A stretch of 4,201 nucleotides of DNA from a virus (lineage: Duplodnaviria; Heunggongvirae; Uroviricota; Caudoviricetes), in the IMG/VR virus record IMGVR_UViG_2648501150_000013, positions 1 through 4,201 of that record; one strand, given 5' to 3'. Positions 1-4,201 of this stretch are shown here, one piece after another. Below the pieces are notes generated by a model that saw only the letters and a list, made by a program, of their open reading frames with translations, was not told where the DNA came from and did not search any database. Both the position numbers and the translations under genes were made by a program. Numbering within the stretch: the first letter of the stretch is position 1; each line of letters starts with the position of its first letter.

Positions 1-560
1 TGGTTCCCAGCCTCATAGGCTACCCGCAACCAGTGCATGAATGTTTCCGCAGACACACAGCCGCAGTCCACATCGATTTCCCCGCGTTGCTGCTCCAGCC
101 ATTGCTCAAAATCTAACTTGTAAGCCTTACTTTCAGGTTCATCACCATTGAACTCGACTTTCTGCGACGCTATGAGAGCGGCTTCGTACTGTTCGCGAGT
201 GACAACCGATGTAAACGCACTGCGATCAAGGTCACTGATATCGCAAATAATGCCATCAATGGAATAATTCTTTGATGATTGGTAATTTTTATGGTGCGTA
301 CCAAAAAGAACCATAGCGCGACTACTACCTGGCATCGTAATGGATAGATGGCAAAAATCTTTTCCATCAGGCCATCCACGCCCCTTAGATAATTCCTTCA
401 CTAACAAGTCAATCAGTGTCATAGCGTTACCATCCTTGCAAGGCGCTAAAGCTATTTTGGCAAGCTCCAATACTTCATCTGCTGCGTATCCAGCACTGTG
501 ACCATACATTTCGATGCTGGTGATAATCTCTGATATGCGTTTTTTAGTGATTCTTGTCAT
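1..560 (-). CDS. Hypothetical prophage protein, partial (start codon at 560; C-terminus lies beyond the left window edge). Its C-proximal part is paralogous to the central module of the 1649..2161 gene.
   Basis: Manual translation of the minus strand from ATG at 560..558 gives an open frame with no stop to position 1 (MTRITKKRISEIITSIEMYGHSAGYAADEVLELAKIALAP...KLDFEQWLEQQRGEIDVDCGCVSAETFMHWLRVAYEAGN...). The ATG overlaps the TGA of the upstream gene (ATGA). It is missed by the ORF track because it has no stop inside the window. Confidence 0.7.
   Translation of the reverse strand, partial: MTRITKKRISEIITSIEMYGHSAGYAADEVLELAKIALAPCKDGNAMTLIDLLVKELSKGRGWPDGKDFCHLSITMPGSSRAMVLFGTHHKNYQSSKNYSIDGIICDISDLDRSAFTSVVTREQYEAALIASQKVEFNGDEPESKAYKLDFEQWLEQQRGEIDVDCGCVSAETFMHWLRVAYEAGN
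7..124. repeat. Diverged direct repeat, copy 1 (partner at 1878..1995).
   Basis: Ungapped alignment at a constant offset of 1871 nt. I counted about 80% identity over the 95 nt at 30..124. Both copies encode the FEQWLEQQ-x-G-x-IDVDCGCVS module of two different genes. Confidence 0.7.
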
Positions 561-766
561 AGTTTTATTTCCTTGCATGGTTCGCCTTTACGGCAAACAG
601 CTACACGGTCATTTCTTACATTAACCACGGTCACCGTTCCGTCATCGCATTGAATAACGATGAAAGGGTGTTCATTCTCTTTTGTGCAATGTTGCTGTTC
701 CCCTGCTATAACAGTGAGGGGAATTAATAAAATAATAATTACTGCGAATTTACTAAATGTTGCCAT
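557..766 (-). CDS. Small cysteine-containing protein (69 aa) with a predicted N-terminal signal peptide or membrane anchor; function unknown.
   Basis: ORF track. The N-terminus MATFSKFAVIIILLIPLTVIAG has a short charged n-region and a roughly 15-residue hydrophobic core; the remaining ~47 residues contain 4 Cys. The TGA stop overlaps the ATG of the next gene. The upstream SD is weak (AGAAAG). Confidence 0.6.
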   Translation of the reverse strand: MATFSKFAVIIILLIPLTVIAGEQQHCTKENEHPFIVIQCDDGTVTVVNVRNDRVAVCRKGEPCKEIKL

Positions 767-790
767 AGCAATCTTTCTTTCTGTTTTTCA

Positions 791-1084
791 TTATGGTTGA
801 ATCCAGTTATCTTCAATAGCAATGCTCAATCTTTGTAACCATTCTGCTAATTTCAGCATTGCTTCTCTTTCGCTTAAACCACGAGGAAAATCATCAAGCG
901 ATATTGTTGGCTTGAAGTTTCCCAAATTATCCATTTCAACGGTCAGATTTTGCTCCAGCACGGTATTCCTTACGCGGCTATTGTGCCGAAGCAAATATAC
1001 TGAACGTGATTTATTGGTTTTGTGGTCGAGCTGATATTCGGTAAGTATCATCTGGCTTCCGCCATGATTATTACCGCGCCACAT
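791..1084 (-). CDS. Hypothetical protein, 97 aa.
   Basis: ORF track. GGAG lies 5 nt upstream of the ATG at 1084. An alternative internal start at Met12 (MILTEYQ...) cannot be excluded. No family recognised. Confidence 0.6.
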   Translation of the reverse strand: MWRGNNHGGSQMILTEYQLDHKTNKSRSVYLLRHNSRVRNTVLEQNLTVEMDNLGNFKPTISLDDFPRGLSEREAMLKLAEWLQRLSIAIEDNWIQP

Positions 1085-1107
1085 AATTACTCCGTGTTAA
1101 TTGAAAT

Positions 1108-1389
1108 TTAGCTATTAATCTTCACTTTTATCGCGAACACCTTTACCGGTTTATCACCGAAGTGCGGATGTGTGATTGTCTTGATTTCATATCCGTCATA
1201 CGGAACATCAATTCTGCGGCTGGAATCGTCGCGCTTCGGATATCCCTTTGTGATAATCAGGCGGTCATACTTACGGTTAACGAGGCGCTTATTCCAGTAG
1301 TCATTACACAGGCGATACTCTTCCGTTTTATCTCCGCGAATCATGGCATCGAAGTATTCACCTTTGACGGCAAGTTGCAGGTTAGCCAT
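1108..1389 (-). CDS. ASCH-like (PUA-fold) small protein, 93 aa; start trimmed relative to the ORF track.
   Basis: A strong SD (GGAGGTGA) precedes the ATG at 1389..1387, so the start is set at MANLQLAVKGEYFDAMIRGDKTEEYR. The G-x-K-T-x-E-x-R motif near the N-terminus matches the ASCH-domain signature as I recall it (for example E. coli YqfB). The ATG overlaps the upstream TAA (TAATG). Confidence 0.6.
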   Translation of the reverse strand: MANLQLAVKGEYFDAMIRGDKTEEYRLCNDYWNKRLVNRKYDRLIITKGYPKRDDSSRRIDVPYDGYEIKTITHPHFGDKPVKVFAIKVKINS

Positions 1390-1649
1390 TACCTCACCTC
1401 CAGTCTCCATACCGCCTGACCAATCCGGCTGGCATGGGTATCTTTGGATACTGTTCCGTCTTTAGCCAGCTCCATAAGAATTTTGCGCAAATCTGCCGAG
1501 CGCCATTCTTCATCAGGAAATTCCTTCTCCATTGCCAACCGCAGATTCCAGGTTGCTATCGTGAATGGATATTCACCGCCGAGAGCTTTCTCTTGTAGGG
1601 CAGCACGGGAACGCATCACCTGCAAAACCTTCTCTTTTACATCCATCAT
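1389..1649 (-). CDS. Hypothetical protein, 86 aa; start trimmed relative to the ORF track.
   Basis: AAGGAGG lies 4 nt upstream of the ATG at 1649..1647 (MMDVKEKVLQ...). The ATG overlaps the TAA of the upstream DUF551-like gene (TAATG). The 24 codons upstream in the ORF track lie inside the preceding gene. Confidence 0.6.
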   Translation of the reverse strand: MMDVKEKVLQVMRSRAALQEKALGGEYPFTIATWNLRLAMEKEFPDEEWRSADLRKILMELAKDGTVSKDTHASRIGQAVWRLEVR

Positions 1650-2161
1650 TACGCCTCCTTCGGCGGTTCTGGTAGCGGCATCCAGTGTGACGGTTTCCAC
1701 GACGCACCAGGAATTATCCACCCATCATTAGCGTCAGGATGCCCGGGGATGTAAGTAGCCCATTTCATTCGCCAGTCACCTTTCCTGTCAAACTCCACGG
1801 CAACAAGAACGGCTGTTTTGGTATTCGGCATTCGCTCACTACAGCTTATCCAACCATCCGGAATTACCGGAGAGTTGCCAGCCTCATACGCCACACGCAT
1901 CCAGTGCAGAAGCATTTCAGTGCTCACACAGCCGCAATCAACATCAATTTTGCCGTGCTGCTGTTCCAGCCATTGCTCAAAAGTTAACTTGTAAGTTTGG
2001 CTTACAGGTTCTGCACTATCAGCTTCGCGCCGCTTCTGTAGCTCTGCTGCCATCGCTCTCACGACTTCAACTGGTGCCCTTGCAGCAAACTCTATGTTGG
2101 TGATCAGCTCATTAAGATATTGCTCGCCTGGATACTGTTTCTTATCGGTTATAGTGGTCAT
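1649..2161 (-). CDS. DUF551-like phage protein, 170 aa; start trimmed relative to the ORF track.
   Basis: AAGGAGAG lies 4 nt upstream of the ATG at 2161..2159 (MTTITDKKQYPGEQ...). The C-terminus (...GWIIPGASWKPSHWMPLPEPPKEA) resembles the conserved end of DUF551 prophage proteins as recalled; this needs an HMM check. The central module (FEQWLEQQHGKIDVDCGCVS...VAYEAGN) is shared with the partial gene at 1..560. Confidence 0.7.
   Translation of the reverse strand: MTTITDKKQYPGEQYLNELITNIEFAARAPVEVVRAMAAELQKRREADSAEPVSQTYKLTFEQWLEQQHGKIDVDCGCVSTEMLLHWMRVAYEAGNSPVIPDGWISCSERMPNTKTAVLVAVEFDRKGDWRMKWATYIPGHPDANDGWIIPGASWKPSHWMPLPEPPKEA
1878..1995. repeat. Diverged direct repeat, copy 2 (partner at 7..124).
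   Basis: See copy 1; lies inside the DUF551-like gene. Confidence 0.7.
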
Positions 2162-2210
2162 ATCACTCTCCTTTTCCCTGAAGCATAGCGGCACGGCAGG
2201 CATTCCACCC
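2159..2210. repeat. Direct repeat of about 52 nt, copy 1 (partner at 2812..2863), spanning a gene junction.
   Basis: catatcactctcc...gaagcatagcggc(a/g)cggcagg is near-identical in both copies, with compensating 1-nt indels. It covers the start codon of the downstream gene, the SD, the stop, and the last ~15 codons (GWNACRAAMLxGKGE) of paralogs A and B. Confidence 0.75.
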
Positions 2211-2540
2211 CTTCACATAACCGAACGCCATCAACTGATCACTCATGGCGGGCAGCATTGTGTGGGTCGTACTGATTTCTTCCGGCACTACCGGCGCTGG
2301 CGGGGCGATGCGTCCAAGCAACTTATTTACCTCTTTCGCCATCGCGTCATATTTATCTAAATGGCGATTAGCTTCTAAGCAGACTCGGCGCATCTGATCT
2401 GAGTTAACTCGTTTAACTGGATCTGCTTCCAGCGATGCCAGCGCAATCCGTGCCAGTTCCATTTGTTCACCACGGGTAAGCCCGTTTTCAAGCGGATTTT
2501 TAATGAACAATTCAATACGTTCTTTGGTAATAGTGGTCAT
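2163..2540 (-). CDS. Hypothetical phage protein, 125 aa (paralog A; possibly Ead/Ea22-like).
   Basis: ORF track. TAAGGAGT lies 5 nt upstream of the ATG at 2540. It shares three motif patches with the 2816..3229 gene (IALASLEA, PAPVVP, GWNACRAAMLxGKGE at the C-terminus). The Ea22-like label is from memory and is not verified. Confidence 0.7.
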   Translation of the reverse strand: MTTITKERIELFIKNPLENGLTRGEQMELARIALASLEADPVKRVNSDQMRRVCLEANRHLDKYDAMAKEVNKLLGRIAPPAPVVPEEISTTHTMLPAMSDQLMAFGYVKGWNACRAAMLQGKGE

Positions 2541-2550
2541 GTGTTACTCC

Positions 2551-2814
2551 TTAACCCGCAGTGCTTTCAACTGATGAGGGGAACAAAATCTTTTCATCAA
2601 ACCCTGCATTCATATCATGGACAGCAACACACCAATCCATTGACGAACGATTATCAAGAGCCTCCATGATTTCATCCATGCGGCGCAGGTCATACAGGTA
2701 AATGCTTTTATCGCCAATGGTGTAAAAACCAATTTTTTTCGGTGATGGGCAGCGATCAAGAACGTCCTGTAATTCGTTCAACCATGCCCGTTCTTTTTTT
2801 GTTAAAGTTGCCAT
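2551..2814 (-). CDS. Hypothetical protein, 87 aa; start trimmed relative to the ORF track.
   Basis: AAGGAGAG lies 4 nt upstream of the ATG at 2814..2812 (MATLTKKERAWLNELQDVL...). The ORF-track N-terminal extension would run through the C-terminus of the upstream gene. No family recognised. Confidence 0.6.
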   Translation of the reverse strand: MATLTKKERAWLNELQDVLDRCPSPKKIGFYTIGDKSIYLYDLRRMDEIMEALDNRSSMDWCVAVHDMNAGFDEKILFPSSVESTAG

Positions 2815-2863
2815 ATCACTCTCCTTTCCCATGAAGCATAGCGGCGCGGCAGGCGTTCCAGCC
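2812..2863. repeat. Direct repeat of about 52 nt, copy 2 (partner at 2159..2210).
   Basis: See copy 1. Confidence 0.75.
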
Positions 2864-3229
2864 TGTAGCGTATGCAGCCGCTTTGCTGCTGCCTTCAACT
2901 GGCGCATCCTGCCAATACATTTCATCCGGCACTACCGGCGCTGGCAAGGCAGCGTGATAGTAGAGTGGCATAGTTTTGTACAGTGGTTCGCCAGGACTTC
3001 CGTCAACCTGATTCCATTCTTCAACCCAGGCATCAACAACCGCTTTGCTGGTTGATACATGTTCTTCTGAATCTACATTTTGTCCTGATATACAGAACAT
3101 AACTGCCTCTGCTTCCAGCGATGCCAGAGCAATTTCATAAGCACGGCGCTCAATATTGTCTCGAACGTCCAAGCTGCCTATGCGCTCTTTGATTTCTTTA
3201 ATCAGTTCTTTGTCGGTAAAAGTGGTCAT
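2816..3229 (-). CDS. Hypothetical phage protein, 137 aa (paralog B; possibly Ead/Ea22-like); start trimmed relative to the ORF track.
   Basis: AAGGAGA lies 5 nt upstream of the ATG at 3229..3227 (MTTFTDKELIKEI...). The C-terminus ...ATGWNACRAAMLHGKGE and the internal IALASLEAE and PAPVVPDE patches match paralog A. Confidence 0.7.
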   Translation of the reverse strand: MTTFTDKELIKEIKERIGSLDVRDNIERRAYEIALASLEAEAVMFCISGQNVDSEEHVSTSKAVVDAWVEEWNQVDGSPGEPLYKTMPLYYHAALPAPVVPDEMYWQDAPVEGSSKAAAYATGWNACRAAMLHGKGE

Positions 3230-3230
3230 A

Positions 3231-3590
3231 TCAATCTCCTTTGGTACCAATGTTTACAGCCTGGCAAGCCTCTTTGAGCACCCAGTCAACAGCGTCTTTC
3301 CATGCTCCGGTTTCGACTGGCGGATTCTCACGCTTTACCTGTTCATAGAAACGCACTGCTTTAATCAATCCTTCTGGTGTCAGTGGCACAGGCGGGACAG
3401 TGAATAAGGCCTGAATCTCATAGCTCGGCCTGTCGTTGCAATCCTCTTTTGTCGGGACATATTTCCAGTCACCAACCCACTGCTTCCCCTGAAAGTCTGT
3501 AACGCCTTTTTTCACGTAGCGATATCGCCATGCCACTGGTTTTGCCTGCCCTGCCTTTTCATGCCCTTCCTGATAATTAATCTCGCTCAT
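3231..3590 (-). CDS. Hypothetical protein, 119 aa.
   Basis: ORF track. The ATG at 3590..3588 overlaps the TGA of the upstream small ORF (ATGA). The SD is weak. The protein ends ...GTKGD, immediately followed by the conserved junction and the next ATG. Confidence 0.6.
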   Translation of the reverse strand: MSEINYQEGHEKAGQAKPVAWRYRYVKKGVTDFQGKQWVGDWKYVPTKEDCNDRPSYEIQALFTVPPVPLTPEGLIKAVRFYEQVKRENPPVETGAWKDAVDWVLKEACQAVNIGTKGD

Positions 3591-3763
3591 TCATCGCCCC
3601 ACTCATCACAATATGCTTCGACCGGTGTTTTCCCTGCTTCATAATCATCACGCCATGCTTCAGCATCAGCGGCACTTCCACCGCGTAACTCTGCATAATC
3701 CATTAACAGTTCATGCCATTCTTCAAAACTGGCGTTATATTTAGTTGAACCAAAATCAGCCAT
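3587..3763 (-). CDS. Small acidic protein, 58 aa, not in the ORF track (below its length cutoff).
   Basis: Manual translation from ATG 3763..3761 to TGA 3589..3587 gives MADFGSTKYNASFEEWHELLMDYAELRGGSAADAEAWRDDYEAGKTPVEAYCDEWGDE, with 16 D/E against 4 K/R. GAGGAAG lies about 9 nt upstream. It fills the otherwise empty gap between two coupled genes, and its stop overlaps the next ATG. Confidence 0.5.
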   Translation of the reverse strand: MADFGSTKYNASFEEWHELLMDYAELRGGSAADAEAWRDDYEAGKTPVEAYCDEWGDE

Positions 3764-3938
3764 TTTGTTCTTCCTCTTCGTCTTTTATTTCGTGGTATGA
3801 GTAATTGCAGTAGTTAAAGAAAATATCTTTAGCTTCATCCTGTATTTCATCTGGTGTTGCATCATCATCCACTTCGAATTCATCCTCGAAATCTCCACCG
3901 GCTATTCCCGTTTCAATAATTATTTTGAATTTTCGCAT
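3756..3938 (-). CDS. Small highly acidic protein, 60 aa.
   Basis: ORF track. MRKFKIIIETGIAGGDFEDEFEVDDDATPDEIQDEAKDIFFNYCNYSYHEIKDEEEEQNG has 20 D/E against 5 K/R. There is no alternative in-frame start upstream, where an in-frame TAA lies. No canonical SD is close to the ATG, and a hairpin sits just upstream. Confidence 0.5.
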   Translation of the reverse strand: MRKFKIIIETGIAGGDFEDEFEVDDDATPDEIQDEAKDIFFNYCNYSYHEIKDEEEEQNG

Positions 3939-4028
3939 TTCACTACCGCCCTTTCGGACGGCCTCCTGATGTTCTGAGGGTGCAGGAATCCCTCCGGTTA
4001 AGGATTAAATTTTTAACAGAGCTAAATT
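3939..4028 (-). promoter_or_regulatory. Intergenic leader upstream of the acidic gene pair: an AT-rich stretch plus a stem-loop with a GNRA-type loop in the minus-strand transcript.
   Basis: This is the only intergenic gap longer than 25 nt in the window. Minus-strand RNA CCGUCC-GAAA-GGGCGG (plus coordinates 3944..3959) forms a 6-bp stem with one G-U wobble, which on the plus strand would be a C-A mismatch. A second 5-bp stem, GAGGG/CCCTC, lies at 3975..3993. An AT-rich segment spans about 4000..4028. Confidence 0.3.
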
Positions 4029-4201
4029 TAATTATTCAGTTCTGGATTTTGTCGCCCTGCGTATCCGCGCTTTCGCGTTACGCTCAATCTGAATTAGCTT
4101 TTCTATATTTTTTCGCCTTTCCCGCTCCTCCTGACGCAAGAGCCTTACATCATCTGCCAGTCTGGTTTCTCTTTTCGCCACAGAGAGCATCCAGTCAAAT
4201 G
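4029..4201 (-). CDS. Possible small basic protein, partial or about 53 aa, Lys/Arg/Glu-rich and coiled-coil-like.
   Basis: The minus-strand frame is open from the right window edge to TAA at 4031..4029 (...MLSVAKRETRLADDVRLLRQEERERRKNIEKLIQIERNAKARIRRATKSRTE). A candidate ATG sits at 4190..4188, but the true start may lie outside the window. The composition is low-complexity, so this could be chance. Confidence 0.3.

Follow-up and report, generated by a model that had tools for sequence, protein, structure and literature searches.

The DNA described here encodes, with a probability of roughly 80%, a combinatorial protein family in which interchangeable modules are separated by joints that are conserved at the protein level and would be swapped by recombination at these joints. 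The window (the whole stretch of DNA that was analyzed, 4201 bp) is an entire contig of a draft assembly. All of its genes lie on the minus strand and are tightly packed as a single operon. At least five of them (g0, the DUF551 gene g5, A, B, and g9) are members of one recombining Ead/Ea22-DUF551 network; the initial annotation had counted four, to which g9 is added. The genes needed for the following sections are:

3..560, minus strand: g0, partial CDS (186 of 254 codons) with its C-terminus beyond the window edge
1649..2161, minus strand: g5, 170-aa DUF551 protein
2163..2540, minus strand: A, 125-aa CDS with N-module, L1, helical middle module, L2, short module, L3, and GKGE-stop
2551..2814, minus strand: g7, 87-aa conserved nonfamily gene (phrog_1714) between B and A
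2816..3229, minus strand: B, 137-aa CDS with N-module (allele MTTFTDKELIKEIKERIG...), L1, middle module, L2, short module, L3, and GKGE-stop
3231..3590, minus strand: g9, 119-aa fifth family member (phrog_660, E=2.9e-45)

The window represents a portion of an early accessory operon from a P1/P7-like phage-plasmid (E. coli). Its nearest contexts are P1/P7-like phage-plasmids with the C1 repressor, phd/doc, and HumD, and a further close context is the region past the replication genes in lambdoid prophages, which hold the same gene pool either there or in the exo-xis region. Family genes occupy up to 13 places per genome, and several paralogs stand in tandem. The exact A protein is found on 20 other contigs, where it adjoins g7 and a DUF551 gene, and g7 is 99-100% conserved irrespective of the flanking modules.

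The proteins follow a common module grammar. An N-terminal helical module (MTTIT...) is followed by the joint L1 (IALASLEAEPV), a middle module, L2 (PPAPVVPEE), a short module, and L3 (GWNACRAAML). After L3 comes either a stop codon and the next gene or additional modules, L4 (GNSPVTPDGWISCSERMP), the DUF551 core, and L5 (HWMPLPEPP). The joints are located as follows:

2415..2447, minus strand: L1 of A (IALASLEADPV), repeat D7; 45 related-locus matches end at 2415-2419
3101..3133, minus strand: L1 of B (IALASLEAEAV), repeat D7; breakpoints 3097-3108 and 3134
2277..2303, minus strand: L2 of A (PPAPVVPEE), repeat D4; breakpoint 2277 in 8 loci
2921..2947, minus strand: L2 of B (LPAPVVPDE), repeat D4; breakpoints 2939 and 2944
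2181..2210, minus strand: L3 of A (GWNACRAAML), repeat D2; motif invariant in distant genera
2834..2863, minus strand: L3 of B (GWNACRAAML), repeat D2; breakpoints 2832 and 2860
1826..1879, minus strand: L4 (GNSPVIPDGWISCSERMP), codons nearly invariant in 25 relatives
1661..1690, minus strand: L5 (SHWMPLPEPP, the DUF551 end); breakpoints 1654, 1662, and 1687 in related loci

The three patches that had been described as shared by A and B are all present on these minus-strand genes, apart from two small coordinate slips. The IALASLEA patch comprises 26 nt with one mismatch as described, but its B copy lies at 3108..3133 and not at 3098..3123, a slip of 10 nt (repeat D7 as a whole, 2414-2447/3100-3133, is 91% identical). 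The 21 nt of the PAPVVP patch are identical and correctly placed in B (2925..2945), while the A copy is shifted by one position to 2281..2301. The shared C-terminal GWNACRAAMLxGKGE falls within a 74-nt repeat (D2/D3; 2137-2210/2790-2863, 82% identity) that extends past the stop codon through the ribosome-binding site into the opening codons of the following gene. Self-comparison of the window shows off-diagonal similarity far above chance, with 24 identical 14-mer pairs where 200 dinucleotide shuffles average 0.09 and reach at most 2, and a longest exact repeat of 21 nt against at most 15 in the shuffles.

Neighboring genes are connected by a conserved junction, AAA GGA GAG TGA t ATG ACC ACT, and the corresponding repeat D3 occurs in four copies in the window:

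2147..2178, minus strand: A/g5 junction cassette, ...GGA AAA GGA GAG TGA T ATG ACC ACT ATA ACC; repeat D3
2526..2557, minus strand: g7/A junction cassette, Shine-Dalgarno (SD) and ATG ACC ACT ATT ACC; repeat D3
2800..2831, minus strand: B/g7 junction cassette, GGG AAA GGA GAG TGA T ATG GCA ACT; repeats D2 and D3
3215..3246, minus strand: g9/B junction cassette, ACC AAA GGA GAT TGA T ATG ACC ACT TTT ACC; repeat D3

The B/g7 cassette carries breakpoints at 2818 and 2826-2827, supported by ~58 matches.

The evidence for exchange is comparative throughout. Related genomes show that the modules assort independently, with no whole-gene co-variation, and that breakpoints cluster on the joints, that is, on the shared patches. 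In a survey of 61 proteins, 7 N, 11 M, and 6 C alleles occur in 27 N/M/C combinations, and the four-gamete quartets N1/N2 x M1/M3 and M1/M3 x C0/C2 are both complete; the loci were sampled via g7, B, g0, and A, which biases the allele frequencies. When blastn endpoints against ~100 related loci are clustered, 25 of the 41 clusters fall inside within-window repeats (29% expected, p=2e-5). Such endpoints inevitably lie at the far edge of a conserved patch and thus demonstrate exchange of the flanks, not the exact crossover point. Among 2246 homologs of B, segments of B are fused at 90-100% identity to DUF551, Ead_Ea22, or g9-type parts. In L004 and phage 933W, the N-module of B is fused at L1 to a DUF551 protein, and in L001 and L002 a single ORF combines A and DUF551, such that fused and split forms both exist. 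The sequence between the patches, previously taken to have diverged fast, is instead replaced by alternative, mostly unalignable modules, and where relatives share the same module it is 90-100% identical. Mosaic segments in the sense of De Paepe 2014 are present, with at least 90% identity over at least 100 bp and ends that fall at regions of partial homology. Comparing proteins whose flanks are unrelated, 7-29% of the synonymous codons differ at the joints, compared to 60-68% expected under amino-acid constraint alone.

g0 and g5 illustrate how a single module is placed in different surroundings. The module that had been noted in both genes is indeed shared over 146 nt at 77% identity (3-148/1874-2019), and its two copies are:

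3..134, minus strand: FEQW...IDVDCGCVS...HW..VAYEAGN module, g0 copy; repeat D1
1874..2014, minus strand: FEQW-CGC-YEAGN module with its AEPVSQTYKL lead-in, g5 copy; partner in repeat D1

At the protein level the copies are 70.6% identical over 51 aa (blastp). The module is present in 261 different 50%-identity protein clusters at varied positions, and its slot in g5 is empty or filled by at least six alternative modules among relatives. In g0, the N-module MTRITKKRISEIIT...ELAKIALAP is followed by an insert of ~95 residues and then the FEQW-CGC-YEAGN module, and the PHROG matches are divided module by module. The full-length g0 protein is represented by P0121 (254 aa, 100% identity across 186 aa), which is found on contigs of up to 97 kb. 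In g5, the order is N-module (allele MTTITDKKQYPGEQYL...), AEPVSQTYKL joint, FEQW-CGC module, L4, DUF551 core, and L5. The DUF551 model PF04448 matches g5 residues 103-168 with 76 bits (cutoff 22); a PF04448 search of g0, A, B, and g9 gave no match, which leaves g5 as the only DUF551 member. Contrary to the initial annotation, the N-terminal regions of g0 and g5 are not unrelated. Both start with MT(R/T)IT and match phrog_60, as do those of A and B, each from profile position 116, and the two regions are alternative alleles of one N-module slot. The proposed resemblance of ELAKIALAP to IALASLEA holds for the protein and not for the nucleotides (~53% identity by our own count).

g9 begins with the lambda-Ea22-like start MSEINYQ and continues with AKPVAW, a middle module, a PVPLTPEG joint (3367-3398), a C-terminal module, and a TKGD end. 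It has B-type middle and C-terminal modules in common with B, and phrog_660 and phrog_5117 are common to A, B, and g9. In relatives, the C-terminal module of g9 substitutes for the B-type C-terminus, and hybrids occur, for example P0024 and P0089.

Mechanistically, the joints are islands of 20-55 nt of near-identical DNA because their motifs are common to otherwise unalignable alleles. Homologous or homeologous recombination inside these islands would then swap the modules on either side without shifting the reading frame. Either a phage recombinase of the Red/RecT type or the host RecA could mediate this, and likely partners are co-resident prophages, phage-plasmids, and infecting phages. New module combinations, gene fusions and fissions, duplications, and deletions would be the products. 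The lengths of the joints agree with the minimal segments quoted for efficient pairing, which are 23-27 bp for Red-beta and 31-34 bp for RecA (quoted in PMC3945230).

A further-reaching proposal is that the joints are dedicated recombination sites maintained as DNA and that the family is a selected diversity-generating cassette system, with a parallel in the pre-toxin motifs conserved in polymorphic toxins, instead of a passive by-product of conserved protein motifs. Rare codons are fixed in L4 (ATA, AGT, CGA) and L5 (CTA), the synonymous difference is 2% in L4 versus 9% in the adjoining DUF551 core, and even Stagnimonas and Edwardsiella have almost the same L3 codons. The crossovers are also all in frame, and the tandem arrangement and high copy number of the paralogs fit the proposal as well. 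However, L1, L2, L3, and L5 show a synonymous difference at least as large as that of the module interior (pairs sharing the same module), and the single-copy neighbor g7 is as conserved as the joints (8.5%). Aquitalea and Brenneria keep GWNACRAAML with altered codons, and protein-level selection is therefore sufficient. A recombinase, a reverse transcriptase, and an inverted repeat for such sites are all absent from the window: the shared patches are all direct repeats, and such inverted repeats as were found are short and have no relation to them. As for programmed diversification by DGRs, shufflons, or invertible cassettes, reverse transcriptase and site-specific recombinase domains were not found in the window. 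The joints are conserved protein motifs whose DNA is not specially conserved, and dedicated sites are unlikely. Similarly doubtful is a recombination grammar under selection, composed of the five in-frame joints and the portable stop-SD-start-N-module cassette. Such a grammar would act as a diversity generator at the protein level: lambdoid phages and P1-like phage-plasmids would share a pool of 30-60-residue domains from which new multidomain accessory proteins continually arise, driven by an arms race with variable host targets or defenses, and L4 would show DNA-level maintenance most clearly.

The window itself is a recent recombinant. Positions 1-1879 are 99.9% identical to the P1-like plasmid L088, positions 1826-2827 are 99.2% identical to another P1-like plasmid, L116, and the two matches overlap exactly at L4 (1826..1879), which places the crossover within this joint. 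The same pattern could arise if a short-read assembler had used the shared joints to link reads from two or three elements residing together. The contig comes from a draft assembly and the window comprises all of it; neither a complete genome nor a phage covering at least 80% of it was found, and the boundaries of its segments coincide with repeats of 34-54 nt. Against an assembly chimera, all junctions are seen independently elsewhere. L117 has the identical order B-g7-A-DUF551-g4-g3-g2-g0-like, the g5 architecture recurs in P0242 to P0244 (96% identity, contigs up to 57 kb), and L033 and L080 span the A/g5 junction and L5, respectively. A chimera is thus improbable, and the family-level conclusion holds even with a chimeric contig.

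The shared patches had also been attributed to domain shuffling or gene conversion. Shuffling stands, while the data neither require nor demonstrate conversion between paralogs of the window itself. The patches of A and B repeat in direct orientation, offset by 644-686 nt and 91-100% identical, as conversion between tandem paralogs would produce, but the A-type and B-type versions of L1 in the window are typical of those alleles where the other paralog is absent (L001, L003), the patches still differ at allele-specific sites, and the data are opposite to a co-variation of A and B patches within genomes, which makes conversion in this genome very improbable. Next to negligible is the idea that the patches are motifs under purifying selection in anciently diverged paralogs without ongoing exchange, which agrees with protein-level conservation across genera and the protein-only likeness of ELAKIALAP and IALASLEA, but not with joint codon identity far in excess of amino-acid constraint, complete four-gamete quartets, and 99-100% identity blocks that terminate at joints.

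For the combinatorial family, a working model can be proposed by analogy with the tetrameric, pro-lysogenic Ea22. The shared N-terminal helical hairpin would serve as a handle, perhaps for oligomerization, and would present small variable domains for binding to targets of the host or phage. In the AF2 monomer model of B, the helical hairpin 6-39 (pLDDT ~78) and the helix 114-133 are confident and the middle is not; the structure models are weak overall (pLDDT 65 for B and 45 for g5), and the fold search gave no match.

Ea22 proteins of lambda and Stx phages (Ead_Ea22, PF13935) have been described as mosaic three-part proteins, including a V2 variant with a DUF551 C-terminus and a gene fission in 933W (PMC7093339, PMC10834534, PMC8614690). 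Mosaicism of Ea22 genes is thus already published at coarse grain, and the phage gene mosaicism found here is of an essentially known kind. Both draw on the same recombining pool: the PF13935-positive P0089 combines the middle module of B with the C-terminus of g9, with LEAEAV as the joining point, and g9 resembles lambda Ea22 in its start (MSEINYQ versus MSEINSQ) and junction end (TKGD versus IKGE). PF13935, which spans the N-terminal and coiled-coil region (lambda Ea22 residues 2-101), is matched by N-terminal parts of P0030, P0055, P0089, P0105, and lambda Ea22. In contrast, g0, g5, A, B, and g9 use other N-modules and gave no PF13935 match at E<=0.1, and the window belongs to a P1-like phage-plasmid and not to an exo-xis region. 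The Ea22 papers describe coarse-grain blocks without the five joints, breakpoint statistics, or an explanation of the K/RGE end.

g5 is a clear member of the DUF551 (PF04448) proteins, such as YfdS of E. coli CPS-53 and P22 EaA-like proteins. The conserved edges of this domain are the joints L4 and L5, and DUF551 is here just one among several interchangeable C-terminal modules. A yfdS deletion mutant is sensitive to H2O2, and overexpressed yfdQRS suppresses the hda-185 mutation (PMC4776307). Mosaic genomes of temperate phages are known to arise when relaxed homologous recombination acts on partly conserved flanks (Martinsohn 2008, PMC2327257; De Paepe 2014, PMC3945230). Blocks of >90% identity bounded by short, less similar regions are likewise seen here, and Red genes adjoin the same gene set in 933W. 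The exchange points of this family, however, lie in frame within coding sequence, and the units are modules of 30-60 residues instead of genes or gene blocks.

Polymorphic toxin cassettes are demarcated by a conserved motif, for example VENN in CdiA or PxxxxDPxGL in Rhs. They resemble the present family in that an N-terminal part and short motifs are conserved, C-terminal cassettes vary and are swapped by homologous recombination, and a genome has several copies. A search of the window with toxin, immunity, or defense models gave no match. In a toxin/immunity arrangement, the downstream gene would co-vary with the upstream C-terminus, but g7 stays invariant, and the proteins have several joints each instead of one.

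The Ea22 literature lists a terminal K/RGE tripeptide as a motif "of unknown significance" (PMC7093339). A and B end with GKGE and g9 with TKGD, and all family ORFs ending in [KR]G[EDG] (24/24) have an ATG or GTG 1-3 nt past the stop codon. At the A/g5 junction, the K-G-E codons double as the SD of g5. The K/RGE codons are the SD (AAAGGAGAG) of a translationally coupled downstream gene and not a protein feature. In 933W, the same junction is found at an unannotated ORF and at a nonfamily gene; as K/RGE also ends this nonfamily gene and equals the next gene's SD, the motif does not define a protein family. Lambda ea22 retains ATCAAAGGAGAGTGA with no start codon behind it.

The window carries five members of the Ead/Ea22-DUF551 network (g0, g5, A, B, and g9) rather than the four counted in the initial annotation, and all of them are built from modules that meet at short conserved joints. 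The entire coding sequence is located on the minus strand, on which 13 ORFs are densely packed, with junctions that mostly overlap or span 1 to 10 nt. No promoter-like or terminator-like site was found on this coding strand, and the count equals the shuffle expectation; the genes are read as one operon. The only sizeable noncoding stretch is a 93-nt AT-rich gap between the ORFs g12 and g11 (3939-4031). The family members and the gene enclosed by them are arranged as follows.

3-560, minus strand: g0, partial; the full protein has 254 aa (P0121)
1649-2161, minus strand: g5, the DUF551 gene (76 bits, Pfam)
2163-2540, minus strand: A, family member
2551-2814, minus strand: g7, between B and A; unrelated to the family and nearly invariant
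2816-3229, minus strand: B, family member
3231-3590, minus strand: g9, family member; N-terminus MSEINYQ versus MSEINSQ in lambda Ea22

The DUF551 hit of g5 is the only Pfam match among the five. In the PHROG profiles, the N-termini of g0, g5, A, and B, each of which begins with MT(T/R)(I/F)T, all align with phrog_60 from position 116. They are thus allelic versions of a single slot, although those of g0 and g5 had been described as unrelated. A, B, and g9 have phrog_660 in common, and g9 terminates in the same junction as lambda Ea22. The NCBIfam models, the PADLOC defence models, and the Rfam families gave no match on the window.

A single layout describes 70 distinct family ORFs (85 loci) and 360 listed homologues, 120 from each of three homologue searches, which yielded 2246, 837, and 7436 proteins at E<=0.001. 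An N-module is connected by joint L1 (IALASLEAEPV) to a middle module, which is followed by L2 (PPAPVVPEE), a short module, and L3 (GWNACRAAML). Past L3, two continuations can be differentiated. Either the protein ends in GKGE and a stop codon with the next gene directly behind, or it is read through to further modules, L4 (GNSPVTPDGWISCSERMP), the DUF551 core, and L5 (HWMPLPEPP). The Pfam Ead_Ea22 domain is one more N-module, with the same LEAE(A/P)V joint at its end. The FEQW-CGC-YEAGN module occupies the slot from AEPVSQTYKL to L4, which in g5 relatives is either empty or taken by one of at least six other modules; the module is present in 261 different 50%-identity clusters, from the N-terminus through residue 319. 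A and the DUF551 C-terminus are fused to a single ORF in two related loci (L001 and L002), and in the split form found in the window, a stop-SD-start-N-module cassette lies between A and g5. Ea22-like, DUF551, and eaa are hence names of single modules, not of proteins.

A 55-aa ORF in 25 of the 85 loci (e.g., 1509-1676 in locus L011), homologous to window 2415-2540, combines the A N-module and L1 with a tail of 13 residues (PVVFWFEKYQEGATA); it represents either a frequent truncation product or an N-module that functions on its own. Several recombinant family genes in the related loci L002, L003, and L005 are called pseudogenes in the RefSeq annotation by PGAP (“incomplete; partial in the middle of a contig”), and some of these calls may be artefactual, produced when a mosaic gene is compared with a full-length reference. 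With homology-based annotation, many recombinants would be misassigned in this way, as pseudogenes or as mid-contig partial genes.

The shared patches that first drew attention to the family are all present. The IALASLEA patch of A and B covers 26 nt with one mismatch, its copy in B being located at 3108..3133, ten bases from the position first assigned. The PAPVVP patch comprises 21 identical nucleotides (2281..2301 and 2925..2945), and the C-terminal GWNACRAAMLxGKGE patch belongs to a 74-nt repeat at 82% identity that continues past the stop codon and the ribosome-binding site as far as the initial codons of the following gene. The shared FEQW...CGC...YEAGN module extends over 146 nt at 77%. 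These repeats lie far above chance, with 24 identical 14-mer pairs compared to 0.09 in dinucleotide shuffles and a longest exact repeat of 21 nt compared to a shuffle maximum of 15.

When related loci are compared with the window, homology ends at such patches. One endpoint is 2415, in L1 of A (45 matches), and a further one is found at 2277 in L2 of A. In B, homology ends at 2860 (L3), 2944 (L2), and 3102-3108 and 3134 (L1), and additional endpoints fall on L4 (1826, 1870, and 1879), on L5 (1662 and 1687), and on the junctions at 2818/2827 and 3229/3231. With only the within-window repeats taken as a-priori intervals, 25 of 41 endpoint clusters lie inside them versus 29% expected (p=2e-5). 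The 61 proteins with all three anchors combine 7 N, 11 M, and 6 C alleles (versions of the N-terminal, middle, and C-terminal modules) in 27 ways, and four-gamete quartets are complete across L1 and across L2.

The window itself illustrates the exchange. Over positions 1-1879 it matches a 92.6-kb P1-like contig (L088) at 99.9% identity, over 1826-2827 another P1-like plasmid contig (L116) at 99.2%, and over 2415-4201 a lambdoid prophage (H29) at 99.8%. The segments resembling L088 and L116 overlap in exactly L4. These identities indicate that the window is a recent recombinant, a three-part mosaic. The window makes up a complete contig (4201 bp) of a draft E. coli assembly, and none of the complete genomes contains >=80% of it. 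A chimeric assembly is nevertheless very improbable, since every junction of the window recurs independently elsewhere. Gene conversion between A and B within this genome, which had been suspected as a source of the patches, is not supported. Breakpoints, four-gamete quartets, and the recombinant contig together clearly contradict genes that always co-vary as whole units; instead, modules reassort and homology breaks at the patches.

In proteins with unrelated flanks, 7-29% of the synonymous codons in the joints differ, whereas amino-acid constraint alone would lead to 60-68%. In addition, the rare codons ATA, CGA, and CTA are fixed within the joints. The joints are therefore identical by descent and not convergent. 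As DNA they are nevertheless not exceptionally conserved; the synonymous difference in the neighboring gene g7 is 8.5%. A general hyperconservation of the joints at the DNA level was rejected for L1, L2, L3, and L5, as their synonymous difference in same-module pairs equals or exceeds that of the module interior; L4 is the sole joint below its comparison (2% versus 9%). RNA structure at the junctions and joints is no more stable than in shuffles (z-scores -0.2 to +1.6).

GWNACRAAML is invariant in Enterobacter, Leclercia, Edwardsiella, Brenneria, Aquitalea, and Stagnimonas (L097-L115). In most of these taxa outside Escherichia, its codons are near-identical (TGG AAC GCC TGC CGC GCC GCC ATG CT-), and several synonymous changes occur in Aquitalea and Brenneria only. 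The joint motifs are old at the protein level. Functionally constrained motifs would create similarity islands of 20-55 nt amid otherwise unalignable alleles, and in the simplest reading recombination would exploit these islands, an enzymology that we infer. Their sizes fit the minimal efficient pairing segments quoted by De Paepe et al. (PMC3945230; Red-beta, 23-27 bp; RecA, 31-34 bp). In phage 933W, the related gene set is separated from exo, bet, and gam by a few genes. Chi sites (GCTGGTGG, <=1 mismatch) are not enriched at the joints, with 4 matches versus 2.8 expected.

The first continuation of the layout, the GKGE ending behind L3, bears on a known feature of Ea22. According to Dydecka et al. 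(PMC7093339), all Ea22 proteins terminate in K/R-G-E, a motif whose significance they called unknown. The tripeptide is coded by AAAGGAGAG, and the family's K-G-E codons, AAA GGA GAG, are a canonical Shine-Dalgarno sequence. In 24 of 24 family ORFs with this ending, an ATG or GTG follows 1-3 nt past the stop. The Ea22-like gene of 933W (L124) ends in AAA AGA GGT GAG TAATG, overlapping the start of an unannotated ORF, and a nonfamily neighbor in the same phage ends in NKGE followed by a GTG start. The lambda ea22 end, ATC AAA GGA GAG TGA GA, has no start codon behind it and reads as a relic junction. The sites concerned are listed below.

2166-2177, 2819-2830, and 3234-3245 of the window: K/RGE Shine-Dalgarno sites
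548-560 of the locus L092: K/RGE site
4103-4115 and 3546-3560 of L124: K/RGE Shine-Dalgarno sites
3946-4104 of L124, minus strand: unannotated 52-codon ORF (MRVACIGLLPYPTRFW...), starting at the TAATG overlap

K/RGE is a property of translationally coupled junctions, in which it would act as the Shine-Dalgarno sequence of the next gene, and not of the protein. A tripeptide treated as a protein feature in the Ea22 literature is thereby accounted for as a ribosome-binding site.

The modules are shared widely. The exact A protein is also present on 20 other contigs, and matches to segments of the window occur in 4217 of the 5426 complete E. coli genomes; per genome, they occupy 2 places in the median and 13 at most. 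Locus L117, a P1-like phage-plasmid setting, has the order B-g7-A-DUF551-g4-g3-g2-g0-like and adjoins Pol III theta, HumD, and phd/doc. The window's right half occurs in lambdoid prophages as well, between replication genes and hokD/rusA/Q. This E. coli phage family also turns up, at 82-95% identity, on short contigs (L093-L096) whose assemblies or MAGs bear the names Segatella copri, Collinsella, Bacillota, and Haemophilus sputorum, probably through binning or sample contamination.

Mosaic Ea22 genes, a portable DUF551 domain, and the 933W fission have already been published at a coarse grain, and temperate-phage mosaicism by recombination is well established. The five-joint grammar, the quantitative breakpoint and assortment evidence, the single module pool common to P1-like phage-plasmids and lambdoid phages, and the ribosome-binding-site explanation of K/RGE are undescribed in the Ea22 and phage-mosaicism literature examined and appear new. 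They provide a fine-grained assembly map, with units, joints, and exchange partners, for a very common E. coli prophage gene family of unknown function.

Published phenotypes concern relatives only: Ea22 is tetrameric and promotes lysogeny (PMC7093339, PMC10834534), and yfdS, a gene for a DUF551 protein, affects H2O2 tolerance and, with yfdQR, suppresses the hda-185 mutation (PMC4776307). In a working model based on analogy with Ea22, a common N-terminal handle would present interchangeable small binding domains. The AF2 model of B (mean pLDDT 65, pTM 0.29) is confident for an N-terminal helical hairpin and a C-terminal helix with GWNACRAAML and unconfident in the middle; the prediction for g5 (pLDDT 45) is unusable. 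Foldseek of the B model against the PDB gave no match at E<=0.001, and a sequence search for solved structures of g5 and B gave none either.

Because C-G-C, a histidine eight residues on, a tryptophan, and acidic residues are invariant among 147 representatives of the CGC module, a metal site is possible. The 58-aa protein g10 (3587-3763, minus strand) matches the FEQW...YEAGN module over 42 columns (hhalign probability 72%, E=3e-5) and is a probable distant stand-alone relative; it lacks Cys-Gly-Cys and the histidine, which counts against the metal site. At the other end of the window, g1 (557-766, 69 aa, phrog_20764) combines a hydrophobic N-terminal segment with four cysteines and is possibly a secreted or membrane protein.

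Follow-up and report, generated by a model that had tools for sequence, protein, structure and literature searches.

A conserved four-cysteine miniprotein gene of P1/P7-like phage-plasmids, with a predicted export signal and relatives in phages and conjugative plasmids

The 69-codon open reading frame at positions 557..766 on the minus strand of a 4,201-nucleotide stretch of Caudoviricetes DNA (IMG/VR record IMGVR_UViG_2648501150_000013, positions 1 to 4,201; hereafter the window) is a real gene under strong purifying selection. It is a stand-alone accessory gene of a P1/P7-like phage-plasmid, and signal-peptide rules applied to its translation indicate that the product is very probably a small disulfide-bonded protein exported to the periplasm. 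Part of this picture was already available, as the protein falls in phrog_20764, a catalogued but uncharacterised family that has neither a Pfam nor an NCBIfam model. What sequence comparison adds is that several PHROGs and a plasmid protein make up one superfamily of four-cysteine proteins with predicted export. Its spread across types of mobile element, an exchange of leaders between phage-plasmids and a confidently predicted fold are likewise new.

A conserved gene in a phage-plasmid accessory array

The gene runs from an ATG at 766-764 to a TGA at 559-557 and encodes a precursor of 69 residues, MATFSKFAVIIILLIPLTVIAGEQQHCTKENEHPFIVIQCDDGTVTVVNVRNDRVAVCRKGEPCKEIKL. The precursor matches the phrog_20764 HMM over its whole length (E = 1.6e-51, with residues 1-69 aligned to all 69 profile positions), and RefSeq lists it as a 69-aa 'hypothetical protein' under WP_000190275.1 (~97-99% identical) and WP_032323266.1; WP_015387362.1, again a 'hypothetical protein', is a further catalogue entry among the closest known. 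Comparison with 23 related loci shows the same frame, of 69 codons ended by TGA, in every one, and the Nei-Gojobori dN/dS of the mature part lies between 0.08 and 0.22 in every non-saturated pair. A non-functional reading, in which the frame is a chance ORF or gives a cytoplasmic peptide, could appeal to the shortness of the ORF, to its weak Shine-Dalgarno sequence and to annotations that all say 'hypothetical'. However, the full-length profile match, the low dN/dS and the conserved frame, length and stop together rule out a chance ORF; membership of a PHROG family, a confident fold, invariant cysteines and universal leaders speak against this reading as well, and Rfam holds no RNA family matching either strand. 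The non-functional reading is left with almost no probability.

The upstream gene (791..1084, minus strand) encodes a 97-aa protein of phrog_1258, a family of unknown function, and its TAA is separated from the ATG of the 69-aa gene by a spacer of 24 nt (767..790, minus strand). The spacer contains a weak, purine-rich Shine-Dalgarno-like AAGAAAG 6 nt 5' of the ATG, which presumably serves as the ribosome-binding signal. At the other end, the TGA overlaps the ATG of the downstream gene in an ATGA (557-560, minus strand), an arrangement kept in the phage-plasmid copies and missing from the IncI2 copy described below. The downstream gene (3..560, minus strand) runs off the end of the window and reaches 254 aa in the near-identical locus L047; it is a mosaic, with an Ea22-like N-terminus and a DUF551-type linker at the C-terminal end of its visible part. 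The preliminary description had claimed translational coupling to a downstream mosaic gene, and the overlap is there; its picture of cytoplasmic-looking neighbours is borne out as well: among the 13 minus-strand products in the window, including that of the upstream gene, only the 69-aa protein has a hydrophobic segment, with a 12-residue mean Kyte-Doolittle value of 3.33 against at most 1.58 for the other 12.

The contigs that encode the exact protein are ~90 kb long and have genes for a P7-type C1 repressor, a Cre-like recombinase and a dUTPase besides humD and phd-doc. Positions 1-1879 of the window recur in locus L047 at 99.9% identity, and in complete E. coli genomes 363 of the 368 places where this stretch occurs are on plasmids of ~90 kb. 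Here the gene forms part of a long accessory array, upstream of humD-phd-doc, in which more than 30 small genes (Ea22-like, DUF551, ASCH, DUF968 and others) follow one another closely in a single direction as far as humD-phd-doc; the corresponding region of the P1 map is presumably pmgT-upfO/hot. Lambdoid prophages have ea22/eaA regions that match the right half of the window (2415-4201) at 98-99.8% identity, so that the accessory array is a mosaic in common with lambdoid phages. No sigma-70-like promoter or intrinsic terminator was found on the minus strand within the window, which places the operon boundaries outside it, and folding analysis of the non-coding gap of 93 nt at 3939-4031 gave nothing significant (z = -0.87). 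Assignment of the gene to a lambdoid early-left (ea/b-region, pL) operon was considered and is ruled out by the ~90-kb contigs with their P7-type C1, Cre-like and humD-phd-doc genes. The idea of an early phage operon, put forward at the outset, is not supported; the exact protein belongs to the long accessory array of ~90-kb P1/P7-like phage-plasmids. Nor is an exported product out of place in such company, as had been suggested for early genes: T4 Sp, T5 Llp and P1 Sim show that phages do encode exported products among their early or accessory genes, and members of this family are regularly found in arrays of this sort.

Predicted export and the exchange of leaders

Codons 1-21 (704..766, minus strand) encode a rule-based prediction of a Sec-type signal peptide, MATFSKFAVIIILLIPLTVIA. 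The n-region MATFSK contains one positive charge (Lys6) and is followed by a 15-residue h-region, FAVIIILLIPLTVIA, whose best 8-residue mean Kyte-Doolittle value is 3.95, and then by GEQQHC. Cleavage by signal peptidase I is predicted after Ala21 (V-I-A/G), with V at -3, A at -1 and Pro16 at -6. Hand-written rules thus find each of the usual Sec/SPase I features, namely a charged n-region, an h-region of 7-15 residues, a helix breaker and small residues at -3 and -1. The predicted mature part would be 48 aa long, or 47 aa if the cut fell after G22. A twin-arginine (Tat) motif is not present, as MATFSK contains no Arg, and no lipobox of the form [LVI][ASTVI][GAS]C occurs at the end of the leader, which reads LTVIA/GEQQHC and leaves the first cysteine 5-6 residues beyond the predicted cleavage site; a lipobox is likewise missing family-wide.

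These features extend to the relatives. In 52/52 full-length members examined, a rule that permits a polar c-region finds a hydrophobic leader and, 3-11 residues ahead of the first cysteine, a small-x-small site; 34/52 pass a stricter SPase-site rule. The leaders themselves are unrelated in sequence across the family, yet the n/h/c features and the small-x-small site are kept. Such a pattern, together with four cysteines that stay invariant down to 26% identity, supports the original proposal of an exported, cysteine-stabilised miniprotein.

That proposal had left the product either periplasmic or membrane-anchored. An uncleaved N-terminus would make it a bitopic inner-membrane protein, N-in/C-out, with the cysteine-rich domain on the periplasmic face, as in many superinfection-exclusion or holin-regulating proteins. 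Several observations elsewhere in the family fit such an anchor: some jumbo-phage relatives have longer h-regions of ~20 residues, which could be membrane anchors, one subfamily (P0031, P0041, P0042, P0054) has an additional hydrophobic segment further upstream, and some phage-plasmids carry a 58-aa two-helix membrane ORF directly upstream of the gene (L021, 3745..3921). In the window protein, by contrast, the h-region is only 15 residues long, a proline stands at -6 and the site is of the V-x-A type, while conservation of the small-x-small site in every full-length member suggests that the site is used. We consider anchoring improbable; the periplasmic part of the earlier alternative is upheld, and by these rules cleavage is rated the likelier fate of the leader.

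The most telling observation concerns the leader as a unit. In the phage-plasmids L019-L023 a near-identical mature coding sequence stands behind a wholly different leader, MKHFLRLAFVLALFAPPAAMA. Between the window and L019 the mature part shows a dS of 0.07 and a dN of 0, whereas the leader shows a dS of 1.7 and a dN of 0.75; blastn and alignment place the mosaic joint approximately at 701..715 (minus strand, codons ~18-22). Two unrelated leaders on an otherwise identical mature part imply that export itself is the selected property and are hard to explain otherwise; the exchange of one functional leader for another is what selection for export would be expected to produce. Actual export, and cleavage at the site given, would follow from these patterns.

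Invariant cysteines and a predicted beta-meander

The mature domain (560..703, minus strand; codons 22-69, 48 aa) contains four cysteines and the motif [TIS]QCx[DN]GTV[TS], which in the window protein reads IQCDDGTVT around the second cysteine. Minus-strand codons for the cysteines lie at 686..688 (Cys27, at the start of strand 1 of the predicted fold), 647..649 (Cys40, at the end of strand 2), 593..595 (Cys58, at the end of strand 4) and 575..577 (Cys64, just before strand 5). Cys27 is invariant in both family alignments and the other three are invariant too; the only further invariant columns are Q39, G43 and V45 of the motif. Exactly four cysteines follow the leader in 51/52 full-length members. 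Their Cys-to-Cys spacings are 13, 18 and 6 in the window protein and 13-14, 16-18 and 6-14 across the family, in which only the segment between the third and fourth cysteines varies freely in length.

AlphaFold2 with a 12-sequence alignment gave a pLDDT of ~78 for the mature part and below 50 for the leader; with the mature part alone and 38 diverse sequences the values rose to a pLDDT of 92.4 and a pTM of 0.68. The model is a five-strand antiparallel, up-and-down beta-meander (mature residues 6-11, 14-19, 24-28, 33-37 and 44-47). The PDB offers no specific structural match to it, while the BFVD model of W6B1F0, a protein of the Ea35-70 group of jumbo Erwinia phages, superposes on it with a TMq of 0.85. 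From the AlphaFold2 secondary structure and strand register, and given a two-residue turn, Cys27 and Cys40 stand opposite each other in the first hairpin. We infer from this register a 1-2, 3-4 pairing: Cys27 and Cys40 would be cross-strand partners, and Cys58 and Cys64 would be joined because they bracket the only loop of variable length, which their bond would close.

A four-cysteine superfamily in many kinds of mobile element

A word-indexed search recovered 17 close clusters, every one from Escherichia or Salmonella. Two successive profile searches, the first covering 1.8 billion representatives, widened the family to ~50 related clusters of 62-114 aa at identities down to 26%. Translated searching (tblastn) of a phage collection with the full precursor found nothing, probably because the query was short and its leader was masked as low-complexity sequence, and relatives were therefore obtained by profile searches and by using distant members as queries. 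PHROGs divides this superfamily into phrog_20764, phrog_11462 (the jumbo Erwinia phage Ea35-70 group) and phrog_8391, all of unknown function, and distant relatives match both phrog_20764 and phrog_11462. The window protein conforms to the pattern that unites them, a leader followed by C-x13-14-C-x16-18-C-x6-14-C (numbers being Cys-to-Cys spacings) with the motif at the second cysteine.

Pfam and NCBIfam contain no curated family that matches at threshold, and none recurs among the 19 members scanned. Two sub-threshold candidates, Pfam PF23887 (15.6 bits against a cut-off of 27) and the NCBIfam Shiga-toxin B subunit (E = 0.02 in one of the 19 members), were rejected as noise from the leader and from composition, and the single match of a PDB sequence-profile search (E = 0.29) was rejected also. 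None of 10 window proteins matched PADLOC-DB 2.0 at E <= 0.01, and a literature search on the accessions, the PHROG identifier and motif peptides found no paper.

Relatives are distributed over elements with very different life styles. PLSDB contains 122 records of 57-80 kb, typed 'conjugative', whose mature domains are 83-85% identical to that of the window. The P1-like phage-plasmid and IncI2-type plasmid mature domains are only ~15% apart, with more distant members in prophages and jumbo phages. In pHNLDH19, the single PLSDB record opened and typed IncI2, the homologue lies inside a transfer-region gene block, four ORFs upstream of a virB6-like traA, and a gene for an EexN lipoprotein is annotated three genes downstream; IncI2 carriage is seen in at least this one plasmid and probably extends to many more. 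In P2-like prophages a relative sits between gpA and ssb. A distant relative, in locus L043, occupies a lambdoid-type early-left operon between recT/methylase and int, and another lies within a cI/Bro-N early array. Jumbo Erwinia phages of the Ea35-70 group carry a relative just upstream of the small subunit gene of RNR, and a contig that is similar to Salmonella phage Arash (181 kb) has one more. The P1-like plasmid, IncI2, P2-like, lambdoid-type, jumbo Erwinia and Arash-like settings have no neighbouring gene in common; with the ATGA overlap also missing in IncI2, the 69-aa gene behaves as a self-contained module.

The protein could be exported and act on a periplasmic or envelope component of the host for the benefit of the element's own life cycle, not to exclude competitors, for instance by inhibiting a periplasmic protease, nuclease or peptidoglycan hydrolase, by damping an envelope-stress sensor, or by aiding DNA transfer or the assembly of a pilus or type IV secretion system (T4SS). 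The position of the IncI2 homologue in the transfer-region block is in keeping with such a function, as is the company of DNA-metabolism and early genes that relatives keep in virulent and jumbo phages, and plasmids and phages alike must cross or remodel the envelope. Against it, no neighbour or partner gene is conserved in any setting, and the protein resembles no known inhibitor family. Transposon data for the IncI2 plasmid TP114 show that TP114-092, the only ORF listed between yhbB and yhaB, is dispensable for conjugation in vitro (PMC7508951, Supplementary Data 1). By gene order in pHNLDH19 only, we tentatively take TP114-092 as the likely homologue of the 69-aa gene; with this uncertain mapping, its dispensability counts weakly against a structural T4SS role. 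On balance we regard a service to the element's own life cycle as unlikely.

The same survey touches two further proposals. Small periplasmic domains encoded by several kinds of phage recall T4 RI, whose periplasmic domain acts in an antiholin-like manner, and by analogy the miniprotein might regulate the timing of lysis from the periplasm, sensing or transmitting envelope signals. No lysis genes lie nearby in any locus seen, though, and a homologue is present in a conjugative plasmid that has no lysis cassette, so we judge this very improbable. The other proposal makes the protein a factor for lysogenic conversion or virulence whose site of action is outside the bacterium. Carriage on phage-plasmids and plasmids of Escherichia, Salmonella, Shigella and Klebsiella, clinical isolates included, would suit it. 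Yet a Sec signal alone leads no further than the periplasm, toxin or adhesin similarity is absent, and the family extends to virulent jumbo phages that infect Erwinia, a plant pathogen, and to a large Salmonella phage; we give it only the slightest credence. Lysogenic conversion, which had been offered at first among the possible functions, is unlikely as a general role for the family, given relatives in large virulent and jumbo phages and in an IncI2 conjugative plasmid.

A model for the exported miniprotein

How might such a protein work? In the model that we favour, the Sec pathway would carry the 69-aa precursor across the inner membrane and signal peptidase I would cleave it after Ala21. 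In the oxidising periplasm the 48-aa product would then fold as a beta-meander of five strands, braced by disulfides between consecutive cysteines, Cys27-Cys40 and Cys58-Cys64, a pattern of the kind made by DsbA without isomerisation. From there it would most likely act by binding a periplasmic or envelope target; binding suggests itself as the mode of action because the product, presumably soluble, lacks an enzyme-like fold and is too small and featureless to be a catalyst. Taken as a whole, an exported, disulfide-held, binding and protective accessory miniprotein is the best explanation that we can offer, and we hold it tentatively, at a little under an even chance.

Of its elements, the protective role calls for the greatest caution. 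Exclusion of competing phages or mobile elements, or protection of the occupied cell against envelope damage from outside, is possible rather than probable. It is a guess by analogy with T4 Sp, T5 Llp and P1 Sim, prompted by relatives that ride as single genes in phage-plasmids, an IncI2 plasmid, prophages and large virulent phages; temperate phages, virulent phages and plasmids would all gain from such protection. Superinfection exclusion and receptor masking, both suggested at first, are reasonable as analogies of this kind. The T4SS genes that neighbour the IncI2 homologue and the DNA-metabolism genes that neighbour the phage relatives fit other roles equally well. On a further reading, likewise on the doubtful side, the family might constitute an unrecognised class of single-gene periplasmic effectors that move between Enterobacterales phages, phage-plasmids and conjugative plasmids. 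The 48-aa two-disulfide domain would there bind a conserved component of the envelope and in this way block the entry of competing phages or plasmids or the damage done by them, or it would neutralise a host defence acting in the periplasm.

Comparison with known systems

Several characterised proteins offer points of comparison. T5 Llp is an early lipoprotein that masks the FhuA receptor; it is small, exported, disulfide-containing and beta-rich, is encoded by a single gene and has a lipobox cut by SPase II. The 69-aa protein is similarly a small, beta-rich, single-gene phage product whose export to the envelope is predicted; unlike Llp, it has no lipobox and presents an AXA-type site, and no library searched revealed sequence similarity between the two. 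T4 Spackle (Sp) is a helical protein of the periplasm that inhibits the gp5 tail lysozyme, and P1 Sim is a processed periplasmic protein of superinfection immunity. These two are soluble, are made with a signal peptide and come from gene neighbourhoods whose other phage products are cytoplasmic, and Sim indicates that the P1 lineage already uses an exported-protein strategy. Both are larger than the 48-aa domain, which has an all-beta predicted fold, and sequence and structure searches detected no homology to either. The entry-exclusion lipoproteins of conjugative plasmids (EexN) are likewise small exported products of mobile elements, and one of them is encoded in the gene block that contains the IncI2 homologue; the 69-aa protein, in contrast, is not a lipoprotein, has no NCBIfam match and occurs also in phages that have no T4SS. 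The resemblance to Llp, Sp and Sim would thus be one of kind, that of a small exported single-gene phage product, and not of sequence or fold.

Implications

What would a family of this kind mean for the elements that carry it? Few genes are as poorly annotated as those for small exported proteins of phages and plasmids, and the few studied examples, T4 Sp, T5 Llp and P1 Sim, govern who may infect a cell that is already occupied. The IncI2 plasmid group includes carriers of mcr-1. If the 69-aa protein were to show no phenotype, it would be one more conserved hypothetical protein. If it does belong to a class of periplasmic effectors, it would represent a new mechanism of exclusion or counter-defence with a fold of its own. 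A role in exclusion or envelope protection, if true, would add a Pfam-less family to the functional map and would bear on the host range of phages used in therapy and on the competition between resistance plasmids and phages.

Mosaic organization of the window

What is the origin of this stretch of DNA? We interpret the window as a recombinant of phage-plasmid and lambdoid accessory modules, since its left 1.9 kb (1-1879) is 99.9% identical to the P1/P7-like contig L047, its right 1.8 kb (within 1880-4201) shares 98-99.8% identity with chromosomal lambdoid prophages and phage vB_EcoS-689R5 in their ea22/eaA regions, and each record on its own covers at most 54% of the window. Two sets of repeats lie within the window. 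At successive gene junctions on the minus strand, a sequence of 32-74 nt recurs (2137-2210, 2790-2863 and 3205-3278, as well as 2526-2557), its copies being 61-82% identical to each other. The sequence comprises the C-terminal ...GWNACRAAML(Q/H)GKGE* of one gene, a GGAG ribosome site and the beginning of the next gene, MTT(I/F)T... These junction repeats look like common boundary sequences for the shuffling of Ea22-like modules. In addition, a 146-nt direct repeat of 77% identity (3-148 and 1874-2019) encodes in both copies the same linker, 'FEQWLEQQ.G.IDVDCGCVS.E...HW.RVAYEAGN', in two different genes, one being the truncated gene that follows the miniprotein gene and the other the DUF551 gene at 1649-2203. 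This common repeat fits domain shuffling between the two.

The sole sizeable non-coding gap of the window is a 93-nt stretch at 3939-4031, flanked by a 52-aa basic ORF (4032-4190) and an acidic 60-aa ORF (3756-3938). A GC hairpin, GCCGUCCGAAAGGGCGGU (minus strand), lies inside it, immediately upstream of the following start codon; the overall fold of the gap is no better than that of shuffled sequences (z = -0.87). The gene at 1108-1410 has a homologue named ASCH domain protein in RefSeq, despite which it gave no Pfam match at E <= 0.1. Its longest ORF is 100 aa, and this start is probably too early, because residue 8 (MANLQL...) is the first to align with the PHROG.

Variants and relatives of the miniprotein

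A start codon is likewise at issue in the IncI2 homologue WP_015387362.1 (pHNLDH19, locus L040, 3794-4045), annotated as an 83-aa protein with a TTG start. That start is probably too far upstream, because starting at an internal ATG (Met13) gives a 71-aa precursor whose leader is canonical, and residue 13 is also where the match to the PHROG starts. Three much longer proteins, P0019 (4619 aa), P0029 (547 aa) and P0030 (1573 aa), show 6-11 separate matches each to the family profile, at profile positions of about 8-48. The same beta-hairpin unit may be repeated in them, or the matches may be compositional.

Where phage-plasmids have the alternative leader, the 97-aa gene is separated from the miniprotein gene by an additional 58-aa ORF that encodes two hydrophobic helices (MKNRKKFWITFLFVCLCGLFILLAGG...; 3745..3921 in L021, a P1-like IMG/VR contig). 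P0015 and P0017 look like the start of this ORF joined by deletion to the mature domain, lacking a leader, and are probably defective copies. One phage-plasmid variant, L021, also contains a 90-aa ORF (4963..5235) whose leader, LAVSGC, is lipobox-like; from the miniprotein gene it lies approximately 0.75 kb further downstream. This ORF would give the same array a second product directed to the envelope.

Follow-up and report, generated by a model that had tools for sequence, protein, structure and literature searches.

What kind of element carries a dense series of small co-directional genes of no recognised phage function, and what might such genes do for it? The question is raised by a window of 4201 bp, which is the whole of draft contig JHRF01000220.1 and the entire stretch of DNA analysed here. 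A sequence-only reading had described it as an accessory island, compared its layout to the nonessential early-left region of lambdoid genomes, and proposed it as a reservoir of host-takeover or anti-defence functions. We consider it most likely, with a probability of roughly 0.75, that the window forms the distal portion of a long accessory operon, read in one direction, from an E. coli P1-like (Punavirus-type) phage-plasmid, in the hypervariable region that ends at humD-phd-doc. Because the window is an entire contig, int/xis or N/cI flanks are not present in it, and the replicon is one that we infer rather than observe.

Thirteen genes, all on the minus strand, were recognised from the ORF listing, manual reading of the ends, and gene calls on an identical public contig. 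Two are truncated by the window ends; the 11 complete ORFs are all intact, each with its own start codon. Coding density is about 96%, and spacers range from -8 to +24 nt with the single exception of one 93-nt gap, which agrees with the earlier description of "about twelve" genes of 58 to about 190 aa on one strand with minimal spacing. The 13 genes are tightly packed or overlapping, and presumably form a single transcript with translational coupling. No promoter-like or terminator-like sites were found on the minus strand within the window, nor any Rfam matches. Just before the g2 start, the only sizeable intergenic spacer (3939..4031, minus strand) has an AGGAGG box followed by a GC-rich hairpin whose loop is GAAA. 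The centroid fold gives a 7-bp hairpin, the region z-score is only -0.64, and no terminator-like T-run was found after the hairpin.

It is first necessary to consider whether these ORFs are genes at all. PHROG families were matched by 12 of the 13, with E values of 1e-13 to 1e-52, the exception being g7 (best match 4.4e-19). In the nine genes that could be compared with homologous alleles, pN/pS was 0.02-0.39, values indicating that all comparable genes are under purifying selection. Together with the GC skew of the plus strand, which is negative throughout the window, these results show that the ORFs are real genes and not chance. It is very unlikely that they are decaying remnants, or fragments of larger Ea22/DUF551 genes without present function. 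Such decay could be read from g7 and g8, whose counterpart in a near-identical plasmid is a single fused gene of 298 aa, and from the several pseudogene fragments that RefSeq annotates in homologous regions. But besides the intact frames and the low pN/pS, Shine-Dalgarno boxes are present for the ORFs at four repeated junctions, exact proteins of the block recur on hundreds to more than 1000 contigs, and the split forms of g5 and g7 both end at a conserved ..GKGE stop junction.

As for what the genes encode, no core phage, housekeeping or defence family was matched among the 13. The only Pfam matches within the window are DUF7167 and DUF551; the ten genes scanned against NCBIfam and PADLOC (g2-g11) gave no match, and neither did PDB sequence searches. 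The absence of a recognised core phage function is thus upheld, and so is the idea of a phage-borne, non-core accessory array, all related loci being phages, prophages or phage-plasmids.

Five of the 13 genes (g4, g5, g7, g8 and g13) share modules by which they are recognised as one module-shuffled family of Ea22/EaA/DUF551 type, the modules being split in the window and fused in relatives. The first, g4 (3231..3590, minus strand; 119 aa), has a pN/pS of 0.39 and matches phrog_660 (E = 2.9e-45), which also matches g5 and g7. The 137-aa g5 (2816..3229, minus strand; phrog_5117, phrog_660 and phrog_60) consists of an N-terminal MTTFT module, a proline-rich PAPVVP linker and a C-terminal GWNACRAAML..GKGE helix. 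Its N-terminal module is fused to DUF551 in relatives; for example, residues 1-134 share 50% identity with a 264-aa DUF551 protein of the relative L024, over its N-terminal half, and the orthologue in phage vB_EcoS-689R5 carries the label 'Ea22 protein'. The paralogue g7 (2163..2540, minus strand; 125 aa) is 34% identical to g5 and corresponds to the N-terminal part of the fused 298-aa DUF551 protein of the near-identical P1-like plasmid L017 (75% identity to residues 1-127); the exact g7 protein was found only on contigs of at most 109 kb. In g8 (1649..2161, minus strand; 170 aa), an N-terminal module and linker precede a C-terminal DUF551 domain (Pfam PF04448 at 75.7 bits, cut-off 22; residues 117-182 in a longer 184-aa ORF call, 2203..1649, or about 103-168 of the 170-aa g8), and the exact sequence was found on this contig only. 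The last gene, g13 (1..560, minus strand), is represented by its first 186 codons (at least 186 aa), the 3' end being cut by the window, and matches phrog_924, phrog_60 and phrog_3323. Its N-terminal module is MT(R/T)ITK, in the linker its residues 136-186 share 71% identity with residues 46-96 of g8, and a direct repeat joins 3-148 with 1874-2019. Since g13 shares the N-terminal module type and linker with g8, a DUF551 domain presumably follows past the end of the contig. Ea22 proteins are themselves mosaics, in which an N-terminal segment and a coiled coil are combined with a C-terminal domain that varies, DUF551 being one of its variants (PMC10834534). No window protein reaches Pfam Ead_Ea22 (PF13935), and none matches Pfam-positive Ead proteins by BLASTP.

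The source replicon is indicated mainly by the promoter-distal half, where window 1-1879 (g9-g13) is 99.89% identical to the P1-like plasmids L017 and L018; P1-like membership is drawn from this 99.9% identity over 45% of the window. Window 1-1650 is covered to at least 80% in 11 complete E. coli genomes, in every case on plasmids, and the ten full-length matches listed are plasmids of 80-94 kb. The DNA of g11 and g12 (window 557-1084) is plasmid-borne in 311 of 315 E. coli places and chromosomal in four. The contigs shown that have an exact match to g10 or g12 are, this one aside, all P1-like phage-plasmids. These plasmids encode a P7-type C1 repressor, a Cre-like recombinase, dUTPase, phd/doc and humD, and have in common the gene order DUF551-86-93-97-69-...-humD. 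Punavirus SJ46 has its homologous block flanked by pmgS and humD-phd-doc, a position that is the variable 'region 8' of P1-like phage-plasmids (PMC9603915). In both SJ46 and the E. coli plasmids of about 90 kb, the block directly precedes (hot)-humD-phd-doc and has the same orientation, and the region is likewise hypervariable and of unknown function. Unlike P1, however, the ~90-kb plasmids have, upstream of humD (to ref), genes with lambdoid-type names and domains (DUF968, Ead/Ea22, DUF551, ASCH) rather than upf/pmg, a distinction made by names and domains. No promoter for the operon was located in the relatives, and the P1 C1 operator consensus gave no match. A Tad2-like gene lies a few kb from the block in P1-like relatives.

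The promoter-proximal part has a different affinity. Here g1-g4 (about 2900-4201) are 99-100% identical to chromosomal lambdoid prophage cassettes; chromosomal prophage DNA matches window 2415-4201 at 98.4-99.8% identity, and window 3231-4031, which is 100% identical to NZ_CP048934.1, is chromosomal in 4399 of 4544 E. coli places. Multi-megabase contigs contain exact copies of the g2, g3, g4, g6 and g9 proteins. In both lambdoid prophages that were examined, vB_EcoS-689R5 and that of strain Nord58, homologous genes lie between O or other replication genes and hok-DUF968-RusA-Q. These matches, with the four chromosomal places of window 557-1084, could mean that the contig is instead a chromosomal lambdoid (rac/Stx-type) prophage, in a nin-like early-right region between the replication genes and Q, which acquired the plasmid-type g10-g12 by recombination. 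The window does resemble that region of lambdoid and rac-type prophages in having the g1-g8 cassettes collinear at 98-100% identity, and in those prophages too the genes are small and co-directional, with read-through from an early promoter. It differs in that g10-g12 are essentially absent from chromosomes and no classical nin gene (ninB, ninG/rap, rusA or others) lies inside the window. The plasmid-borne state of g11-g12, the restriction of exact g10 and g12 proteins to P1-like contigs among those shown, and the near-identity of window 1-1879 to P1-like plasmids all argue against a chromosomal origin; moreover, the g1-g4 block is found on P1-like plasmids too, in the same relative position. 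We therefore regard a chromosomal origin as unlikely, and a P1-like phage-plasmid as the probable source.

No record covers at least 80% of the whole window. Taken with the two affinities, the block is, as read from these identities, a recent recombinational patchwork, that is, a new mosaic of cassettes common to P1-like plasmids and lambdoid prophages. Homology breakpoints fall at gene boundaries in 9 of 29 cases (9.6% expected, P = 0.0012). A conserved junction sequence marks four gene boundaries (repeat families D2 and D3); at 2137..2210 it comprises the last ~15 codons of a gene (..GWNACRAAMLQGKGE), its stop, a Shine-Dalgarno box and the ATGACnACnAT of the next gene. It is repeated at 2790-2863 (82%) and 3205-3278 (61%), and a 32-nt core recurs at 2526-2557. 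About 30% of the genes of P1-like phage-plasmids are recombining (PMC10879196).

The early-left placement proposed in the sequence-only reading is not supported, as the closest long synteny is with P1-like plasmids upstream of humD-phd-doc, or with the replication-to-Q region in the two prophages. According to that placement, the block would be the nonessential exo-xis / b2-ea region, transcribed from pL between exo and xis/int. Like the window, the exo-xis region of lambda and Stx phages (orf60a, orf63, orf61, orf73, ea22, ea8.5) contains early, non-essential, mosaic small genes, and depositors name some window orthologues Ea22 and EaA. In Stx phage PA33 and phage 21, an ASCH cassette (91-95% identity to g10) and DUF551 genes lie directly upstream of xis/int, and short window pieces match Stx phages at record positions of about 2-9 kb, adjoining int. 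Yet ASCH and DUF551 are the only cassettes also found between xis and exo (PA33, phage 21), and the matches are single cassettes of less than 0.8 kb, amounting to at most 23% of the window in several pieces, whereas all long collinear matches are elsewhere. The conserved orf60a-orf73 block was not detected among the Pfam and NCBIfam matches (for orf73, for example, there was no TraR/DksA-type zinc-finger match), and the failure of every window protein to reach PF13935 is a further difference. An early-left origin is thus extremely unlikely.

With the block assigned most probably to a P1-like phage-plasmid, the remaining genes may be considered for what they could contribute; the functional readings rest on fold, composition and analogy. 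At the promoter-proximal end, g1 (4032..4201, minus strand; ORF >4199..4032) is represented by its last 55 codons, its 5' end being cut and its frame open up to the window edge. It matches positions 70-121 of the 134 of phrog_1621 (E = 9.5e-19) and has a very basic helical tail (pI 11.1). The 60-aa g2 (3756..3938, minus strand) is a DUF7167 mini-protein (Pfam PF23768 at 54.5 bits, cut-off 24.4; phrog_1997, E = 2.7e-30) with a net charge of -15 and a pN/pS of 0.02. It is followed by the 58-aa g3 (3587..3763, minus strand; phrog_519, E = 8.5e-23), with a net charge of -12 and a pN/pS of 0.10; the g3 family was found only in Enterobacteriaceae, and none of its 69 homologue clusters is named. Both g2 and g3 are hyper-acidic, and they may mimic protein or DNA. 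The 87-aa g6 (2551..2814, minus strand) belongs to an orphan family (phrog_1714, E = 3e-50; 143 representatives at 50% identity) with the conserved motifs GFYTxGD and, at the C-terminus, FPxxVxSTAG in the alignment, and has no Pfam or PDB match.

Further downstream, g9 (1389..1649, minus strand; 86 aa, database name 'eaa protein') is a stand-alone winged-helix domain whose most conserved residues form the wing (S74, R75, I76, G77, A79 and W81), and it probably binds nucleic acid. The neighbouring g10 (1108..1389, minus strand; 93 aa) is an ASCH (PUA-like) domain protein of the GKER subgroup with an intact motif G19-x-K21-x-x-E24-x-R26 (GxKxxExR). It is predicted, by analogy to ASCH-domain ac4C amidohydrolases and tRNA ac4C erasers (E. 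coli YqfB, TthASCH, EOLA1 and TRIP4), probably to bind RNA or to deacetylate N4-acetylcytidine. The 97-aa orphan g11 (791..1084, minus strand; phrog_1258, E = 1e-48) lies in an AT-rich region (GC 38-40%) and is almost exclusive to plasmids, P1-like where the context was examined. Finally, g12 (557..766, minus strand; 69 aa; phrog_20764, E = 1.6e-51) has a hydrophobic N-terminal signal-like segment and four Cys in the mature part, and is probably a small exported protein.

An anti-defence or host-takeover reservoir, as had been suggested, is reasonable as a prior expectation for regions of this type (bioRxiv 10.1101/2023.04.06.535777). Whatever the location of the block, it is possible, although doubtful, that it forms an island of this kind, in which acidic g2 and g3 would mimic DNA or protein to counter restriction or other defences that target nucleic acids, g10 would have modified RNA or DNA as its target, and the Ea22/DUF551 family would tune lysis-lysogeny. 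The charges of g2 and g3, each within about 60 aa, the intact GKER motif, the pro-lysogenic role of Ea22 in lambda and Stx phages (PMC7093339, PMC10834534) and the nearby Tad2-like gene of P1-like relatives are in keeping with this. So is the layout: the block is hypervariable, cassette-like and co-directional, and shares with the accessory regions rich in counter-defence genes described by Silas et al. (bioRxiv 10.1101/2023.04.06.535777) a cluster of small genes that are highly variable, are exchanged horizontally and occupy a fixed position between conserved genes. It differs from them in that no window gene has a demonstrated or homology-inferred counter-defence role. No gene matches a described anti-defence, exclusion or defence family, the families of the block are absent from the text searched of that accessory-gene screen, and acidity alone is weak evidence. 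Known regulatory families were also not matched by any gene of the block.

Accessory regions of this kind are common and already known. For a P1-like phage-plasmid, the genes of the block would be individually dispensable accessory functions, expressed along with the early or lytic programme of the element, and by analogy with the exo-xis region and Ea22 their products would probably tune host physiology or the lysis-lysogeny balance.

The window contains 13 open reading frames, all on the minus strand and numbered here g1 to g13 from the position 4201 end to the position 1 end. Of these, 11 are complete, with lengths of 58-170 aa, and the window ends truncate the other two, g1 and g13. The window is the whole of the 4201-bp contig JHRF01000220.1 (GCA_001265355.1), which leaves no flanks in which int/xis or N/cI genes could lie, and the public gene calls for this contig give the same 13 genes. 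Intergenic spacers measure -8 to +24 nt with the single exception of one of 93 nt, and GC skew on the plus strand is negative throughout. With 13 genes on one strand and about 96% of the DNA coding, the sequence-only reading of roughly twelve short, co-directional and minimally spaced genes was accurate. Matches to PHROG families were obtained for 12 of the 13 genes at E = 1e-13 to 1e-52 (best value for g7, 2163-2540: 4.4e-19). Nine genes allowed a comparison with homologous alleles of the fetched loci; their pN/pS is 0.02-0.39, and they are under purifying selection. The exact window proteins are found again on tens to more than 1000 contigs. Because of the PHROG matches, the pN/pS values and this recurrence of exact proteins, we regard the ORFs as real genes; on the latter two observations we also reject reading them as decaying pseudogenes.

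The array is compact, co-directional and free of internal signals. A signal scan of the coding strand of the window detected no sigma-70-like promoter and no intrinsic-terminator-like site, an Rfam search at E ≤ 1 returned no RNA family, and a minus-strand promoter scan of the whole operon in the P1-like contig L013 found none either. The genes would be co-transcribed and translationally coupled, within an operon of about 12 kb that ends at humD-phd-doc. The promoter of this operon should lie in an AT-rich 270-bp stretch of L013 (17852-18125), the divergent intergenic region of ref and DUF4406, where repeated TGATT/AATCA-like motifs were observed; in a simple scan, the operon strand of this stretch had no sigma-70 consensus, and the P1 C1 operator, whose consensus we take to be ATTGCTCTAATAAATTT, was not matched there. 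With up to 3 mismatches allowed, this consensus was absent from the window and from two P1-like relatives. The sole long spacer (3939-4031, minus strand) lies upstream of g2 (3756-3938) and carries an AGGAGG box about 27 nt before the g2 ATG, with a GC-rich hairpin with a GAAA loop in between. The hairpin could draw the Shine-Dalgarno box nearer to the start codon. A regulatory RNA is not claimed here, since the stability of the fold does not exceed that of shuffled sequence (z = -0.64).

None of the genes has a recognised core phage function, as had been proposed from the sequence; Pfam, PHROG and PDB searches bear this out, as do NCBIfam and PADLOC for g2-g11. The only Pfam matches among the window proteins are DUF7167 (PF23768) in g2, with 54.5 bits against a cut-off of 24.4 over profile positions 1-60 of 60, and DUF551 (PF04448) in g8 (1649-2161), with 75.7 bits against a cut-off of 22 over the full-length domain, so that both genes belong to these families. 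In g13 (1-560, cut by the edge), the linker that precedes DUF551 in g8 is present, and the domain itself presumably falls past the contig end. Scores for AnkX_ins, DEDDh_C, Terminase_3, DUF1843 and Phage_Gene47 were far under their cut-offs and were dismissed as chance. The PHROG matches are all categorised as 'unknown function', the ten proteins scanned (g2-g11) had no match in NCBIfam or among the anti-phage defence models of PADLOC-DB, and sequence and profile searches of the PDB with g6, g8, g9 and g10 gave chance-level matches only. Database names for these genes are limited to 'hypothetical', 'eaa protein', 'ASCH domain-containing', 'DUF551' and 'DUF7167'.

No phage record or complete E. 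coli genome covers at least 80% of the window, and some part of it is present in 4217 of 5426 complete E. coli genomes. Positions 1-1879 are 99.89% identical to the 92.6-kb P1-like contig L017 (also L018), and 1826-2860 and 2921-3536 match another P1-like contig, L011, at 99.9% and 99.8%, respectively. Positions 2415-4201 match chromosomal prophage DNA at 98.4-99.8%, and 3231-4031 are 100% identical to chromosome NZ_CP048934.1. This contig aside, all contigs shown with the exact protein of g10 (1108-1389) or g12 (557-766) are P1-like phage-plasmids, which encode a P7-type C1 repressor, a Cre-like recombinase, a dUTPase, a Tad2-like protein, phd/doc and humD, and in which the gene order DUF551-86-93-97-69-...-humD-phd-doc is retained. 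Genes of the P1/P7 hallmark set (C1 repressor, Cre-like recombinase, phd/doc, humD, pacA) are found in the flanks of near-identical, collinear relatives. The homologous block of Punavirus SJ46 has pmgS on one side and humD-phd-doc on the other; it is the variable 'region 8' (pmgT...hot, lxr, humD) of P1-like phage-plasmids (PMC9603915).

We consider it highly probable (about 85%) that this contig comes from a P1-like phage-plasmid, as a piece of its hypervariable accessory operon, and that cassettes have recently been exchanged between this element and lambdoid prophages. The main rival is an origin of the contig in a chromosomal lambdoid prophage, and the DNA of g2-g4 (3231-4031) is indeed chromosomal in 4399 of its 4544 places in complete E. 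coli genomes; the g1-g4 block is present on P1-like plasmids too, at the corresponding position. The DNA of g11 and g12 (557-1084) is plasmid-borne in 311 of 315 places in these genomes, and g10-g12 were not found in the replication-to-Q context of lambdoid prophages. The four chromosomal places of 557-1084 may represent P1-like elements that have integrated, as described in PMC10879196. GC content is 38-40% over positions 400-1200 (g10-g12 and the 5' part of g13), compared with 47-52% elsewhere in the window. This AT-rich stretch overlaps the nearly plasmid-exclusive g11-g12 cassettes, and its composition suggests an origin different from that of the lambdoid-type cassettes.

In the flanks of the P1-like relatives L004, L017 and L020-L025, a few kb past humD-phd-doc and outside the window, a conserved divergent cluster was observed. 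It contains a Tad2-like gene (PF11195/DUF2829) beside the dUTPase gene, and the genes for the P7-type C1 repressor and the Cre-like recombinase belong to it as well. A known anti-Thoeris family bears the name Tad2.

The sequence-only reading had described an accessory region of phage origin and placed it in the lambdoid early-left region. The phage-plasmid and prophage relatives confirm the first part, an accessory, non-core, phage-borne block, and the second probably does not hold, since the long collinear homologues lie in P1-like plasmids or in the replication-to-Q interval. In the lambdoid prophages L001 and L003, homologues of g1-g8 occupy the early-right operon, from the replication genes to hok-DUF968-RusA-Q. 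Between xis and exo, Stx phage PA33 and phage 21 have single ASCH and DUF551 cassettes and nothing longer. The exo-xis region has a conserved orf60a-orf63-orf61-orf73-ea22 block (PMC8614690). For the two of its members that were sought specifically, orf73 (TraR/DksA zinc finger) and ea22 (Ead_Ea22), Pfam and NCBIfam revealed no match in the window, and the PHROG matches all fall in other families; on this search the block was not recovered. Early-left is the location with the least support for this mosaic. Since cassettes of the window occur at xis-exo, in replication-to-Q and at humD, the same cassettes circulate among four kinds of accessory region, including the nin-like region of lambdoid prophages, the stretch that precedes humD in P1-like phage-plasmids, and SSU5-like phage-plasmids. 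A g6-g7-DUF551 cassette was observed in four SSU5-like contigs (L005, L006, L008 and L009; about 68-109 kb), with genes for ParA, RNase H, an HD-domain protein and DUF4942 nearby, as well as a 677-aa methionyl-tRNA-synthetase-like gene (tRNA-synt_1g, Anticodon_3, tRNA_bind). Record OR850331.1 ('Staphylococcus phage SA 1298 Kay', 1719 bp) contains 58 nt of an enterobacterial DUF551 gene at 96.6% identity and is probably mislabelled or contaminated.

The array is a recombinational mosaic whose breakpoints are associated with gene junctions. When the window was compared with 24 related loci, 9 of 29 homology breakpoints fell within 12 nt of a gene boundary (9.6% expected; P = 0.0012, the loci being non-independent). 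Four gene junctions have a 32-74-nt repeat in common, which comprises the last codons (..GWNACRAAMLQGKGE), the stop, a Shine-Dalgarno box and the ATGACnACnAT start of the following gene; a similar C-terminus, ..AAGIRIKGE, is found in related Ead/Ea22 proteins. Genes g4, g5, g7, g8 and g13 are connected through PHROGs 60, 660 and 3323 and through pairwise similarity. The reusable modules of which these five are built are an MT(T/R)ITK N-terminal helix, a PAPVVPEE linker, a GWNACRAAML helix, an AEPVSQTYK / YKLxFEQWLEQQ linker and DUF551. At 8845-9741 of L017, the plasmid that is 99.9% identical across window 1-1879, a single 298-aa protein includes both the module of g7 and the DUF551 domain of g8 (window 1649-2540), and at 8327-9121 of L024 a g5-like module (window 2816-3229) is fused to DUF551. 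Since these modules are split in the window and fused in L017 and L024, both forms coexist in the population.

This split and fused architecture agrees with the published mosaic of Ea22 proteins, in which DUF551 is among the variant C-terminal domains (PMC10834534), and P1-like phage-plasmids are known to recombine heavily (PMC10879196). The Ead_Ea22 coiled-coil signature (PF13935) had no Pfam match in the window proteins, and BLASTP of these proteins against five PF13935-positive neighbours gave no match. What the window has in common with the Ead/Ea22 family is confined to terminal modules and junctions (phrog_60, phrog_660, phrog_3323).

Fold models add to the annotation of two genes. The g9 protein (1389-1649) has a winged-helix topology, H1-b1-H2-H3-b2-b3, with significant structural matches; its top match in the viral structure library is an uncharacterised phiTE protein, and from its fold g9 would bind nucleic acid. 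In g10, the match to Pfam ASCH (PF04266) reaches 13.7 bits (E = 0.11), under the cut-off of 21.2, and ASCH membership therefore rests on fold and motif. The model shows the beta-barrel ASCH fold, and a GxKxxExR octapeptide in the alpha1-beta2 cavity characterises this domain (PMC6803910). In g10 the motif (G19, K21, E24, R26) is invariant across 42 homologues and lies between helix 10-18 and strand 23-27 of the model, the alpha1-beta2 region, as in EOLA1, which places the modelled protein in the GKER subgroup of ASCH. According to a 2026 preprint, tRNA ac4C deacetylation is catalysed by the Lys/Glu dyad of this subgroup, and 19 of 19 ASCH proteins assayed were active, none of them from phages. 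Judged by fold and motif, g10 would act on ac4C or RNA.

Among the remaining genes, g2 and g3 (3587-3763) encode hyper-acidic proteins of about 60 aa (net charges -15 and -12) that may be mimics; a homologue search with g3 for fusions or names yielded unnamed enterobacterial proteins only. The g12 protein has a signal-like N-terminus and four cysteines and is predicted to be exported. The g6 family (2551-2814 in the window) has about 143 representatives with a conserved GFYTxGD and a C-terminal FPxxVxSTAG and is without known relatives; a Pfam scan of nine longer homologues for fusion partners revealed no partner domain.

By analogy with exo-xis genes (PMC3824215), among which Ea22 is pro-lysogenic (PMC7093339), the genes would each be dispensable and would modulate the host or the choice between lysis and lysogeny. 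The suggestion, made from the sequence, that the block is a plausible reservoir of anti-defence or host-takeover functions would fit the concept of phage accessory regions (bioRxiv 10.1101/2023.04.06.535777). A more specific proposal, which we consider unlikely, is that these are undescribed host-manipulation cassettes moving between phage-plasmid and prophage, with g10 as an ac4C eraser and g2 and/or g3 as mimic inhibitors. The phage-plasmid ASCH protein g10 would then strip N4-acetylcytidine from host tRNA or mRNA, and the DUF7167 protein g2 and/or g3 would inhibit host nucleases as new mimics of DNA or protein. In E. coli, ac4C is located at the wobble base of elongator tRNA-Met. If the proposal is true, the eraser could retune translation or disarm a process that depends on RNA modification, and interest would be greater if host manipulation were demonstrated for g10 or for the acidic mini-proteins.

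As it stands, the importance of the finding is small: such regions are present in most E. coli genomes and are routinely annotated as hypothetical proteins, and this is a new mosaic of a region type that is already well known. It does provide fold-level annotation for two 'hypothetical' or 'eaa' genes (a GKER-type ASCH and a stand-alone winged helix) and, with 11 conserved small genes under purifying selection, a compact set for anti-defence and host-takeover screens. The window is also a clean case of very recent cassette exchange (99.8-100% identity) between P1-like phage-plasmids and integrated lambdoid prophages, with breakpoints at conserved junctions and within the module-shuffled Ea22/DUF551 family, and illustrates gene flow as described by Pfeifer and Rocha (PMC10879196).

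Follow-up and report, generated by a model that had tools for sequence, protein, structure and literature searches.

The question raised by this locus is why three gene boundaries within one phage operon are spelled in almost the same letters. We analyzed a window of 4,201 nucleotides (the whole stretch of DNA, from a virus of the Caudoviricetes), in which all genes lie on the minus strand. The origin of phage mosaicism has been disputed for decades, the two positions being targeted homologous exchange at linkers (Botstein, Clark) and random illegitimate joining followed by selection (Hendrix), and the linker junction described here is a compact and countable test case for that dispute. We consider it probable that each of the three junctions is a copy of one boundary (linker) sequence conserved among enterobacterial temperate phages, acting in the mRNA as a translation-initiation region and in the DNA as a patch of short homology for recombination. 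By its sequence properties the linker appears to be a bona fide lambdoid boundary sequence of the Botstein/Clark type; the kind is already known, the instance is unusually clean.

Anatomy of the linker copies and the genes they join

The motif AAAGGAGA(G/T)TGATATG is found on the minus strand at exactly three gene boundaries of the window (2161, 2814 and 3229). When AAAGGAGANTGATATG was searched with up to two mismatches, the window returned three matches where 0.02 were expected, and three were reached in none of 200 shuffles; this bears out the original prediction that the three boundaries share a near-identical arrangement (a stop embedded in the Shine-Dalgarno sequence, one nucleotide, and ATG), and the reading frames also run as it gave them, with a TGA stop, one T, and then ATG. 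Copy 1 (2159 to 2174) has the core AAAGGAGAGTGATATG and carries KGE and the TGA stop of the 125-aa gene (2163 to 2540; MTTITKERI...GWNACRAAMLQGKGE*), one nucleotide, and the ATG of the 170-aa DUF551 gene (1649 to 2161; Pfam DUF551, E=4.4e-21). Copy 2 (2812 to 2827) has the same core and joins, in the same manner, KGE and the TGA of the 137-aa Ea22-like gene (2816 to 3229; MTTFTDKE...GWNACRAAMLHGKGE*) to the ATG of the 87-aa gene (2551 to 2814; phrog_1714). Copy 3 (3227 to 3242) is the T variant AAAGGAGATTGATATG, with KGD and the TGA of the 119-aa gene (3231 to 3590; phrog_660), one nucleotide, and the ATG of the 137-aa gene, which lies between copies 3 and 2, 415 nt apart. The upstream proteins end in ...MLQGKGE* (125 aa), ...MLHGKGE* (137 aa) and ...IGTKGD* (119 aa), and the downstream ones begin with MTTITDKK (170 aa), MATLTKKE (87 aa) and MTTFTDKE (137 aa). 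The repeat is longer than first reported: a 74-nt family is made up of the extended blocks 2137 to 2210, 2790 to 2863 (82% identity) and 3205 to 3278 (61%).

In most relatives the core is preceded by an extension, (CGCGCCGCT)GGCATTCGCATC, and core and extension together specify how the upstream protein ends (KGE, often GIRIKGE) and supply both its TGA stop and the next start codon. The proposal that the linker fixes the termini on both sides holds for the upstream C-terminus and fails for the downstream N-terminus, of which generally only the ATG plus 0 to 2 bases belong to it. The MTT or MAT following the ATG had been taken as part of the junction; this does not generalize, just 3 to 5 nt usually being kept past the ATG, and the MTT(I/F)T starts go back to paralogous modules at the N-terminus. 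The boundary at 2540 has in common with the three only the AAGGAG Shine-Dalgarno sequence and ATGACCACT, as had been noted. It represents a second junction type, TAAGGAGTAACACATGACCACT (2526 to 2557, minus strand), where the 87-aa gene ends with a TAA that overlaps the Shine-Dalgarno sequence and where the 125-aa gene begins; it is kept in 77 loci with 5 downstream families, every one starting MTT(I/F)T. At its 5' junction with a 58-aa gene the 119-aa gene has an ATGA overlap without linker.

The 125-aa and 137-aa genes are Ead/Ea22-like: both match phrog_5117, phrog_660 and phrog_60 and both end in KGE, the counterpart of the 137-aa gene in vB_EcoS-689R5 is annotated as Ea22 protein, and Ead/Ea22-like genes adjoin the same linker in other phages. 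For the junction-flanking proteins, Pfam returned DUF551 and DUF7167 only (nothing for the 125-aa and 137-aa genes), the PHROGs matched were all families of unknown function, and a PDB sequence search with the 137-aa protein gave no meaningful match.

Such kinship brings up a rival explanation, namely an internal duplication, in this operon, of a stretch that runs from the 3' end of an Ea22-like gene into the start of the gene following it, in which case the repeat itself would be without function. The 125-aa and 137-aa proteins are indeed paralogous (BLASTP E=4.6e-14), and it is between their junctions (2161 and 2814) that the 82% identity over 74 nt is found. All three upstream proteins, moreover, match phrog_660. 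The last of these matches qualifies the statement that the gene upstream of 3229 is no paralogue of the genes named A and B in the original prediction: the 119-aa protein is not entirely unrelated to them (BLASTP to the 137-aa protein, E=0.01) and has the layout PxVP...AC(Q/R)A...KG(D/E) in common with the Ea22-like pair, while the shared tail was correctly observed. Two of the window's three upstream halves are explained by simple paralogy. As a complete account, local duplication is largely refuted and we regard it as very unlikely, given that elsewhere the same 16 to 31 nt stand between genes whose pairs have neither partner related (25 by 19 families), that the linker-joined families include non-Ea22 proteins (XF1762-like, Cys-rich MAIAASY..., and ...NRWKNHLRTKGE), and that identity ends abruptly 13 to 28 nt before and 3 to 5 nt after the ATG.

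Reassortment and breakpoints in related phages

Scanning IMG/VR for the 16-mer brought up many contigs of enterobacterial phages, with different gene pairs joined by it. With up to two mismatches allowed, in about 280 related phage loci, the gene families that it connects number 25 upstream and 19 downstream and form one connected network with 53 upstream/downstream combinations and 22 four-gamete quartets, these counts being of loci rather than of independent events, as many loci are related by descent. The matches of the T variant (KGD*) in IMG/VR are mostly chance occurrences in non-enterobacterial contigs and were counted only if linked through shared neighbouring gene families. In the related loci the 16-mer is often extended to GGCATTCGCATCAAAGGAGAGTGATATG, with extended forms of 26 to 31 nt at boundaries. 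At junctions that differ on both sides, identity has a median of 17 nt before the ATG, 3 nt after it and 21 nt in total, and homology between different combinations is limited to the intervals given above. The proposed alignment of junctions across homologous prophage regions therefore came out in favour of the boundary reading: the same junction stands between many gene pairs, with breakpoints inside it or at its edge. From these comparisons the linker, a junction of 16 to 30 bases, appears to be reused between dozens of unrelated small genes of lambda-, P22- and P1-like phages, which would be swapped, inserted and lost there. Among the 165 phage records that contain it are those of lambda (ea22), HK620 (hkaG/hkaF), P22-like and Stx phages, and P7 (at the upf88.3/upf89.0 junction). 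A scan of genome contigs with the lambda-type 24-mer gave 38 matches that carry no host-range information, being mostly lambda DNA contaminating unrelated assemblies.

Two genes of the window were followed individually. The 87-aa gene (at least 99% amino-acid identity, 79 gene-selected loci) has 8 upstream neighbour families; the linker precedes it in 52 of the 79 loci (exact in 51), and the other 27 copies have another junction, AAGGAAAACTGATATG. The 119-aa gene, again in gene-selected loci, faces 13 downstream families across the linker junction; its non-linker ATGA junction served as control and shows 1 upstream family in 80 loci. Of the two ends of this gene only one carries the linker, and reassortment is confined to that end. 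Homologues of the 119-aa protein elsewhere end in IGIKGE* or IRIKGE* with the G variant of the linker. AAAGGAG is invariant and the last codon varies (GAG, GAA, GAT, GAC, GGC or GGG, thus E, D or G), which places the conservation at the nucleotide rather than the peptide level. The spacer from TGA to the next start ranges from 0 to 3 nt in the 119-aa family, a variation that also fits illegitimate joining just past the stop, followed by selection.

BLAST endpoints are concentrated at the linkers: 197 of 434 (45%) fall within three 40-nt linker blocks that make up 5.7% of the sequence, where 24.8 would be expected under a uniform distribution. In addition the window has the 137-aa gene whereas two related loci (L214 and L215) lack it, the difference being precisely 415 nt from linker to linker, so that the gene appears to behave as a cassette bounded by copies 3 and 2. 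This difference lends indirect support to homologous recombination within the linker. Breakpoints also cluster at two conserved intragenic blocks, and the linker is not the sole exchange point, since major clusters lie inside genes (e.g. 74 HSP endpoints at 2415 to 2429). The first block (2414 to 2447, minus strand), coding for ...IALASLEA..., is 91% identical to 3100 to 3133 in the paralogue and forms a second breakpoint hotspot. The other (2275 to 2306, minus strand) codes for PAPVVPEE and is 91% identical to 2919 to 2950 and 63% to 3367 to 3398; alternative C-terminal domains seem to be exchanged there, with the chimeric family U17 as an example.

Translation signal, peptide tail and recombination patch

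The junction has the layout of a coupled gene junction, with AAGGAG 6 nt before the ATG and the TGA ending 1 nt before it. The duplex of the G variant with the 3' tail of 16S rRNA amounts to -14.4 kcal/mol, the second-strongest of the 12 gene starts in the window. The linker is accordingly predicted to be a strong Shine-Dalgarno sequence, its stop codon separated from the start by 1 nt, and genes joined by it are probably translationally coupled. A promoter, a terminator and a structured RNA were considered as further content of the junction and rejected: we found no promoter-like or terminator-like site at the window junctions and no stable RNA structure, folding there being no better than for shuffled sequence (z-scores +0.1 to +1.3).

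One could suppose that the translation signal is all there is, an optimal combination of Shine-Dalgarno sequence, stop and start being kept while illegitimate joints arise anywhere and selection retains those at gene boundaries (the Hendrix model). The strong Shine-Dalgarno sequence, the closeness of stop and start, the open junction region without stable structure, and the varying spacer after the TGA all agree with this, as does the existence of many phage mosaics without boundary sequences (PMC3233612). Other junctions of the same operon, however, use quite different Shine-Dalgarno contexts, from which it follows that selection does not force the 16-mer, and the identity reaches beyond the Shine-Dalgarno positions into GGCATTCGCATC and CGCGCCGCT. 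Furthermore, reassortment is concentrated at linkers and absent at the ATGA overlap of the 119-aa gene, and the 137-aa cassette difference has direct linker copies at both ends. We therefore judge a translation signal on its own to be an unlikely explanation.

A further alternative takes the (GIRI)KGE C-terminus as a protein feature under selection, for instance an interaction or degradation tag of Ea22-like proteins. All Ea22 proteins end in K/R-G-E, and this "+GE" ending was reported as an unexplained protein motif (Dydecka et al. 2020, PMC7093339); it is the same tripeptide as the linker-encoded tail. The only solved structure is that of the lambda Ea22 C-terminal domain (8DSX), whose construct includes the tail, on which the accompanying paper does not comment. 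Against selection of the peptide stand the fixed synonymous positions (AAA GGA G..) combined with a last residue varying between E, D and G, and the presence of the tail on proteins of unrelated sequence, as comparison of the upstream families revealed. In lambda itself the linker closes ea22, whose product ends in GIRIKGE* encoded by GGCATTCGCATCAAAGGAGAGTGA; no gene starts after it there, in keeping with a DNA relic. A functional tail is thus hardly to be credited; the data indicate instead that the "+GE" ending may be the protein-level shadow of a nucleic-acid element, borne also by proteins unrelated to Ea22. A protein segment (the "+GE" or GIRIKGE tail of Ea22) can in this way be dictated by a nucleic-acid element and not by protein function, and the origin of the tail is relevant to the reading of conserved termini in exo-xis proteins of Stx phages.

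In the boundary-sequence reading that we prefer, the linker would work at two levels. In the mRNA it would be a strong, unstructured initiation region, in which AAGGAG plus GUGAU could pair with the 3' tail of 16S rRNA. With 1 nt separating stop and start, each small gene of the operon could be translated, through coupling or reinitiation, regardless of the gene next to it. In the DNA, 16 to about 40 bp of near-identity would offer a short-homology patch for recombination between phages and prophages or, alternatively, between two linker copies in one genome. The phages' own single-strand-annealing recombinases or RecA are candidate enzymes, and whole ORFs would be exchanged, inserted or deleted in frame and ready for expression. 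For efficient recombination by RecA or Red a longer stretch than the 16 bp core is usually considered necessary, and only the extended versions of 28 to 40 nt are comfortably long enough.

Relation to known systems

Integron cassettes form arrays of single promoterless ORFs with a repeated element (attC) at the sites of gain and loss, and the linker-bounded genes resemble them as single-ORF arrays with a repeated bounding element. Unlike attC, the linker has no imperfect palindrome or hairpin, and its exchange is presumed to be driven by homology; an attC-like site was rejected because no hairpin is present at the junctions, and we found no evidence of a dedicated integrase acting on the linker.

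Boundary sequences were proposed for lambdoid phages (Susskind & Botstein 1978; Clark 2001 on HK620; both as cited in PMC3233612), and the model (Botstein 1980 and others) is summarised in PMC3233612 and in the discussion of PMC2839356. They are described there, for lambda, P22, HK620 and Stx phages, as short conserved sequences at gene boundaries with non-homologous flanks; their proposed role is to direct homologous recombination, such that exchanged modules stay in register. The linker agrees with this description: it is short and conserved, stands at gene boundaries between non-homologous flanks and reassorting modules, and is present in lambdoid phages; its reuse across gene pairs, the breakpoints at it, the lack of reassortment at a non-linker junction and the precise linker-to-linker indel sustain the original comparison with lambdoid boundaries. 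It differs in that it overlaps coding sequence, dictates the last 3 to 7 residues of the upstream protein and doubles as Shine-Dalgarno sequence, stop and start; in that it works gene by gene, on small accessory genes of the exo-xis (ea) region and of the hea region of P7; and in being common to P1-like phage-plasmids too. That both lambdoid phages and P1-like phage-plasmids carry it points to an exchange of genes between the two groups.

The PeSL cassettes of T4-type phages (PMC2839356) are likewise short elements that recur between the small ORFan genes of hyperplastic regions; they carry expression signals and offer a homology patch for insertion, deletion or replacement of single genes. 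They are, however, intergenic elements of about 100 bp with a sigma-70 promoter and a terminator hairpin, whereas the linker, placed inside a single operon, lacks promoter, terminator and hairpin alike and carries translational rather than transcriptional signals. Assignment of the linker to the PeSL cassettes was rejected on these grounds, its junctions having no promoter-like or terminator-like site and folding no better than shuffled sequence. We found no description of the linker sequence in the searchable literature, outside which the HK620 paper of Clark et al. 2001 lies: full-text searches with GIRIKGE or the 16-mer gave no relevant paper, and a keyword search on Ea22, mosaic and linker gave nothing informative.

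More tentatively, the linker might be the repeat unit of a homology-driven, integron-like cassette system common to lambdoid, P22-like and P1-like temperate phages, in which each small accessory ORF would come with an expression-ready joint. The phages' own annealing recombinases would carry any cassette from one phage family to another, and lineages retaining the joint would gain useful accessory genes faster, which would maintain it; we hold this wider reading to be possible, if doubtful. The intragenic blocks IALASLEA and PAPVVPEE would then apply the same principle to protein domains. For experiments, the 415-bp cassette between two direct linker copies is a concrete substrate, together with the G and T variants. 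The linker can also be recoded synonymously, e.g. as AAGGGTGAATAA plus a relocated Shine-Dalgarno sequence, or by changing the Shine-Dalgarno sequence from AAAGGAGAG to AAGGGTGAA.

Layout of the junctions and their translation signal

All credible genes of the window lie on the minus strand in a single, tightly packed operon. In the direction of transcription they encode a DUF7167 protein (3756-3938), proteins of 58 aa (3587-3763) and 119 aa (3231-3590), an Ead/Ea22-like protein of 137 aa (2816-3229), a protein of 87 aa (2551-2814), an Ead/Ea22-like paralogue of 125 aa (2163-2540), and a DUF551 protein of 170 aa (1649-2161); there follow, on the same strand, an 86-aa gene, an ASCH-domain gene, two more small genes, and a second DUF551 gene. 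The ASCH-domain label comes from the annotation of a RefSeq relative; Pfam gave no family for this gene. The two DUF551 genes of this operon are paralogues lying 1.87 kb from each other, and a 146-nt direct repeat of 77% identity (3-148 and 1874-2019) connects them.

With up to two mismatches, the 16-mer AAAGGAGANTGATATG has exactly three matches in the window, all on the minus strand (2159-2174, 2812-2827, and 3227-3242), against a mean of 0.02 in shuffled sequences, none of which (0 of 200) gave three. At each the upstream ORF ends in K-G-(E/D), followed by TGA, a single T, and the ATG of the next gene; the base before TGATATG is G in the first two (G variant) and T in the third (T variant). 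This confirms the near-identical layout that the original prediction claimed for the boundaries at 2161, 2814 and 3229, reading frames included, as well as the partial likeness of a fourth at 2540, which has in common only the AAGGAG Shine-Dalgarno sequence and ATGACCACT. The upstream genes at 2161 and 2814 are paralogues (BLASTP E=4.6e-14), which is why the repeated block extends up to 74 nt, the two blocks being 82% identical. The gene upstream of 3229 was said to be no paralog of these: its KG(D/E) tail is indeed there, but the unrelatedness is not complete, as the 119-aa protein has in common with the 125- and 137-aa proteins phrog_660, a weak BLASTP match, and the same PxVP...AC(Q/R)A...KG(D/E) layout.

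The AAGGAG of the linker sits 6 nt before the ATG and, together with the following GUGAU, pairs in the computed duplex with 11 nt of the 16S rRNA 3' tail (one bulged base). Duplex energy is -14.4 kcal/mol for the G variant, the second strongest of the window's 12 gene starts, and -9.7 for the T variant. A stop 1 nt before a start is the classic layout of termination-reinitiation coupling, by which the adjoining genes would be translated together. No promoter-like or terminator-like site was found in the junction region, and the RNA at the junctions folds no better than shuffled sequence. A translation signal alone, brought to its place by illegitimate joining, is judged insufficient as an explanation: identity extends beyond the Shine-Dalgarno sequence to neighbouring positions GGCATTCGCATC and further out to CGCGCCGCT, for which Shine-Dalgarno selection cannot account, and the other junctions of the operon have different Shine-Dalgarno contexts.

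Dydecka et al. 2020 (PMC7093339) observed a basic residue plus Gly-Glu at the end of every Ea22 protein and called its significance unknown. A functional peptide tail is likewise insufficient on its own. AAAGGAG is invariant, the last codon varies (GAG, GAA, GAT, GAC, GGC, GGG, giving E, D or G), and the KGE-type tail is also attached to proteins of unrelated sequence, which makes a protein-level shadow of the Shine-Dalgarno sequence the best reading of the "+GE" ending; the linker would thus explain a published unexplained motif.

Reassortment and breakpoints

A scan of IMG/VR for the 16-mer gave 120 loci, and the G variant joins widely differing gene pairs on many contigs from enterobacterial phages. 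Upstream proteins end, directly before the stop, in ...GIRIKGE, ...LRTKGE, ...AAAGKGE or ...ML(H/Q)GKGE; downstream proteins start with MATLTKKE, MALTHREL, MAIAASY, MSAITKER, MTTITDKK, MDGQIS, MARFIAV, and others. Local paralogy of the window's genes is thus also insufficient on its own. When families were defined by clustering 300 nt on each side of the junction (280 loci plus the window; up to two mismatches), 25 upstream and 19 downstream families formed one connected network of 53 combinations, including 22 quartets with all four pairings of two upstream and two downstream families. Where both flanks differ, the identity between junctions reaches from 13-28 nt ahead of the ATG to 3-5 nt past it (median total 21 nt).

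Because such a motif-selected sample is biased, loci were also fetched by gene, 80 for each of the 87-aa and 119-aa genes. The 87-aa gene (at least 99% amino-acid identity) has eight different upstream gene families; the linker precedes it in 52 of 79 loci (51 exact), and the remaining 27 carry a related but distinct junction, AAGGAAAACTGATATG. Thirteen different families come directly after the ...KG(E/D/G)-TGA of the 119-aa gene, versus a single upstream neighbour family, in 80 of 80 loci, at its other end, an ATGA overlap without a linker; this end is a decisive internal control. When the window was compared by BLAST with these 159 loci, 197 of 434 endpoints lay within the three 40-nt linker blocks (24.8 if uniform; counts are of loci, not independent events); many of the breakpoints in homologous regions are thus at the junctions, as the original prediction would have it. 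In the window one linker lies between the 119-aa and 137-aa genes and another between the 137-aa and 87-aa genes; in two other loci (L214 and L215) a single linker joins the 119-aa gene to the 87-aa gene. The 137-aa gene therefore represents a precise 415-nt insertion or deletion between direct linker copies. Recombination at the linker fits all of these observations: the pattern of reassortment, where the breakpoints lie, the cassette bounded by linkers, and the control junction that does not reassort. They support the predicted likeness to lambdoid boundary sequences.

Two findings count against the linker reading: the length of the spacer after TGA varies (0-3 nt) within the 119-aa family, and a third of the 87-aa gene copies have a different junction. 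A 16-nt core is also short for efficient recombination, only the 28-40 nt versions being comfortably long enough. Strong breakpoints are moreover found inside genes, at two conserved minus-strand blocks separated by unrelated sequence in the Ea22-like paralogues. The IALASLEA-coding block (2414-2447 and 3100-3133, 91% identical) is a major homology breakpoint with 74 endpoints at 2415-2429. At the PAPVVPEE-coding block (2275-2306 and 2919-2950, 91% identical, also 3367-3398) relatives exchange alternative C-terminal domains; in family U17 the C-terminal half of the 119-aa protein is fused to an Ea22-like coiled coil, swapped at this block. Exchange at the linker might be carried out by Red, RecT, Erf or Sak4-type annealing proteins or by RecA, a role made plausible by the recombinases that these phages encode beside this region and by the documented relaxed homologous recombination between phages and prophages (PMC3945230).

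In four loci a variant, TAAggactaacacATGACAACATGGGAAAGGAAAGTGATATGGCGTTA, lies 3' of the 87-aa gene, where an MTT... gene start is joined straight to the last codons and linker of a gene ending ...HGKGE; this looks as if nearly all of an Ea22-like gene had been deleted, the deletion ending close to the linkers but not precisely within them.

Known boundary elements and distribution

As a concept, linker or boundary sequences come from modular theory (Susskind & Botstein 1978; Botstein 1980) and from the HK620 work of Clark et al. 2001; PMC3233612 and PMC2839356 summarise it. The window linker has all sequence-level defining features of a lambdoid boundary sequence. Functionally it comes closest to the PeSL cassettes of T4-type phages (PMC2839356), but their defining promoter and hairpin are absent from the window linker, which thus works like a PeSL without being one. 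The feature is real and of a known kind, in a particularly clean and widely distributed instance: unsurprising in principle to phage genomicists, it provides the linker model with a case open to counting and to experiment. The searchable literature yielded no paper giving the linker sequence or tying the Ea22 "+GE" to a boundary element containing a Shine-Dalgarno sequence; Clark et al. 2001 may already have listed it, since the HK620 hkaG/hkaF junction (pL operon, between the recombination genes and xis/int) carries the linker.

A 35-nt extended linker is found in 165 phage records; HK620, P22-like Salmonella phages and many Stx phages carry it, and in the P1-like phage P7 the linker lies at the upf88.3/upf89.0 junction. 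In lambda the extended linker, GGCATTCGCATCAAAGGAGAGTGA, is the 3' end of ea22 (J02459.1, 29,844-29,874; about 1040-1075 of the locus, minus strand), Ea22 ending in ...SDAGIRIKGE. This copy is an orphan, because the TGA is followed by non-coding DNA with no start codon, and looks as if left behind by loss of a downstream cassette. The lambda bases after it, gatcggttttgtaaaagataacgcttgtga, resemble what follows the linker-attached ATG in another locus (L049).

The window has the typical features of DNA from the accessory exo-xis (ea) region of lambdoid prophages and from its counterpart in P1-like phage-plasmids. Pieces of it match 501 phage records and, among the 5,426 complete E. coli genomes, 4,217; none of these phage records or genomes covers at least 80% of the 4.2-kb window, which is thus extremely mosaic. 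The top single match (54% coverage, 96.9% identity) is the 96-kb P1-like phage-plasmid pB2C_96, with phd/doc, humD, and a DNA polymerase III theta homologue close by. In vB_EcoS-689R5 the window-type genes sit between replication gene O and rusA/Q, not in an exo-xis region; the operon that houses the cassettes therefore differs between phages.

A lambda-type 24-mer of the linker also matches small, often low-coverage, or about 48.4-48.5 kb contigs of non-phage assemblies (Streptomyces, Pseudomonas, Shewanella, Bacillus, Prevotella, and others), almost certainly contaminating lambda control DNA. The record named Campylobacter phage CJLB-4 (MW057783.1; 48,361 bp, with ea22 near 29.8 kb) also resembles lambda. 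On a 237-kb IMG/VR contig (L064, 474-1142) three tandem small paralogues each end in ...KGD and stop, followed by the T-variant 16-mer and MKTS..., apparently an independent occurrence of the junction, on a large and unrelated phage contig, and one that tandem duplication explains.

Follow-up and report, generated by a model that had tools for sequence, protein, structure and literature searches.

In the gp5.9-gp6 and gam-bet-exo arrangements, a small acidic inhibitor of RecBCD (T7 gp5.9 or lambda Gam) is encoded next to a phage exonuclease. Another small T7 protein, Gp2, acts on RNA polymerase and has a beta1-beta2-alpha1-beta3 fold. Ocr (T7 gp0.3), ArdA and other anti-restriction proteins that mimic DNA form a further group of small, very acidic proteins, whose genes are carried by phages and conjugative plasmids and whose acidic residues lie in stripes along helices. 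DNA mimics account for 11 of 268 catalogued anti-defence proteins (EVADES preprint), so the prior for DNA mimicry in a given candidate is modest. On the leading side of a plasmid's oriT, approximately the first 30 ORFs are enriched for anti-defence genes, which are co-oriented and lie among ssb/psiB/ardA-type genes (Samuel et al. 2024, PMC11541004).

The window analysed here is a stretch of 4,201 nucleotides of a Caudoviricetes virus (IMG/VR record IMGVR_UViG_2648501150_000013, positions 1 to 4,201). It contains two adjacent genes for strongly acidic small proteins, referred to below as A and B, which an earlier sequence-only reading had proposed as candidate DNA-mimic anti-defence factors. 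The features of the pair and its immediate surroundings, in window coordinates, are the following.

3756-3938, minus strand: gene A, 60 aa, a DUF7167 protein with a net charge of -15 (from the ORF and its composition)
3587-3763, minus strand: gene B, 58 aa, a phrog_519 protein with a net charge of -12 (from the ORF and its composition)
3756-3763, minus strand: 8-nt overlap of the A stop and the B start, ATGGCTGA, read from the sequence; translational coupling
3770-3776, minus strand: GAGGAAG, Shine-Dalgarno-like sequence of B, within the codons of the acidic tail of A
3587-3590, minus strand: 4-nt overlap of the B stop and the C start, ATGA
3231-3590, minus strand: gene C, 119 aa, phrog_660, next after B, net charge 0
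3962-3967, minus strand: AGGAGG, upstream of A and directly 5' of the hairpin
3946-3961, minus strand: hairpin CCGTCC-GAAA-GGGCGG, 6 GC-rich base pairs with a GAAA loop, from the centroid fold

The composition first described for the two proteins was exact. A has 20 D/E against 5 K/R among 60 aa (33% D/E, pI about 4.05), and B has 16 against 4 among 58 aa (28% D/E, pI about 4.05), with 3 Trp, 4 Tyr and 2 Phe. The accompanying statement that neither sequence could be recognised no longer holds for either protein. A matches Pfam DUF7167 (PF23768) with 54.5 bits against a cut-off of 24.4 (E 1.2e-14), its residues 2-53 aligning to model positions 1-60 of 60; it also matches phrog_1997 (E 2.7e-30), and its gene bears the RefSeq label 'DUF7167 family protein'. 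By these sequence matches, A is to be classed as an ordinary, standard DUF7167 member. Relatives with the length, motif and acidic tail of A occur in Escherichia, Klebsiella, Citrobacter, Serratia, Yersinia and Pseudomonas genomes, and likewise in Enterococcus phages; a fusion of A to another domain was never seen among the homologues. An AlphaFold2 model built with family alignments (pLDDT 78) predicts beta1 at residues 2-10, beta2 at 15-23, alpha1 at 29-40 and beta3 at 45-51, followed by the C-terminal acidic tail DEEEE. Residues I8, E9, T10, A27, T28, I32, A36, F40 and C44 are invariant in the family. One glutamate per strand (E9, E22 and E50) stays acidic wherever a sequence has a residue at that position; D24-26, E31, E35, D38 and the tail at 53-57 are likewise conserved as acidic.

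B falls within phrog_519 (E 8.5e-23, 82.3 bits), its residues 1-58 aligning to profile positions 76-137 of 143, and has no family in Pfam or NCBIfam. An exhaustive HMMER search of 1.84 billion representatives yielded about 80 clusters at 50% identity, nearly all of them stand-alone proteins of 48-75 aa; B has the same stand-alone build of 50-65 aa as these clusters. Longer relatives were considered as a source of informative domain fusions, but nothing informative could be recognised in them: P0145 is a gene call that reads through from DUF1187 into B, P0186 has a weak DUF3331 match and P0201 has no Pfam match. The family shares the motif F-E-E-W...L...A...G-x-S..D..A-W-R-x-D-Y-x-x-G-x-T-P-x-x-A-W-x-x-E-W-G, in which W37 is invariant and W16, Y41 and G44 are near-invariant, and ten positions (14, 15, 33, 35, 39, 40, 42, 49, 53 and 57) are D/E in at least 70% of sequences. 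The corresponding AlphaFold2 model is a three-helix bundle (helices 13-27, 34-42 and 47-55; pLDDT 88). On this model, the conserved carboxylates would form i/i+4 stripes on each of the three predicted helices (14/15/18/22, 35/39/42 and 49/53/57), opposite the aromatic core residues W16, L20, Y23, W37, Y41, Y/W51 and W55. The model's fold matches are AAA+ lid, UBA/CUE and ACP-like bundles. Kinship of B with a solved structure was rejected, as PDB profile searches with shallow and deep alignments returned only noise, the best match being pRN1 ORF56 (E 0.044 over 20 residues). The literature found on phrog_519 offers a single statement on function, a machine-learning prediction by AcrHub/PaCRISPR of an anti-CRISPR in Kuttervirus genomes (PMC9409062); one other literature match proved to be a string artefact. 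For DUF7167, DUF1187, the protein accessions and the sequence strings, the literature searches found no functional study, and neither DUF7167 nor DUF1187 is named by any paper of the library searched.

Neither in sequence nor in fold does A or B resemble Ocr, ArdA, Gam, Gp2 or a solved anti-CRISPR to a significant degree; for the Ocr/ArdA/KlcA-type families, neither the profiles nor the solved structures gave a match. The PDB was searched by sequence and by profile, with both shallow and deep alignments, and gave negative results, and Foldseek against viral models retrieved only uncharacterised proteins at E 0.048 or worse. With respect to anti-CRISPR loci, neither an adjacent Aca helix-turn-helix regulator nor homology to a known Acr was found for A or B, and PADLOC and NCBIfam scans of the ten complete window genes downstream of A yielded nothing useful. 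Both proteins have the high negative charge and the pI of about 3-5 typical of DNA mimics, and like Ocr and ArdA they are small, very acidic (28-33% D/E) and phage-carried, with acidic residues in stripes along helices and, for B, an additional presence on conjugative plasmids. They differ from Ocr and ArdA in having about half the monomer size and in not occupying the very first-expressed position of the element.

The acidity itself goes beyond chance: when 146 annotated genes from eight related neighbourhoods are ranked by acidity, members of the A and B families fill 10 of the top 12 ranks. Net charge per residue ranges from -0.13 to -0.25 in these members, against a small-gene mean of -0.02 (sd 0.10), and in 42 diverse aligned B-family sequences the median net charge is -10, with a pI below 5 in 41. 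Acidity is a selected feature that is conserved across both families. A and B are folded proteins with position-specific acidic conservation and a cassette-like spread over phages and, for B, plasmids.

The reading put forward here, tentatively and with a greater chance of being wrong than right, is that A and B act as stoichiometric acidic decoy inhibitors. Each would be a small, autonomously folded, extremely acidic protein whose acidic surface would occupy the basic nucleic-acid-binding surface of a protein of the host or of a rival element. This would take place soon after activation of the element, during phage early transcription or plasmid establishment. The likeliest targets would be DNA-directed defence or repair machinery, such as type I R-M/BREX-like enzymes and RecBCD-type nucleases, with nucleoid or transcription proteins as the next class. 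Specific DNA mimicry with an anti-defence outcome, a narrower form of the same proposal, is unlikely.

A rather doubtful alternative is that the two proteins modulate host takeover or establishment apart from immunity. They would bind a housekeeping nucleic-acid-binding protein, such as RNA polymerase in the manner of T7 Gp2, a nucleoid protein of the H-NS/StpA type or a replication or SOS protein, and would thereby favour expression or replication of the incoming element. Topology, together with a pattern seen by eye, prompted consideration of A as a Gp2 homologue. The candidate was rejected: hhalign of A against the real T7 Gp2 sequence gives a probability of 0.4%, and Pfam RNA_pol_inhib (PF16857), which scores 97.5 bits with T7 Gp2, does not match A. 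Neither protein shows specific similarity to any H-NS, RNA polymerase or replication modulator. Moreover, A and B are missing from many related phages, which fits a dispensable accessory function and not core takeover.

A and B had been described as the first two genes at the head of an operon, a placement that the analysis does not support. All long ORFs of the window lie on the minus strand in a tightly packed chain that continues past C, and a co-directional ORF (4032-4190 and beyond), which leaves the window at its end, lies upstream of A across a gap of 93 nt. On the coding strand this gap contains no sigma-70-like promoter and no terminator-like site; upstream of A there is no Rfam match and no recognised RNA element, and the fold z-score is -0.64. 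The possibility that A heads an operon through its own promoter, terminator or known RNA element was therefore dropped. Rac/Qin-type prophages have the order cro, cII/YdaT, O-like, DUF977, DUF4406, Ea22-like, hypothetical, A, B, C, followed beyond C by Ea22-like ... hokD, DUF968, RusA and Q. In annotated relatives, the pair is internal to this rightward cro-O-...-RusA-Q operon, a long delayed-early transcript. The co-directional ORF upstream, the promoterless gap and the internal position in annotated relatives together argue that A-B is not an operon head. In Stx phage ArgO145, the same pair lies in the leftward ea/exo-xis accessory region.

The hairpin upstream of A ends 7 nt before the ATG of that gene, and AGGAGG lies 23 nt from the start in linear distance, which would shorten to about 7 nt if the hairpin forms; the two elements are possibly a split Shine-Dalgarno sequence that is pulled into range by folding. 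The AGGAGG-hairpin block is conserved in seven E. coli-type loci, the window included, and moves with gene A; it is kept in ArgO145 despite an unrelated upstream flank. Among the seven loci, the block differs only by a C to T substitution compatible with wobble pairing and by GTCA in place of GAAA in the loop. Relatives in other lineages have ordinary, canonical Shine-Dalgarno sequences.

The arrangement of the two genes suggests a further possibility, namely that A and B constitute a two-protein unit, either a heterodimer or an inhibitor with its partner, whose coupling is functionally required. The 8-nt overlap, which had been correctly called, and the location of the Shine-Dalgarno sequence of B inside the tail codons of A are in line with such a unit. 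So are the presence of the intact pair in 1750 E. coli genomes, out of 1931 with any match and 5426 complete ones (about a third of the latter), and its joint shift between the accessory regions on the pR and pL sides. Electrostatically, however, two proteins of such strong acidity are unlikely partners, and in most other lineages each gene occurs without the other: A alone in Klebsiella and Enterococcus phages and a Pseudomonas genome, B alone in Enterobacter, Salmonella P2-like prophages, Ackermannviridae and plasmids. On plasmids, the gene upstream of B is a different one, DUF1187, yet the coupling overlap of 8 nt is the same. These independent distributions weaken the case for an obligate pair, and a functional two-protein unit is quite improbable. 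A and B are better described as two unrelated, independently mobile accessory genes that form a coupled pair in E. coli lambdoid prophages.

The contexts of A without B are varied and include Klebsiella temperate phages and a Pseudomonas aeruginosa genome contig. A also occurs in a P22-like pL region with the order Arf, Erf, SSB, x, Dam, A, theta-like, x, Xis, Int. Klebsiella Guernseyvirinae have the A homologue overlapping the beginning of an exonuclease gene, upstream of a gp2.5-like annealing protein, a placement reminiscent of gp5.9-gp6 and gam-bet-exo. A also follows a gene annotated 'exonuclease' in Enterococcus Herelleviridae; since Pfam assigns that gene to DUF3850/ASCH, the GenBank label beside the Enterococcus DUF7167 gene is, on this sequence match, probably wrong. 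The genes so labelled lie at 3513-4013 in loci L006 and L027 and at 3291-4013 in L028, and an ASCH-like gene is also present in the window at 1108-1410, about 2.3 kb downstream of A. Lambdoid contexts have no exonuclease association, and A has no sequence similarity to gp5.9 or Gam. The idea that A is a gp5.9/Gam-like RecBCD inhibitor was rejected because the association fails outside Klebsiella Guernseyvirinae; for those phages it is kept as a minor lead.

B is found in 219 phage records, including the virulent Ackermannviridae (Cba120 orf183, Det7 and Klebsiella Magnus), where it lies downstream of the major capsid gene within a block of small ORFs. Enterobacter lambdoids carry B without A, either in the order Ead/Ea22, B, x, Xis, Int or between O/P and NinE/NinG. 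In P2-like prophages, including those of Salmonella, B is again without A and directly follows replication gene A, beside a variable hotspot. Together with a 62-78 aa ORF, B forms the conserved left border of this hotspot, after gpA and before the portal gene (L021 3868-5085; L007-L010 4354-5348). The cargo of the hotspot includes, in one Salmonella locus, an nSTAND1/AAA_16 NTPase and, in other loci, a Terminase_6N-like protein of 227 aa.

B further occurs on 561 plasmids, 516 of which are predicted to be conjugative. About 420 carry a copy at 80-90% identity and are mostly IncI2 plasmids of approximately 60 kb; more distant relatives reside on large MOBH Klebsiella plasmids. The mcr-1 IncI2 plasmid pHZ001 has the order repA, CaiF/GrlA-type regulator, DUF1187, B, SPFH, NfeD and T4SS genes. 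In the interval L033 8793-9177 lies its copy of B, which is 86% identical and overlaps DUF1187 by the same 8 nt as B overlaps A. With oriT placed by inference between mobC and the next ORF, this B is approximately the 26th ORF on the leading side, past repA; ssb, psiB and ardA are not listed for pHZ001 in the PLSDB gene table, which is itself incomplete. Assignment of IncI2 B to the classical leading region is thus marginal at best, at the edge of the window of about 30 ORFs. In a stronger version of the decoy-inhibitor proposal, B would be a broad-spectrum, DNA-mimic-type decoy against DNA-targeting defence or repair enzymes, common to lambdoid and P2-like prophages, the virulent Ackermannviridae employed in phage therapy, IncI2 (mcr-1) plasmids and large Klebsiella conjugative plasmids, and A would represent a second, independent family of inhibitors. 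This version is improbable.

A very doubtful explanation is that the acidity serves a partner from the same element, with A or B as an acidic chaperone, an antitoxin-like protein or another neutralising partner of a basic protein, for instance the product of a neighbour or a phage protein that binds DNA. Against this, neither A nor B has a conserved neighbouring gene across lineages, and the product of the immediate downstream gene, C, is neutral.

Repeated gene-boundary sequences of the window (2137-2210, 2526-2557, 2790-2863 and 3205-3278; minus strand ...GGAAAGGAGAGTGATATGAC/GC...) link Ea22-like C-termini, which end in ...GKGE and a stop, to the gene that follows. In Enterobacter prophages, this junction also stands ahead of B, and these repeats look like recombination linkers of a mosaic accessory region. 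A direct repeat of 146 nt with 77% identity is present at 3-148 and 1874-2019; at its left end, the window carries the middle portion of the DUF551-type gene G a second time, so that paralogous modules lie within 2 kb of each other. At the end of the block, in a stretch of lower GC content (0.37-0.40), an ORF at 557-766 on the minus strand encodes 69 aa with a hydrophobic, signal-like N-terminal segment and four Cys, and is possibly a small secreted or lipoprotein moron.

A and B are real coding genes under strong purifying selection. Pairwise Nei-Gojobori estimates from unsaturated E. coli comparisons give dN/dS values of 0.02-0.04 for A and 0.06-0.2 for B, and where dS is saturated, dN is just 0.1-0.3; for gene A, values of 0.02-0.11 were also obtained. 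The exact A and B proteins (UniProt B7LEQ9_ECO55 and D3GYH2_ECO44, respectively) are each present on at least 1000 contigs, under no names other than 'hypothetical', 'phage protein', 'DUF7167' or similar. Frameshifted or truncated copies of A are common in assemblies, as expected for dispensable prophage cargo. In many database copies, the C-terminal half switches into an overlapping alternative frame (...KIFSLTTAITHTTK; window 3785-3898, minus strand), as in variants P0048, P0050, P0057, P0059 and P0068, with P0059 alone present on 107 contigs; these variants probably reflect recurrent decay. The view that the ORFs are non-functional, having arisen by chance or being remnants in decay within a mosaic prophage region, draws on these broken A variants, on the pseudogene copies in locus L014 and on literature searches in which no experimental expression data for A or B were found, but it is effectively refuted by the purifying selection, the HMMER homologues of B and the homologues of A. 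Against it also stand homologues that conserve the motifs in distant phage families and on plasmids, confident fold predictions for both proteins and canonical Shine-Dalgarno sequences in other lineages.

Both proteins are already catalogued (DUF7167 and phrog_519), and should they prove to be inhibitors, each would add a new family to a known kind. A specialist will find nothing surprising in small acidic ORFs of lambdoid accessory regions; the more notable result is the spread of B over phages and conjugative plasmids with its conserved acidic stripes, and its spread to conjugative plasmids is absent from the literature found. If either protein is an anti-defence factor or an inhibitor of a host protein, the consequences would be broad, as about one in three complete E. 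coli genomes contains the pair. An inhibitory B would reach more than 500 plasmids, mostly conjugative and including the IncI2 plasmids that spread mcr-1 colistin resistance, as well as Kuttervirus and Taipeivirus phages considered for therapy. As a domain of 58 aa that phages and plasmids have in common, it would then point to a shared barrier facing all incoming DNA and could serve as a compact tool protein, while inhibitors of the A family would span phages of Gram-negative and Gram-positive hosts. If they are not inhibitors, A and B are among the commonest uncharacterised small proteins of enterobacterial mobile elements. The reach of B and its acidic stripes make it a good and cheap candidate for screening against a panel of defence systems.
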